Positions 1 to 64,000 of a DNA stretch of 64,000 bases are shown here, one piece after another. Positions within the stretch are counted from its first letter, which is position 1. Every line of letters begins with the position of its first letter. This stretch comes from an uncultured Gemmatimonadales bacterium. Its GTDB lineage: Bacteria > Gemmatimonadota > Gemmatimonadetes > Longimicrobiales > Longimicrobiaceae. The notes beneath the pieces are model-generated. The model was not told the origin of the DNA, made no database searches, and saw nothing but the letters and a program-made list of their open reading frames with translations. The position numbers and the translations under genes are program-made. The stretch covers positions 608,001 to 672,000 of the forward strand of contig OY970303.1 of assembly GCA_963716255.1 (NCBI GenBank), written 5' to 3'.

Positions 1-662
1 ACCGCGAAGCCGCCCAGCTGCAGCTGCACCTGGTGGGCGATGCGCACGCCGGGGATGCCGGCGGCGTCCACCTCGGAGGCGCCCACGCGCGCCACCTGTT
101 TTCCGTTGACCAGGAAGCTGACCGAATCCGCCGCCACGCGGACCTCCAGTTCGTTGGGGCGCCCACCCTCCTCGGTGTCGCGGCGGATGGCGGGGTCGGT
201 GGTCCAGGGGCGCACCACGGGGATGTCGGCGCCGGAGCGGCGGCGGATGAGGAAGCTGCCGTCGCCGCGCACCAGGAAGTAGCTGTAGCGCTGCCCGGAC
301 TCGGGCGCGTCCAGCGACGCCCCGCCCCAGACGATGCCGTACCCCTCGTGGAGGCGCCCGTGCAGCTTCTGCATGCGCGCCCGGATGGTGTACGGGGGCC
401 GCACCGGCGCCTGCCCCTGCCGCCAGAGCACGACGTGGGGGCCGGTCTCCACCGTCAGCGCCTCGCCGCCGCGCAGCGTCACGCCCTCGCGCGGGGCGAG
501 CTGCCACGCCGCGGGAGACGCCACGGAGTCGGCCGGGGCGGGAGCGGCGGCGGGGGCCGCGGCGGTGTCGGCGCGTGGCTCCCGGGCGTCCGTGCGCGGG
601 CGGTCGGCGCCGCACGCCGCGAGAAGGGCGGCGGCGGCCAGGAGGGGGAGCGTGGCTCTCAT
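1..662 (-). CDS. Putative lipoprotein (runs off the left edge of the window)
   Basis: Not in the ORF track. Translates MRATLPLLAAAALLAAC GADRPR... with a lipobox; open to position 1. Confidence 0.75.
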   Translation of the reverse strand, partial: MRATLPLLAAAALLAACGADRPRTDAREPRADTAAAPAAAPAPADSVASPAAWQLAPREGVTLRGGEALTVETGPHVVLWRQGQAPVRPPYTIRARMQKLHGRLHEGYGIVWGGASLDAPESGQRYSYFLVRGDGSFLIRRRSGADIPVVRPWTTDPAIRRDTEEGGRPNELEVRVAADSVSFLVNGKQVARVGASEVDAAGIPGVRIAHQVQLQLGGFA

Positions 663-667
663 GGCGA

Positions 668-1231
668 TCAGGGTTGCAGGGACTTCCGCAGCTCGTCCAG
701 CGGGAGGTCGCGGATGCGCACCTCCAGCGGCACCACCAGCTCGTCCTGCGTCTGGGTGCGGAGCCGGAAGGTGTGGCGGATGTGGAGCGGGACCACGGTG
801 CGGATGGGAACCGTGGTCTTGATGGGGAGGGTCACCTGGTGCGTCCCGAACGGCGAGCGGAAGGGGACGCGCACCTGGGTGTCGATGGGGAGCTGCGTGT
901 TCAGGTCCACGCGCAGCCGCTCGTCCACCGGGATGTCCAGCCGCAGCGGGGTCCCCGCCGCGAGCCGGATGCGGTACTGCACCCGGGCGTCCTCCTCCGC
1001 CAGCCGGTCCAGCGCCCGCAGCGCCGTCCCCACCGCGCGGCTTTCCGCGCCGCGCAGCCACCACAGGAGGTACAGGTTGGCTCCCAGCGCGACCGCCGCG
1101 ACGACCAGGGCGGCGAGCGCGATCCCCGCCGCTCGCTCCCGCGCCGCCCGCATCAGCCCGCCCGCGCGGCCGGACGCTTCACCGTTCACCGCATGCCCTC
1201 CTGGGAAATCGCGATTCGCCGCAAGATACAA
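668..1231 (-). CDS. Hypothetical membrane-anchored protein
   Basis: One TM segment followed by repeated beta-strand motifs (LDIPVDE, LPIDTQV, LPIKTTV). True start is probably downstream of 1231. Confidence 0.65.
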   Translation of the reverse strand: MYLAANRDFPGGHAVNGEASGRAGGLMRAARERAAGIALAALVVAAVALGANLYLLWWLRGAESRAVGTALRALDRLAEEDARVQYRIRLAAGTPLRLDIPVDERLRVDLNTQLPIDTQVRVPFRSPFGTHQVTLPIKTTVPIRTVVPLHIRHTFRLRTQTQDELVVPLEVRIRDLPLDELRKSLQP

Positions 1232-1296
1232 TGAGTCGGGGAGGTTTGGCGACCCCTCATTGCAGATCCGGGTCTCTTTTTACTGCAAGGGGGTTC

Positions 1297-1425
1297 GGGC
1301 GTGCCCCCGGCTGGCGCCGGGGTCGGGCTTCGGCTCCGTAAGCCCGCAAACAACGCGGGCTAACGGAGTCGAGCCCCGGCAAACTGCCGCCGGGTCTCGC
1401 CCCTTCGGGCCGAAATCCCTCACGC
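1297..1425. repeat. Structured repeat family A, copy 1
   Basis: GGGCGTGCCCCCGG...ATCCCTCACGC; multi-hairpin element with 12 copies in the window. Confidence 0.95.
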
Positions 1426-1451
1426 GGGTATCGCACTGGCGTCCGCGGGGG

Positions 1452-1563
1452 CCCCCTCCCCAACCCCTCCCCCAATTCCGGGGGAGGGCTTCCTGACCCT
1501 CAACTCCGGACGTGTCGTGCTTCCCCTCCCCCCTTGCGGGGGAGGGGGCCAGGGGGAGGGGGG
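1452..1563. repeat. CCCTCCCC...GGGGAGGG palindromic repeat cluster (family D)
   Basis: Two hairpins, CCCTCCCCCAATTCCGGGGGAGGG and CCCCTCCCCCTTGCGGGGGAGGGG. Confidence 0.8.
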
Positions 1564-1574
1564 TCGCCGTTGCC

Positions 1575-1728
1575 GTTCCCGCAGTACCCCCCAAATCCGT
1601 TGCGGAGGGAGACAGCCGGCAGTTTGGCTGGCTCCCTCCGGCGCAGGGAGACCCGGAGGCAGGTTTCCGGGGCTCCCGGAGCCCGCGCAGGAGACGGACG
1701 GCAGTATCGTCCGGCTCCGGAGCGGCCC
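1575..1728. repeat. Structured repeat family B, copy 1
   Basis: GTTCCCGCAGTACCC... followed by three GAGAC-stem-loop-stem-GGCTC modules; similar to 21746-21899 and 59812-59970. Confidence 0.9.
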
Positions 1729-1739
1729 GCCACCACACG

Positions 1740-1770
1740 AAAAAGCCCCGGGGCACACACACCCCGGGGC
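1740..1770 (-). terminator. Intrinsic terminator after etfA
   Basis: Minus strand GCCCCGGGG-TGTGTGTG-CCCCGGGGC-TTTTT. Confidence 0.75.
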
Positions 1771-1796
1771 CGAACGGCGAATCGGAAGAGAACCCC

Positions 1797-2780
1797 TCAG
1801 TGGACGACCTTGCGGATCTCCTCGGTCAGCCGCGGCAGGATCTGGAACAGGTCCCCCACGATCCCGTAGTCGGCCACCTTGAAGATGGGCGCCTCCGGGT
1901 CCTTGTTGATGGCGACGATGAAGCGCGACGAGCGCATGCCGGCCAGGTGCTGGATCGCGCCGGAGATGCCGACGGCGAAGTACAGCGTGGGCGCGACCGT
2001 CTTGCCCGTCTGCCCCACCTGCTCGGCGTGCGGGCGCCAGCCGGCGTCCACCACCGCGCGCGAGGCCCCCACCGCCGCCTTGCCGTTGAACGCGGCGGCG
2101 AGCTCCTCGAGGAGCTTGAAGTTCTCGGGGCTGCCCATGCCGCGCCCGCCGGACACGATCACCGGGGCCTCGGCCACGTCCAGCGCGCCGCCGGCCGCCG
2201 CGCGGATCTCCCGCACCACCGCGCCGAAGTCGGCGCCGTCCAGCGACACGGCCAGCGTCTCCACCGACCCGCCCCTGGCGTTCTCCTTGGGCGTGAAGGT
2301 GTTGGGGCGCAGCGAGAGCACCGCCGGCCGGTCGGCCACCGTCACCCTGGCGTTCAGCTTGCCGGAGTACAGCGGGCGCGACACGACCAGCTGCCCGCCC
2401 TCGGCGGAGATCGCCGTGACCTCGCTCTGGTACTCCACGCCCAGCCGGGCCGCCACGCGCGGCGCCAGGTCGCGCCCCATGGAGGTCGCGGGGAAGAGCG
2501 CCGCGTCGCAGCCGTGCTCCTTGATGAAGCCGGCGATCACCGCCGTGAACCCCTCGGGCGAGTACCGGTCGAACGCGGCCGATTCGCCCACGAACACCTT
2601 GTCCGCCCCGAAGCGGCCCAGCTCGCCGGCCGCGCCGCCGCTCCCCTCGCCGCCCAGGAGGACGGCATGGACCTCGGTACCCAGCGCGTCGGCCAGGGTG
2701 CGGGCCGCGGTCACCACCTCGTGCGCGACCTTGCGGAGCTCGCCGTCGCGCGCCTCCGCGAACGCGAAAATGCCTGCCAT
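1797..2780 (-). CDS. etfA: Electron transfer flavoprotein alpha subunit
   Basis: [24 protein letters not shown] and GISGAIQH motifs. Confidence 0.97.
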
Positions 2781-2867
2781 GTATGTGACTCCTCAGTCGG
2801 TGTCGGATTCGGGAGGTCACAGAGAAATGGAAGAGAGAAGAGCCGCCCGGCCGTTGCCGTCGCAGGC

Positions 2868-2894
2868 TGTTCCCTGTTCCCTCTTCCCTGTTCC

Positions 2895-2895
<1 letters not shown>
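2868..2895. repeat. Heptamer tandem repeat (TNTTCCC)x4
   Basis: TGTTCCC TGTTCCC TCTTCCC TGTTCCC abutting the etfB stop codon. Confidence 0.7.
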
Positions 2896-3647
<752 letters not shown>

Positions 3648-3757
3648 CTCCTTCGATCAGGGTGTTGCTCGAGCCGCCCGGGCGGCTCCCTTGGCGGCGC
3701 CAAGATAGCGGCCCGCCCCCCGCGTGTCCAGCGAGCGCGCCGCGCTCCGGCGCGCCG

Positions 3758-4111
3758 CTACGGCCGCGCCGCGGCGGTGTCGCGCGGGACCGCCGGCATG
3801 GGCGCGGCCGGGGGCGCCGCGGCCCGCTGTCCCCGGGCGATGATGCTGTCGTCCGGGCTCTGCAGGCTTTCCACGTGGATGGTGCTGTCCACGATCCCCA
3901 GCGCCTCCGCCTGCTCCGGCGTCATGGAGCTGGCCTCGGCCCGCACCTGGTCGGCGGACATCCCGTCCAGCGCCTGCCGGTTGGTGGTGTCGGTCACCGC
4001 CGTCGTGTCCGCCGCCGCGGCGCTCCCGCCCTCGTCGCGGCCGCACCCGGCGGCGACGAGGGCGCACGAGAGCGCGAGAACGAGCGGGCGGCGGGCAGCG
4101 CGTGGCTTCAT
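3758..4111 (-). CDS. Small lipoprotein, hypothetical
   Basis: MKPRAARRPLVLALSCALVAAGC lipobox, at the C-terminal end of the 3758..5314 ORF. Confidence 0.7.
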   Translation of the reverse strand: MKPRAARRPLVLALSCALVAAGCGRDEGGSAAAADTTAVTDTTNRQALDGMSADQVRAEASSMTPEQAEALGIVDSTIHVESLQSPDDSIIARGQRAAAPPAAPMPAVPRDTAAARP

Positions 4112-4179
4112 CGCAATGGCTCCAGATGTCGGGAACACGGCACGGACGCGGCGCACCGGGCGCGCGCCGCGTCCGGGCG

Positions 4180-5256
4180 TCAGGCGGGCGAGGAAGCCGC
4201 CTCGTCCGCCCGGGCCAGGAACTCGCGGACGCGCTCGTACACGTCGCCCGGGCGCTCCCAGTGCGGGAGCGCGCCGGTGGGGAGCGCGGCCACCTCCACG
4301 CCGGGCCGCCCCTCCAGCTCGGGGAGGTCGGTGAACGTCTCCATGCGGCGGTCGGCCACCGTGCCGTACACCACCAGCAGCGGCTGGCGCAGGCGGCGGA
4401 ACGACTCGCGCGCATCCTCCGGGAAGAGCCGGCCGCTGAGGAAGTCGTCCAGCGGGCGCGCGGCGCCCTCCACCCGGGCGGTCTCCGCGCCGTACTCCAC
4501 GTACTCCTCCGGGACGCCGAACTCCGGGGTGAACAGCTCGTCGCGCGCGAAGCGGTAGAGCGCCTCCGGGGTGGTCAGCCGGTCGTAGAAGGCACGCTGC
4601 ACCCCCGGCAGGGTGAAGAGCAGGCGCGACCAGATGCGGGGGATCTCCGTGGGCTCCTCGCCCAGCCCCACCGGCTCGATCGCCGCCAGCGAGTGGATCA
4701 GGTCCGGGCGGCGGCGCGCCACCTCGGCGGCGTAGGTGGCCCCCAGTGAGAGCGCCACCACGTCCACCCCGCCGCGCGGCTGGATCACCTGCTCCAGCCA
4801 GTGCTCCAGCTGGTCCTCCAGGAGCCGCGGCGTGTACTCCACCTCGGGGCGGTCGCTGTGGCCGAAGCCCAGCCACTCCAGCGCCAGCACGGGGCGCTCG
4901 CTCTCCCGCTGGAAGCGCTGCACCAGCGGGCGCATCTCGTGCGCCGAGGCCACCGCGTTGATGGAGTGCAGGAACACCACCGGGCGCCCCCGCCCCCGCC
5001 GCGAGTAGTACGCGTAGTGGAACTCCTGCCAGGGGACGTAGTCCAGCCGCAGGTTGAGCGCGTTGGGGAGCTCCGTCACGGGGCGGCGCCGCGTGCGCGA
5101 GCTCCCCATCAGGTACACCCCGTACGCCGCCACCGCCGCGGCCGTGAGCCCCGCGGCCGCCTTGCCGGCCTTGCTTCCCAGGATCCCCTTGCCGCCTTCG
5201 GCGTCCCGGGCCTTCTCCAGCGCCGTACGGCGCTCCTTGTCGCGATCGCGCTTCAT
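4180..5256 (-). CDS. Alpha/beta hydrolase fold protein
   Basis: VVFLHS, LGFGHSDRP, ALSLG nucleophile elbow, PHWERP. Confidence 0.88.
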   Translation of the reverse strand: MKRDRDKERRTALEKARDAEGGKGILGSKAGKAAAGLTAAAVAAYGVYLMGSSRTRRRPVTELPNALNLRLDYVPWQEFHYAYYSRRGRGRPVVFLHSINAVASAHEMRPLVQRFQRESERPVLALEWLGFGHSDRPEVEYTPRLLEDQLEHWLEQVIQPRGGVDVVALSLGATYAAEVARRRPDLIHSLAAIEPVGLGEEPTEIPRIWSRLLFTLPGVQRAFYDRLTTPEALYRFARDELFTPEFGVPEEYVEYGAETARVEGAARPLDDFLSGRLFPEDARESFRRLRQPLLVVYGTVADRRMETFTDLPELEGRPGVEVAALPTGALPHWERPGDVYERVREFLARADEAASSPA

Positions 5257-5377
5257 GGCTGCCCCTGTCTCCGCTCCGGTCGCCGGAATCCACTTCCCCC
5301 CACGCAAGCCTCATGCAACAGGAGGGCCCGGCTCCCCGCGCCGGACCCTCCCTCGGCCGTTCCCGCCGCCGCCCGGG

Positions 5378-6928
5378 CTACCGGGCGACGCCGTACAATC
5401 CCGCCTGCGGCGCCGGCACCAGCGACGCGGCGCTCTCCCGCGCCCAGCTCATGGGCCCACCCACGTCCCGGCCGAAGCCGTCCGGGAAGAAGAACAGCCC
5501 CACCACCAGCACCGCCGCCGCCGCGATGGCGAAGCGGGCCGCCGCGGGAACCCCCAGGGGCACCGCCTCGCCCTTTTCCGTGGAGGGCTGCATGTACATC
5601 ACCACGATGACGCGCAGGTAGTAGAAGTACGACACCAGCGACGCCAGCACCAGGATCACCGCCAGCGGCTGCAGTCCGCCCTGGATGGCCGACTGCAGGA
5701 TGTACATCTTGCCGATGAAGCCGCCGGTGAGCGGGAACCCGGCCAGCGACAGCAGGAACACCGAGAGCGCCACCCCCAGCAGCGGGTGCCGCCAGCCGAA
5801 GCCGGCGTAGTCGTCCAGCGTCACCAGCTCGCGGTCGCCGCGCGTGTTGGCGATGAGCACCCCGAAGGCCCCCGCCGTCATCAGCGTGTACACCAGCAGG
5901 TAGAACAGGAAGGCCGCCGCCCCGCCCGTGCTCGCCGAGAGCAGCGCCACCAGCAGGTAGCCCGCGTGCGCGATGGAGGAGTACGCCAGCATGCGCTTCA
6001 GGCTCCCCTCCGTCAGCGCGACCAGGTTGGCGCCCAGCATGGTGAGGGCCGCCAGCCAGAAGCCGATCTGCGCCCACACCTCGTACATCCCCGCGAACGC
6101 CACCCCGAACACCCGGATGAAGGCCGCGAACGCCGCCGCCTTGACCCCCGTGGACATCAGCGCCGTCACCGGCGTGGGGGCGCCCTCGTAGGCGTCCGGC
6201 GTCCACACGTGGAAAGGGACGGCCGCCACCTTGAAGCCCAGCCCCACCATCAGCAGCGCCGCGCCGGCCAGCAGCATGTAGTCGCGGGTCGCCAGCGCCC
6301 CTGCCACCTGCGGCCCGATCACCGCCAGGTTGGTGGAGCCGGTGGCCCCGAAGGTCAGCGCGATCCCGTACAGGAAGAAGGCGCTGGAGAAGGCCCCCAG
6401 CAGGAAGTACTTGAGCGACGCCTCCGACGAGCGCGGGTCCAGCCGGTCGAAGCCCACCAGCACGTAGATGGACAGCGACATCACCTCCAGCGCGACGAAC
6501 ATCATCATCAGGTCGCGCGACGCCGCCATGAGCATCATCCCCACCACCGCGAAGAGCACCAGTACGTGGAACTCGCCCCGGTTGATCCCCCTGCGGTCCA
6601 GATAGCCCATGGAAACGAACAGCGTCATCGCCCCGGAAAGCAGGAAGATGAAGTTGGCGAACACCCGGAAGCGGTCCACCACCACCAGCCCCGCGGGCGC
6701 CGACTCGCCGATGCGCAGCAGGTACGCGTTCGCGATCGCCGCCAGCACCAGCCCCGCCAGCGACAGCCAGGGGATGATGGGGCGCGAGGGCTCGGAGCGG
6801 TTCCCCTTCTGGAAGACGTCCACCATGAGCACGAGCATCGCCCAGAGGGAGAGCACGATCTCCGGGAGGAGCGCCCAGAAGTAGTCGGACTGCCGCGAGT
6901 AGTCGAGTAGCATTTCCATGTTGGTCAC
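5378..6928 (-). CDS. nuoN: NADH-quinone oxidoreductase subunit N
   Basis: EASLKYF, FKVAAVPFHVWTPDAYEGAP and KRMLAYSSIAHAGY motifs; last gene of the operon. Confidence 0.96.
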   Translation of the reverse strand: MTNMEMLLDYSRQSDYFWALLPEIVLSLWAMLVLMVDVFQKGNRSEPSRPIIPWLSLAGLVLAAIANAYLLRIGESAPAGLVVVDRFRVFANFIFLLSGAMTLFVSMGYLDRRGINRGEFHVLVLFAVVGMMLMAASRDLMMMFVALEVMSLSIYVLVGFDRLDPRSSEASLKYFLLGAFSSAFFLYGIALTFGATGSTNLAVIGPQVAGALATRDYMLLAGAALLMVGLGFKVAAVPFHVWTPDAYEGAPTPVTALMSTGVKAAAFAAFIRVFGVAFAGMYEVWAQIGFWLAALTMLGANLVALTEGSLKRMLAYSSIAHAGYLLVALLSASTGGAAAFLFYLLVYTLMTAGAFGVLIANTRGDRELVTLDDYAGFGWRHPLLGVALSVFLLSLAGFPLTGGFIGKMYILQSAIQGGLQPLAVILVLASLVSYFYYLRVIVVMYMQPSTEKGEAVPLGVPAAARFAIAAAAVLVVGLFFFPDGFGRDVGGPMSWARESAASLVPAPQAGLYGVAR

Positions 6929-6944
6929 GAGCCCCCTGCCGGGG

Positions 6945-8552
6945 TCAGCGCGGCGACGCCGCCACCTCCCCCACCGACGGGGGGAGGGCGACGTAGGCAG
7001 CGCGGGCGGTCTCCATCCCGTTCGCCAGGCGCTCGGCTGCGGGCCTCATCTTGTCCAGCACCGGCTTGGGGTACACGCCCAGCCAGAGGATCAGCAGCAC
7101 CAGCGGCGCCAGCACCAGGATCTCCCGCGCGTTGAGGTCGGGGACGTGGCGGTTGGCCGGCTTGTCCAGCGCGTTGAACACCGTGCGCTGCACCATGGGA
7201 AGCATGTAGTACGCGGCGAAGATCACCCCCGTGGCGGCGATCAGCGCGGCGATGGGGTGCGTGCGGAAGGCGCCCAGCAGCACCAGGAACTCCGACAGGA
7301 ACCCGGCCGTCCCCGGCAGCCCCACCGACGCCATGGCCGCGAACACCAGCATGGCCGCGAACACCGGGATGGAGGCCGCCAGCCCGCCGAAGTCCGAGAT
7401 CTCGTACGTGTGCCGGCGCTCGTACAGCATCCCCAGCAGGAAGAAGAGCATGGGCGTGGAGAGCCCGTGCCCGATCATCACCAGGAGCGCGCCCTGGATC
7501 CCCTGCTCGTTGAAGGCGTAGATCCCCAGGATCACGAAGCCCAGGTGCGCCACCGAAGTGTACGCCACCAGCTTCTTTGCGTTGGGCTGCACCGCGGCCA
7601 CCATGGCCCCGTAGATGATCCCCGCCACCGCCAGCACCAGCGCCGCCCTGATCGCCGTGTCGCTCGCGGCCGCCAGCGGGAAGAGCGGGAGCGCGAAGCG
7701 CATGAACCCGTACGTCCCCATCTTCAGCAGCACCCCCGCAAGGATCACCGACCCCGCCGTGGGCGCCTGCACGTGCGCGTGCGGCAGCCAGGTGTGGAAG
7801 GGGAAGATGGGCACCTTGATGGCGAACGCCAGCGCAAAGGCCAGAAAGAGCAGCCCCTGCTCCCGCGGCCCCAGGATGGTGGACAGCTGCAGGAAGTCGA
7901 AGTACGAGAAGGTGGGCGTCCCGAAGATCGCCTGCCCCTTGAAGAACATGTACAGGATCGCGACCAGCATCAGCAGCGACCCGGCGGTGGTGTACAGAAA
8001 GAACTTGACCGCCGCGTACACCCGCTCCTTGCCGCCCCAGATCCCGATGAGGAAGTACATGGGGATGAGGACGATCTCCCAGAACACGTAGAACAGGAAC
8101 ATGTCCAGGGCGACGAACACCCCCACCACCCCGCCGGTGAGCGCGATGAGCATGGCGTAGAACCAGCGTTGCCGCTCGCGGACGTACGTCCACGAGCCCA
8201 GCACCATCAGCGGCAGGAGCAGCGTGGTGAGCAGGACCATGAAGAGCGAGATCCCGTCCAGCCCCAGCCGGTAGTGGATCCCCCACTCGGGGATCCACTG
8301 CGCGGCCACGCAGTTCTGCATCTGCACCGTGACCATCTCCGCGGCCCCGCCGCGGAAGGTGGGCTGCATGCAGCTCCCCGTGTGGTCGAACGTCCAGAAG
8401 AGCGGGAGCGAGACCAGGAACTCCACGATCCCCACCCCCAGCGCCGCTTGCCGGGCGCCGCGGTCGCCGGCCAGGTACACGGCGACCGCCCCCAACAGGG
8501 GGAAGAAGATCAGGAAGGTCAGGATCCCTGAGCCGGAGTAGAACGATTCCAT
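6945..8552 (-). CDS. nuoM: NADH-quinone oxidoreductase subunit M
   Basis: KVPIFPFHTWLPHAHVQAPTAGSVILAGVLLKMG. Confidence 0.96.
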   Translation of the reverse strand: MESFYSGSGILTFLIFFPLLGAVAVYLAGDRGARQAALGVGIVEFLVSLPLFWTFDHTGSCMQPTFRGGAAEMVTVQMQNCVAAQWIPEWGIHYRLGLDGISLFMVLLTTLLLPLMVLGSWTYVRERQRWFYAMLIALTGGVVGVFVALDMFLFYVFWEIVLIPMYFLIGIWGGKERVYAAVKFFLYTTAGSLLMLVAILYMFFKGQAIFGTPTFSYFDFLQLSTILGPREQGLLFLAFALAFAIKVPIFPFHTWLPHAHVQAPTAGSVILAGVLLKMGTYGFMRFALPLFPLAAASDTAIRAALVLAVAGIIYGAMVAAVQPNAKKLVAYTSVAHLGFVILGIYAFNEQGIQGALLVMIGHGLSTPMLFFLLGMLYERRHTYEISDFGGLAASIPVFAAMLVFAAMASVGLPGTAGFLSEFLVLLGAFRTHPIAALIAATGVIFAAYYMLPMVQRTVFNALDKPANRHVPDLNAREILVLAPLVLLILWLGVYPKPVLDKMRPAAERLANGMETARAAYVALPPSVGEVAASPR

Positions 8553-8568
8553 TGCCGTCCCGTTGCCG

Positions 8569-10869
8569 TCAGAGTGCCACGAAGGAGCCGAGGACCACCA
8601 GCACCCCGACGATGATGACGAAGGCGTACGTGTTGAGCAGGCCCGTCTGGGTGCGGCCCGCGAGGAGCCCCAGCCCCTGCGACAGCCGCCCGAGGAAGTC
8701 CACCAGCCCGTCGATCACGTAGCGGTCGAAGGCCGCGTACACCCGCGACAGCGCGCCCACCGGGCGCACCACGACCGCGTCGTACAGCTCGTCGATGTAG
8801 TACTTGTTGTACAGCACCCGCTCCGGCGTGCTGGTGTACGCCGGCTCCTCGTCCGCCGTGCGCAGCTTCCGCCCCGAGAGCAGCACCCACGCCAGCGCCA
8901 GCCCGCCGAGCCCGATGACCACCGCCAGGATGATCGGCCAGGCGTGGTGCGCGGCTTCCGGTGCCTCCCCGAACTGGCTGCGGACCACCTCCTCCGAGCC
9001 GGCGATCACCGGGTGCAGCCAGTGGTGCAGCGCCGCGCCCTGCCCGAAGTCGAACCAGTTCACGATCGGCACGTCCTCCACGTTGAGGAAGCCGCCGACC
9101 AGGGAGAGCGCCGCCAGCACCACCAGCGGCAGCTTCAGCGTCCAGTCCGTCTCGTGCAGGTGCTTCCGCTCGGCGTCGCCGGTGCGGTTGTCGCCGAAGA
9201 AGGTGTAGATCATCATGCGGCCCATGTAGAAGGCCGTCATGAACGCGGCGATGGACAGGGTCCCGCCGATGAAGCCCATCCAGGTGCTCCCCGGGATCCC
9301 GAACAGCTCCGCCCGCGAGAACGCCGAGTGCCCCTCGGCGCCCAGCCACGCCGCCCCGATGATCTCGTCCTTGGAAAAGAACCCGGCGAAGGGCGGCACC
9401 CCGGCGATGGCCAGCGTCGCGATCCCCATGGTCCAGAAGGTGACCGGGAGGAACTTCCGCAGCCCGCCCATGTTGCGCATGTCCTGCGCGTCGGCGGGGT
9501 TGTGCGTGGAGTGCAGGGCGTGGTGCATGGAGTGGATCACCGCGCCCGAGCCCAGGAAGAGGCAGGCCTTGAAGAAGGCGTGCGTCATCAGGTGGAAGAC
9601 CCCGGCCACGTACGCCCCCATCCCCACCGCCGCGAACATGAAGCCCAGCTGCGACACGGTGGAGTACGCCAGCACCTTCTTGATGTCCCACTGCTTCAGG
9701 CCGATGGTGGCCGCGAAGAACGCCGTCAGCGCCCCCACCAGCGCCACCACCAGCGACGCCGTGGGCGCCAGGGTGAAGAGCACCGAGGACCTCACAACCA
9801 GGTACACGCCCGCCGTGACCATGGTGGCCGCGTGGATCAGCGCCGACACCGGCGTGGGGCCCGCCATGGCGTCCGGGAGCCACACGTAGAGCGGGATCTG
9901 CGCGCTCTTGCCCGCGGCGCCCAGAAAGAAGAAGAGCGCGATCGCCGTGACCACCGCCCCGCCGTACGCCAGCGTCAGGGGCGCGCGCTGCATCACCTCC
10001 GTGAAGTCCAGCGTCCCCAGGTTGGCGAACAGCAGGAACATGGCGATCAGGAAGCCGAAGTCGCCGATGCGGTTGACGATGAACGCCTTCTTCCCCGCGT
10101 CCGCGTTCGCCTTTTCCCTAAACCAGAAGCCGATCAGCAGGTACGAGCAGAGCCCCACGCCCTCCCACCCCACGAACATCAGCGGGTACGAGGCGCCCAG
10201 CACCAGCACCAGCATGAAGAACACGAAGAGGTTCAGGTACGCCATGTAGCGCGGGTACCCGGGGTCCTCCTTCATGTAGCCGATGGAGAAGAGGTGGATC
10301 AGCGACCCCACGCCGGTGATGACCAGCGTCATCAGCATGGACAGCGGGTCCAGCAGCAGCGCCGCGTCCACCTGCAGCTCGCCCACCGGCATCCAGCTGA
10401 AGTAGCGCACGGCCTCGAACACCGGGTGCTCGCCCGCCGCGCCCATGAACTCGCACATCTTCCACCAGTTCCACGCCGCCACCGCGAACGCCGCCAGCAG
10501 CACGCCCGGCGCCACGAACGACGGCAGCACGTGCGTCCAGGGCTTCGGCCCCGCGGGGTGGTCGTGGGCGTCGTGCGCGTCGTCATGGTCGTGCGCGTGG
10601 TCCGCGGCTGCGGCGTCCACCGGGCTGGGCCGGGTGCCGTGGTCGTGGTGCTCCTGCTCGCTGGGCTCGTGGTGCGAATCCCAGTGCGGGTCGCCAACGG
10701 GGGGCAGCACGGGGAGCGCGCGGCGCGCCGCGTACACCGATGCCAGCCCGTTGAGCAGGAACCCGACGAGCGGGAGGACGACGATCAGCCAGGGCGAGAC
10801 GGGGTGGAAGGCGCCGTGGCCGGCCGCCTCCGCCGCCGCGTGCGCGGCCTCTTGGAACAGGAGCGTCAC
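8569..10869 (-). CDS. nuoL: NADH-quinone oxidoreductase subunit L
   Basis: GKSAQIPLYVWLPDAMAGPTPVSALIHAATMV and HAFFKA motifs. Confidence 0.96.
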   Translation of the reverse strand: MTLLFQEAAHAAAEAAGHGAFHPVSPWLIVVLPLVGFLLNGLASVYAARRALPVLPPVGDPHWDSHHEPSEQEHHDHGTRPSPVDAAAADHAHDHDDAHDAHDHPAGPKPWTHVLPSFVAPGVLLAAFAVAAWNWWKMCEFMGAAGEHPVFEAVRYFSWMPVGELQVDAALLLDPLSMLMTLVITGVGSLIHLFSIGYMKEDPGYPRYMAYLNLFVFFMLVLVLGASYPLMFVGWEGVGLCSYLLIGFWFREKANADAGKKAFIVNRIGDFGFLIAMFLLFANLGTLDFTEVMQRAPLTLAYGGAVVTAIALFFFLGAAGKSAQIPLYVWLPDAMAGPTPVSALIHAATMVTAGVYLVVRSSVLFTLAPTASLVVALVGALTAFFAATIGLKQWDIKKVLAYSTVSQLGFMFAAVGMGAYVAGVFHLMTHAFFKACLFLGSGAVIHSMHHALHSTHNPADAQDMRNMGGLRKFLPVTFWTMGIATLAIAGVPPFAGFFSKDEIIGAAWLGAEGHSAFSRAELFGIPGSTWMGFIGGTLSIAAFMTAFYMGRMMIYTFFGDNRTGDAERKHLHETDWTLKLPLVVLAALSLVGGFLNVEDVPIVNWFDFGQGAALHHWLHPVIAGSEEVVRSQFGEAPEAAHHAWPIILAVVIGLGGLALAWVLLSGRKLRTADEEPAYTSTPERVLYNKYYIDELYDAVVVRPVGALSRVYAAFDRYVIDGLVDFLGRLSQGLGLLAGRTQTGLLNTYAFVIIVGVLVVLGSFVAL

Positions 10870-10876
10870 GTGGCCT

Positions 10877-11182
10877 CTACCAGCGCAGGAGTCTGAAGTT
10901 CTTGACGTCCACCGACTCCGAGTGCCGGAAGACGGAGATGATGATGGCCAGCCCCACCGCGGCCTCCGCGGCCGCCACGGCGATCACGAAGAACACGTAC
11001 ACCTGCCCCTGCACCCCCGCGTACGGGGCGAGCCCCACGAAGGCCAGGTTCACGGCGTTGAGCATCAGCTCCACGCACATGAAGAGGATGATCGCGTTGC
11101 GGCGGATCACCACGCCCAGGGTGCCCACGGAGAACAGGATCGCGCTCAGCGCCAGGACCCAGCTCAGCGGAATGTCGGTCAC
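10877..11182 (-). CDS. nuoK: NADH-quinone oxidoreductase subunit K
   Basis: [11 protein letters not shown] and [10 protein letters not shown] motifs. Confidence 0.96.
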
Positions 11183-11191
11183 GGGATCTCC

Positions 11192-11728
<537 letters not shown>

Positions 11729-11733
11729 GGTTT

Positions 11734-11870
11734 GGGCGAATCCCCGGCCGATACTGCCCGGCCGGGGACCGGGCTCTATTCTGCTGGACACGAAACTACC
11801 GTGTCCAGCAGAACGGAGCCGCCGGAAACAGCCCCGGCGTCTCCGCCCTTCGGGTTACGATCCCTTTCGC
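11734..11870. repeat. Structured repeat family C, left copy of inverted pair
   Basis: Near reverse complement of 11989-12124. Confidence 0.92.
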
Positions 11871-11988
11871 ACGGGCGCCCTCCGGCGCCCCGCGCTGCCG
11901 GCGCGAGCCGGCAGGAAACTACAGCCGTCCGCAGGACGGCACAGCCCGGTCCTTCCCACCGTCTTCCCCGCCCCACCCGCGAGCCCCC

Positions 11989-12124
11989 GCGAAAGCGATC
12001 GTGACCCGAAGGGCGGAGACTCGCCGGCAGTTTGGCGAGGCTCCGTTCTCCTGGACACGGTCGTTTCGTGTCCAGGAGAATAGAGCGCGGTCCCCGGCCG
12101 GCAGTATCGGCCGGGGATTCGCCC
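11989..12124. repeat. Structured repeat family C, right copy of inverted pair
   Basis: GCGAAAGCGATCGTGACCCGAAGGGCGGAGAC...GGATTCGCCC. Confidence 0.92.
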
Positions 12125-12135
12125 GGATCCCCGTC

Positions 12136-12648
12136 CTATTCAGACGCCGGATCCGAGGGATCCCACAGCGCGGTCACCGGGTGCGGCTGCTTCATGAGCC
12201 GGTCCAGGTCGTACACGAACCGCTCGCGCGTGTACTCCGCGTTCTCGTAGTGCTGGCCCACGTGGATCGCCTCCACCGGGCACACCTCCTGGCACATCCC
12301 GCAGAAGATGCAGCGGAACTCGTCGATCTCGTAGACGATGGGGTAGCGGTTCCCCTGGTCGTCCTCGCCGGGCACCAGCTTGATGCAGTTGGCCGGGCAG
12401 ATGGTGGGGCACAGGCCGCACGCCACGCACTTGGGGCGCCCGTCCTCGTGCGTCTCCATGACGTGCGTGCCCCGCCAGCGCGGCGAGATGTCCTTCTTCT
12501 GCTCGGGGTACTGGATAACCAGCTCGCTCCGGTCGCCGGCCGCCTTGGCCATGTGCCGGAAGGTGAGCGCCATCCCCTTGAGCGTGGCCCGGATGTACGA
12601 GGACTTCTTCGCCTCCGGGCGCTTCATCACGCGGACTTTGACTGCCAT
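12136..12648 (-). CDS. nuoI: NADH-quinone oxidoreductase subunit I
   Basis: Two CxxCxxCxxxCP motifs (CVACGLCPTICP, CIFCGMCQEVCP). Confidence 0.96.
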   Translation of the reverse strand: MAVKVRVMKRPEAKKSSYIRATLKGMALTFRHMAKAAGDRSELVIQYPEQKKDISPRWRGTHVMETHEDGRPKCVACGLCPTICPANCIKLVPGEDDQGNRYPIVYEIDEFRCIFCGMCQEVCPVEAIHVGQHYENAEYTRERFVYDLDRLMKQPHPVTALWDPSDPASE

Positions 12649-12662
12649 GTGCTTGTCTGTCC

Positions 12663-13994
12663 TTATACCCGTTGAACGGGAGCGGCCGGCCGCTGCGGCG
12701 GCACGGGAACGGCGCGCTGCCGCGCCACCTCGCGGGGGAGCCGGTGCCGCTCGCGCGGGCCGGTGCCGGCCAGGGTGTGGCCGCGGTCCATGAGCCAGAG
12801 GATGGCGGCGAGCATCACCCCGTTCACCGCCGCGAGCACCAGCCCGTACACCGGGAGGAAGCCGTACATCAGGTCGGTGGGCTCCACGCCGGCGCTGTCC
12901 AGCCCCAGGACGGTCGCGGCGGTCACCACCAGCGCGGCGAGCGCGGTGGGAAGCATGATCTTCCACCCCAGGTCCATCACCTGGTCGTAGCGGAAGCGCG
13001 GCACCGTCCAGCGCACCAGCATGAAGACCATGATGAAGAAGAAGGTCTTCGCGCCGAACGCCAGCAGCGTGAGGAGGGTCTTCCACACCGCCGGCTCCGC
13101 GCCGATCACCGTCCCGGCGGGCCCCACCACCATGTCGTCGAACGAGCCGGGGATGTCCCAGCCGCCCAGGAAGAGCGTCGCCATCAGCGCCGAGATGGTG
13201 AGCACGTGCGCGTACTCGGCGATGAAGAACATGGAGAACTTCATGGCCGAGTACTCGGTGTGGTACCCGGTCACCAGCTCCGACTCGGCCTCGGGGAGGT
13301 CGAAGGGGAGGCGGTTGGTCTCGGCGAAGGCGGCGATCCAGAAGAAGAAGAAGGACACGGAGAGCGGGAGCGCGAACCACAGGTTCATGCGCTGCTGCGC
13401 CCACACCACCTCCGGCAGGCCGACATTTCCGACCAGAAAGAACACGCTCATCAGCGACAGCCCCAGCGCGATCTCGTAGGAGATCATCTGCGCGCCGGCG
13501 CGGAGCCCGCCCAGCAGCGCATACTTGTTGGAGCTGGCCCAGCCGGCGAGCACGATGCCGTACACCCCCAGCGACGAGAACGCCAGCAGGAACAGGATCC
13601 CGATGGGCACGTCGGCCACCACCATGGAGACGATCCCCCAGCGGGTGGGGAGCGGCGCGGCGAAGGGGATCACCGCGAAGGTGACCATCGCCGGGGTGAT
13701 GGAAAGCATGGGCGCCAGGTTGAAGAACACCCGGTTGGCCTCCGCCGGGTCGCTCTCCTCCTTGAGGATGTTCTTGACGCCGTCGGCGGCGGGCTGCAGC
13801 AGGCCGCCGGGGCCCACGCGGTTGGGACCCATGCGGTCCTGCATCCACGCGCTGACCTTGCGCTCCAGCAGCGTGAGCATCGCCACGGTCACCAGCAGCA
13901 CCAGGAACACCACGAGCACCCGAATCGCCATGAAGATCAGGAACGCGATGTCGCCCAGCTCCCCGATCCGGTGGATCGGCAGTCCGTCCATCAT
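12663..13994 (-). CDS. nuoH: NADH-quinone oxidoreductase subunit H
   Basis: ERKVSAWMQDRMGPN, AETNRLPFDLPEAESELV and PRFRYDQ motifs. Confidence 0.96.
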   Translation of the reverse strand: MMDGLPIHRIGELGDIAFLIFMAIRVLVVFLVLLVTVAMLTLLERKVSAWMQDRMGPNRVGPGGLLQPAADGVKNILKEESDPAEANRVFFNLAPMLSITPAMVTFAVIPFAAPLPTRWGIVSMVVADVPIGILFLLAFSSLGVYGIVLAGWASSNKYALLGGLRAGAQMISYEIALGLSLMSVFFLVGNVGLPEVVWAQQRMNLWFALPLSVSFFFFWIAAFAETNRLPFDLPEAESELVTGYHTEYSAMKFSMFFIAEYAHVLTISALMATLFLGGWDIPGSFDDMVVGPAGTVIGAEPAVWKTLLTLLAFGAKTFFFIMVFMLVRWTVPRFRYDQVMDLGWKIMLPTALAALVVTAATVLGLDSAGVEPTDLMYGFLPVYGLVLAAVNGVMLAAILWLMDRGHTLAGTGPRERHRLPREVARQRAVPVPPQRPAAPVQRV

Positions 13995-14019
13995 CGTTGG
14001 CCTTGCAGGTGGTGTTTGG

Positions 14020-15639
14020 TCAGGCCGGGCCGCCGGCCTCGGCCAGCGCCCGCGGCTCCGGGAGCGGCCGCCCCTCGGTGCCCAGGTCGGCCCAGTCCAG
14101 CCCGGCGAACTCCGCCCGCAGCCCGCCGAGCGCCGCGAAGGCGTCGGCCGGGGTGCCGGGGACCTCGCCGCCGGTCATGCCGGCGTGCAGCACGCCCAGG
14201 ATCTGCCACGCGGGGCGCGCCATGCCGGGGGCCCGCAGCGCGGGCCAGAAGCGCTGCACGCGCCGCTGCACGTTGGTGAAGCTCCCCTCCATCTCGGCGA
14301 ACGTCGTCGCCGGGAGCACCACGTGCGCGTTGCGCGCCGCGGGCGACAGGAAGTGCCCCACGTACACGAACAGCCCCGCCGCCGCGCCGAAGTCCGCCGG
14401 GGCGTCCGCCAGCTCGTCGCCCAGCACGAAGAGCACGCCGGTGTGCCCGGCGGCGCTCTCCAGCCCGCCGTGGGCCGCGGCGTCGCCCTCGCGCTTGAAG
14501 CCGAGGAACTCCGCGCCGGCGGTGTTGGGCGAGCGGTCCTCGCGCAGCGCCAGCGTGGGGAAGCCGGGGAGGACCACTTCCTCGCCCCGCTCGGCGCGGA
14601 ACACGCCGCCACCGGAGCCGTGGGCGTCCAGCACCCGGCGCAGGGCGCCCAGGTCCTCGTTTGCCGCGAAGGGCGAGACTACCGCGCGCGCCTCGCCGGT
14701 CGCCGCGCCGATCCGCTCCACCAGCCGGGTCAGCGCCTCGGACCACGACACGGGGACGAAGCGGTCTCCGTCGCGCACCAGCGGCGCCTCGATGCGGCCC
14801 CCGCGGTTGATCCACGCGTAGTTGAGCCGGCCGTAGTCGCACATCCAGTGCGAGTTGACGGCCTCGTTGGTGCGCGGCTTGATCCGCATCACCTCGTTGT
14901 CGCGCGTCTCCAGGCGGACGTTGCACCCCTGCGAGCAGTTGGGGCACACCGAGGGGACGCGGTCCAGGTCCCAGGCGCGCGCCTTGTGCAGGAAGTCCTT
15001 GGACACCAGCGCGCCCACCGGGCACAGGTCGACGACGTTGTCGGCCCAGACGTTCCCGTCCAGCCCCTCGTCGAAGAAGGTGTCGATGACGCTGCGGTGG
15101 CCGCGCTGCACCACCGTCAGCCGCTCGTCCTGCGCGACCTCGCGCATGAAGCGCACGCAGCGGGTGCACATGACGCAGCGGTCGGCGTAGAAGAGCACGT
15201 CGCCGCCGAAGTCGTCGCGCCCAAGAACGCGCTTCGCCTCCTGCGAGCGGCCCATGGGGCGGCCCTCGGCGGAGGTGTAGTCCTGGAGCTTGCACTCGCC
15301 CGCCTGGTCGCAGACCGGGCAGTCGAGCGGGTGGTTCACCAGGTAGAACTCCAGCACCCCGTTCCGCGCCTGGAGCGACTTCTCGCTCTGGGTGTGGATG
15401 ACGTTGCCCTCGGCCACCGTGGCGGTGCACGACGGCACCAGCTTGGGGGCCTTCTCCACCTCCACCAGGCACATGCGGCACTGGGCCGGGGAGGAGAGCC
15501 CCGGGTGGTAGCAGTAGTGGGGGACGTCCACGCCCACGCGCGCGGCGGCGTCGATGATCCGCGTCCCCTTGGGGACGGTGATCTCGATTCCGTCGATGGT
15601 GCAGTTCACGGTGTCGACCGTGGGATTTGGGTCGGCCAA
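14020..15639 (-). CDS. nuoG: NADH-quinone oxidoreductase subunit G (short form, 539 aa)
   Basis: CYH...CRMC, HPLDCPVCDQAGECKLQ and CVMCTRCVRF motifs; TTG start at 15639 with GGAGG upstream. Confidence 0.93.
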   Translation of the reverse strand: MADPNPTVDTVNCTIDGIEITVPKGTRIIDAAARVGVDVPHYCYHPGLSSPAQCRMCLVEVEKAPKLVPSCTATVAEGNVIHTQSEKSLQARNGVLEFYLVNHPLDCPVCDQAGECKLQDYTSAEGRPMGRSQEAKRVLGRDDFGGDVLFYADRCVMCTRCVRFMREVAQDERLTVVQRGHRSVIDTFFDEGLDGNVWADNVVDLCPVGALVSKDFLHKARAWDLDRVPSVCPNCSQGCNVRLETRDNEVMRIKPRTNEAVNSHWMCDYGRLNYAWINRGGRIEAPLVRDGDRFVPVSWSEALTRLVERIGAATGEARAVVSPFAANEDLGALRRVLDAHGSGGGVFRAERGEEVVLPGFPTLALREDRSPNTAGAEFLGFKREGDAAAHGGLESAAGHTGVLFVLGDELADAPADFGAAAGLFVYVGHFLSPAARNAHVVLPATTFAEMEGSFTNVQRRVQRFWPALRAPGMARPAWQILGVLHAGMTGGEVPGTPADAFAALGGLRAEFAGLDWADLGTEGRPLPEPRALAEAGGPA

Positions 15640-15671
15640 CTCGGCCTCCGTGTCGGTTTGGATTCTCGCCG

Positions 15672-16967
<1,296 letters not shown>

Positions 16968-16974
16968 GGCGCCT

Positions 16975-17694
16975 CTACTTCAGTCTTTCGAGAAGGGCCG
17001 GGACGTTTTCCGGCCTCACGTTCTCGAAGTAACGGTCGTTGATCTGCACCGCGGTGGGGAAGCCGCAGGCGCCCAGGCACTCCACCTCCATGACCGTGTA
17101 GAGCCCGTCCGCCGTGGTCTCGCCCACGTCGGCGCCGGTGGCCTGGAGGAAGGCTTCGAGCACGGCGTCGCCGCCGCACAGGTTGCAGGAGATGTTGGTG
17201 CACACCTGGATCAGGTACTTCCCGACCGGGCCCAGGTTGTACATGGTGTAGAAGGTCGCCACCCCGCGCACGTACGCCGGGGAAAGGCCCAGCCGCTCCG
17301 CCACCTCGTCCATGGTTTCGGGCGACAGGAAGCCGCGGATCTCGTGCGCCATGTGCAGCACGGGGAGCAGCGCGGCCTGCGCGTCCGGGTAGCGCTCCAG
17401 GATCTTGCCCACGCGCTCGCCGTACTCGCCCTCGAAGAGCGGGGCCGTGGGGACACTGGTGGACACCTGGTACGGCAGGGTCCCCGCGACCGCCGGGTTG
17501 CCGCCGTGGCGCGGGCGGATGCCCACGTACGCGTTGCCGCGCACGTCCGCCTCGCTGAGGGCGGGGAACTCGCCGGTGTCGCCCGCGAAGCCCGGGTTCT
17601 GCAGGGCCTGCGGCCAGGACGAGGGCGGCGAGTCGAAGCCGCCGTGGCCAGCAGCATTCTGCGCGGCTGCGCCGCTTAGTCCCTGCGGGTTCAT
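16975..17694 (-). CDS. nuoE: NADH-quinone oxidoreductase subunit E
   Basis: VATFYTMY, CTNISC and ECLGAC motifs; ATGA overlap with the nuoD stop. Confidence 0.94.
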   Translation of the reverse strand: MNPQGLSGAAAQNAAGHGGFDSPPSSWPQALQNPGFAGDTGEFPALSEADVRGNAYVGIRPRHGGNPAVAGTLPYQVSTSVPTAPLFEGEYGERVGKILERYPDAQAALLPVLHMAHEIRGFLSPETMDEVAERLGLSPAYVRGVATFYTMYNLGPVGKYLIQVCTNISCNLCGGDAVLEAFLQATGADVGETTADGLYTVMEVECLGACGFPTAVQINDRYFENVRPENVPALLERLK

Positions 17695-18980
17695 CGGTCG
17701 ATCTCCCCGAGGACGATGTCGAGCGACGCGTTCACCGCGATCACGTCCGAGAGGAGCGCCCCCTCGATCATGTGCGGGAGCGCCGCGATGTTGATGAAGG
17801 ACGGGCCGCGCACGCGCCAGCGCACCGGCTTGGCGCCGCCGTCGGAAACCACGTACATCCCCAGCTCGCCCTTGGACGACTCCACCGAGAACCACGACTC
17901 GCCCACCGGGGCGCGGACCCCCTCCATGACCACCTTGAAGTGGTGGATCATGGATTCCATGTCGTTCATCGCCGCCGTCTTGGAGGGCAGGATGACGCGC
18001 GGGTCGTCCACGTTGATGGGGCCGCCGGGGAGCCGGTCGATGGCCTGCTGGAGGATGCGCAGGCTCTGCCGCATCTCCTCCATGCGGCACAGGTAGCGGT
18101 CGTAGATGTCCCCGTGCTCGCCGATGGGGACCTCGAAGTCGTACGTCTCGTAGTCGTAGTACGGGCGGTCCTTGCGGATGTCGTAGTCCACCCCGGAGGC
18201 GCGCAGGTTGGGGCCCGAGAGCCCCCAGTTGACCGCGTCCTCGGCGGAGATGGCGCCCACGCCCTGCGTCCGGCCGATCCAGATGCCGTTGTTGGTGAGC
18301 AGGGTGTCCACCTCCTCGAGCGTGCGCGGGAAGGTGTCCACGAACTCCTGCAGCTTCTCGATCCACCCGGACGGCAGGTCCGCCATCATCCCCCCGATGC
18401 GGGTGGACGAGGTGGTGATGCGCGCGCCGGTGAACGACTCGTGCAGGTCGTAGATGCGCTCGCGCTCCTGGAAGGTGTACAGGAAGACGGTGAACGCTCC
18501 CAGGTCGATCCCCGTGGTCCCCAGCCAGAGCAGGTGCGAGAAGATGCGGTCCAGCTCCATGCAGATGACGCGGACCACCTTGCAGCGCTCGGTGACCGTG
18601 ATCCCCATGAGCTTCTCGACCGCCATGGCGTAGGCGCAGTTGTAGATCAGCGGCGCCAGGTAGTCCATACGGTCGGTGAGGGGGATGATCTGGTTCCAGT
18701 CCCGGTACTCCCCCAGCTTCTCGAACGAGGAGTGCAGGTAGCCGATGTGCGGGATGCACCGCACCACCGTCTCGCCGTCCAGCTCCAGGACCAGGCGGAG
18801 CACCCCGTGGGTGGCGGGGTGCTGCGGCCCGATGTTGATGAGCATGTGCTCGCCCGCGATGTCCTCGTGCACGTGCACCGACTCGCCCTCCAGCGGGACG
18901 ATGGGGGCGTGCACCAGGCTCCCCCCAGCGCTCAGCTCCGGGTTGCGGGTGACGTTGTAAACGACCTTGCGGAGCGCCAT
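17691..18980 (-). CDS. nuoD: NADH-quinone oxidoreductase subunit D
   Basis: NIGPQHPATHGVLRL, DRMDY and DIVLGEIDR motifs. Confidence 0.97.
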   Translation of the reverse strand: MALRKVVYNVTRNPELSAGGSLVHAPIVPLEGESVHVHEDIAGEHMLINIGPQHPATHGVLRLVLELDGETVVRCIPHIGYLHSSFEKLGEYRDWNQIIPLTDRMDYLAPLIYNCAYAMAVEKLMGITVTERCKVVRVICMELDRIFSHLLWLGTTGIDLGAFTVFLYTFQERERIYDLHESFTGARITTSSTRIGGMMADLPSGWIEKLQEFVDTFPRTLEEVDTLLTNNGIWIGRTQGVGAISAEDAVNWGLSGPNLRASGVDYDIRKDRPYYDYETYDFEVPIGEHGDIYDRYLCRMEEMRQSLRILQQAIDRLPGGPINVDDPRVILPSKTAAMNDMESMIHHFKVVMEGVRAPVGESWFSVESSKGELGMYVVSDGGAKPVRWRVRGPSFINIAALPHMIEGALLSDVIAVNASLDIVLGEIDR

Positions 18981-19711
18981 CAGCCTCCTCCTCCCATGCC
19001 GCCGAACTGCCCGTGCTGCTCGGCGCCCTCGGTCCCGGCGAAGGGGTCGGGCACCGGCTGGTTCAGTGCGTGCGCGATCTGCAGCTCGCGCGGCGAGTAG
19101 TGGTCCTCGGTCTTGAGCGCCAGGGCCCGCCGCGTCTGCTCCGCGCGCGAGAAGCGTCCGCGCAGCGGAAAGTCCTTACGCAGGGGGTGCCCCTCGGCGT
19201 AGTTGTAGGGCATGAGGATGCGCCGCAGGTCCGGGTGCCCGTTGAAGACCACGCCGAACATGTCGAACACCTCGCGCTCCAGCCAGTCGGAGGCGCGCCA
19301 CAGGTGGTAGACGCTGTCGATCTCCAGCGCCTCCAGCGGCACCTCGGCCTTGACCCGCAGGTTCAGCTTGGTCCTGGTGGACCAGAGCTGCCAGACCACC
19401 TGCAGGAAGCGGCCGTTGCCCCAGTCGATGGCCGTGAGGTCCTGGAGGAAGTCGTACTGGTGGCCGGGGGCGTCCTTGAGCCACGCCAGCACTTCGCGCG
19501 CTCGCGCGGGCTGCACGTACACCACGTGCTCGTCGCCCGCGGTGAGCTCGTGCCGCAGCACCGCGTCGCCGAACTCTTCGCGCAGCGCGTCCACGCTGGC
19601 GTGCGGGGGGAGGTCGCCCGCGGGGGGCGGGACGCCCGGCTCCTCGCGCGGGGAGCCCGCGGCGCCCGCGTCCAGCCCTTCCAGGCCCTTCTTGAACGAG
19701 TCGTTCGCCAT
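18980..19711 (-). CDS. nuoC: NADH-quinone oxidoreductase subunit C
   Basis: EREVFDMFGV..GHPDLRRIL and GHPLRKDFP motifs. Confidence 0.95.
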   Translation of the reverse strand: MANDSFKKGLEGLDAGAAGSPREEPGVPPPAGDLPPHASVDALREEFGDAVLRHELTAGDEHVVYVQPARAREVLAWLKDAPGHQYDFLQDLTAIDWGNGRFLQVVWQLWSTRTKLNLRVKAEVPLEALEIDSVYHLWRASDWLEREVFDMFGVVFNGHPDLRRILMPYNYAEGHPLRKDFPLRGRFSRAEQTRRALALKTEDHYSPRELQIAHALNQPVPDPFAGTEGAEQHGQFGGMGGGG

Positions 19712-19725
19712 GTTCGTCGGGCGCT

Positions 19726-20421
19726 TCAAGGACGGCGGTCGGCCGGCCGCACGACCGCACCGGTGGACACGAGGCCGCTGGTGCGGTTCTGCCGGGTGGA
19801 GTTGCCGAAGGGCGCGGTGATCCCTTCGATCACCTCGTCCGGGAGCACGGAGTCGGCCAGCGGCAGGGCGTCCACGGTGTTCCACTCGCGCTGCGAGGTG
19901 GGCGCCGAGTTGCGGATCTTCTCCTGCACCATGAGGATGCCGTACATCAGCCCCTCGGGGCGCGGCGGGCACCCGGGGACGTAGACGTCCACGGGGATGA
20001 TGGTGTCGATCCCCTGCACCATGCTGTACACGTCGAAGACGCCGCCCGAGGAGGCGCAGGCGCCCATGGAGATGCACCACTTGGGCTCGGGCATCTGCTC
20101 CCAGATACGCCGCAGCACCGGCGCCATCTTGTAGGAGACGCGCCCGGCGCAGATGAGCAGATCGGCCTGCCGGGGGGAGAAGCTCATGCGCTCCATCCCG
20201 AAGCGGGCCAGGTCGTAGCGGGTGGCGGCGGTGGCCATCATCTCGATGGCGCAGCACGCGGTCCCGAAGGGCATGGGCCAGAGCGAGTTCTGCCGGGCCC
20301 AGTTCACCACCGCGTCCACGCGGGTGGTGAGGAAGCTGGGCGCCCCGGAGAAGATGCCGCCCTGGGGTGCCTCGGACCCGTCCTGGTGGACGGGGAGGCC
20401 GCCGTCGTCGTTCAGTTCCAT
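19726..20421 (-). CDS. nuoB: NADH-quinone oxidoreductase subunit B
   Basis: [22 protein letters not shown] and PGCPPRPE motifs. Confidence 0.97.
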
Positions 20422-20768
20422 TCGAGCGCTCCCTTCTTCCACTCGTAGATCAGCCCCACCGTGAGGATGAAGATGAAGATCCCGGCCGCGGCGAAGCCGT
20501 CCCAGCCCAGGTAGCGCATCTTCACGGCCCAGGGGAGCAGGAAAACGGTCTCCACGTCGAAGACGATGAACAGGATCGCGACCACGTAGAACTTGACCGA
20601 GAACCGCTCCCGCGTGCTCCCGAGCGGGTCCATCCCCGACTCGTAGGGCGACGACTTGACCTTTAGGTACCCGCCCGGGCTCAGCACCTTGGAGAGCACG
20701 ACCATGCCCACCGCCTGCGCGGCGGAAAGGACCAGCATGAGCAGGATCGGCGTGTACGAGCGTAGCAT
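20412..20768 (-). CDS. nuoA: NADH-quinone oxidoreductase subunit A
   Basis: [19 protein letters not shown] and [10 protein letters not shown] motifs. Confidence 0.96.
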
Positions 20769-20799
20769 GGCGCGGTCCGGGTGCCGGGCTTGCGAAAGC

Positions 20800-20817
20800 T
20801 TGTGAAATCGTTCACTT
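20800..20817. promoter_or_regulatory. Rex-type operator upstream of nuoA
   Basis: TTGTGAAATCGTTCACTT versus the Rex consensus TTGTGAA-N4-TTCACAA. Confidence 0.65.
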
Positions 20818-20831
20818 GCGAGAGACGGGTC

Positions 20832-20860
20832 AAAATACGGTCCCCGCCACCCGCGGTCAA
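20832..20860 (-). promoter_or_regulatory. Putative sigma70 promoter of the nuo operon
   Basis: TTGACC-N17-TATTTT on the minus strand. Confidence 0.6.
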
Positions 20861-21019
20861 GGCGAACTCCCCGCCCCCGCGGCCCTTGCCCGGGCGCGGG
20901 GAGCGGCGGTAAGTTGGCGTCTCGGTCCGCCCTCCCTACCCCCGGTCCCGCGGCCCGTTCGTTCGGGGCCTCTTCGGTCCTGCCGGGAACTCCTGGCTCC
21001 GCTTCATTAATCGTTCCAG

Positions 21020-21580
21020 ATGAGCATCAAGCCCGACCACTGGATCCGGACGATGGCCCGCGAGCACGGGATGATCGATCCGTACGAGGACGCCCAGGTG
21101 CGGCGGGGGACGATCTCGTACGGGGTGTCGTCGTACGGCTATGACATGCGGGTGGCGAACGAGTTCAAGATCTTCACCAACGTCAACAACGCCATCGTGG
21201 ATCCCAAGGCGTTCGACGAGAAGTCGTTCGTGAACTTCGAGGGCGAGGTGTGCATCGTCCCGCCCAACTCGTTCGCGCTGGCCCGCTCGGTGGAGTACTT
21301 CCGCATCCCGCGCAACGTGTTCACGCTGTGCGTGGGCAAGAGCACCTATGCGCGCTGCGGGATCATCACCAACGTCACGCCCTTCGAGCCGGAATGGGAG
21401 GGCTACGTGACGCTGGAGATCTCCAACACCACGCCGCTCCCCGCGCGGGTGTACGCCAACGAGGGGATCGCGCAGGTGATCTTCTTCGAGGCCGGCCCCG
21501 GGGACATCTGCGAGGTGAGCTACGGGGATCGCAAGGGCAAGTACCAGGGCCAGGTCGGCGTCACCACGCCGCGCCTGTAG
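21020..21580 (+). CDS. dcd: dCTP deaminase
   Basis: [28 protein letters not shown] and KYQGQ motifs. Confidence 0.96.
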
Positions 21581-21745
21581 GCGGCTCGATAAATCGCCCA
21601 GCTCTGCGTTGCCCTGCGGGCGGCTCCCTGCGACGTACATGAAGTACGTCTCGGTCGCCGTCCTCGGGCGCCTTGATCTGCACGATTTCTCTTCGCCTCA
21701 CCCGGTGAGGCAGTGAACGGCCGGAAGGCCCGGCAGTCCGTTGTA

Positions 21746-21899
21746 GTTCCGCAGTACCCACATAATCCGTTGCGGAGGGAGACAGCCGGCAGTTTGGCTG
21801 GCTCACTCCGGCGCAGGGAGACTCGCCGGCTGTTTGGCGAGGCTCCCGGAGCCCGCGTAGGAAACAGGCCGGCAGTTTGGCCTGGTTCCGGAGCGGCCC
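21746..21899. repeat. Structured repeat family B, copy 2
   Basis: Highly similar to 1575-1728. Confidence 0.9.
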
Positions 21900-21969
21900 C
21901 GACGCAGCACCCCGACCGGAACACGACCCACCTTCCCACCTTCATAATTCTCCTGCAGGAAAACCCTGA

Positions 21970-22575
21970 ATGAAGCAGAGCGGCGTACATCCAAAGCACA
22001 TCGACGCGATCCGCGAGGTGGTGAACATCGGGGCCGGCCACGCGGCGACCGCGCTCTCCACCATGACCAACGTCACGGTGATGATCTCCGTCCCCCGGAT
22101 CCTGTGGACGGACCGCCCGGCGGACGCGGAGCCGGCGCTGCCGCAGGACGACCGCCTGGTGCTGATCTCCATCCCCGTGGAGGCGAAGTCCTCGGGCGAG
22201 GGCGAGCGCGCCTCGCTGATCATCGGGCGGAGGACGGCAATGCGCATGGTGGGGCTGCTGCTGCGGCGCCAGGTGGACCCGGACGGCGAGCTGGGGATGC
22301 TGGAGCGCTCCACGCTCCAGGAGCTGGGCAACATCGTCTGCGCGTCGTACGTGGGGGTGCTGGGGACCTTCCTGGGCGAGAGCGTGATGATCGGGACGCC
22401 GGAGTTCCGCGAGGGCCCGCACGCGGAGATCGCGGCGGACATGGCCAACGGGCTGGTGATCGAAACGGACTTCACGCTGCAGGATTCCACCTTCGAGGGG
22501 GTGTTCGTGCTCACCCACAGCGAGGTGTCGTTCAACTCGCTGATCGCCGCGCTGGGGCTGTCGGACGTTTCCTGA
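21970..22575 (+). CDS. CheC-like chemotaxis phosphatase
   Basis: DAIREVVNIGAGHAATALS and STLQELGNI (two ExxN motifs). Confidence 0.85.
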   Translation: MKQSGVHPKHIDAIREVVNIGAGHAATALSTMTNVTVMISVPRILWTDRPADAEPALPQDDRLVLISIPVEAKSSGEGERASLIIGRRTAMRMVGLLLRRQVDPDGELGMLERSTLQELGNIVCASYVGVLGTFLGESVMIGTPEFREGPHAEIAADMANGLVIETDFTLQDSTFEGVFVLTHSEVSFNSLIAALGLSDVS

Positions 22576-22615
22576 CGCGCGGCGCGGGGACCGGCCCTTG
22601 CGTGCGCGGGCCGGC

Positions 22616-24316
22616 ATGAGCCACGAGACCCCCTTCTCCCCCCTCGCGCGCGCGGCCCACCTGCGGGCGCTGGGCGAAGCGCGCTTCGACGTGCTGGTGG
22701 TGGGCGGGGGGATCACCGGCGCGGGCGTGGCGCTGGACGCGGCGACGCGCGGCCTGCGCACGGCGCTGGTGGAGGCGGGCGACTTCGCGGAGGGCACCAG
22801 CTCCCGCTCGTCCCGCCTGGTGCACGGCGGCCTGCGCTACCTGGAGACGGGCGACTTCCGCCTGGTCTTCGAGGCGCTGGCGGAGCGCCGCCGCCTGCTG
22901 GAGCTGGCCTCCCACCTGGTCCACCCCCTCCCCTTCCTGTTCCCGCTCTACCGCACGGGCCCGGTCCCCTTCCGCAAGCTGCAGGCGGGGATGTGGCTGT
23001 ACGACCTGCTCGCCCTGTTCCGGGGGGTGCGGCGCCACCGCATGCTCCGCCACCGCGCGGTGCTTGCCGCGGAGCCGCGCCTGGCGCGGGAGGGGCTGGT
23101 GGGCGGCGCGGAGTACTTCGACGCGTCGGTGGACGACGCGCGCCTGGCGCTGGCGGTGGCGCGGGGCGCGCACGGGGCCGGGGCGGCGGTGGTGTCGCAC
23201 GCGGCGGTGACGGGCTTCCTGCGCGACGACGCGGGCGCGGTGCGTGGGGCACGCATCCGCGACGCGCTCACGGGCGGGGAGGTGGAGGCGCGGGCGGACG
23301 TGGTGGTGAACGCCACCGGGCCCTGGAGCGACGCGCTGCGCCGCCTGGCGGACCCGGACGCCGCGCCGCGCCTGCGCCCCACCAAGGGCGTGCACCTGGT
23401 GCTGGAGCGCGGGCGGGTGGGGAACGCGGGGGCGCTGATCTTCCCCTCGCCGCTGGACGGGCGGATCATGTTCGTGCTCCCCTGGGGCGCCTTCACCTAC
23501 GTGGGGACCACGGACACGGACTTCGCCGGGGACCCGGGCGAGGCGTCGGCGACGGAGGCGGACGTGGAGTACCTCCTGGACTCGGCGAACGCGCTCTTCC
23601 CGGAGGCGGTGCTGACCGCGGCGGACGTGCTCAGCACCTGGACCGGGGTGCGCCCCCTGCTGGCCCCGGAGCGCGGCGGCGACGGGGTGGCGGAAAGCGC
23701 GACCTCGCGCGAGCACGAGATCTGGCAGGACGGCGGGGGGCTGGTGAGCGTGGCGGGCGGCAAGCTGACCACCTACCGGGTGATGGCCGCGCAGACGGCG
23801 GACGTCGTGGTGGAGGTGCTGCGCCGGGAGCGCGAGGTCGCCGCGACCGAATCCGTCACCGCCGACCTCCATCTCCCCGGCGCGCCGACGGAACCGTGGG
23901 AGCGATTCGAGGCGCGCGTCGTGGCGGACGCGGCGCGGGCGGGGCTGCCGGACGCGACCGCGCGCCACCTGGCGCGCGCCTACGGCGAGGACGCGCAGGC
24001 GGTCCTCGCGGCGGTGGCGGCGGACCCGGCGCTCGGGCGGCCGCTGCTGGACGGCCTGCCCTACGTGTGGGCGGAGGTGCCGCACGCGGTGGGCGGCGAG
24101 ATGGCGCTGACGCTGGAGGACGTGCTGCGCCGGCGGCTGCACGTGTTCTACGAGGCGCGGGACGGCGGGCTGGAGATCGCGGCGGAGGTGGCGGAGCGGA
24201 TGGCGGAGCTGCCGGGACTGGGGTGGGACGCGGCGGAAACCGGGCGCCAGGTGGAGGCGTACCGGGAGGCGGTGGAGGCGACGCGGCCGGCCCGGCCCTC
24301 ACCCGGCTCGCTTTAG
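22616..24316 (+). CDS. glpD: FAD-dependent glycerol-3-phosphate dehydrogenase
   Basis: GGGITGAG, GTSSRSSRLVHGGLRYL, GTTD and GGKLTTYR motifs. Confidence 0.93.
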   Translation: MSHETPFSPLARAAHLRALGEARFDVLVVGGGITGAGVALDAATRGLRTALVEAGDFAEGTSSRSSRLVHGGLRYLETGDFRLVFEALAERRRLLELASHLVHPLPFLFPLYRTGPVPFRKLQAGMWLYDLLALFRGVRRHRMLRHRAVLAAEPRLAREGLVGGAEYFDASVDDARLALAVARGAHGAGAAVVSHAAVTGFLRDDAGAVRGARIRDALTGGEVEARADVVVNATGPWSDALRRLADPDAAPRLRPTKGVHLVLERGRVGNAGALIFPSPLDGRIMFVLPWGAFTYVGTTDTDFAGDPGEASATEADVEYLLDSANALFPEAVLTAADVLSTWTGVRPLLAPERGGDGVAESATSREHEIWQDGGGLVSVAGGKLTTYRVMAAQTADVVVEVLRREREVAATESVTADLHLPGAPTEPWERFEARVVADAARAGLPDATARHLARAYGEDAQAVLAAVAADPALGRPLLDGLPYVWAEVPHAVGGEMALTLEDVLRRRLHVFYEARDGGLEIAAEVAERMAELPGLGWDAAETGRQVEAYREAVEATRPARPSPGSL

Positions 24317-24380
24317 GCTCGCCACCCTTTCCCTTCATCCGGTTCACGCGAAGCGTGAAGCGCCATTCTGGGAGAGGGGG
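24296..24380. repeat. Family D repeat overlapping the glpD stop
   Basis: CCCTCACCCGGCTCGCTTTAGGCTCGCCACCCTTTCCC...GGGAGAGGG. Confidence 0.8.
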
Positions 24381-24413
24381 CAACGGCTGGACATAGAGTA
24401 CGGGCAGGCAGTT

Positions 24414-24557
24414 GCGTGAGGGATTTCGGCCCGAAGGGGCGAGACCGCGCGGCACCTCAGTTCAGAGGTGCTGGCGCGGGCTCGACTCCGTTGGCGAGCG
24501 TTGTTTGCTCGCTTACGGAGCCGAAGCCCGACCCCGGCGCCAGCCGGGGGCACGCCC
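24414..24557. repeat. Structured repeat family A, copy 2 (inverted, one arm replaced)
   Basis: GCGTGAGGGATTTC...CACGCCC. Confidence 0.95.
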
Positions 24558-24588
24558 AAACCTGCCGTGACGAGCAGTTCAGCCGTCT

Positions 24589-24765
24589 CTATCCCACGAA
24601 CATCGGCGACAGGAGCCAGAGCGCCGCGGCCGCCAGCGCGAGCACTCCGAGGACCACCGCCACCCCCTGGCCGACGCTCCGCCCCCGGGTCGGCACCTCG
24701 TCCTTGACGTGCGGGACGGGCTGGGACCCTCCCTCGAACGGCGGATCACGATCGGGCGTGCTCAA
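24589..24765 (-). CDS. 58-aa small membrane protein
   Basis: TTG start with GGAGGGAG upstream; MSTPDRDPPFEGG...VAVVLGVLALAAAALWLLSPMFVG; not in the ORF track. Confidence 0.6.
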   Translation of the reverse strand: MSTPDRDPPFEGGSQPVPHVKDEVPTRGRSVGQGVAVVLGVLALAAAALWLLSPMFVG

Positions 24766-24838
24766 TTGCGCTCCCTCCCCACGGGTGGATTCGGATGCCG
24801 ACGGGCCGCTCCTCCGCGCAACCCGCGTGCCCGCCGGG

Positions 24839-25843
24839 TCACGGGATGATCACCGGCTGCGGCCGGCGCGTGACGGTGTCGGGCCGCGCCGGAGACTCCT
24901 CCTGCTGCTCCTCGGCTTCCTCCTCGCGGCGCCGCTCCGCCTCCTCCTGGCGCCGGCGCTCCGCTTCCTGCGTCCGCCGCCGCTGGGCCTCCGTGGGCGC
25001 CTGCTGCTTGGGCACAGCGCGTGGGGGCTGCTGCTGCGCGCGCGGCTGCGGGGTGCCCGCGGCGGGCGGCCTCGCCTGTCCGGGCGCGGCCGCGGGCGGA
25101 GCGCCCGGACGCACGGCCGGCTGCCCCGGGGCCTGGCCGGGCACCTGCGCCGGGCCGGCGGGCGGCACCGCCGCCGCGCGGGCCGAGTCGGCAAGGCGCA
25201 CCGAGTCCGCCCGCAGCGAGTCCGCGAGCCGCAGCGAGTCGCGGCGCACCGAGTCGGCGCGGATGGAGTCCACGTTGAGCTTGACGAAGCCGCCCTGGTA
25301 GCGGACGAAGGGCTGCCGCACGGCGGTGCGCACCAGGGCGGCCCTGGCCCCGGTGGACCACGTCTGCGCGGCGGAGAGCGAGGTCAGCTCGATCCACAGC
25401 GTGTCGCGCTTCACCCGCCCGGCGATGAAGCTCCCCGCCCCGTCCGGCCCGAACGCCACCACCGAAAGGATCCCGTCGCGCCGCACCTCGCCCACGAACG
25501 GGAACTGCTGCCCGTCGCGCACGTAGGCGCCGGCGACCGAGTCCAGCCGCTGCGTGCGCACCGCCAGCGCGCCCGGGGGGAGCATCCCCGCCCCCTCCGT
25601 GACGGTGTCGCGCACCGGCAGCTCCCAGCCGGCGAAGCGCCAGGTGCCCGCCACCTCGGGGAGCCCGGCGCGCGCCTCGGGGCTGGGGCGCTTCAGCGCG
25701 GGGAGCGGCTGCACGTCCACGCCTTCGGCCTCCTCGCAGGCGGCGAGGACGAGCAGGAGGAGCGCGGCACGCCGCGGCGCTGCGAGGACGGCGGGGAACA
25801 TCCTGGACTTTGGCATCGGCTGGAACCCTGGAAGACGTGTCAC
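24839..25843 (-). CDS. Putative lipoprotein with Pro/Ala/Gln-rich C-terminal tail
   Basis: LLLLVLAAC lipobox; RADS repeats; start uncertain. Confidence 0.7.
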   Translation of the reverse strand: MTRLPGFQPMPKSRMFPAVLAAPRRAALLLLVLAACEEAEGVDVQPLPALKRPSPEARAGLPEVAGTWRFAGWELPVRDTVTEGAGMLPPGALAVRTQRLDSVAGAYVRDGQQFPFVGEVRRDGILSVVAFGPDGAGSFIAGRVKRDTLWIELTSLSAAQTWSTGARAALVRTAVRQPFVRYQGGFVKLNVDSIRADSVRRDSLRLADSLRADSVRLADSARAAAVPPAGPAQVPGQAPGQPAVRPGAPPAAAPGQARPPAAGTPQPRAQQQPPRAVPKQQAPTEAQRRRTQEAERRRQEEAERRREEEAEEQQEESPARPDTVTRRPQPVIIP

Positions 25844-25910
25844 GCCCGGGCGATACCGGGGCGGGTTGCGCCCCTGTTGGCGCAGTTTCCGCCAGTGCGC
25901 GCGCGGGAGG

Positions 25911-25939
25911 TTGACATCATGTGGCGCATTCCGTACTTT
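25911..25939 (+). promoter_or_regulatory. Putative sigma70 promoter of the Fur-family gene
   Basis: TTGACA-N17-TACTTT. Confidence 0.6.
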
Positions 25940-25998
25940 GCTGATCAGGCTACGACCGGACCCTGGGATCCGTCCGGACGAACTCCTACGAGGCCGTC

Positions 25999-26448
25999 AT
26001 GTTCACCACCTCACGAACCGTACCGTCCGACGCGGACACCGTGCTGCGGGCGGCGCTGGAAGCCAACGGGCAGCGCTACACCGACCAGCGCGCCGCCGTC
26101 TACCGGTTCCTGTGCGCCACCCTGGAGCACCCCACGGCGGACGAGGTGTTCACCGCGGTCCGCGCCCACATCGCCGACATCTCGCTGGCCACGGTCTACA
26201 AGGCGCTGGAAACGCTGGTCACCTGCGAGCTCGCCATCAAGCTGACCTACGGCGACGGCTCGGCGCGCTACGACGCCCGCACGGACGACCACTGCCACTC
26301 GCGGTGCCTGGGCTGCGGCAACGTGCGCGACATCCCCGACCACCACGTGGCGGCGCTTCCCCGGATCGAGGTGGGCGACGGGTTCGCGGCCCAGGGGTAC
26401 CGGGTGGAGGTCGTCGGGCTCTGCCGGTCCTGTACGGCGTCGCACTGA
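25999..26448 (+). CDS. Fur-family transcriptional regulator (PerR-like)
   Basis: TDQR, HPTADEV, SLATVY, HCH..CLGC and C-terminal CRSC motifs. Confidence 0.92.
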   Translation: MFTTSRTVPSDADTVLRAALEANGQRYTDQRAAVYRFLCATLEHPTADEVFTAVRAHIADISLATVYKALETLVTCELAIKLTYGDGSARYDARTDDHCHSRCLGCGNVRDIPDHHVAALPRIEVGDGFAAQGYRVEVVGLCRSCTASH

Positions 26449-26474
26449 GGGTTTCTCTTCCAGGTTGTCGATTC

Positions 26475-26514
26475 GGGCGCTCTCCGGCTTCGTGCCGGGG
26501 GGCGCTTTCGTTTT
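26475..26514 (+). terminator. Intrinsic terminator after the Fur-family gene
   Basis: GCGCTCTCCGGC-TTCGT-GCCGGGGGGCGC followed by TTTCGTTTT. Confidence 0.65.
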
Positions 26515-26546
26515 GTACGGCCACGGCTTACGGCTACGGCGGGTTC

Positions 26547-26672
26547 GGGCGTGCCCCCGGCTGGCGCCGGGGTCGGGCTTCGGCTCCGTAGAGCAGCAAA
26601 CAACGCTGCTCAACGGAGTCGAGCCCCGCAAACTGCGCGGGTCTCGCCCCTTCGGGCCGAAATCCCTCACGC
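26547..26672. repeat. Structured repeat family A, copy 3
   Basis: Matches copy 1 apart from co-varying stems. Confidence 0.95.
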
Positions 26673-26678
26673 GACAGG

Positions 26679-26860
26679 CCCCCTCCCCCCGGCCCCCTCC
26701 CCCGCAAGCGGGAGAGGGGGAGCACTGCGTCGCGTCCACGGACACCCGGCGGGCGTCCTGGGCGCCCCCACCCGGCTCGCTTGAGGCTCGCCACCCTCCC
26801 CCAATTCTGGGGGAGGGTTTCCTGTCGTTCTGGGATTTGCGCCGGGAGGTCGGGGGAGGG
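26679..26860. repeat. Family D repeat cluster
   Basis: CCCTCCCCCGCAAGCGGGAGAGGG and CACCCGGCTCGCTTGAGGCTCGCCACCCTCCCCC...GGGGGAGGG. Confidence 0.8.
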
Positions 26861-27159
26861 TCCGCAGGCAGTGCGTTTGTTCGAAGCCAGCGTGATCCCG
26901 CCCTCACTCGGAGGGCTGGCGAGTGCTCTGCGAGTCCCTTCGGGTGTCGCACTGCCGGAGGAGCCGCCCCCGGCCGACCCCATACCCGGAGCCCGCCGGT
27001 GCGCGCAGTCGTTGCTCCGCTCTCCGCCCGGCACCGGTCCGCCGGGCGAATGATGGACGGCGTTCGCGGCGGGTGTCAAGCGTTGATGAACCGGTCCCGC
27101 GGGGAGAGATTGGGGTGGCCCGGAGACATGGGCGCGAGCGACAACGGAAGGGGAGGACG

Positions 27160-28707
27160 ATGAAGCACGGACCGAGCGACCCCGCGGACTTCCGCGGGGC
27201 CTTCCTGCGGGACCCCGAGGCGCGAGGCCCCTTCGGCGCGGCGTCGGGGATCCTGCGCATGACGCCGGATGCGGTGGCGACCCCGGAGGACGCCGAGGAC
27301 CTGGCGGCGCTGGCGCGCTGGGCGGGGCGCACCCGCACGGCGCTGGTGCCGCGCGGCGCGGGGACAGGGATGCCGGGGGGCAACGTGGGGCGCGGGGTCG
27401 CGGTGGACCTGGTGGCGCGCTTCCGGGGGGTGGAGGAGGTGGACGCGGAGGGGCGGCTCGTCCGGGTGCGGCCGGGAACCACGCTGGCGGAGCTGAACGC
27501 GGCCTGCGCCCCGCACGGGCTGCACTTTCCCGTGGACCCGTCCAGCGGCGCGCGAGCCACGCTGGGAGGGATGATCGCCAACAACTCCGCCGGGTCGCAC
27601 TCGGTGAAGTACGGGGCGGTGCGGCCGTGGGTGCAGGCGCTGGAGGTGGTGCTGGCGGACGGCACGCGGGCGTCGCTGGCGAGGGGGGAGGAGCCGCGGG
27701 AGCCGGCGATGCGGCGCATCCTGGACCGGGTGCGCCGCGAGCTGCGTCCGCACCGGGCGCGCATCGAGGCGCGCTGGCCGCGCGTTCGCAAGAACTCGTC
27801 GGGGTACGCGCTGCGCGAGTTCCTGGAGAGCGGCGACGCCGTGGACCTGCTGGTGGGGAGCGAGGGAACGCTGGCGCTGCTCACCGGGGCGACGCTGCGC
27901 CTGGCGCCTCTCCCCGCCGCGCGCGGGCTGGCGCTGCTGGAGTTCACCTCGCTGGAGCACGCCGGCGAGGCCGTGCGCGAAGTGCTGCGCCACGACCCCG
28001 CCACCTGCGAGATGCTGGACCGCACCTTCCTGGACCTGGTGCGCGGCGGCGGCGACCCCGGCTACCCGCTCCGCCCCGGGCTGGAAGCCGTCCTCCTGGT
28101 GGAGGTGGAGCGCGACTCCGCCGCGGAGGTGGAGCGGGCGCTCGCCGGGATCGCCGCCGCGCTGGAGGGCGTGGCGGACCGCGTGGTCGCCGCCAGCGAC
28201 CCGGACGAGCAGGAGCGGCTCTGGCACCTGCGGCACGCCGCCTCCCCGCTGATCGCGGCGCGGGCCGGCGGCCGCGTGTCCATGCAGTTCATCGAGGACG
28301 GCGTGGTGCCCGTGGAGCGCCTCCCCGAGTACGTCCGCGCGCTCCGCGGCACGCTGGAGCGGCACGCGCTCCCGGCGGTCATCTTCGGGCACGCGGGCGA
28401 CGGCAACCTGCACGTGAACCCGCTGGTGGACGTGGCCGCGGCGGGGTGGCAGCGGCAGGTGGAGGGAATCGTGTACGAGATCGCGGACGCGGTGGCCGCG
28501 CTGGGCGGCACCATGGCCGGCGAGCACGGCGACGGGCGGCTGCGCGCGCCCGTGCTGGAAACCATCTGGGGCGCGGAGATGGTGGCGCTCTTCCGGCGCG
28601 TCAAGGAGGCCTTCGACCCGGCGGGGATCCTGAACCCCGGGGTGATCCTCCCCCTCCCCGGGCAGCGCCCGCTGGACGCCGTCGGCGAGTACCCGGCGCC
28701 GGCCTGA
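27160..28707 (+). CDS. FAD-binding oxidoreductase (GlcD/D-lactate dehydrogenase family)
   Basis: PRGAGT, DPSS..ATLGGM, GSEGTL, GHAGDGNLH, GEHGDG and FDPAGILNPG motifs. Confidence 0.92.
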   Translation: MKHGPSDPADFRGAFLRDPEARGPFGAASGILRMTPDAVATPEDAEDLAALARWAGRTRTALVPRGAGTGMPGGNVGRGVAVDLVARFRGVEEVDAEGRLVRVRPGTTLAELNAACAPHGLHFPVDPSSGARATLGGMIANNSAGSHSVKYGAVRPWVQALEVVLADGTRASLARGEEPREPAMRRILDRVRRELRPHRARIEARWPRVRKNSSGYALREFLESGDAVDLLVGSEGTLALLTGATLRLAPLPAARGLALLEFTSLEHAGEAVREVLRHDPATCEMLDRTFLDLVRGGGDPGYPLRPGLEAVLLVEVERDSAAEVERALAGIAAALEGVADRVVAASDPDEQERLWHLRHAASPLIAARAGGRVSMQFIEDGVVPVERLPEYVRALRGTLERHALPAVIFGHAGDGNLHVNPLVDVAAAGWQRQVEGIVYEIADAVAALGGTMAGEHGDGRLRAPVLETIWGAEMVALFRRVKEAFDPAGILNPGVILPLPGQRPLDAVGEYPAPA

Positions 28708-28885
28708 GCCGCGCCCCGGGGGCGCACGGAAACCGCTCGTGGCCGGCGGGTTGCAGGCGGGGCGCGGGGCGGCTCCCGGAAACGGGGAGCCGCCCCCTTG
28801 CGTTCCGCGGGGATGGCGCATACCTTGCTTGCGATTGAAAGCAGGAAGTCTAATTCACCTACTTTTTGAAAGCGTTCGATCCAAA

Positions 28886-29356
28886 TTGGCTCGAATCGAC
28901 AGCATCGACCTGCGCCTGCTGACCCTGCTCCAGGAGCACGGGCGCACCTCGCAGCAGGAACTCGCCCACGCGGTGGGGCTTTCCGGGCCCGCCGTGGGCG
29001 ACCGGCTCCGCAAGCTGGAGGAGGCCGGAGTCATCCGCCACTTCGGCGTCGTGCTGGACCCCAAGAAGCTGGGGCGCGACGTCACCGCCTTCATGGCGGT
29101 GGGGATCAGCGGATCGCAGCACTACGCCGACTTCCTGGAGCGCGTCGACGCGCACCCGGAGATCCTGGAATGCCACTCGGTGACCGGGCAGGGCTCGCAC
29201 CTGCTCAAGGTCCGCACCGAGAGCACCTCCACGCTGGAGCGCCTCCTGGCCGAGATCCAGGCCTGGGAGGGCGTCCAGTGGACGCAGACCAGCATCGTCC
29301 TTTCGACCATCAAGGAGACCAGCCGCCTGTCGCTGGACTCGCCACCCCGCACCTGA
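28886..29356 (+). CDS. Lrp/AsnC-family regulator
   Basis: [16 protein letters not shown] region and ECHSVTG; TTG start inferred. Confidence 0.92.
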
Positions 29357-29369
29357 AGGACCATCGCCC

Positions 29370-31571
29370 ATGCCCAAGCCCTCGCCCCGCTTCGACACCC
29401 TTGCCGCGGCCACCGGGTGGACCCCGGCCGCCCGCAACGGCCCGGCCGTGGACCGCCGCAAGAGCGAGCTGACGGACATCGAGTCCATCTTCGGCACCAA
29501 CATCTTCGGCCTGGCGGAGATGCGCTCGCGCCTCCCCAAGCAGGTCTACCGGGCCGTCGTGTCCACGCTGGAGCAGGGGCAGCCGCTGGACCCGGCCTTC
29601 GCCGACGCGGTCGCCATCGCCATGAAGGAGTGGGCGCTGGAGCGCGGGGCGTCGCACTTCACCCACTGGTTCCAGCCGCTCACCGGCCTCACCGCCGAGA
29701 AGCACGACTCCTTCATCACGCCCAACGTGGGCGGCGGTGCGGTGGCGGAGTTCAACGGCAAGGAGCTGATCCAGGGCGAGCCGGACGCCTCGTCGTTTCC
29801 CTCGGGCGGGCTGCGCGCCACCTTCGAGGCGCGCGGCTACACCGCGTGGGACCCCACCTCCCCGGCCTTCATCGTGGAGTCGGCGGCGGGGTGCTACCTG
29901 TCCATCCCCACCGCCTTCGCCTCGTGGACGGGCGACGCGCTGGACACCAAGATCCCGCTGCTGCGCTCGGTGAGCGCGCTGGACCAGCAGGCGCGCCGCG
30001 CGCTCAAGCTGTTCGGCGTGGAGGGCGCCCGGGTGAACGCCACCTGCGGGCCGGAGCAGGAGTTCTTCCTCATCGACCAGGAGTTCTACTACCGGCGGCC
30101 CGACCTGGTGACCACCGGGCGCACCCTCTTCGGGGCGAAGCCGCCGCGCGGGCAGGAGCTGGAGGACCACTACTTCGGCTCCATCCCCGACCGGGTGCTC
30201 GCCTTCATGACCGAGGTGGAGCGCGACCTGTACCGGCTGGGCGTGCCGGTGAAGACGCGGCACAACGAGGTGGCGCCCGGACAGTTCGAGATGGCGCCCA
30301 TCTACGAGAACGCCAACCTGGCGGCCGACCACCAGCAGCTGATGATGCTGACGCTGCGCGGCGTCGCGCGGAAGTACGGCATGGCGTGCCTGCTGGCGGA
30401 GAAGCCCTTCGCCGGGGTGAACGGGAGCGGCAAGCACCTCAACTGGTCGCTGGGAACGGAGTCCGCCAACCTGCTTGAGCCGGGCGACACGCCGCACGAC
30501 AACATGCAGTTCCTGTTCTTCTGCGTGGCCGTGCTGCGGGCGGTGGACCGGCACCAGGACCTGATCCGGGCCTCGGTGGCCTTCGCGGGGAACGACCACC
30601 GCCTGGGCGCCAACGAGGCCCCGCCGGCGATCATCTCGGTGTTCCTGGGCGACCAGCTCACCGACGTGCTGGAGCAGCTGGTGGAGAGCGGGAGCGCCAC
30701 CTCCAGCAAGCAGAGCGGGCTGCTGGGGCTGGGCGCGCAGGTGCTCCCCCACATCCCGCAGCACGCGGGCGACCGCAACCGCACCTCGCCCTTCGCCTTC
30801 ACCGGCAACAAGTTCGAGTTCCGGGCGCTGGGGGCGTCGCAGTCCGTGTCCTTCCCGGCCACGGTGCTCAACACCATCATGGCCGAGTCGCTGGACGAGA
30901 TGTGCTCGATGCTGGAGGGCGAGCTCCAGGGCGGCGCCGACTTCGAGGAGGCGCTCCGCCGGCTGCTGTCCACGGAGATGCGCCGGGTGCGCCGCATCGT
31001 CTTCAACGGCGACGGCTACAACGAGGAGTGGCACCACGAGGCGGAGAGCCGGGGGCTCCTCAACCTGCGCACCACGCTGGACGCCCTGGAGATGCTGGCC
31101 ACGGACAAGAACCGGGAGCTCTTCGCCAAGTACGGCGTCCTGTCGCACCGGGAACTGGAGTCGCGGCACGAGGTGGCGCTGGACCAGTACTTCAAGACCA
31201 TCAACATCGAGGGCGAGACCACCGCCGACATCGCCAGCACCATGATCCTGCCGGCGGCGGTGCGCTACCTGGGCGACCTGCTGGCCGCCACCGACCGCTC
31301 GCGCGGGCTGGGGCTGGAGGCCGGCGGCCTGCGGCGCACCGCGGAAAAGGTGAACGGGCTGGTGGACGAGCTGCGCGACGCGCTGGACCGGCTCATCGAG
31401 CAGAACGAGGAGCTGGGCGGCGAGGAGGTGCACTCCAAGGCGTACCACATGCGCGACCACGTGGTCCCGGCGATGCTGGCGGTGCGCGGCGTCGCGGACC
31501 GGCTGGAAAAGGTGGTGCCGGACGACTACTGGCCGCTCCCCACCTACCGGGACATGCTGTTCGTGAAGTAG
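29370..31571 (+). CDS. Glutamine synthetase type III
   Basis: [67 protein letters not shown] and WPLPTY motifs. Confidence 0.96.
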
Positions 31572-31606
31572 CCGGTCCGGACGGAGCGGGATGAACGGCA
31601 GGGTTC

Positions 31607-31708
31607 GGGCGTGCCCCCGGCTGGCGCCGGGGTCGGGCTGCGGCTCCGTAGCAGACGAAACGACCGTCTGCAACGGAGTCGAGCCCCGACGATACTGCTG
31701 TCGGGTCT
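31607..31708. repeat. Structured repeat family A, copy 4, left part (IS-interrupted)
   Basis: Element stops at GTCT 31705-31708 and resumes at 33035. Confidence 0.92.
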
Positions 31709-33034
31709 GAGCAACCGGATTGATGCTTGACACCACAGACCGGGTTGATGCTTGACACTTCTGGTCTATCAAGTTCCACCTCGGGGGGTGTCCGGCGTCA
31801 GCCGGAGAGTTCCCCCGTTCGCTCGTCCAGCCGCGCCAGGAGCAGGTCGTAGAAGTAGATCGACCACACTCCGTCCTCGATCTCCTCCAACGCCACCTCC
31901 TGCCCGATCAGCAACTCGCTGAGGAAGATCGTCCGGTCGCGGAAGTACAGGATCCCGTTACCCCGCACCCGGCGCACCACACAATGCCCCGCGTACTGCG
32001 GCGGGGCGATTTGCTCCGGCATCTCTCGCTCGCACGCCACGTAGAGCGAGCCCGGGGTCTGCATCTCCAGCGCCTGGTGAGGCCGCTCTTCGTTGAACTC
32101 GCGCCGGAAGGCATCGAATCGCTCCTGCTGCACCTGGACGTTGGCCGCCGGGGGCCGCAGCGTGCCCGCCTTGAGCGTGCGATGCATCCGCTCGTGCGAG
32201 CCGTTCTGCTCCGGATGGGCCGGCTCGATCCGCTCGTGCTTGATCCCCATCTGCGTCCACCAGACACTCAGGCGCGAGAGCCCGGCGATGGCTTTCGTGC
32301 AGAACGGGCCTCCATTGTCGCTGCGGATGGCCTGCGGAAGGCCCCGTTCGCGAAAGAGATGCTGGAAGCTCGCGCAGGCTCCCCTGTGCGCGGTCGAACT
32401 CAGTCCCTCACAGGCCAGCAGGTAGCGGGTGTGAGTGTCCGTGACGGTCAGCGGGTAGCACAGCGTCCCGTCGCCCATGCGGAACTCGCCCTTGAAGTCG
32501 GCGTTCCACAGCTGGTTGGCGGCCTCCACCGTGTGTGAGACTCGCCCCGGGTGAGACCACTCCCGCCGGTGCGGCCGAGACTCCACCAGCCCCTCCCGCT
32601 TGTACAGGTCTCCCACCGTGCTCGCCGCCGGCAACTCCAACTCGGGTCGGCGCGGGCGTAACCAGACCAGGATTTTACGGGGGCCCCAATCCGGATGCGC
32701 TTTGCGGGCCTTCAGCAGCGCGGTCCGGACCTCCTCCTTCATGCGGTGCGGACAGGACTTCGGTGCATGGCTGCCGGAAGCCAGCCCCGCAATTCCCTCC
32801 TGCTCGTAGCGGTGCAGCCGAGTGTATCCGGCCTGGCGACTGATGCCGAACCGCTCGCACAGCTCCGTCATGCTGTAGAGCCCCTCCTGTGCGAGAACGA
32901 CGAACTTCATCCGCTCATCCATCGGGTTGGTCTGTCTCCACGGCATGGCTCTCCCTAGGTGTGGGCGAGCGCGTAAGCTACCGTGTCAACCATCCTCCCG
33001 GTCTATTCTGTCAACAATCTACCCGGTCCATACC
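31709..33034 (-). mobile_element. IS481-family insertion sequence (~1.33 kb)
   Basis: Transposase; two subterminal ACCGG..GAT..TTGACA repeats at 31714-31757 and inverted at 32984-33027; GTCT duplicated on both flanks; exact ends uncertain by 1-2 nt. Confidence 0.9.
31798..32946 (-). CDS. IS481-family DDE transposase
   Basis: MPW..ERMKFV, WGPRK, WNADFKG, IRSDNG, NGSHERMHRTLK and ERPHQAL motifs. Confidence 0.95.
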   Translation of the reverse strand: MPWRQTNPMDERMKFVVLAQEGLYSMTELCERFGISRQAGYTRLHRYEQEGIAGLASGSHAPKSCPHRMKEEVRTALLKARKAHPDWGPRKILVWLRPRRPELELPAASTVGDLYKREGLVESRPHRREWSHPGRVSHTVEAANQLWNADFKGEFRMGDGTLCYPLTVTDTHTRYLLACEGLSSTAHRGACASFQHLFRERGLPQAIRSDNGGPFCTKAIAGLSRLSVWWTQMGIKHERIEPAHPEQNGSHERMHRTLKAGTLRPPAANVQVQQERFDAFRREFNEERPHQALEMQTPGSLYVACEREMPEQIAPPQYAGHCVVRRVRGNGILYFRDRTIFLSELLIGQEVALEEIEDGVWSIYFYDLLLARLDERTGELSG

Positions 33035-33066
33035 GTCTCGCCCCTTCGGGCCGACATCCCTCACGC
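33035..33066. repeat. Structured repeat family A, copy 4, right part
   Basis: GTCTCGCCCCTTCGGGCCGACATCCCTCACGC. Confidence 0.9.
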
Positions 33067-33144
33067 AGGCTCCCACGTGACCGCAGGATCCAGCCGGCTC
33101 CGCACCGCTCTCCCCCGCCCCGCCCCGCTTCGCGCCCCTTCCGC

Positions 33145-33639
33145 ATGCACCACTTCACAGAGCCCGTCACCGCGCGCATCGTCGACTTCCTGCGGGAGAT
33201 CGGCGTGGAGGTGGAGGCGTGCGAGCTGCCGGACCCGTGCTTCCTCCCCGGCGTGCGGGTGGAGCGCGGCCGCCTCCTCGTGGACGAGGCGCGGCTGTCG
33301 TACCCGGGCGACCTGCTCCACGAGGCCGGGCACGTCGCCATCCTCACGGCCGCGGAGCGGGGGGAGCGCCGGGGCGACGTGGGCGCCGACCTGGGCGAGG
33401 AGATCGGCGCCATCGCCTGGTCGTACGCGGCGGCGACCCACCTTGGGCTGGATCCGGCCGTCGTCTTCCACGAGCACGGCTACCGCGGCGCCTCCGGGGG
33501 CTTCCTCGACAACTTCCGCCACGGGCGCTACGTGGGCGTCCCCCTCCTCCAGTGGATGGACCTCACCCGCGACGACAAGGGAGCGCGCGAGGAAGGCGTC
33601 GCGCCGTACCCGCACATGCTCAGGTGGCTGCGCGACTGA
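33145..33639 (+). CDS. Hypothetical protein with HExxH motif
   Basis: PGDLLHEAGH...EEIGAIAWS. Confidence 0.75.
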   Translation: MHHFTEPVTARIVDFLREIGVEVEACELPDPCFLPGVRVERGRLLVDEARLSYPGDLLHEAGHVAILTAAERGERRGDVGADLGEEIGAIAWSYAAATHLGLDPAVVFHEHGYRGASGGFLDNFRHGRYVGVPLLQWMDLTRDDKGAREEGVAPYPHMLRWLRD

Positions 33640-33657
33640 CCGCGGGCAAGAAACCCG

Positions 33658-33686
33658 TTGGCGCGGGCGCGGGCGGCATGTACAAT
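33658..33686 (+). promoter_or_regulatory. Putative sigma70 promoter
   Basis: TTGGCG-N17-TACAAT. Confidence 0.45.
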
Positions 33687-33757
33687 GTCGGGGAGTGGGC
33701 GCGCCCCGCCGACCCGGCCGGGGACGGCGCCCGGACCGCACGGCAGGAGACGCGCGC

Positions 33758-34585
33758 ATGAGCCAGCCCGAGACGGTCCACGTGCCGGTGGCGGCGGAGG
33801 ACGACGGCGGAGTCGTGGCGGTGGAGGTGGTCGGGTCGCTGGGGCACGCCCGGTTCCCCGACCTGTGCGTGAAGTGCGGCACGCCCGCGAACCGCACCCT
33901 CGCCATCAACAAGCTGTTCTACTGCGACAACGGGGACAACCCGGGCTACTTCTACGCGTCCGGGGTGGCCGCGCCCGCCTGCCCGGCGTGCATCCGGGCG
34001 CACGAGAGCGAGCAGCGTCCCATCGCCCCCGAAATGAGGAGCAAGCTGCTGCGGAAGTGGGCCCTGGAATCGCTGCCCTTCGTCTTCCCGCTCGGCGTGA
34101 ACCTGTGGTTTCTCACCATCTTCGTCCCCAAGCTGCTCGAAGCGGTCCGGGAGGGCACCGACCCCGCCGAGATGGCGATCTGGGGCGGGGTGTCCGCCTT
34201 ATTCGGGCTGCTGGCGCTGATGTTCTGGCGAATGATCATGCAGAAGGGCCGTCCGCTGATCCTCGCCCCGGCGGACACGTACGCGCGCTGGGTGCGGGTG
34301 GAGAAGGGGCCGCTCGGCAGCCGGCTCGTCGCCGTCACGGACCCGACCCCGGTGATGCGGTCGGTGGACTTCACCGCCGACATCAGCGAGATGTTCGAGC
34401 CGGAGCGCCACCGCTTCTCCTTCCGCAACTTCGAGGTCGCCGACCGCTTCGCGGAGCTGAACGCCGACCGCGAGTGGGACCCCGCCTCCACGCGGGCGCA
34501 GCTGGCGCGGCGGGGCCGCATGGCGGTGATCGGCGCCGTGGCGCTGGCCGTGATCTACGCGCTGGTGGCGGAGTTCATCCTCTGA
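33758..34585 (+). CDS. Hypothetical membrane protein with CxxC...CxxC
   Basis: CVKC and CPAC motifs, about three TM segments, AGGAG RBS. Confidence 0.75.
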   Translation: MSQPETVHVPVAAEDDGGVVAVEVVGSLGHARFPDLCVKCGTPANRTLAINKLFYCDNGDNPGYFYASGVAAPACPACIRAHESEQRPIAPEMRSKLLRKWALESLPFVFPLGVNLWFLTIFVPKLLEAVREGTDPAEMAIWGGVSALFGLLALMFWRMIMQKGRPLILAPADTYARWVRVEKGPLGSRLVAVTDPTPVMRSVDFTADISEMFEPERHRFSFRNFEVADRFAELNADREWDPASTRAQLARRGRMAVIGAVALAVIYALVAEFIL

Positions 34586-34668
34586 CGCTCGCCGGGATCC
34601 CGCGGCCGGCGGCGCGCCCGCCCCGCGGCCGACGCCTCCCTGTTCCACCCACCGCGATCCGATCCGCC

Positions 34669-35481
34669 ATGAGCGAGCCCGTCCGGCTGGAGGTGCAGGA
34701 CCACGTGGCGACCCTGACGCTGGACCGCCCCGACACGTTCAACGCGCTGGACCTGTCGACCGCCTCCGCGCTCGCCGACGCGCTCCTCGGCGTCAGCTCC
34801 GACCCGCGGGTGCGCGCCGTGGTCCTGACCGGGGCCGGGCGCGCGTTCTCCGCCGGGGGCGACCTGCGCCACGCCATGTCGCACCCGCACGGGCCCCCCG
34901 CCGCATTCCGGGAGCTCGCCACCCGCGTGCACGTGTGCGTGGCCGAGATCCGCCGCATGGACAAGCCCGTGATCGCCGCGGTGAACGGGGTCGCCGCGGG
35001 AGGCGGGTTCAGCCTGGTGCTCGCCTGCGACTTCCGGGTCATGGCGGCCTCGGCGCGCCTGGTGCAGGGCTACACCAGCCAGGGGCTGGCCATGGACGCG
35101 GGGGGCACCTTCATCCTGCCGCGCCTGGTGGGGCTCGCACGCGCGCTGGAGATCGCCGCCTTCGACGAGCCCATCCCCGCGGACCGGGCGCTCGCCTGGG
35201 GGCTGGCCACGCGCGTGGTGCCCGACGGGGCGGCGCTGGACGAGGCCCGCGCCATGGCGGCGACGCTCGCGGGCCGCTCCGTGCACGCGTTCGCGGCGGT
35301 GAAGCGCCTGCTCACCGACGCCTACGACACGCCGCTGGAAGCGCAGCTGGAGCGCGAGCGCGCGGCGCTGGTGGCCTGCGCGGGGCACCCGGACGGGGTG
35401 GAGGGGATCCGCGCGTTCCTGGAGAAGCGCCGACCGGTGTTCGGGGGGGACGGGGCCGCCGCCCCCCCGCCGCCCGCCTGA
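34669..35481 (+). CDS. Enoyl-CoA hydratase/isomerase family protein (PaaG-like)
   Basis: LDRPDTFNAL, AFSAGGDL, AAVNGVAAGGG and EGIRAFLEKRRP motifs. Confidence 0.92.
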   Translation: MSEPVRLEVQDHVATLTLDRPDTFNALDLSTASALADALLGVSSDPRVRAVVLTGAGRAFSAGGDLRHAMSHPHGPPAAFRELATRVHVCVAEIRRMDKPVIAAVNGVAAGGGFSLVLACDFRVMAASARLVQGYTSQGLAMDAGGTFILPRLVGLARALEIAAFDEPIPADRALAWGLATRVVPDGAALDEARAMAATLAGRSVHAFAAVKRLLTDAYDTPLEAQLERERAALVACAGHPDGVEGIRAFLEKRRPVFGGDGAAAPPPPA

Positions 35482-35575
35482 TCCGGCCGGCGGCCGGCCC
35501 CGCCCCGTGTCCGGCGCGGGGCTCTCCGATCCCTCCCCTTCACGCGAGCCGCGACGACGGCCGGGCGAACTGCCG

Positions 35576-37348
35576 ATGAACTTCACGCGAGTCACCCTCC
35601 GGGACGCTGCGATCGACGGGATCGAGGGCGCGACCCTGCTCGTGCCCGACGGCTGGAGACTGGACGGCGGGTTCGCCTGGACGCCGCTGCTGTCCATGCA
35701 GGCCGGCCTGCCGCTGCACGTCTCCGACCCGCGCACCGGCGCGGCCGTGAGCATGCTCCCCGGCCACCAGTTCGTCTGGCCGATGCAGCCCATGCCCGGC
35801 ATGCAGCCCGGCGCCAACTGGCTGGGCTCGATCCTTCTCCCCCCGCCCGGCCACCCTGCGGAGTGCGTGCACCAGGTGTTCATGCCGGGGCCCCTTCAGC
35901 ACCTGCAGGGCGCGCGGCTCGTCGGCTCCGCGGACATGCCGGAGCTCGCCGCGGAAGCGGCCCGCGACGTCCCGCACATGACCGTGCACGCGACGCGCCT
36001 CCGCTATGCCTTCGGCTGGGGCGGGCGCCCCTGGGAGGAGGAAGTGTACCTGTCGGTATCCTTCGACCGGCCCAACGGCTACCTGGCGAGCTGGTGGTGC
36101 AACGCCCACTCGCTGCGCGCCCCGGCGGGCACGCTGGACGGGATGGCGCCCCTGCTGACGGCGGCCGTGCTGTCGCTGCGCGTGGGGCTGGACTGGTCCG
36201 CGCTGCTGGAGCACGCCCGCGGCCGGTTCCGCGAAGCCATGCGGAAGCAGCAGTCCGACCCCGACCCGCGCGGCCTGATCCTGCCCCCGGCCCAGCCCCT
36301 CGACCCGGCCTGGCGGCGTCAGCTGGCGGAGATCCGCGAAGCGCACCGGCCTGCGTGGGAGCGGTGGCAGGCCTCGCAGGACCGCCGGCACGCCGAGCTC
36401 GCCCGGGCCGTCGGCGGCCTGGAAGCGTACACCGACCCGTTCGAGCCGCGCCCGGTGCGGCTCCCCCGGTCCATGTACGGATACTGGGCCGGCTCCGACG
36501 GCAGGATCGCCGCCGCGCCGGGCGCGACATCCGGCATGCCCGCGGACGGCACGACGGAGTGGCGGCGGATGAGCGGCGAGCAGCCGGGACCCTGGAACCA
36601 GCCGGGCTACCCTGCCTGGCCCGGGACCGCGGGCACGATCCCCGCCATGAGGCCCCCCGCCCCGGGCGCCTCCGCGCCACCCCTGCACCGGGTGCCGGGC
36701 GAGCCGCGCTACCCGGACGGATACGGCTCCTCCGGCACGATCCCACCCCCGCCGGGGTCGGCCTCTCCGGCCGCGCCACCGGCACACCCGCTGCGGCCGG
36801 GACCGACCCCGGCGCCCCCGCAGGCCCCGCCGCCGCCTGCGCCGCACCGGGAGCAGCCCGCCGGCACGGGGGAAGACGGGCCCGGATCCACGGATGCCGA
36901 GATGGCCAAGCTGGAGACGTGGACGTCGGAGCTGGACGCGGAATTCGAGCGGATGCTCAAGGAGATCACGACGATGTACGAGCACGCCAATCGTATCGCC
37001 GCCAGGAGCGGCTCCACTCCCGGCGCCTCCTACGGCATCATCCTGAAGCGGCTGAACGAATGGCACGAGTACTTCCGCTCGCACCAGGGCCGCGCCTTCG
37101 CCAGCGAGGCGAGCCGCCGCTCGCTTTACGGGCAGTCGCTGACCCGGATCCTGGAGCAGGTGGAGAACCGGATCGAGGACATGGCGAAGCAGTGGAGGAA
37201 GTTCCAGGAAACGGAGGCCAGGGAAGAGGCGGACTTCCAGCAGGGGCTGCGCGACGCGACGACGGCATCGCTGGAGAAGAGGCAGGCGATGCAGCAGAAG
37301 TTCAGCGAGGACCTTCAGAAGGCGAGGAACAAGGGCTGGCGGAGGTGA
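35576..37348 (+). CDS. Hypothetical protein: globular N-terminus, Pro-rich linker, coiled-coil C-terminus
   Basis: Long ORF with coding-like codon usage; no recognised family. Confidence 0.7.
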   Translation: MNFTRVTLRDAAIDGIEGATLLVPDGWRLDGGFAWTPLLSMQAGLPLHVSDPRTGAAVSMLPGHQFVWPMQPMPGMQPGANWLGSILLPPPGHPAECVHQVFMPGPLQHLQGARLVGSADMPELAAEAARDVPHMTVHATRLRYAFGWGGRPWEEEVYLSVSFDRPNGYLASWWCNAHSLRAPAGTLDGMAPLLTAAVLSLRVGLDWSALLEHARGRFREAMRKQQSDPDPRGLILPPAQPLDPAWRRQLAEIREAHRPAWERWQASQDRRHAELARAVGGLEAYTDPFEPRPVRLPRSMYGYWAGSDGRIAAAPGATSGMPADGTTEWRRMSGEQPGPWNQPGYPAWPGTAGTIPAMRPPAPGASAPPLHRVPGEPRYPDGYGSSGTIPPPPGSASPAAPPAHPLRPGPTPAPPQAPPPPAPHREQPAGTGEDGPGSTDAEMAKLETWTSELDAEFERMLKEITTMYEHANRIAARSGSTPGASYGIILKRLNEWHEYFRSHQGRAFASEASRRSLYGQSLTRILEQVENRIEDMAKQWRKFQETEAREEADFQQGLRDATTASLEKRQAMQQKFSEDLQKARNKGWRR

Positions 37349-37576
37349 CGGGAGACGGGGCGACCCCGGCGGACTCCGCCGCGTCCCGGCATGATTCGCG
37401 AGGGGCCTGGATTCCGGGCGGCCGGAGAGCCTGGCGGCGCTGGTGGTCCCCTTCGACACGGCGGCGGATGCCGGGCGGAGTGCCGTGAAGTGGGTGCGAA
37501 AGTGCGGGAATGAACTGCAGTTCGAGGTTCGCAGTCCGTGAAAAGCGCCCCCGCCGGGAGATCCCGGTGAGGGCGG

Positions 37577-37645
37577 CCCTCACCCGGCTCGCTTGAGGCT
37601 CGCCCCCCTCTCCCGCTTGCGGGGGAGGGGGCCGGGGGGAGGGGG
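37577..37645. repeat. Family D repeat
   Basis: CCCTCACCCGGCTCGCTTGAGGCTCGCCCCCCTCTCCCGCTTGCGGGGGAGGGGG. Confidence 0.82.
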
Positions 37646-37648
37646 CGT

Positions 37649-37777
37649 GCGTGAGGGATTACGGCCCGAAGGGGCGAGACCCGGCGGCAGTTTGCCGGGG
37701 CTCGACTCCGTTACGCACGGTTGTTTCGTGCGTTACGGAGCCGAAGCCCGACCCCGGCGCCAGCCGGGGGCACGCCC
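37649..37777. repeat. Structured repeat family A, copy 5 (inverted)
   Basis: GCGTGAGGGATTAC...CACGCCC. Confidence 0.95.
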
Positions 37778-37805
37778 GAACCCGCCGTAGCCGTTCACGA
37801 GCCGT

Positions 37806-38804
37806 TCAGTTGGTGAGGGCGTCGCGGTACCGGCTCCAGTCGTCCAGCACCGTCCCGGCGCCGCGCACCACCGTGGTGAGCGGGTCCTCGTCGATGCGCA
37901 CGGGAAGGCGCGTCTCCTCGGAGAACAGCGCCCCCAGACCGCGCAGCTGCACCCCGCCGCCGGTCATCACGATCCCCTCGTCCACGATGTCGGAGGAAAG
38001 CTCCGGGGGGGTGACCTCCAGCGCCTGCCGCACGCCGGTGGTGATGGCCTGCAGCGGCTCGCGCAGGCAGTCGCGGATCTCCTGCGAGTTGACCCACACG
38101 GTCTTCGGGAAGCCGGAGACCAGGTCGCGCCCCTTGACCTCCATCTCGTGCTCGGAGCCGTTGGGGTAGGCGGAGCCGATGCCGATCTTGACCGCTTCGG
38201 CGGTGGCCTCGCCCACCAGCAGGTTGTGGCTGCGGCGGATGAAGGCGACGATCAGCTCGTCCAGGTCCTGCCCCGCCACGCGGATGGACACGTTGGCGAC
38301 GATCCCGGAGAGCGCCACCACCCCGATCTCGGTGGTCCCCCCGCCGATGTTCACCACCATGCACCCCTTGGGCGTGGTGACGGGGAGCCCGGCGCCGATG
38401 GCGGCGGCGATGGGCTCGGAAAGCATGAACACCTGCCGCGCCCCGGCGGCGATCACCCCCTCGCGCACTGCGCGCCGCTCCATCTCGGTGATGCCGGAGG
38501 GAATGGTGATGAGTACGCGCGGCTTGACGCGCAGGCGCCGCCGCGGGAGAACGCGCTGCAGGAAGTGCCGCAGCATGAGGTCCACGCGGTCCACGTCCGC
38601 GATCACCCCGCCGCGCATGGGGCTCACGGCCAACACGCTGTCCGGGGTGCGCCCCAGCATCCGCTTTGCCTCCAGCCCCACGGCGAGCACCTTGCCGGTG
38701 GAGCGCTCCATCGCCACCACCGAGGGCTCGTTGATCACGATTCCCTCGCCGCGGACGTGGATCAGGGTGTTTGCGGTCCCGAGATCGATCGCGATGTCTG
38801 CCAT
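37806..38804 (-). CDS. mreB: MreB-family actin-like protein (stand-alone paralogue)
   Basis: IDLGTANT, NEPSVVA, EPIAAAIGAG, NIGGGTTE and TGGG motifs; no mreC/mreD adjacent. Confidence 0.93.
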   Translation of the reverse strand: MADIAIDLGTANTLIHVRGEGIVINEPSVVAMERSTGKVLAVGLEAKRMLGRTPDSVLAVSPMRGGVIADVDRVDLMLRHFLQRVLPRRRLRVKPRVLITIPSGITEMERRAVREGVIAAGARQVFMLSEPIAAAIGAGLPVTTPKGCMVVNIGGGTTEIGVVALSGIVANVSIRVAGQDLDELIVAFIRRSHNLLVGEATAEAVKIGIGSAYPNGSEHEMEVKGRDLVSGFPKTVWVNSQEIRDCLREPLQAITTGVRQALEVTPPELSSDIVDEGIVMTGGGVQLRGLGALFSEETRLPVRIDEDPLTTVVRGAGTVLDDWSRYRDALTN

Positions 38805-38902
38805 TTCACTTCAGGTGTGTGCTGTGGACTGCGAGCGCCGCCCGGCGGGGCGGGCGCCTGGATGCGGGCGGAGGCGCGACGGCGCGCGGGCCGGAAACGG
38901 CG

Positions 38903-38955
38903 AAAAGCCGCCGGCGGCCCTCCCCGCGGCCAGGGGGAGGGAGCTCGCTGGCGGC
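38903..38955 (-). terminator. Expression-platform terminator of the second riboswitch
   Basis: GCCGCCAGC...GCCGGCGGC-UUUU with an internal CCCUCCCC/GGGGAGGG stem; overlaps the aptamer 3' end. Confidence 0.65.
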
Positions 38956-39035
38956 TCGGCTGGCGTAGCGGGTGGTTCCCGCCGTAGCCCCGTGGCTCTG
39001 CGCCACCGCCTTTCGACGGCTTCGCCCTTTTCAGC
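38947..39035 (-). ncRNA. c-di-GMP-I (GEMM-I) riboswitch aptamer 2, G at position 20
   Basis: GCUG-AAAA-GGGCGAAGCCGUC-GAAA-GGCGGUGGCGC-AGA-GCCACGGGGCUAC...ACGCCAGCCGAGCCGC-CAGC. Confidence 0.85.
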
Positions 39036-39100
39036 TTCGCGTATGGATCGTCCGACGGCACCGCGGCGAGCGCCGCGCGGGAGGGACCGGCCGGGCGGGG

Positions 39101-39144
39101 AAAAAGAATAGCCGCCAGCGCCGATCTCTCGGAATGCTGGCGGC
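39101..39144 (-). terminator. Expression-platform terminator of the first riboswitch
   Basis: GCCGCCAGC...GCUGGCGGC-UAUUCUUUUU; the 5' arm overlaps the P1 3' strand. Confidence 0.78.
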
Positions 39145-39227
39145 CAGGCGAGCGTGGCGGGCGCGGCCCGCGGTAGCTCCGTAGCTCTGCGTCCCCGCCT
39201 TTCGGCGGGTTTGCTCTTTGCAGCACC
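39133..39227 (-). ncRNA. c-di-GMP-I (GEMM-I) riboswitch aptamer 1, A at position 20 (cGAMP-type signature)
   Basis: GGUGCUG-CAAA-GAGCAAACCCGCC-GAAA-GGCGGGGACGC-AGA-GCUACGGAGCUAC...ACGCUCGCCUGGCCGC-CAGCAUU. Confidence 0.87.
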
Positions 39228-39283
39228 GCCGCCCCACCGGGGGCGTCCGGGATATGTGCCGTACTGTCACCGACTTGATCCGG

Positions 39284-39313
39284 AAGGTAGCCGCTCCGGA
39301 CGGGGTCCGTCAA
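39284..39313 (-). promoter_or_regulatory. Putative promoter of the riboswitch-mreB leader
   Basis: TTGACG-N18-TACCTT on the minus strand. Confidence 0.5.
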
Positions 39314-39332
39314 CCCGGTGGGCGCGGCGCGC

Positions 39333-40610
39333 TCACGCCCGCGCGCCCACCGGGAGCGGTGCGGCGTCCGCGGCCTCCGAGCCGTGGGCCGCGCCCACCC
39401 GCCGCGAGGCCAGAAAGACCAGCGCCGCCATGACGGCGACGACGGTCGCCAGCGAGCGCGGGGTGCCGTCGTACAGCGACCCGGCCGCGAAGCCGGTGAG
39501 CGCGCTCCCCGCGGTCTGCAGGCTCCCCATCAGCGAGGAGGCCACCCCGGCCAGCCGGCCGTGCGGGGCCATGGCCCCGGCGGTGGCGTTGGGCTGTACC
39601 AGCCCGATCCCCAGCATGTAGGCCATCATGGGGAGGAGCACCCCCGCCGCGCCGCCGGTCCCCGTCCAGGCGGCGAGCAGCAGCGCCGCGCCGGCGGCGA
39701 GCACCAGCAGGGCGCCGCGGCGGAGCAGCGCGTCCGGGGCGTGGCGGGCGAGCAGGGCCCGGTTGAGCGCCGCCCCCGCCATCATGGAGCCGGCGGTGAG
39801 GGCGAACAGCAGGCCGAAGCGCTGCCGCGGCACGCCGAAGCCGTCGATGAAGACGAAGGGCGAGGCGCTGACGTAGGCGAACATCCCCGCGTAGGCGAAG
39901 CAGGTCGCCCACAGGTGGGCGCGCCCCGCCCGGTGCCGCAGCACGGCGCCGTAGGCGGCCAGCACCGCGCCGGGGCCGCCCTCCGCCGCGTGCCCGGCGG
40001 GGAGCGATTCCGGGAGGCCGCGCCAGCTCGCCAGCGAGAGCGCGGCCCCGGCCGCGCCCAGCACCAGGAAGATGGCGTGCCACCCCAGGTGCACCAGCAC
40101 GTACCCGCCCAGCGTGGGCGCCACCAGCGGCGCGGCCACCATCACCACGGTGACCTGCGACAGCACCGCCGCGCCCTCCCGCGCCCCGAAGCGGTCGCGG
40201 ATCACCGCCCGCGCCAGGATGGGGCCCACGCTGGCGCCCATCCCCTGGACGAGGCGGCAGGCGACCAGCACCGGGAGCGACCCGGCGGCCGCGCACGCGA
40301 GCCCCGCCGCCGTGAACAGCGCCAGCCCGCCCAGCAGCACGGGGCGGCGCCCCACGCGGTCGGAGAGCGGGCCGCAGACCAGCTGCCCCGCCGCGTACCC
40401 CGCCAGGAACAGGCTGAGGGTGAGCTGCACCGCCGCCACGTCCGCCCCGAAGACGCCCTGCAGCTGCGGCATCGCGGGGAGCGACATGTCGATGGCCAGG
40501 GCAGTCATCCCCGTGAGCGCCGCCAGCAGCAGCGCCAGCCCCCTCCCCCGCCGCGGTCGCGTCGCGGCGTCCCCCCCGTGCTCGGCTTCCTGCTTCACTC
40601 CACCATCCAC
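39333..40610 (-). CDS. Bcr/CflA-family MFS efflux transporter
   Basis: IDMSLPAMP, GPLSDRVGRRPV, RAVIRD and PESL motifs; GTG start approximate. Confidence 0.9.
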   Translation of the reverse strand: MDGGVKQEAEHGGDAATRPRRGRGLALLLAALTGMTALAIDMSLPAMPQLQGVFGADVAAVQLTLSLFLAGYAAGQLVCGPLSDRVGRRPVLLGGLALFTAAGLACAAAGSLPVLVACRLVQGMGASVGPILARAVIRDRFGAREGAAVLSQVTVVMVAAPLVAPTLGGYVLVHLGWHAIFLVLGAAGAALSLASWRGLPESLPAGHAAEGGPGAVLAAYGAVLRHRAGRAHLWATCFAYAGMFAYVSASPFVFIDGFGVPRQRFGLLFALTAGSMMAGAALNRALLARHAPDALLRRGALLVLAAGAALLLAAWTGTGGAAGVLLPMMAYMLGIGLVQPNATAGAMAPHGRLAGVASSLMGSLQTAGSALTGFAAGSLYDGTPRSLATVVAVMAALVFLASRRVGAAHGSEAADAAPLPVGARA

Positions 40611-40620
40611 GTGCCTGTGC

Positions 40621-40652
40621 AAAAAAAACGAGACCCCACCCGTGGGGCCCTC
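40621..40652 (-). terminator. Intrinsic terminator after the DoxX gene
   Basis: CCCCAC/GTGGGG hairpin followed by T8 on the minus strand. Confidence 0.7.
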
Positions 40653-40702
40653 CCACCTGCAAGGCGCGGGCGCGCCCGCGCGGACACGCCCGCCGCCCGG
40701 AT

Positions 40703-41143
40703 CTAGCGAGTCCGGCCGCGCAGCACGCGCGCGTCCAGGCTGTGGGGCCCGCCGCCGTTGCCGGCGAAGTAGGCCCACACCAGCGCGTAGAGCAGCGCCA
40801 GCTCGCCGCCGTTGGCGATGGGCGCGGCGCCCTGCGACGCGTGAGCCATGAAGTACGCGGCCACCATCTGCAGCGCCAGCACCGCCGCCACCGGCCGCGT
40901 CAGCAGCCCCAGCACCATCAGCAGCCCGCCGACCAGCTCCAGCACCCCCGCGAGCCCCATCATGCTCACCAGCTCGGCGGTGGCGCCCGGCTGCCCGCCG
41001 AAGCCGCCGAACGACCCGAACAGCTTCTGCGCGCCGTGCTGCATGAAGAGCAGCCCCGCGCCCACCCGCAGCACGGTGTGCAACGCCCACGCGAGCGTGC
41101 TCCGCCCGTACGACGCCGATGCGGGATTCGCGAAATCCGCCAT
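40703..41143 (-). CDS. DoxX-family membrane protein
   Basis: LRVGAGLLFMQHGAQKL, ELVGG..LGLLTR and GGGPHSLD motifs. Confidence 0.9.
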   Translation of the reverse strand: MADFANPASASYGRSTLAWALHTVLRVGAGLLFMQHGAQKLFGSFGGFGGQPGATAELVSMMGLAGVLELVGGLLMVLGLLTRPVAAVLALQMVAAYFMAHASQGAAPIANGGELALLYALVWAYFAGNGGGPHSLDARVLRGRTR

Positions 41144-41343
41144 GAGTCCTCTCCTGTCCGTGAGCCCTGGAGCCGAAGCGCGCGGCACGCCTGACGCCCC
41201 GCGCGAGTGCGCATTTATCTTAGCACAGAGATAAATCCATCGCAAGGGCCGCCGGGCACTTCCCTTGCGACGGCGACGGCCCGCACCGTCCCCCTCCGGG
41301 CGGGGCCGCCCCCTCCACACCACCCCTGTTTTCCGGGATCGTG

Positions 41344-43497
41344 ATGCAGAAGCAGTCGCCCCTGCACGACCTCGCCGACCTCGTCGGCATCGTCCCCAGC
41401 TACGTGGACCAGGCGGGCACCGAGACGCGCCTCGCCTCCGACGAGACTCGCGCCGCCATCCTGCGCGCCATGGGGATCGACGCCTCCACGCCGGAGTCGG
41501 CCCGCCAGGCGCTGGAGGACATGCGGGCCCGGGAGCGGGCGCGCGTGGTCGCCCCGGTGCGGGTGGTGCGCCGCTGCGACCCGGACGCCGCGCGGGTGGA
41601 GCTGCGGGTGCCGGGGTATGCCGCCGGCGACGCGGAGTGGAGCGTGGAGCTGGTCCCGGAGCGGGGCGAGCCCCGGCGCCTTTCCGGCACGGCTCGGCCG
41701 GAGCGAGATGGATCAGTGGCGGTGGAGCTGGGCGAGCCGCCCCCGGAGGGGTACCACCGGCTGCGCGTGTCGGTGCGCGCCGGCGGCGGGGAGCACGGCG
41801 GCGAGCAGGCGCTCGTCGTGGTGCCGGACGCCTGCCCCGCGGTGACGGAGGTCGCGGGGCACGAGCGCGTGTTCGGCGTCATCGCCAACCTGTACACGGT
41901 GCGCAGCGCGCGGAACTGGGGGGTGGGCGACCTGTCCGACCTGGGCGCGCTGCTGGAGTGGACGGCGGAGGTGGGCGGCGCCTTCGTGGGCGTCAACCCG
42001 CTGCACGCGCTCCGCAACGCCGGGGCCGACGTGAGCCCCTACAGCCCGGTGAGCCGCCTCTTCCGCAACCCCATCTACCTGGACGTGGAGGCGGTGCCGG
42101 AGCTGACGGAGAGCGGCGAGGCGCGGCGGATGCTGGAATCGGACGCGCTGCGCCGGGAGCGCGAGGCGCTGCGGGCGAGCGACCGGGTGGAGTACGAGCG
42201 GGTGATGGCGCTGAAGCGGCGCGTGCTGGCCGTGCTGCACCGCGAGTTCGCCGCCCGCCACGCCGCCTCGGAGAGCGGGCCCGGCCGGGCGTACCGGGAC
42301 TACGTGCGGGAGCAGGGCGAACCGCTGGAGGCATTCGCGACCTTCGAGGCGCTGGCCGACGCGCTGGGCACGGGGAACTGGCGGGAGTGGCCGGAGCGCT
42401 TCCGCGATCCCGCCTCCCCCGCGGTCGCGGCCTTCCGGGCAGAAAAGGAGGCGGCGGTGGACTTCAACCGCTGGCTCCAGTGGGAGCTGGACCGCCAGCT
42501 GGGGGAGGCGGCGGCGCGGGGCGGGCGCGCGGGGCTGACGGTGGGCCTGTACCAGGACCTGGCGATCGGCACCTCGGGGAGCAGCGCGGACGTGTGGGCG
42601 AACCCGCGCCTCTTCCTGCCGGGGGCGAGCATCGGCGCGCCGCCGGACGACTATTCCGCGAGCGGTCAGAACTGGGGCCTCCCGCCCATCGACCCGCGCG
42701 CGCTGCGGGAGGACGGCTACCGCTACTGGACCGCGCTGGTGCGCTCCTGCATGCGGCACGCGGGGGCGCTGCGCATCGACCACGCGGTGGGCCTCTTCCG
42801 CCAGTTCTGGATCCCGGAGGGGATGGACGGCGCGCGGGGAGCCTTCGTGCGCCTCCCGGCGGACGACCTGCTGGGGATCCTGGCGCTGGAGGCCCGGCGG
42901 CATGGGGCGCTGGTGGTGGGCGAGGACCTGGGGACGGTGCCCGCGGACGTACCGCCCGCCATGCACGCGCGCGGCGTGCTGTCGTCGCGCGTCTTCTACT
43001 TCGAGCGCGAGGGCGACGCCTTCCGCGCCGCCGCGGAGTACGAGCCCATGGCGCTCGCCACCGCCAACACGCACGACATGCCCTCGCTGGCCGGCTTCTG
43101 GGCCGCGCGCGACGTGGACCTCAAGCGCGAGGTGGGCCTGATCGGCGGCGACGAGGCCGCCGACCAGCAGCGCGGCGCCCGCCTGCGCGAGCGCCGCGCC
43201 ATCCTGGAGCGCCTCGCCGCCGACAGCTCCCTCCCCGCCGCGGAGGAGCCCGCCTCCCCCGCAGAGCTGCGCGGCGCGGTGCACGACTTCCTCTGCCGCA
43301 CCCCCGCCGCGCTGGTGGGCTTCAGCCTGGACGACCTGGTGGGCGAGGTGGAGCCGGTGAACCTCCCCGGCGTGCCGCCCGACCGCTTCTCCTCCTGGAC
43401 CCGCAAGCTGGCGACGCCCGTCGAGGCCCTCGCCACGGACCCGGACGTGCGCGCGGCGCTGCGGTGCGGAGACAGGGGAACGGAAGTGCGGGAGTGA
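41344..43497 (+). CDS. malQ: 4-alpha-glucanotransferase (GH77)
   Basis: SPYSPVSR, DLAIG, GAPPD..GQNWG, LRIDH, GEDLG and THD motifs. Confidence 0.95.
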   Translation: MQKQSPLHDLADLVGIVPSYVDQAGTETRLASDETRAAILRAMGIDASTPESARQALEDMRARERARVVAPVRVVRRCDPDAARVELRVPGYAAGDAEWSVELVPERGEPRRLSGTARPERDGSVAVELGEPPPEGYHRLRVSVRAGGGEHGGEQALVVVPDACPAVTEVAGHERVFGVIANLYTVRSARNWGVGDLSDLGALLEWTAEVGGAFVGVNPLHALRNAGADVSPYSPVSRLFRNPIYLDVEAVPELTESGEARRMLESDALRREREALRASDRVEYERVMALKRRVLAVLHREFAARHAASESGPGRAYRDYVREQGEPLEAFATFEALADALGTGNWREWPERFRDPASPAVAAFRAEKEAAVDFNRWLQWELDRQLGEAAARGGRAGLTVGLYQDLAIGTSGSSADVWANPRLFLPGASIGAPPDDYSASGQNWGLPPIDPRALREDGYRYWTALVRSCMRHAGALRIDHAVGLFRQFWIPEGMDGARGAFVRLPADDLLGILALEARRHGALVVGEDLGTVPADVPPAMHARGVLSSRVFYFEREGDAFRAAAEYEPMALATANTHDMPSLAGFWAARDVDLKREVGLIGGDEAADQQRGARLRERRAILERLAADSSLPAAEEPASPAELRGAVHDFLCRTPAALVGFSLDDLVGEVEPVNLPGVPPDRFSSWTRKLATPVEALATDPDVRAALRCGDRGTEVRE

Positions 43498-43507
43498 ACG
43501 GCAAAGA

Positions 43508-43688
43508 CCCCCTCCCACGGCCCCTCCCCGCAAGGGGGAGGGGAGCACGACGACGGCCCTCACCCGGCTCGCTTGAGGCTCGCCACCCTCTCCCGATCCT
43601 GGGAGAGGGGGCAACGGCTGGACTCCGCGTGGTTCTCCCCTCCCCCGCTTGCGGGGGAGAGGTGGCGCGAAGCGCCGGGGTGGGGGGT
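43508..43688. repeat. Family D repeat cluster
   Basis: Three CCCTC(T/C)CCC...GGG(A/G)GAGG hairpins, including the GGCTCGCTTGAGGCTCGCC core. Confidence 0.82.
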
Positions 43689-43713
43689 CCCCGCGGACGC
43701 CAGCGCGAGCCCC

Positions 43714-43844
43714 GCGTGAGGGATTTCGGCCCGAAGGGGCGAGACCCCGCGGGCAGTTTCGCGGGGGCTCGACTCCGTTGCAAACGGTAGTATCGTTTGC
43801 TACGGAGCCGAAGCCCGACCCCGGCGCCAGCCGGGGGCACGCCC
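43714..43844. repeat. Structured repeat family A, copy 6 (inverted)
   Basis: GCGTGAGGGATTTC...CACGCCC. Confidence 0.95.
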
Positions 43845-43867
43845 GAACCCTGCCGTTCAAAAGCAGT

Positions 43868-46048
<2,181 letters not shown>

Positions 46049-46146
46049 GTGGCCTCTGGGTGGGGAACCGGGCTTCGACTTCGTTCGAACGGGGGGCCGC
46101 TCTGGCAAGTCAGGTGCCGGGTGGGACGGCTTCCGGCGGAGGGCTC

Positions 46147-46273
46147 GGGCGTGCCCCCGCTGGCGCGGGGTCGGGCTGCGGCTCCGTAGCAGACGAAACT
46201 ACCGTCTGCAACGGAGGCGAGCCCCGGGAAACCGCCCCCGGGTCTCGCCGCTTCGCGCTCGCATCCCTCACGC
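46147..46273. repeat. Structured repeat family A, copy 7 (subtype 2)
   Basis: Ends ...GTCTCGCCGCTTCGCGCTCGCATCCCTCACGC. Confidence 0.92.
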
Positions 46274-46350
46274 GGGCACCCTGCTGGCGTCCGCGCGGCG
46301 GCCCCGTTCCGCAGTTCCTTGCCTCTCCCGGAACTGCCCCTTCCCGCGGC

Positions 46351-47319
46351 TCAGGCGATGCCGGCTCCGCCGGCCGCGGCGCCGCGCACGCGCTCGGCGT
46401 CCCGGCGCGGCGGCTGGCCGAAGAGCCGGGCGTATTCGCGGCTGAACTGCGACGCGCTCGCGTACCCCACCTCGTAGGCGACCGCGTCCGCGCTCGGCGC
46501 TCCCGACAGCATGCGGCGGCGAGCCTCCTGCAGCCGCAGCCGCTTCTGGTACTGGATGGGGCTCATCGCCGTGGCCGCCTTGAAGTGCTGGTGCAGCGCC
46601 GAAGGGCTCATGTGCACCCGGTGCGCGAGCGCCCGGACTTCCAGGGGTTCCGCGAAGTGCTCCCGGATCCAGGCGATCGCTCCCGAGACCCGGCGCAGGC
46701 GGCCGTCCCCGATCGCGATCTGGGCCAGCCGCCCGAACTGCTCGCCCTGCAGCAGGCGGTAGGCGAGCTCCCGCAGGACCAGGGGCGCCAGCACCGGGAC
46801 GTCTTCCGGGGCGTCGAGGAGCCGCACCAGCCGCAGGAGCCCGTCCAGGAGCGGCGCCCGCAGGGGGCTCACGTAGAGCGCCCGCCCGTCGTGATCGTCG
46901 GGGGGTGCCCGCCGGCCCGTCTCCACGATCAGCGCCGCGAGCTCGCGCGGATCGACCGCCAGCGTCATGCAGAGGTACGGCTCGTCCGGGGTGGCCTCCA
47001 GGACGTTGCCGACGACCGGCAGCTCGACCGAGACCGCGAGGTACTGCGACCGGTCGTAGACGTAGGTGGCACCGCCGAGCGTCACCTGCTTCCGCCCCTG
47101 CACCACCACGTACACCGCGGGCTCCTGGAGGACGGGCGCCGGCTCCGTCGGGTGCGAGAACCGGTACAGCTTCAGCGCCGGGATTCCCGTCTCGTGCCTT
47201 CCGTCCACGCCCGTCCGGCGCTCGAGGATCCCTACGAGCTCACGCCGCAGCGCCTCCAGGCGGGCGGCCTCGGGATCGAGTTCCTCGGCCGAGCCGGTTG
47301 CGTGCGGGTCGAGTATCAT
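46351..47319 (-). CDS. AraC-family regulator (YqhC-like)
   Basis: VVQGRK, MSPIQYQKRLRLQEARR and VGYASASQFSREY motifs. Confidence 0.93.
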   Translation of the reverse strand: MILDPHATGSAEELDPEAARLEALRRELVGILERRTGVDGRHETGIPALKLYRFSHPTEPAPVLQEPAVYVVVQGRKQVTLGGATYVYDRSQYLAVSVELPVVGNVLEATPDEPYLCMTLAVDPRELAALIVETGRRAPPDDHDGRALYVSPLRAPLLDGLLRLVRLLDAPEDVPVLAPLVLRELAYRLLQGEQFGRLAQIAIGDGRLRRVSGAIAWIREHFAEPLEVRALAHRVHMSPSALHQHFKAATAMSPIQYQKRLRLQEARRRMLSGAPSADAVAYEVGYASASQFSREYARLFGQPPRRDAERVRGAAAGGAGIA

Positions 47320-47528
47320 CGCTGCGCGCTCTCGTTGAGTGGACGGCCTGCCGGGTCGCCCGGACGATACGTCGTCTCCCTCCGTGCTTCCAGCGTCGTG
47401 GAGGAAAGGGCAAGCATCGTCCACGATCGGGCAGAAGCCGCGCGGGGCGGGACGATTAACTTGCTTCCTCGCAATCGATGCCCGCGGCGGCTCGCCGACC
47501 CGGTGCAAAAAACGGAGAAGGAGACATC

Positions 47529-48401
47529 ATGACGGACAGGAAGACCTGGTTCATCACGGGAGCCGGCCGTGGCATGGGCGTCGACATCGCCCGGGCCGCC
47601 CGGGACGCCGGCCACGCGGTCGTGGCCACCGGCCGGGACCCAGACGCGGTGGCCCGGGTCCTGGGCGCGGCGGACGACCTCCTGGCCGTGAAGCTAGACG
47701 TCACCCGCCCCGCCGATGCCGCCGCGGCGGCACGGGCCGCCGTCGAGCGCTTCGGCCGCATCGACGTGCTGGTCAACAACGCCGCCAACTTCCACGCGGG
47801 CTACTTCGAGGAGCTGACGCCGGAGCAGGTCGAGCGGCAGCTCGCGACCAGCCTCCTGGGCCCGATGAACGTCACGCGGGCGATCCTGCCGGTCATGCGC
47901 GGGCAGCGCTCCGGGCACATCGTCTCGATCTCGTCGACGGCGGGCCTCATGGGCTACGAGTTCTGCACGGCCTACTCCGCCTCCAAGTTCGGCCTGGAGG
48001 GGTGGATGCAGGCGCTGGAGGCCGAGGTCGCCCCGTTCGGCATCCACACCACGCTCGTGAACCCGGGCTTCTTCCGCACGGAGCTCCTCACGGAGCAGTC
48101 GACGGCCTACGCGGAGCCGTCCATCGAGGACTACGCCCAGCGCACGGCCGCCCAGCAGGAGTTCTGGAAGTCCCAGAACGGGAAGCAGGGGGGCGACCCC
48201 GCGAAGCTCGCCCGGGCGCTGGTCACGATCATGAGCGAAGCGCAGCCGCCGCGGCGCTTCCTCGCGGGCGCCGACGCGGTCGCCACCGCCGAGCAGGTGG
48301 TCGCCGACCTCCAAACCCAGATCGACGCGTACCGCGAGCTCTCGTCGTCGCTCGCCATCGACGACGACGGTCCCGCCGGGAACGGGAGCGGGAACGCCTG
48401 A
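47529..48401 (+). CDS. SDR-family oxidoreductase
   Basis: WFITGAGRGMG, NNA, YSASK and PGFFRT motifs. Confidence 0.93.
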   Translation: MTDRKTWFITGAGRGMGVDIARAARDAGHAVVATGRDPDAVARVLGAADDLLAVKLDVTRPADAAAAARAAVERFGRIDVLVNNAANFHAGYFEELTPEQVERQLATSLLGPMNVTRAILPVMRGQRSGHIVSISSTAGLMGYEFCTAYSASKFGLEGWMQALEAEVAPFGIHTTLVNPGFFRTELLTEQSTAYAEPSIEDYAQRTAAQQEFWKSQNGKQGGDPAKLARALVTIMSEAQPPRRFLAGADAVATAEQVVADLQTQIDAYRELSSSLAIDDDGPAGNGSGNA

Positions 48402-48482
48402 CAAATAACGGCGGCCGCTCGGCGCGCCGCGACACCGGGCCGCGGACATCTTCGACTCGTCCGCGGCCGCCATGGCCAAAAG

Positions 48483-48512
48483 AAAACGGGCCCATCGCGG
48501 TGATGGGCCCGT
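48483..48512 (-). terminator. Terminator after tRNA-Ala
   Basis: ACGGGCCCATC-ACCGC-GATGGGCCCGT-TTT on the minus strand. Confidence 0.7.
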
Positions 48513-48517
48513 CGGAG

Positions 48518-48590
48518 TGGAGCGTATCGGGATCGAACCGATGACCTCCGCCTTGCAAAGGCGGCGCTCTCCCAGCTGAGCTAACGCCCC
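48518..48590 (-). tRNA. tRNA-Ala(TGC)
   Basis: GGGGCGTTAGCTCAGCTGGGAGAGCG...TTTGCAA...GGTTCGATCC...ACGCTCCA; G3:U70 pair; CCA not encoded. Confidence 0.97.
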
Positions 48591-48605
48591 TTGTTTGGGG
48601 CGCCG

Positions 48606-48635
48606 AATATAACGCTTCCGGCCGTTTTGCGTCAA
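48606..48635 (-). promoter_or_regulatory. Putative tRNA promoter
   Basis: TTGACG-N18-TATATT. Confidence 0.55.
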
Positions 48636-48769
48636 CCGCGCAGCGCCCTGCCGCGCCGGCGGCCGGCCCCGAGTTGCCACGTGGAACCCGCGGCGGCATA
48701 ATCAGTAGCAATTCGCGCGGCAACCACCGCGCGCGCCAGGCGTTCCCGTCCACCCGCATCCGGCTGCAC

Positions 48770-50982
48770 ATGATCCCGTCGCTGCTGACCCGCAAGATCG
48801 AGAAGCTTCCCCCGAGGTGCGCCTCGAAGGGCGCATCCTCTTCCTGGTGGACGACCCGGAGCTGGTCCGGCGGCAGCTGGAGGGAGAGGACGTGGAGCTC
48901 ACGGAGGAGCTGCGCGGCCTGCTCCGCGACAACATCTCCACCGACGAGATCACCCCGGCGTACATCTGCTACTACTTCGACGAGACGCTGGGGGAGTTCC
49001 CGTACCTGGGGCTCAAGGCCGGGAGCGAGTTCCCCATCCGGCAAGGGAGCGTGAAGAAGGGCGGCTTCGTGGCCTCCGTCTCCGGGAGGCGGCGCGGCAA
49101 GGGGAGCTCGCGCGAGCAGAGCCCCTACGCCGAGATGATGGCCGGCATCCGCGTGGTCATCGCCGAGAACATCGAGCGCATCTACCGCGAGAACTGCCAG
49201 AACCTGGGCGTCCTCACCAGCACCAACTTCGAGCTGGTGGAGCGCATCCGCCGCGGCGAGACCATTCCCCTCACCGAGTTCACCGACGGCGCGGACGAGA
49301 TCACCCGGGGCATCATCGAGCACGGCGGCCTCTTCAACTACAACGTGGCGCGCCTCCAGGGGCGGGTGAGCACCCCGCCCATCTCCTGCCACCGCGAGCA
49401 GCCGGGGAGCGTGGCCCCCGACGCCGAGGACGTGCGCGCGCTCCGCGGCAGCGGCGCCGGCGACGCGCCCGGCCCCGGCACCGGCGTGGACTCCGCCGCG
49501 GCGCAGCTCGTCGCCACCTCCACCTCCAACGCCGGCACTGACGCGCTGGGCGCCCCCGAGGGCACCGCGCACCGCGCGCCCCGGCCCATGACCATCGCCG
49601 AGAAGATCTTCGCGCGGCACTGGGTCACGGACCTGGCCCGGGGCGCCACCGGCGTGCAGTGGGTGCAGCCCGGCGACTCCGGCTTCGTGCAGACGGACAT
49701 CCGCTTCTCGCACGAGTACGTCACCCCCATGTCCGCCATCTTCTTCGAGCGCTACGTGGGCGAGGACGAGCGGGTGCTGGAGCCGGAATCCATCCTCTTC
49801 TTCCGCGACCACCTCACCTTCCTCAAGGACGCCATGTCCCCCGAGCGGGTGCAGCTGGGGCTGCTGGACGTGGCCAACCAGCTGGAGGTGAAGCAGCGCG
49901 AGTTCGCGGAAAAGCAGGGGGTGCGGCTGTACGGCGAGCTGGGGCACGGCAAGCACGGCTCCGAGGCCATCTGCCACTCCAAGATCCTGGAGCAGTACGC
50001 GCTCCCGGGACACGTCATCATCGGCTCCGACTCGCACACGCCGCACGCGGGCGCCGTGGGGTGCGTGGCCTTCGGAGTGGGGACCACCGCCATCTTCAAC
50101 TCCTGGATCACCAGGGACGTGCGGGTGGAGGTGCCCAGGTCGTTCCGCGTGGTGGTGCACGGCGACAAGCCCGAGAACGTGTCGGCCAAGGACTTCATGC
50201 TGGAGATCCTGCGCCACCCGTACATCAAGGACGGGCACGCCATCGGGCAGATCATCGAGTACGCGGGGCCGGCGGTGGAGTCGCTCAGCGTGGACGAGCG
50301 CGCCACCATGACCAACATGGCCGCCGAGGTGGGCGCCTTCACCGGGATCGTGGCGCCGGACGCAAAGACGGTGGACTACCTGGTGGAGCAGCGGGGGATG
50401 AGCCGCGAGGAGGCGGAGCGGCTGACAGCGGGGCTGTTCTCGGACGAGGGCGCCGACTACGTCACCGTCATCGAGATCGACGCCTCGAAGCTGCGGCCCA
50501 TGATCGCGCTCCCCGGCGACCCGGGGAACGGGATGTACGTGGAGGAGCTGGGCGACGAGGTGCGCATCGACATCGCCTACGCAGGGAGCTGCACCGCGGG
50601 GAAGAAGGAGGACATGGACATGTACGCCCGCGTCCTCCGAGAGTACCACGAGCGCGGCGTCCGCAAGCCGGAGGGCGTGCAGCTGTACATCCAGTGCGGC
50701 TCGCAGGAGGTGTACGCGTACTGCCAGGAGCAGGGGTATGACCGCGTCTTCCAGGAGGTGGGCGCCACCTTCATCGAGCCGTCGTGCGGGGCCTGCATCA
50801 ACGCGGGCCCGGGCGTGTCGCGCCGGCCCACGGACGTCACCATCAGCGCCATCAACCGCAACTTCCCCGGGCGCTCGGGGCCGGGGCAGCTGTACCTGGC
50901 CTCGCCCTACACCGTGGCCGCCTCGGCCATGGAGGGGCGCATCGTCGCCTGGGAGCCTCAGGGCGAGCCGGCCGGCGTCTGA
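48770..50982 (+). CDS. Aconitase-family dehydratase, LeuD-like plus LeuC-like fusion (apparent frameshift near 48809-48813)
   Basis: DNISTDEITP and GKGSSREQ swivel domain at the N-terminus; ICH, DSHT, GSCT, CGAC and NRNFPGR. The continuous ORF starts at GTG 48817. Confidence 0.85.
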
Positions 50983-51064
50983 ACCTTCCCGACGAATTGC
51001 TTGCTTTCGCCGCGGACTTCCCTATGTTTCGGTTTATGTTCGGAACCCTTCCACCCCTGTCCAC

Positions 51065-51496
51065 ATGAGCGCCAAGGACGAAGCGCTGCGGCTGATCGGC
51101 GCGCTCCCCGGGGACGCGTCGTGGGACGACGTGGCCGCCGCGCTCAGCTCCCCCGCCTACGAGGCGGGGAGCACGCCGGTCCGGCGGGTGCGGGAGTTCC
51201 AGGCCTCGTACGGCCCCGCGCCGGACGCCGCGGCGCCGGCGCAGGCCCACACCGAAGCAGGGAGCAGCGAGATGGGCTACAGCGAGCGAATCACCATCCA
51301 GTCCGGAAAGCGCGGCGGCCGGCCGTGCGTGCGGGGCCTGCGCATCAGCGTCTACGACGTGCTCGGGTACCTGGCCGCGGGGATGTCCGAGGAAGCCATC
51401 CTCGCCGACTTCCCCGACCTGGAGCGCGCCGACGTGCGGGCCTGCCTCGCCTTCGCCGCGGACCAGGAGCGGAGGGTGGTGCGGGTCCCCGCGTGA
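51065..51496 (+). CDS. DUF433-domain antitoxin with N-terminal extension
   Basis: ITIQSGKRGGRPCVRGLRISVYDVL..LAAG..ILADFPDL; alternative start at ATG 51272. Confidence 0.85.
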   Translation: MSAKDEALRLIGALPGDASWDDVAAALSSPAYEAGSTPVRRVREFQASYGPAPDAAAPAQAHTEAGSSEMGYSERITIQSGKRGGRPCVRGLRISVYDVLGYLAAGMSEEAILADFPDLERADVRACLAFAADQERRVVRVPA

Positions 51497-51825
51497 GGCT
51501 GCTCCTGGACGAGAACCTGTCGTTCCGGCTGGCGGCGCTCCTCGCGGACGCCTTCCCCGGTACGGCGCACGTGCGCGACGTGGGGCTCTCCGGCGCGGAC
51601 GACGACGCGGTGTGGGAGCACGCGCGCGTCCACGGCCTGGCGGTCGCCTCCAAGGACTCGGACTTCCACGACCGCGCCCGGCTGCACGGCCCGCCCCCCA
51701 AGCTGGTGTGGATCCAGCGGGGGAACTGCTCCACCCGCGACATCGAGGCGATCCTCCGCCGCCACCGCGCCGACCTGGAGCGCTTCGACTCGGAGCGCGG
51801 GGCCGCGGTCCTCGTGCTGGCGTGA
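51493..51825 (+). CDS. DUF5615/PIN-like toxin
   Basis: LLLDENLS, DDAVW, SKDSDF and PPKLVW motifs; GTGA overlap with the antitoxin. Confidence 0.88.
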   Translation: MRLLLDENLSFRLAALLADAFPGTAHVRDVGLSGADDDAVWEHARVHGLAVASKDSDFHDRARLHGPPPKLVWIQRGNCSTRDIEAILRRHRADLERFDSERGAAVLVLA

Positions 51826-51895
51826 ACGGCCCCGCGTCCGTCCCCGCTTCCGCCGCACCTTCATCCTCTCGCCTTCCCCACCCGCCGGAGTAGCC

Positions 51896-52639
51896 ATGAA
51901 GGTGGAAGACTACGTGGGTGAAGTCCTCGGACAGCGGGGGCACCCCAACAGCTTCCCCAAGGAGCTGGTCCTCCCCGACGACCTCGTGGTCGGCTTCTCG
52001 GCGCTGTTCGTCGCGGGCGAAAAGGAGGCCCGCGAGTACGGCTGCAACCTCATCTACGAGGAGTCGCGCAACGAGCTGTCCAGGTCCCAGCGGTACGTGG
52101 GCGACATGAACAGCTGCCCCATCCGCACCATGATGCACTGGGAGAACTGCGCGGACGTGCACTGCCACCCGGCCGCATCCATCGGCGACGTGGACGGGTA
52201 CTCCCCGCATTCCATGGAAGACTTCCTTTCCTTCAGCGAGCAGACGCACAAGCCGCTCTTCATCCGCTTCGTCGTCTCGCACGACCGCATCTACGCCGCC
52301 GTGTACCGGAAGGGGCACACCCTCTACGACGCCCAGGGGATCGACGAGCTGCGCGGCAGGCTGGCGTACGAGATCGGGCAGTACTTCAAGTCGCGCTGCC
52401 CCGTGGGGGACGAGGAGCGCCTGGAGACGATCATGAAGGAGCAGGAGAAGGCGCGCCTGGTGGGGGAGGACGTGAACGACGCGGCCGCCCGGGTGGTGAT
52501 CGAGTTCAAGCGGCGGACCCCGGGGCTGGGCGAGTTCACGGCCGAGGCGACCACCAAGGCGTGCAAGCAGGTGGCGGCCCGGTACCGGTTCGGCTTCTAC
52601 GCGCGCAGCGGCACCTACACCCTGGCGCGGGTGGACTGA
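51896..52639 (+). CDS. Hypothetical protein with JAB/MPN-like motif
   Basis: REYG...DVHCHP...SMED. Confidence 0.7.
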   Translation: MKVEDYVGEVLGQRGHPNSFPKELVLPDDLVVGFSALFVAGEKEAREYGCNLIYEESRNELSRSQRYVGDMNSCPIRTMMHWENCADVHCHPAASIGDVDGYSPHSMEDFLSFSEQTHKPLFIRFVVSHDRIYAAVYRKGHTLYDAQGIDELRGRLAYEIGQYFKSRCPVGDEERLETIMKEQEKARLVGEDVNDAAARVVIEFKRRTPGLGEFTAEATTKACKQVAARYRFGFYARSGTYTLARVD

Positions 52640-52679
52640 TGGGGCCGGTTTTACTGCAACGGCGTTGAAGGGCGGGTTC

Positions 52680-52811
52680 GGGCGTGCCCCCGGCTGCGCC
52701 GGGGTCGGGCTGCGGCTCCGTAACGCACGATACGACCGTGCGTAACGGAGGCGAGCCCCGGTGGAAACAGCCCCGCCGGGTCTCGCCGCTTCGCGCTCGC
52801 ATCCCTCACGC
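52680..52811. repeat. Structured repeat family A, copy 8 (subtype 2)
   Basis: Inverted relative to copy 9, which lies 180 bp away. Confidence 0.92.
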
Positions 52812-52841
52812 GGGCACCGCGCTGGCGCCCGCGAGGGTGGA

Positions 52842-52893
52842 CCCCCTCACCCCCTGGCCCCCCTCTCCCCCGCAAGCGGGGGAAAGGGGGAGA
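52842..52893. repeat. Family D repeat
   Basis: CCCCTCACCCCCTGGCCCCCCTCTCCCCCGCAAGCGGGGGAAAGGGGG. Confidence 0.78.
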
Positions 52894-52991
52894 ACGGCAC
52901 GGCGTCGTTGCCTTCAGCGCGCGTTCCCCTGACCCGCGCAAAGACGAGCGCCCCCAACCGGGATCCCCCGGTGAGGGCGCTTTTCGCAGTC

Positions 52992-53120
52992 GCGTGAGGG
53001 ATTACGGCCCGAAGGGGCGAGACCCGCGGGCAGTTTCGCGGGGCTCGACTCCGTTAGCGAGCGTTGTTTGCTCGCTTACGGAGCCGAAGCCCGACCCCGG
53101 CGCCAGCCGGGGGCACGCCC
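52992..53120. repeat. Structured repeat family A, copy 9 (inverted)
   Basis: GCGTGAGGGATTAC...CACGCCC. Confidence 0.95.
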
Positions 53121-53137
53121 ACATCAGCCGTAAGAAC

Positions 53138-53488
53138 TCACGCCGTCCCGTGACCGGTAAGCTGCTTGCCGCCCAGGATGTGCACGTGCAGGTGAGGCAC
53201 CGTCTGCCCCCCCTCGTCGCCGGTGTTGATGACCACGCGGTAGCCGCGCTCCGCCAGCCCCTCCTGCTCCGCGATGCGCCGCACCGCCAGCAGCAGCCGC
53301 CCGGCCAGCTCCGCGTCCTCCTCCTCCAGCTGCGCCAGCGAGGGGATGGGCTTGCGGGGGATCACCAGCACGTGCGTGGGCGCCGCCGGGTTGATGTCGC
53401 GGATGGCGACCAGGTGCTCGTCCTGGTAAACGAAGGTGCCGGGGATCTCCCCGTCGATGATCCTGCTGAAGATGGTTCGCTCGGCCAT
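53138..53488 (-). CDS. HIT-family nucleotide-binding protein
   Basis: TIFSRII, DINP.APTH and HLHVHILGG motifs. Confidence 0.94.
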   Translation of the reverse strand: MAERTIFSRIIDGEIPGTFVYQDEHLVAIRDINPAAPTHVLVIPRKPIPSLAQLEEEDAELAGRLLLAVRRIAEQEGLAERGYRVVINTGDEGGQTVPHLHVHILGGKQLTGHGTA

Positions 53489-53507
53489 GTTCGCTCGTCC
53501 GTCGTTG

Positions 53508-54392
53508 TCAGGGTGATCCAGCGGGGACCAGCAATGCGCTCCACCACTCCTCCTCCTCGTCCGTCCGCGCCACGCAGAACCCGGCCGCCTCGGCGTCGCG
53601 CACCACGTCCGCGTGCTCCGCGCGCAGGATGCCGCTGACGATGAGGCGCCCCTGGGGGGAGCCGCCCAGCGCCTCGCGAAAAGCGGGGAGGAGCGGCCGG
53701 ATGACGCTGCTGAGGATGTTGGCGAGGAGCAGGTCGAAGCGCCCCAGGCCCCGCAGGAGCGCGGGGTCGGCCATGGCTTCCACGATGCGCACCCGCCCCT
53801 CCACGCCGTTCAGCTCCAGGTTCTCGCGGGCGTTGAGGTTGGCGTCGGGGTCGTATTCCACCGCGACGGTCTCCCCCGCGCCCAGCCGCGACGCCGCGAT
53901 GGCCAGGATCGCCGAGCCGGAGCCCACGTCCAGCACCCGGTCGCCGGGGCGCAGCGCGCCGTCCAGCAGGCGCAGGCAGCCGCGCGTGGTGGCGTGCTCC
54001 CCGGTGCCGAAGGCCATCTGCGGGTCGATGTCGATCACCACCTGCCCCGCGGCGGCGTCCCACTCCGTCCAGGTGGGCTTCACCACCACGCGGTCGGTGA
54101 CCCGCCGCGGGCGCAGCCCCTCCTTCCACTTGCGGGCCCAGTCCTCGCTCTCCTGCCAGCGCCACGACACCTCGGGCCCCGCGCCCGCCGGCAGCTCCGC
54201 GGCCAGCCGGGCGCGCGCGTCCGCGGCGAAGGCCTCGGGGTCGTCCGGCGGGAGGAGGTAGGTGACCAGGGCGTCGCCGGTCTCCACCACGGCGGCGCCC
54301 CCCAGCGCGACGAGCCCCTCGGCGACCAGCGGAGCCAGGTCGGCCGAGGGGGCTCGCACGGACAGCACGAACCAGCGGTCGGGAGCGATCAA
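53508..54392 (-). CDS. prmA: Ribosomal protein L11 methyltransferase
   Basis: [25 protein letters not shown] and ANIL motifs; TTGA overlap with dnaJ. Confidence 0.93.
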
Positions 54393-55549
54393 GCGGCGAA
54401 CGCTCCCTTGACCTTGTCCCAGAAGCCCTGGCGGCCCTTCCCTTCCCCGCCGGGGACGGGGCCCTCCAGCTGCGCCAGCTTCCGGAACAGCTCCTCCTGC
54501 TCGGGGGTGAGCTGCGTGGGCGTCCACACGTGCACCCGCACGTGCTGGTCGCCGCGCCCGCCGCCGCCCAGGTGCGGGAGCCCCTTGCCGCGCAGGGTGA
54601 GGGTGTTGCCGCTCTGCACCCCGGCGGGGACGCGCACCTTCTCGGAGCCCGCCACCGTGGGCACCTCCAGCTCCACGCCCAGCGCCGCCTGGCTGAAGGT
54701 GACCCCCAGGTCGTGCACCAGGTCGCTGCCGTCGCGGATGAAGCGCGGGTCGTCCTCCACCTCGATCACCACCACCACGTCGCCGCGGGGGCCGCCGCGG
54801 GGGCCGGCGTTCCCCTGCCCGCGCAGCGTCATGTAGTTGTCCGAGCTGACGCCCGCCGGGATGTCCACCTCCACGGTGCGGTCGGCGCGCTGCCGGCCGT
54901 CGCCCTGGCAGACCTTGCACGGGGTGCGGATGACCCGCCCCTCGCCCTGGCAGGTGGGGCACACGGTGGCGCTGACGAACTGCCCGAAGACGCTGCGCTG
55001 CACCCGCCGCACCTCGCCGGCTCCCTGGCAGGTGTCGCACGGCTCCGGCGGCGTGCCGCTGGCCGAGCCGGTGCCGGTGCACGTACCGCACGGGTCCAGC
55101 ACCTTGAGCTTGAGCTTGCGGTGCACCCCCGTGGCGACCTCGGGGAGCGTCACCTCCAGCTTGACACGCAGGTCGCGGCCGCGCTGCTGGGCCCCTCCGC
55201 GGCGGCGGCCCCCCTGCCCCCCGAACAGGTCGTCGAAGCCGCCGAAGCCGCCGAAGTCGCGCATGAAGATGTTCAGCGCGTCCTCGAAGCCGAAGCCGCC
55301 GCGCCCGCCGCCCGCCCCGGCGGCCGCGCCCTTGACGCCGGCGTGGCCGTAGCGGTCGTAGGCGGCGCGCTTCTGCGCGTCGCGGAGCACCTCGTACGCC
55401 TCGGTGGCCTCCTTGAACTTGTCCTCGGCCTCCTTGTCGCCGCCGTTGCGGTCCGGGTGGTACTGGAGGGCGAGCTTGCGGTACGCCTTCTTGATGGTCT
55501 CGCCGTCCGCGTCCTTGGCGACGGCGAGGATCTCGTAATAGTCTCTCAT
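54389..55549 (-). CDS. dnaJ: Chaperone DnaJ
   Basis: DYYEIL, HPD, G/F-rich region and four CxxCxGxG repeats. Confidence 0.97.
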
Positions 55550-55586
55550 GTCCGATCTGGTTGAACGGCTTGAACTGCCTGGTTGT

Positions 55587-55712
55587 GGCGTGCCCCCGCT
55601 GGCGCGGGGTCGGGCTGCGGCTCCGAAACGCACGATAAAACTGTGCGTAACGGAGGCGAGCCCCGCGAAACTGCCCGCGGGTCTCGCCGCTTCGCGCTCG
55701 CATCCCTCACGC
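55587..55712. repeat. Structured repeat family A, copy 10 (subtype 2)
   Basis: Lies between hrcA and dnaJ. Confidence 0.92.
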
Positions 55713-55736
55713 AGGCATCGTGCTGGCGTCCGTGAG

Positions 55737-55869
55737 GCCCCCCACCCCGGCGCTGCGCGCCACCCCTCCCCCGCAAGCGAGGGAGGAGACGACCGCACAG
55801 AGTCCAGCAGTTAGCCCCCTCTCCCAGAATTGGAAGAGGGTGGCGAGCCTCAAGCGAGCCGGGTGAGGG
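55737..55869. repeat. Family D repeat cluster
   Basis: Contains the inverted core GGGTGGCGAGCCTCAAGCGAGCCGGGTGAGGG. Confidence 0.82.
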
Positions 55870-55881
55870 CCGTTTGCAGGC

Positions 55882-55908
55882 TGTTCCCTATTCCCTGTTC
55901 CCTATCCC
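55882..55908. repeat. Heptamer tandem repeat (TNTTCCC), about 4 units
   Basis: TGTTCCC TATTCCC TGTTCCC TATCCC abutting the hrcA stop. Confidence 0.7.
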
Positions 55909-56958
55909 TCAGGCCAGGAACTCGGAAACCAGCGTCGAGGTGTTCTCCACGAACGCGATCACGCGGTCGTAGGGCATCCGGGTGGGTCCGATCACCCCGA
56001 TGACGCCCTTGAGGTCGCCCACGTGGTACTCGGAGGTGACCACGGTGAAGCCGGCGAGCGCGGGGGTGCCGTGCTCCTCGCCGATGGTGACCTGGAGCCC
56101 CTGCGTCCCCACCCGGTCGCCCAGCACGCTCTGCAGCAGGTCGCGGCCGTCGATCAGCTCGATCAGGCCGCGCAGCTTCTCGCCGCTGGCGAACTCGGGC
56201 TGGTCGGCGAGCACGGAGGCGCGCCCCAAGTGCAGCTCGGCCGCCGGCGCCGGGGGCGAGTCGAACCACTCCTCCCCGGACTGCAGAAAGATGTTGAGCA
56301 GCTCCGAGGCAGGGTCGCCCGCCGCCACGCTGTCGCGCAGCCGCTGGGGGAGCGTCGCGCGGATCTCGCGCAGGGTGTGCCCCGCCAGCCGCTCGTTGAG
56401 GATGCGCGCCACCGGCGCCAGCGCCGAGGCCGGGACGGTCCCGGGGACGTCCACGTAGATGGTGCGCACCCCGCCCGCCCGCAGCGCCAGCACCAGCAGC
56501 ACCTTGCCCTCGGTGAGCGGGACCAGCTCCAGGCGCTCCAGCACCGCCGCGTCCAGCCGCGGGGCGATGGCGATCCCCAGCTCCTGGGTGAGGAGCCCCA
56601 GCACCTGCGCCGCCCGCCCCACCAGCCGCTCCACGCCCTGCCGCTCCGCCGCGGAGCCCAGCTCCAGGCGAATGGCGTTCAGGTCCGCGTCGGAAACGCG
56701 GGGCGCGCCGATGAGCGAGTCCACGAAGAACCGGTACGCGCGGTCGGTGGGAACCCGCCCCGCGGAGGTGTGCGGGTGGTACAGGTAGCCCTTTTCCTCC
56801 AGGTCGCTCATGGTGTTCCGCACGGTCGCCGGGGACACGCCGAGCCTGAACCGCCGGGTGAGCGTACGGCTCCCGGCGGGCTCTGCGGTCTCCACGTACG
56901 TGCGGATCACCGCGTCCAGGACGTGGTGCTCGCGCTCGCTGAGGGGTTCGCGTTGCAT
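55909..56958 (-). CDS. hrcA: Heat-inducible transcription repressor
   Basis: SPATVRN.M.DLE..GYL..PHTSAGRVPT and GVIGPTRM.Y motifs. Confidence 0.96.
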   Translation of the reverse strand: MQREPLSEREHHVLDAVIRTYVETAEPAGSRTLTRRFRLGVSPATVRNTMSDLEEKGYLYHPHTSAGRVPTDRAYRFFVDSLIGAPRVSDADLNAIRLELGSAAERQGVERLVGRAAQVLGLLTQELGIAIAPRLDAAVLERLELVPLTEGKVLLVLALRAGGVRTIYVDVPGTVPASALAPVARILNERLAGHTLREIRATLPQRLRDSVAAGDPASELLNIFLQSGEEWFDSPPAPAAELHLGRASVLADQPEFASGEKLRGLIELIDGRDLLQSVLGDRVGTQGLQVTIGEEHGTPALAGFTVVTSEYHVGDLKGVIGVIGPTRMPYDRVIAFVENTSTLVSEFLA

Positions 56959-57042
56959 CTTGTGAGCGACGGATGAAATGCCGGCTGAAATGTGCCCGCA
57001 AGTGCCCGGATCGTCAAGCGACGCAGGCAGAAAGGATGCGCG

Positions 57043-58242
57043 TCAGGCGAGGGAGGCGTGGGCCCTTCCGGCCTCGGCCGCGGACGCCAGCTCCACCGCC
57101 AGGCGATCCAGGAGGAGCCACCCCTCGGCGCCGAGGCGCAGCGTGCCGCCGTCGCAGCGCGCCAGCCCGCGGCGGGTCCACGCGTCCGCGAGCGCGAGCT
57201 CCGCCGCGGAGGCGTGGGCCAGCGGGTAGCCGGCGTCGGTGCGCAGCAGCAGCCAGGCGCGCTCCAGCGTCGCCGCGGCCTCGTCCACGCGCTCCTCGTC
57301 CTCCACGGGGAGGCGGCCGGCGCGCAGCGAATCGCGGTAGTCGTCCCAGGAGCGCACGTTCCAGCGCCGCAGCGGCGTGTAGAAGGCGTGCGCCCCCGGC
57401 CCCAGCGCCGCGTAGGACGCGCCCGTCCAGTACACCCCGTTGTGGCGGGAGCGGCGGCCGGGGCGGCCGAAGTTGGACACCTCGTAGTGCCGGAAGCCCG
57501 CCTCCGTCAGCGTCCGGTGCGCCAGCAGGTACTCGTCGGCGTAGCGGTCCTCGTCGGCCAGCGTCTCGCGGCCCTCCTTGACCCAGCGCCCCAGCGGCGC
57601 CGCGGCCTCGGCGGTGAGGCCGTACAGCGACACGTGCTCCGGATCCAGCTCCAGCGCCCGCTCCAGGTCGGCGCCCCAGTCGCGCCCCAGCCGCTCCGGC
57701 AGCCCGAAGATCAGGTCCACGCTCACGTTGTCGAACCCCGCCGCGCGCGCCGCGAGCATGGCGCGCGCGGGCCCCTCCACGCCGTGCAGGCGCCCCATCC
57801 AGCGCAGCGCCTCCGGGTGGAAGGTCTGCGCGCCCAGCGAGATGCGGTTCACCCCCGCGGCCCGCCAGTCCGCCGCCAGCTCCGCGGTGAAGCTTTCCGG
57901 GTTCGCCTCGCACGTCCACTCCACCTCCGCCGGGTCCCACGTGGCGAAGGGCCGCAGCCGCTCCGCCAGCGCGGCCATGGCACCCGTGCCCAGCAGCGAC
58001 GGCGTCCCCCCGCCCACGTACAGCGTGTCCAGCCGCAGCGGCTCCGTCCAGCCGCGGTCCGCGGCCAGCAGCCGCATCTCCGTGGCGACGGCGTCCAGCC
58101 ACTCCTCCGTGGGCGCCTCGCGGGTGGCCTGCACGGCGAAGTCGCAGTACGAGCAGCGCCGCGTGCAGAAGGGCACGTGCACGTACAGCGACCGGGGTGG
58201 AGTGTCGCTCCCCTCGCCCCAGCCCGCGCGCTCCTCCGGCAT
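57043..58242 (-). CDS. hemW: Radical SAM heme chaperone HemW (HemN-like)
   Basis: YVHVPFCTRRCSYCDF, GGGTPS, YEVSNF and HN..YW motifs; start approximate. Confidence 0.9.
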   Translation of the reverse strand: MPEERAGWGEGSDTPPRSLYVHVPFCTRRCSYCDFAVQATREAPTEEWLDAVATEMRLLAADRGWTEPLRLDTLYVGGGTPSLLGTGAMAALAERLRPFATWDPAEVEWTCEANPESFTAELAADWRAAGVNRISLGAQTFHPEALRWMGRLHGVEGPARAMLAARAAGFDNVSVDLIFGLPERLGRDWGADLERALELDPEHVSLYGLTAEAAAPLGRWVKEGRETLADEDRYADEYLLAHRTLTEAGFRHYEVSNFGRPGRRSRHNGVYWTGASYAALGPGAHAFYTPLRRWNVRSWDDYRDSLRAGRLPVEDEERVDEAAATLERAWLLLRTDAGYPLAHASAAELALADAWTRRGLARCDGGTLRLGAEGWLLLDRLAVELASAAEAGRAHASLA

Positions 58243-58364
58243 CGTCGGCCCGTTTCCCGTCATGTGGCACGCAGCTCCGGTTCCCGGCGCGAACCCGTTG
58301 TCCGCGCCCGACCTACACGACACCGGCCGGCGCGATCCGTTCCGTGAACGGCAAAGGCAGGGTC

Positions 58365-58410
58365 GGGCGTGCCCCCGCTGGCGCGGGGTCGGGCATCGCG
58401 CTGGCGTCCG
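58365..58410. repeat. Structured repeat family A, copy 11 (internally deleted)
   Basis: 5' hairpin joined directly to the family's 3' flank (GGGCATCGCGCTGGCGTCCG). Confidence 0.75.
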
Positions 58411-58556
58411 TCGGGGCCTCCCATCCGGCGGCCTGAGAGCCGCACGCCTCGCCCCCTATCCCCCGTGCCGGGGGAGGGGAATCTCCTCGCCGCGATCCCT
58501 GCCCTCGTCGTGTCGTTCTCCCCTCTCCCTTTCGCGACAGAGATCGGAGGGTGTCC

Positions 58557-59723
58557 TCAGCAGCGCCGGTAGCGCTTCCCCGGGAGCTGCTCCGCCGCGC
58601 CGCGCAGCTCCAGCCCGAGCAGCGCGGCCAGCACGCCGCCCGGCGCGAGCCCGGCCGCGGCGGCCACCTGGTCCACGTGCAGCGGCTCCGCGCCGAGCGC
58701 CGTCCACGCCTGCGCCTCGTCGGCCGACAGCCCTTCCGGCTGCACCGGCTCGGGCGGAGAGGTGTGGAAGCCCAGGTCGAGGGGCTGCCGCGAGGCAGCG
58801 GCACGGGCGACACGTCCCGAGGCGGCCCGGCCGACGCCGCGCAGCTCCTCCAGCACGTCGTCCGCCGACGTGACCAGCCGGGCGCCTTCCTTGAGGAGCT
58901 GGTTGGTCCCCGCGCTCATGGGCGAGCCGATAGGCCCCGGCACGGCGAACACCTCCTTGCCCTGCTCCAGCGCGTAGCCCACGGTGTGCTGCGCGCCGCT
59001 CTTCGCCGCCATCTCCACCACCAGCACGCCCTCGCTGAGCGCGGAGATCAGGCGGTTGCGGCGCGGGAAGTTGCCGGCGAGCGGCTCGGCACCGGGCGGC
59101 AGCTCGGTGACGAGCAGGCCGCGCTCGCGCATGGCCGCGAAGAGCCGCGCGTTGTCGCGGGGGTACGTCAGGTCGATGCCGTGCCCCAGCACCCCCACGG
59201 TCTCGCCGCCGGCGCCCAGCGCCCCGGCGTGCGCCGCCGCGTCGATCCCCTTTGCCATGCCGCTGACCACCGCGTACCCGGCGCGCGCCAGGTCGCCCGC
59301 CAGCTGCATGGCGGTCTGCCGCCCGTAGTCCGTGGGCTCGCGCGTCCCCACGATGCCCACGGCGGGGCTGCCCAGCAGTTCCAGCCGCCCGGCGGCGAAG
59401 AGCAGAAAGGGCGCGTCGGCGAGCACCCGGAAAGCGTCCGGGAACGCCAGGTCGTCCGACGTGACCGCCACCGCGCCCAGCTTCGCCAGCCGCTCCATGG
59501 CCTTTGCGGTGCGCTCCCGCGCCTCCGCCCCCGCCGCCGCGGCGACCCGCCCCGCCAGCTCCCCCCCGAAGCGCGGCAGCGCCGCCACCTCCGTCGCCGT
59601 CGCCCCGAGCACGCGCTCCGCCGACCCGAAGTGCCTGAGCAGCTGTGCGACGCGGAGCGGCCCCACTCCGGGGACCATGTACAGGCGGAGGAGCGGCTCG
59701 AGCGCGGACGTGGAAAGAGGCAT
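58557..59723 (-). CDS. dprA: DNA-processing protein DprA
   Basis: IVGTR, VSGMAKGID, FPRRNRLIS and AVPG..GTNQLLKEGA motifs. Confidence 0.95.
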   Translation of the reverse strand: MPLSTSALEPLLRLYMVPGVGPLRVAQLLRHFGSAERVLGATATEVAALPRFGGELAGRVAAAAGAEARERTAKAMERLAKLGAVAVTSDDLAFPDAFRVLADAPFLLFAAGRLELLGSPAVGIVGTREPTDYGRQTAMQLAGDLARAGYAVVSGMAKGIDAAAHAGALGAGGETVGVLGHGIDLTYPRDNARLFAAMRERGLLVTELPPGAEPLAGNFPRRNRLISALSEGVLVVEMAAKSGAQHTVGYALEQGKEVFAVPGPIGSPMSAGTNQLLKEGARLVTSADDVLEELRGVGRAASGRVARAAASRQPLDLGFHTSPPEPVQPEGLSADEAQAWTALGAEPLHVDQVAAAAGLAPGGVLAALLGLELRGAAEQLPGKRYRRC

Positions 59724-59811
59724 GGGGAGCAGAAGGAAGGAAGTGCGGAACGGCGGCGCGTGCGGCAGCGCGCAGAGACGGGGAGGACCGGGATAGGACC
59801 TGCCGTTCGCA

Positions 59812-59970
59812 GTTCCCGCAGTACCCCTCGAATCTTCTGCGGAGGGAGACTCACGCGGCTGTTTGCGTGAGGCTCCCGGAGCCGGAGCGGAGACAGCCGG
59901 GCAGTTTCGGCTGGCTCCGCGACCCGCGCAGGAGACGGACAGTAGTATCGTCCGGCTCCGGAGCGGACCC
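59812..59970. repeat. Structured repeat family B, copy 3
   Basis: Same ends as copies 1 and 2; internal modules in a different order. Confidence 0.88.
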
Positions 59971-60005
59971 AAGCGCTGAACCGTCCGGAGCGGATCAGCA
60001 GCTCG

Positions 60006-61034
60006 CTACGGCCGCCACTCCTCGCGCTCCAGCCCCTCCCCCCGCTCCGCCTCCATCACCCGGGCGGCATGCGTCCACAGCCCCTCCAGCAGCGGATCCA
60101 GCCCCCGCTGCGCGACCGAGGACACCAGAAACTGCCCCCACGCCCCCGGCGCCTCCACGCGCGGCGCCGGCCACTCCGGCGGCAGCAGGTCGCCCTTGGT
60201 GAACGCCACGCAGTGCGGCTTCGCGGCCAGCTCCTCGGAGTACGCCCGCAGCTCGGCCATGAGCTTGTCGTATTCCTGCTGCGGCTCCAGCGCGTCGGAG
60301 GGAATCATCAGCGCCAGCGTCCGCGTCCGCTCGATGTGGCGGAGGAACTGGTGCCCGAGCCCCTTGCCCTCGTGCGCCCCCTCGATGATCCCGGGGATGT
60401 CGGCGACGACGAAGGTGCGGCTCCCGGAAAGCTGCACCACCCCCAGGTTGGGCGTCAGCGTGGTGAACGGGTAGTCGGCCACCTTTGGCGTGGCGGCGGA
60501 GACCGCGGAAAGGAAGGTGGACTTGCCCGCGTTGGGCTCGCCCACCAGCCCCACGTCGGCGATCAGCTTGAGCTCCAGCTCGATCCGCCGCTCCTCGCCC
60601 TCCTCGCCGGGCTGCGCGTGCCGCGGCGCCTGGTGGGTGGCCGTGGCGAAGCGGGTGTTGCCGCGCCCGCCGCGCCCGCCGCGGGCGGCGACCACCTCGT
60701 CGCCCGGATCCACCAGCTCGGCCAGCGTCGCGCCGGTGTCGGCGTCGCGCACCACGGTGCCAGGCGGCACGCGCAGCACCAGGTCCTCGCCGCTGCGGCC
60801 GGTGCGGTTGCCGCCCTCGCCCTTGTTGCCGCGGTCGGCGGCGTAGTGCTGCCGGTAGCGGTAGTCCATGAGGGTGGAGAGCTGCGTGTCCACCCGCAGG
60901 ACCACGTCGCCGCCCTTGCCGCCGTCCCCGCCGTCGGGGCCGCCCATGGGCTCGTACGACTCGCGGCGGAAGCTGCTCACGCCCTCGCCGCCGCGCCCCG
61001 CCTTGATCTCGATGACCGCATGATCCAGGAACAT
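60006..61034 (-). CDS. obgE: GTPase ObgE
   Basis: GGPDGGDGG, GEPNAGKST, DYPFTT and DIPG motifs. Confidence 0.97.
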   Translation of the reverse strand: MFLDHAVIEIKAGRGGEGVSSFRRESYEPMGGPDGGDGGKGGDVVLRVDTQLSTLMDYRYRQHYAADRGNKGEGGNRTGRSGEDLVLRVPPGTVVRDADTGATLAELVDPGDEVVAARGGRGGRGNTRFATATHQAPRHAQPGEEGEERRIELELKLIADVGLVGEPNAGKSTFLSAVSAATPKVADYPFTTLTPNLGVVQLSGSRTFVVADIPGIIEGAHEGKGLGHQFLRHIERTRTLALMIPSDALEPQQEYDKLMAELRAYSEELAAKPHCVAFTKGDLLPPEWPAPRVEAPGAWGQFLVSSVAQRGLDPLLEGLWTHAARVMEAERGEGLEREEWRP

Positions 61035-61066
61035 CTCTGACCGCCTTGATTTGAACTGCTTGGTTT

Positions 61067-61199
61067 GGGCGTGCCCCTCGCTGCCGCTCGGGTCGGGCTG
61101 CGCGCTGCGTAGAGAACGAGACTACCGTTCCCAACGCAGCCGAGCCCCGCGGAAACAACCCCGCGGGTCTCGGCCCTGCCGGGCGCGCATCCCTCACGC
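61067..61199. repeat. Structured repeat family A, copy 12 (most diverged)
   Basis: Same ends; stems altered with compensatory changes. Confidence 0.88.
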
Positions 61200-61215
61200 G
61201 ACTGTCCCGTCGTTC

Positions 61216-61257
61216 TCCCCTCTCCCCTCGTGGGAGAGAGGACCGGGGGGTCAGGGG
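61216..61257. repeat. Family D repeat
   Basis: CCTCTCCCCTCGTGGGAGAGAGG hairpin plus GGGGGGTCAGGGG. Confidence 0.65.
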
Positions 61258-61865
61258 TTCGGCACGACGCGCTCGTGAACCTCGCCCCACAGCGACCTCA
61301 CCCGCTCCGCCGCCTCCGCGTCCAGGAAGCCGCACGCCACTTCCACCGCGGCGTCCACCTCGCCGGCGGAGGCGCCCGCGTTCAGCGCCCCGCGCAGGTG
61401 GGAGTGCAGCTGGCGCGGGGTGTTCCACACCGCCAGCAGCGCGGCGATGCACAGCTCCCGCGTCGCCAGCTCCAGCCCCGGCCGCCCGATCACGCGGCCA
61501 TAGCCGCCCTCCACCATCCAGCGGTCCATCTCCGGCTGCACCGCCGCCACGTTGGCGCGCAACCGGGGGTAGTTGGCCCCGTACACCCGCGCGCACACCT
61601 GCTCGCCGCGCCCGGTCCACCCCTCGCACGCCTCGCCCAGCGGCGCGGGGGCGGGGCGTCCGCTCGCCTCCCGCCAGAGGGCCAGGGCGGTGAGCGCGTC
61701 CGGAAAGCCCACGAACAGGTGCGATTGGAGAAGCACTTCCTCCGCGGCGTCCGGGTCCGCCTCCGCCGCGGCGCGCCGTACCGCCTCCCGCACCACGACC
61801 CCGTCGCGCGTGGCGAGCGCCGCCGAAAGGGCCACCAGCGCCTCTCGCGCCGCGTCCAGCTTCAC
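61251..61865 (-). CDS. Carboxymuconolactone decarboxylase/AhpD-family protein
   Basis: GYG.VIGRPGL...RELC and QLHSHLRGALNAG motifs. Confidence 0.85.
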   Translation of the reverse strand: MKLDAAREALVALSAALATRDGVVVREAVRRAAAEADPDAAEEVLLQSHLFVGFPDALTALALWREASGRPAPAPLGEACEGWTGRGEQVCARVYGANYPRLRANVAAVQPEMDRWMVEGGYGRVIGRPGLELATRELCIAALLAVWNTPRQLHSHLRGALNAGASAGEVDAAVEVACGFLDAEAAERVRSLWGEVHERVVPNP

Positions 61866-61869
61866 CGGC

Positions 61870-62880
61870 TCAGCTCTCCGGGCCGCGCAGCCGCACGTTG
61901 GGCCGCAGCTGGCCGACCACCTCGCCGCGGGTGTTGACCACGTCCGGGTACGCCAGGGCGTACATCGCACCGTAGTCGTCCTCGGAGATCAGGTCCAGCT
62001 CGCGGAGCACGCCCAGGATCGCGGGCGCCACGGCGCGGGTGGCGCCGTCCTCCACCTTGAGCGCCACCCCGATCTCGGCGCCCGGCACGCCCGCGCAGTA
62101 CACCCCCTCGGCGCCCACCTTGGCGAAGACGCGCCCCTCGGTGCGCCGCATGATCTCGGTGCAGAGCCTGCCCTTGCCGGCCACCATCTCCGGGTGCGAG
62201 GTCATTGCCCCCACCACCCGCGCGGGGGCACGCTCCCCGGCGCGCGCGGCGCGCGCCAGGTTCGCGTACGCCAGCGCCATGTTGCGCAGCGGGAGCGCGA
62301 AGCACACCACGCCGCAGCCGTCGTTGCCGCCGCCGATGGCCTCCGCGGGCATCTGCGCCCAGCGGGCCACCTCGCTTAACATGCGCAGCTGCACGGGGTG
62401 CTCGGGGCGGTTGTAGTCCTGCGTGTCCCAGCCGCGGGCGCGCGCCAGCGCCAGCATCCCGGCGTGCTTGCCCGAGCAGTTGTTGTGCAGGCGCACCGGC
62501 TCCAGCCCGGCCTCCTGGAGCTCGCGGCGGGTGGGCTCGTGGAAGGGGGGGTGCGGCCCGCAGGCCAGCGCCTCCGCGTCCAGCCCCGCCCTCCGCAGCA
62601 CCGACTCGGCGGCGGCGGTGTGGCGCGGCGAGCCCGCGTGCGAGCCGCACACCAGCGCGAGCTCGGCGTCGGTGATCCCGAAGCGGTCCACGGCGCCGTC
62701 CTCCACCACCGCCACCGCCTGGAAGGGCTTCGCCGAGGAACGCCAGAAGGTGAAGGTCTCCGGGTCGCCGGAGTACGCGCGCAGCTGCCCCTCCGCGTCC
62801 ACCACCGCCACGTGAAGGCGGTGGCGCGACTCCACCACCCCGCCACGAACCACGTCCACCGTGCAGTCGATCTCGTTCAT
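61870..62880 (-). CDS. L-asparaginase II (Rhizobium AnsA type)
   Basis: RSSAKPFQ, NCSGKHAG, DGCG and KVGAEGV motifs. Confidence 0.9.
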   Translation of the reverse strand: MNEIDCTVDVVRGGVVESRHRLHVAVVDAEGQLRAYSGDPETFTFWRSSAKPFQAVAVVEDGAVDRFGITDAELALVCGSHAGSPRHTAAAESVLRRAGLDAEALACGPHPPFHEPTRRELQEAGLEPVRLHNNCSGKHAGMLALARARGWDTQDYNRPEHPVQLRMLSEVARWAQMPAEAIGGGNDGCGVVCFALPLRNMALAYANLARAARAGERAPARVVGAMTSHPEMVAGKGRLCTEIMRRTEGRVFAKVGAEGVYCAGVPGAEIGVALKVEDGATRAVAPAILGVLRELDLISEDDYGAMYALAYPDVVNTRGEVVGQLRPNVRLRGPES

Positions 62881-63788
62881 CTCCTCCCCACTCCGAGCAG
62901 GATTCCGCAGAGGATCAGGCCCCCGCCGGCGAGCGCGGCCGGGGGCGGAGCTTCGGCGATGGCCGGGAGCAGCCAGGCGATCAACGTCGCCCCCACCGGC
63001 TCCCCCAGCAGCGACAGGTTCACCACGTACGCCGGCAGGTAGCGCAGCGCCCAGTTCTGCCCGGTGTGCCCCACCAGCATGGGCCCCGCGGCGAGGCCGG
63101 CGAACACCGCCCATTCCCGCGGCGCGTAGCCCGCGAGCGGGACGTCCGCGAGCCCCATCACCGGCAGCAGCGCGAGCGCCGCGCACCCGTACACCACGCC
63201 CACGAAGGGCCAGATGTCGATGCGCGCGCGCAGCCTGCGGCCGATGACGTAGTACCCGGCCACCAGCACAGCGCCGGCCAGCGCCAGCAGGTCGCCGCGC
63301 AGCGGGTCGGCCCCGCCGCGGAAGTCGCCCCAGCCGATCCACGCCGCGCCGGCCACCGCCAGCAGGATCCCCGCCCACTGCCTCCGGCCCGGCTGCTCAC
63401 GCAGGAAGAGGGCCGACAGCACCGCCACGAAGATGGGCGCGGTGGAGACCAGCACCACCGACGCGGCGACGCTGGTCAGGCCGATGGACGCGATCCAGGT
63501 GGCAAAGTGGCCGGCCAGGAACACCCCCGCCAGCGCGGCAGTCGCCAGGTCGCCGCGCGACAGGCGGCGGAGCGCGCCCCACTCGCCGCGCGCCGTCAGC
63601 ACCCCCGCGATCAGCACGACCGAGAACGCCAGCCGCCAGAAGGAGATCGCCAGGGCGGGCGCGGTGGAGAAGCGCACCAGCGGCGCCGCCCAGCTGATGG
63701 CCAGCACCGACACCAGCAGCACCAGCGCCGGCGGGACCGGCGGCTGCCCCGCGCGGACGCCGGGCACGGCGGCCTCGCTCACCGCCAT
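62877..63788 (-). CDS. DMT/EamA-family transporter
   Basis: About 10 TM segments; GDLLAL and GEPVGA motifs. Confidence 0.9.
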   Translation of the reverse strand: MAVSEAAVPGVRAGQPPVPPALVLLVSVLAISWAAPLVRFSTAPALAISFWRLAFSVVLIAGVLTARGEWGALRRLSRGDLATAALAGVFLAGHFATWIASIGLTSVAASVVLVSTAPIFVAVLSALFLREQPGRRQWAGILLAVAGAAWIGWGDFRGGADPLRGDLLALAGAVLVAGYYVIGRRLRARIDIWPFVGVVYGCAALALLPVMGLADVPLAGYAPREWAVFAGLAAGPMLVGHTGQNWALRYLPAYVVNLSLLGEPVGATLIAWLLPAIAEAPPPAALAGGGLILCGILLGVGRR

Positions 63789-63874
63789 CCCGCGGCCGGA
63801 CCGAGGAGCCGGGGAATATACGGCGCGCGACCGGGAGGAGCCACGTCTTCCGCCGTGAGCCCGCCGCAAACGCG

Positions 63875-63911
63875 ACGGAGGAAGGGCACCGTGGGTGCCC
63901 TTCCTCCGTTT
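63875..63911. terminator. Terminator-like hairpin
   Basis: ACGGAGGAAGGGCACC-GTG-GGTGCCCTTCCTCCGT-TT. Confidence 0.55.
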
Positions 63912-64000
63912 CCGGCCCGCCGGGACGGGACCGCCGCCTGCTTCACCGGGCGCGGGCCGGGGTGGTGCGGGACACCGGCTGGGCCGGGACGAGCCGCAGC

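Follow-up and report, generated by a model that had tools for sequence, protein, structure and literature searches.

The minus strand of a 64,000-nucleotide stretch of an uncultured Longimicrobiaceae genome (the window; the genome is referred to below as the host genome) carries, ahead of an mreB gene, two aptamers of the GEMM-I (c-di-GMP-I) riboswitch class that differ at their specificity base, with A20 in the upstream unit (unit 1) and G20 in the downstream one (unit 2). This arrangement raises the question of whether the leader integrates two cyclic dinucleotides, 3',3'-cGAMP and c-di-GMP, as an initial annotation of the sequence proposed, or whether both units respond to the same one. The analysis presented here favors the second reading, with an estimated probability of about 0.55: both aptamers would read c-di-GMP and together form a sharpened, two-threshold ON switch of an extra mreB copy.

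Two GEMM-I aptamers with different specificity bases

A search of the window with the Rfam model RF01051, using Infernal, returned two full-length matches on the minus strand, both covering model positions 1-87 and exceeding the gathering score of 35 (Table 1), in agreement with the original identification of two complete GEMM-I aptamers; the rest of the 64 kb window contains one more Rfam match, a tRNA, and nothing else. Aptamer positions are given in Vc2 numbering (PMC6140456, PMC3764141) and were read off the sequence and its alignment to the model, which also confirmed the annotated A20 and G20. Both units share with Vc2 the fold and the pocket residues G14-C93, G21-C46, A47, C92 and C44-G83, as well as a GNRA loop with its receptor, present here as a GAAA loop and a CUAC/ACG motif, and the base of P2 is Vc2-like in both of its pairs (G21-C46, C22-G45). 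At position 20, unit 2 has the G of Vc2 and of c-di-GMP-I aptamers in general. Unit 1 has A instead and, with C92 kept, carries the sequence mark of GEMM-Ib, being equal in this respect to the bispecific Vc2 G20A mutant (PMC6140456). Both units depart from Vc2 and from the Rfam consensus at position 48, where their AGA junction places a G in lieu of A48, a highly conserved, ligand-contacting base (PMC3764141); unlike Vc2, they also present an A49/C90 mismatch, terminator-type platforms of predicted ON logic and a tandem arrangement.

A sequencing error at 39215 was ruled out by the presence of A20 in all seven orthologous leaders described below and at both orthologous metagenome loci. Two soil contigs also cover both position-20 sites, with no difference at either among the differences listed. 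The host genome as a whole contains 15 RF01051 matches, six with A20 and nine with G20, which lie mostly ahead of genes for secreted or surface proteins.

Table 1. Features of the mreB leader and its gene, in window coordinates.
Feature	Position	Strand	Details
Likely sigma-70-type promoter	39284..39313	minus	-35 at 39313, -10 at 39289; function inferred
Aptamer 1 (unit 1)	39225-39136	minus	RF01051 53.5 bits, E 1.2e-7; A20 (39215), A47, G48 (39187), C92 (39140)
Predicted intrinsic terminator 1	39101..39144	minus	hairpin 39144-39111, -24.8 kcal/mol; 6 T in next 8 bases
Aptamer 2 (unit 2)	39036-38947	minus	RF01051 57.3 bits, E 1.4e-8; G20 (39026), A47, G48 (38998), C92 (38951)
Hairpin 2, short U-run and conserved tail	38895..38955	minus	hairpin 38955-38907, -34.5 kcal/mol; 4 T among the first 8 bases behind it
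Regulated gene, stand-alone mreB paralogue	37806..38804	minus	332 aa; TIGR00904 430 bits, NF010539 456 bits, both above cut-off

The leader and its mreB paralogue in the host's genus

The gene behind the tandem is one of three mreB copies in the host genome. The other two are 68% and 65% identical to it, and the 65%-identical copy, located elsewhere in the genome, is followed by ORFs that were named by eye from their translations as mreC-, mreD- and rodA-like. The stand-alone mreB copies (window 37806-38804; G000:C1:1769701-1770693) have Asn for Asp in the phosphate-2 motif, where the operon copy differs from them; judging from this substitution, the ATPase behavior of the stand-alone MreBs may differ from that of the operon copy.

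Among 20 scanned mreB loci, the riboswitch was present at seven, all of them orthologues from the host's genus. The A20 unit, with its hairpin and U-tract, occurs in each of the seven orthologous leaders, and the G20 unit has been added in five (G000, G001, G002, G006 and G008), the A20 unit being alone in the two most distant orthologues (79-81% MreB identity). Two orthologous metagenome loci again present the A20-then-G20 pair. The simplest history compatible with these sequences would begin with a lone A20 switch, which subsequently gained the second unit. The notion that the leader might serve the upstream MFS transporter was excluded, since relatives have different upstream genes but the same linked set of promoter, riboswitch and mreB.

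Promoter, hairpins and predicted switching logic

A consensus promoter scan of the window called no promoter in the leader, where the likely sigma-70-type element fell below threshold. This element recurs in all seven orthologous leaders, with an invariant -35 hexamer and a TA-type -10 at equal spacing, behind upstream genes that differ. Downstream of it, a hairpin comes after each aptamer and takes its 5' arm from the P3/P1 3' strand of that same aptamer, so that the annotated use of the P1 3' strand holds for both. The 5' arm of hairpin 1 (z -3.99 vs shuffles) takes in C92, C93 and the P1 3' strand, and the first eight bases of the ensuing U-tract contain 5-6 T in the seven genomes, vs only 2-4 T behind hairpin 2 (z -1.85 vs shuffles) in the five genomes that have it. 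Neither hairpin was flagged by a simple terminator scan that considers only loops of 3-8 bases. Viewed as two aptamers with two expression platforms, the leader has a clear platform in unit 1 and, in unit 2, a strong hairpin with a weak U-tract. The annotated scheme of a hairpin plus U-tract for each aptamer stands for both hairpins, is fair for the first U-tract and is weak for the second; hairpin 2 is predicted to act as a weak terminator or as an OFF fold.

The pairing of C93 into the completed hairpin is predicted with p 0.96-1.00 overall and p 1.00 for hairpin 1. Because each hairpin captures C92, C93 and the P1 3' strand, ligand binding would oppose hairpin formation, and both switches are predicted to be ON switches. 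The ligand-free prediction for the P1 pair G14-C93 (p <=0.06 in unit 1, up to 0.80 in unit 2) is neutral on switching. A contig from an RNA library spans 38873-39199; an assembled contig is by itself no sign of transcription or termination.

Search for cGAMP enzymes in the host genome and genus

A leader that requires cGAMP implies cGAMP signalling in the lineage, as the initial annotation pointed out, and the enzymes of such signalling were sought in the host genome, which is 96.7% complete, and in its genus. The Hypr signature of cGAMP synthases consists of Ser replacing Asp in GGDEF domains (PMC6456294, PMC8835794). None of the 21 GGDEF matches in the host genome has Ser or Thr at the Hypr position (GacA 347/348), six-frame searches of the genome for the Hypr motif found none, and 26 Hypr-signature proteins from relatives, used as queries, matched only ordinary host GGDEFs at 30-44% identity. 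In eight genus relatives (61-96% complete), the strict Hypr motif was found in none and the relaxed motif yielded a single match, outside the GGDEF frame; the Asp control motif was matched in all 71 family genomes. Similarly, no HD-GYP domain of the host presents the cGAMP-type signature Rxx(Q/N) (0/7), all seven being of the c-di-GMP type Rxx(R/K) as defined in 10.1101/600031; the genome has three further, weaker HD_5 matches, which lack the GYP motif. The single CD-NTase found in the host genome adjoins a SAVED nuclease, as in CBASS, and CD-NTases above the family cut-off occur in two of nine genus genomes, vs five with the tandem. This patchy distribution and the neighboring SAVED nuclease make CBASS an unlikely source of cGAMP for the leader. 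At the CBASS locus L047 (35-2652), the SAVED-endonuclease effector precedes the CD-NTase. A search for the DncV-like family matched nothing anywhere, controls included, and was hence uninformative. The synthase search thus lent no support to cGAMP signalling in the host lineage, where a cGAMP synthase of unrecognized type nonetheless remains conceivable.

The nine genus genomes contain 52 A20 vs 71 G20 aptamer pattern matches. Since these genomes are Hypr-negative, the 52 A20 matches indicate that a sizeable stock of A20 aptamers can persist where there is no Hypr enzyme. In three genus genomes, those of the host and two relatives, an A20/A48 aptamer lies directly before an Asp-type GGDEF (diguanylate cyclase) gene (L009, G000:C1:4102464-4102538; L085; L104), an arrangement that speaks for the c-di-GMP reading and could possibly constitute a feedback loop.

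A two-threshold c-di-GMP switch as the favored reading

Given that no Hypr GGDEF was found in the genome or genus and no cGAMP-type HD-GYP in the genome, and that the only CD-NTase found there is a CBASS enzyme, both units are likely to read c-di-GMP. The A20 base alone is no proof of cGAMP recognition, because Vc2 G20A (c-di-GMP 53 nM, cGAMP 120 nM) and the natural A20 aptamer Cbe 1-2 (c-di-GMP 30 nM, cGAMP 463 nM, via a protonated adenine) bind both ligands (PMC6140456); position 20 has been described as a selectivity factor and not a hard filter (PMC9262584). As no Hypr enzyme was found in the host, unit 1 was not filed as a cGAMP riboswitch despite its GEMM-Ib mark. The caveat attached to the original proposal, that A20 may yield a promiscuous aptamer, is the likelier case for the host.

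According to the favored reading, the RNA would start near 39280 and get past hairpin 1 only if the A20 pocket is occupied by c-di-GMP in time. Unit 1 (A20/G48), probably bispecific in vitro, would use a protonated A20 to bind c-di-GMP with the lower affinity and would set the higher threshold, and the later-added unit 2 (G20) would be a tight binder and a second, leakier gate. Read-through would then be the product of both units, and mreB expression would rise steeply once c-di-GMP is high, and not before. The established elements on which this reading builds are the two aptamers, the overlap of C92, C93 and P1 with each hairpin, the conservation of the leader and the lack of recognizable signalling cGAMP enzymes. 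Against it stand the association between A20 aptamers and GGDEFs of Hypr signature in other parts of the phylum (f4, g14) and the order of mixed tandems, which is always A20 first among those examined. Moreover, unit 2 appears to have undergone an A20-to-G switch that became fixed, for which a same-ligand model offers affinity tuning as its only explanation.

An A20/G48 subtype and candidate Hypr enzymes elsewhere in the phylum

The two-signal alternative, in which unit 1 reads 3',3'-cGAMP, unit 2 reads c-di-GMP and extra mreB is expressed only when both are high, is in our assessment possible but rather unlikely for the host, in whose genus it would require a cGAMP synthase without the Hypr signature. 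It draws support from the GEMM-Ib signature of unit 1, invariant in the seven orthologues, and from the company that A20 keeps in other aptamers. Across the 71 family genomes, with no rows dropped, G48 is present in 131 of 166 A20 pattern matches vs 11 of 268 G20 matches, which indicates that A20 marks a distinct subtype; among the 11, five correspond to unit 2 of the mreB tandem and three look like chance matches. The covariation of positions 20 and 48 holds in GAAA-loop as well as in short GYGA-loop aptamers. A mutual-information scan of 105 aptamers assigned position 48 just 0.15, a value skewed by locus fetching, and the pattern counts were used instead. Judged by sequence, unit 1 is a member of this phylum-wide, terminator-linked A20/G48 subtype, and all of its nearest neighbors are A20/G48. 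Unit 2 is also nearest to the subtype (mean identity over 67 columns of 55.1 to 41 A20/G48 aptamers vs 46.6 to 18 G20/A48 aptamers), and four metagenome relatives that share its P2 have A20. From these two findings, unit 2 was likely derived from the A20/G48 subtype through an A20-to-G switch, and this likely return to G20 within an A20-type scaffold counts in favor of the two-signal reading.

Hypr-signature enzymes do occur in relatives of the host. With a pattern restricted to the Phe-Lys form, GAF-fused Hypr-signature GGDEFs were identified in 14 of the 71 family genomes (G019, G020 and 12 g14 genomes). These GAF-GGDEF proteins (L057-L070) have Ser at the Hypr position, an intact GGDEF motif and the same domain layout as Myxococcus GacB, and are candidate cGAMP synthases in Longimicrobiaceae. 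In a sample of 301 genomes from the phylum, Hypr-signature GGDEFs are present in 40, and the 12 that were read are MASE1-type membrane proteins. The MASE1-GGDEF proteins of family f4 (L124-L135) have Ser at the Hypr position and co-occur with A20/G48 aptamers, and they form a candidate second Hypr group.

The co-occurrence of A20 aptamers with such enzymes was assessed with exact patterns, which miss variants, and without correction for kinship. In f4, A20 aptamers were found in 23 of 34 Hypr-positive vs 15 of 91 Hypr-negative genomes, or 22/34 vs 13/91 after removal of three chance-looking rows; in g14, there are 40 A20 matches in 12 Hypr-positive vs 18 in 25 Hypr-negative genomes, with G20 counts alike. 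Four unpublished genomes (G010, G012, G146 and G254) are counted in these tallies, and no conclusion rests on them alone. A relaxed motif search of five A20-positive, Hypr-negative f4 genomes revealed no missed enzyme. Five f4 genomes without either pattern, a partly circular control given that they were chosen for the absence of the A20 pattern, contain 11 aptamers above cut-off, nine with G20 and two of the short A20 type. No aptamer core was found in the flanks retrieved for 26 Hypr-signature gene loci.

Aptamer order was also compared. Ten family pairs, picked from listed coordinates and not exhaustive (one pair lies 535 bases apart), comprise three A20-G20, five A20-A20, two G20-G20 and no G20-A20 pairs. 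In five Hypr-positive f4 genomes, which were selected for many A20 aptamers and for which 30 of 45 matches were fetched as loci, a G20 unit is the last member of nine of 11 multi-aptamer groups and the first member of none. The relatives examined provide 12 further A20-then-G20 tandems and none reversed; many of these recurring tandems lie ahead of lipoprotein genes that resemble each other, and probably do not represent independent cases. In the mixed tandems of relatives, the A20 unit is of the terminator type and the G20 unit is near the start codon, as in bi-mechanism arrangements, whereas both units of the mreB leader are of the hairpin type. Triple arrays are found before secreted lipoprotein genes at L145, L150 (G098) and L146 (G135), and read A20-A20-A20 twice and A20-A20-G20 once.

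The recurrence of such tandems and the joint occurrence of A20 with GAF- and MASE1-fused enzymes thus lend real circumstantial support to the cGAMP idea at the level of the phylum. For the host itself, the two-signal reading has to contend with nine genus genomes in which neither strict nor relaxed searches recovered a Hypr GGDEF, with HD-GYP domains of the c-di-GMP type and with a CD-NTase distributed differently from the tandem, as well as with a co-occurrence that is uncorrected for kinship and with A20 aptamers that also reside in Hypr-negative genomes. In addition, Asp-to-Ser changes can inactivate GGDEFs (PMC6456294), and in Geobacter and Myxococcus the cGAMP synthase is inhibited by c-di-GMP (PMC6456294, 10.1101/600031), which makes states with both dinucleotides high less natural. 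Two-signal gating is therefore more plausible in the Hypr-bearing relatives than in the host, and even there a bi-mechanism, same-ligand reading is also possible. A broader version, in which A20/G48 is a cGAMP subtype, the A20-then-G20 tandems of the phylum are gates and the host genus relies on an undescribed synthase to gate its extra MreB, is an unlikely one. As regards the initial proposal, the serial arrangement, the predicted ON logic and the conserved A20 and G20 stand, and the dependence on both dinucleotides finds no support among the enzymes of the host.

A conserved tail behind hairpin 2 and the possibility of another ligand

A different reason for the G20 of unit 2 would be that it is kept for an OFF fold, in which G20-G21-C22 and the A-rich J1/2 pair with a conserved tail behind hairpin 2; unit 2 may then be a pause, Rho-linked or post-transcriptional element and not a classical terminator. 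We consider this explanation improbable. The tail is invariant in all five genomes amid diverged spacers, and its pairing with G20-G21-C22 in the absence of ligand is predicted with p 0.84-1.00 for G21; replacing G20 with A in unit 2 is predicted to cost this pairing about 3 kcal/mol in four of the five genomes and 0.7 in the fifth. The second U-tract, with its 2-4 T in 8 bases, and the C-rich spacer behind hairpin 2 (44 C vs 27 G) are in line with a non-classical element. The metagenome orthologue L186, however, lacks the tail and yet has both G20 and the A-rich J1/2, even if a displaced pairing is still predicted there (p 0.78). A terminating hairpin 2 would, furthermore, leave the tail unmade, and GGC/GCC pairings come cheap in GC-rich RNA.

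It is very improbable that the A20/G48 subtype senses c-di-AMP or another cyclic nucleotide, which would turn the leader into a different two-input gate. The G48 substitution does affect a conserved, ligand-contacting base (PMC3764141) and is tightly linked to A20, and the host genome contains one DAC-domain gene, but C92, which demands a guanine on one side of the ligand, is kept in all 71 A20 aptamers of the comparison set. Binding of c-di-AMP has been described for a G20A/C92U double change (PMC7288161), and unit 2 combines G48 with G20.

Comparison with known systems

The favored c-di-GMP reading and its two-signal alternative have separate precedents. In the GEMM-Ib riboswitches of Geobacter (Gs1761, pilM and the tandem before omcAHG), A20 goes with C92 as in unit 1, and control is of the transcriptional ON type, with a terminator that sequesters the C92 equivalent (PMC9262584), the same logic that is predicted for the mreB leader. 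GEMM-Ib tandems also occur in Geobacter (PMC6456294), possibly including mixed pairs. The two systems differ in their targets, cytochrome and pilus genes in Geobacter vs mreB in the host, and in their enzymes: Geobacter has the Hypr synthases GacA and GSU1937, and none were found in the host genome and genus. Same-ligand tandems, on the other hand, place two riboswitches of the same fold in one leader, as here, and are common, with 347 c-di-GMP-I doublets in addition to a Bacillus thuringiensis triplet and SAM-II/SAM-V (PMC9481103, Sherlock et al. 2022); unlike in those tandems, the units of the mreB leader differ at the specificity base. Known AND-type tandems share with the mreB leader a series arrangement of ON switches, which would yield AND logic given different ligands.

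No pair of c-AMP-GMP and c-di-GMP-I riboswitches is present in Table 2 of the tandem survey (PMC9481103), whose supplements might list mixed doublets. The available part of PMC12452182 mentions neither cGAMP, nor mreB, nor Gemmatimonadota. Within the literature covered, which mostly excludes subscription papers, the A20/G20 arrangement, the link between A20 and G48 and Hypr enzymes in Gemmatimonadota are unreported, and nothing relevant was found on mreB under a c-di-GMP riboswitch or on c-di-GMP riboswitches in Gemmatimonadota.

If only c-di-GMP is read, the leader represents a known device that places an mreB paralogue under a second-messenger riboswitch and is tuned naturally by the specificity base. 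If the two-signal gate were true, the leader would count as an RNA logic gate for two dinucleotides, a type missing from the published tandem table (PMC9481103), and would extend signalling cGAMP to Gemmatimonadota. With either outcome, the A20/G48 subtype, the likely natural change from A20 to G20 within a single scaffold and the GAF- and MASE1-fused candidate Hypr groups provide experimental handles that make the determinants of cGAMP selectivity beyond A20 directly testable.

Other features of the window

Similar GC-rich intergenic stretches lie behind several genes of the window (approximately 37650-37795, 43790-43860 and 46110-46190) and have the appearance of REP-type repeats or of small mobile ones. 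An ORF at 31798-32946 resembles IS481 transposases, with a score slightly below the family cut-off (215 vs 224 bits).
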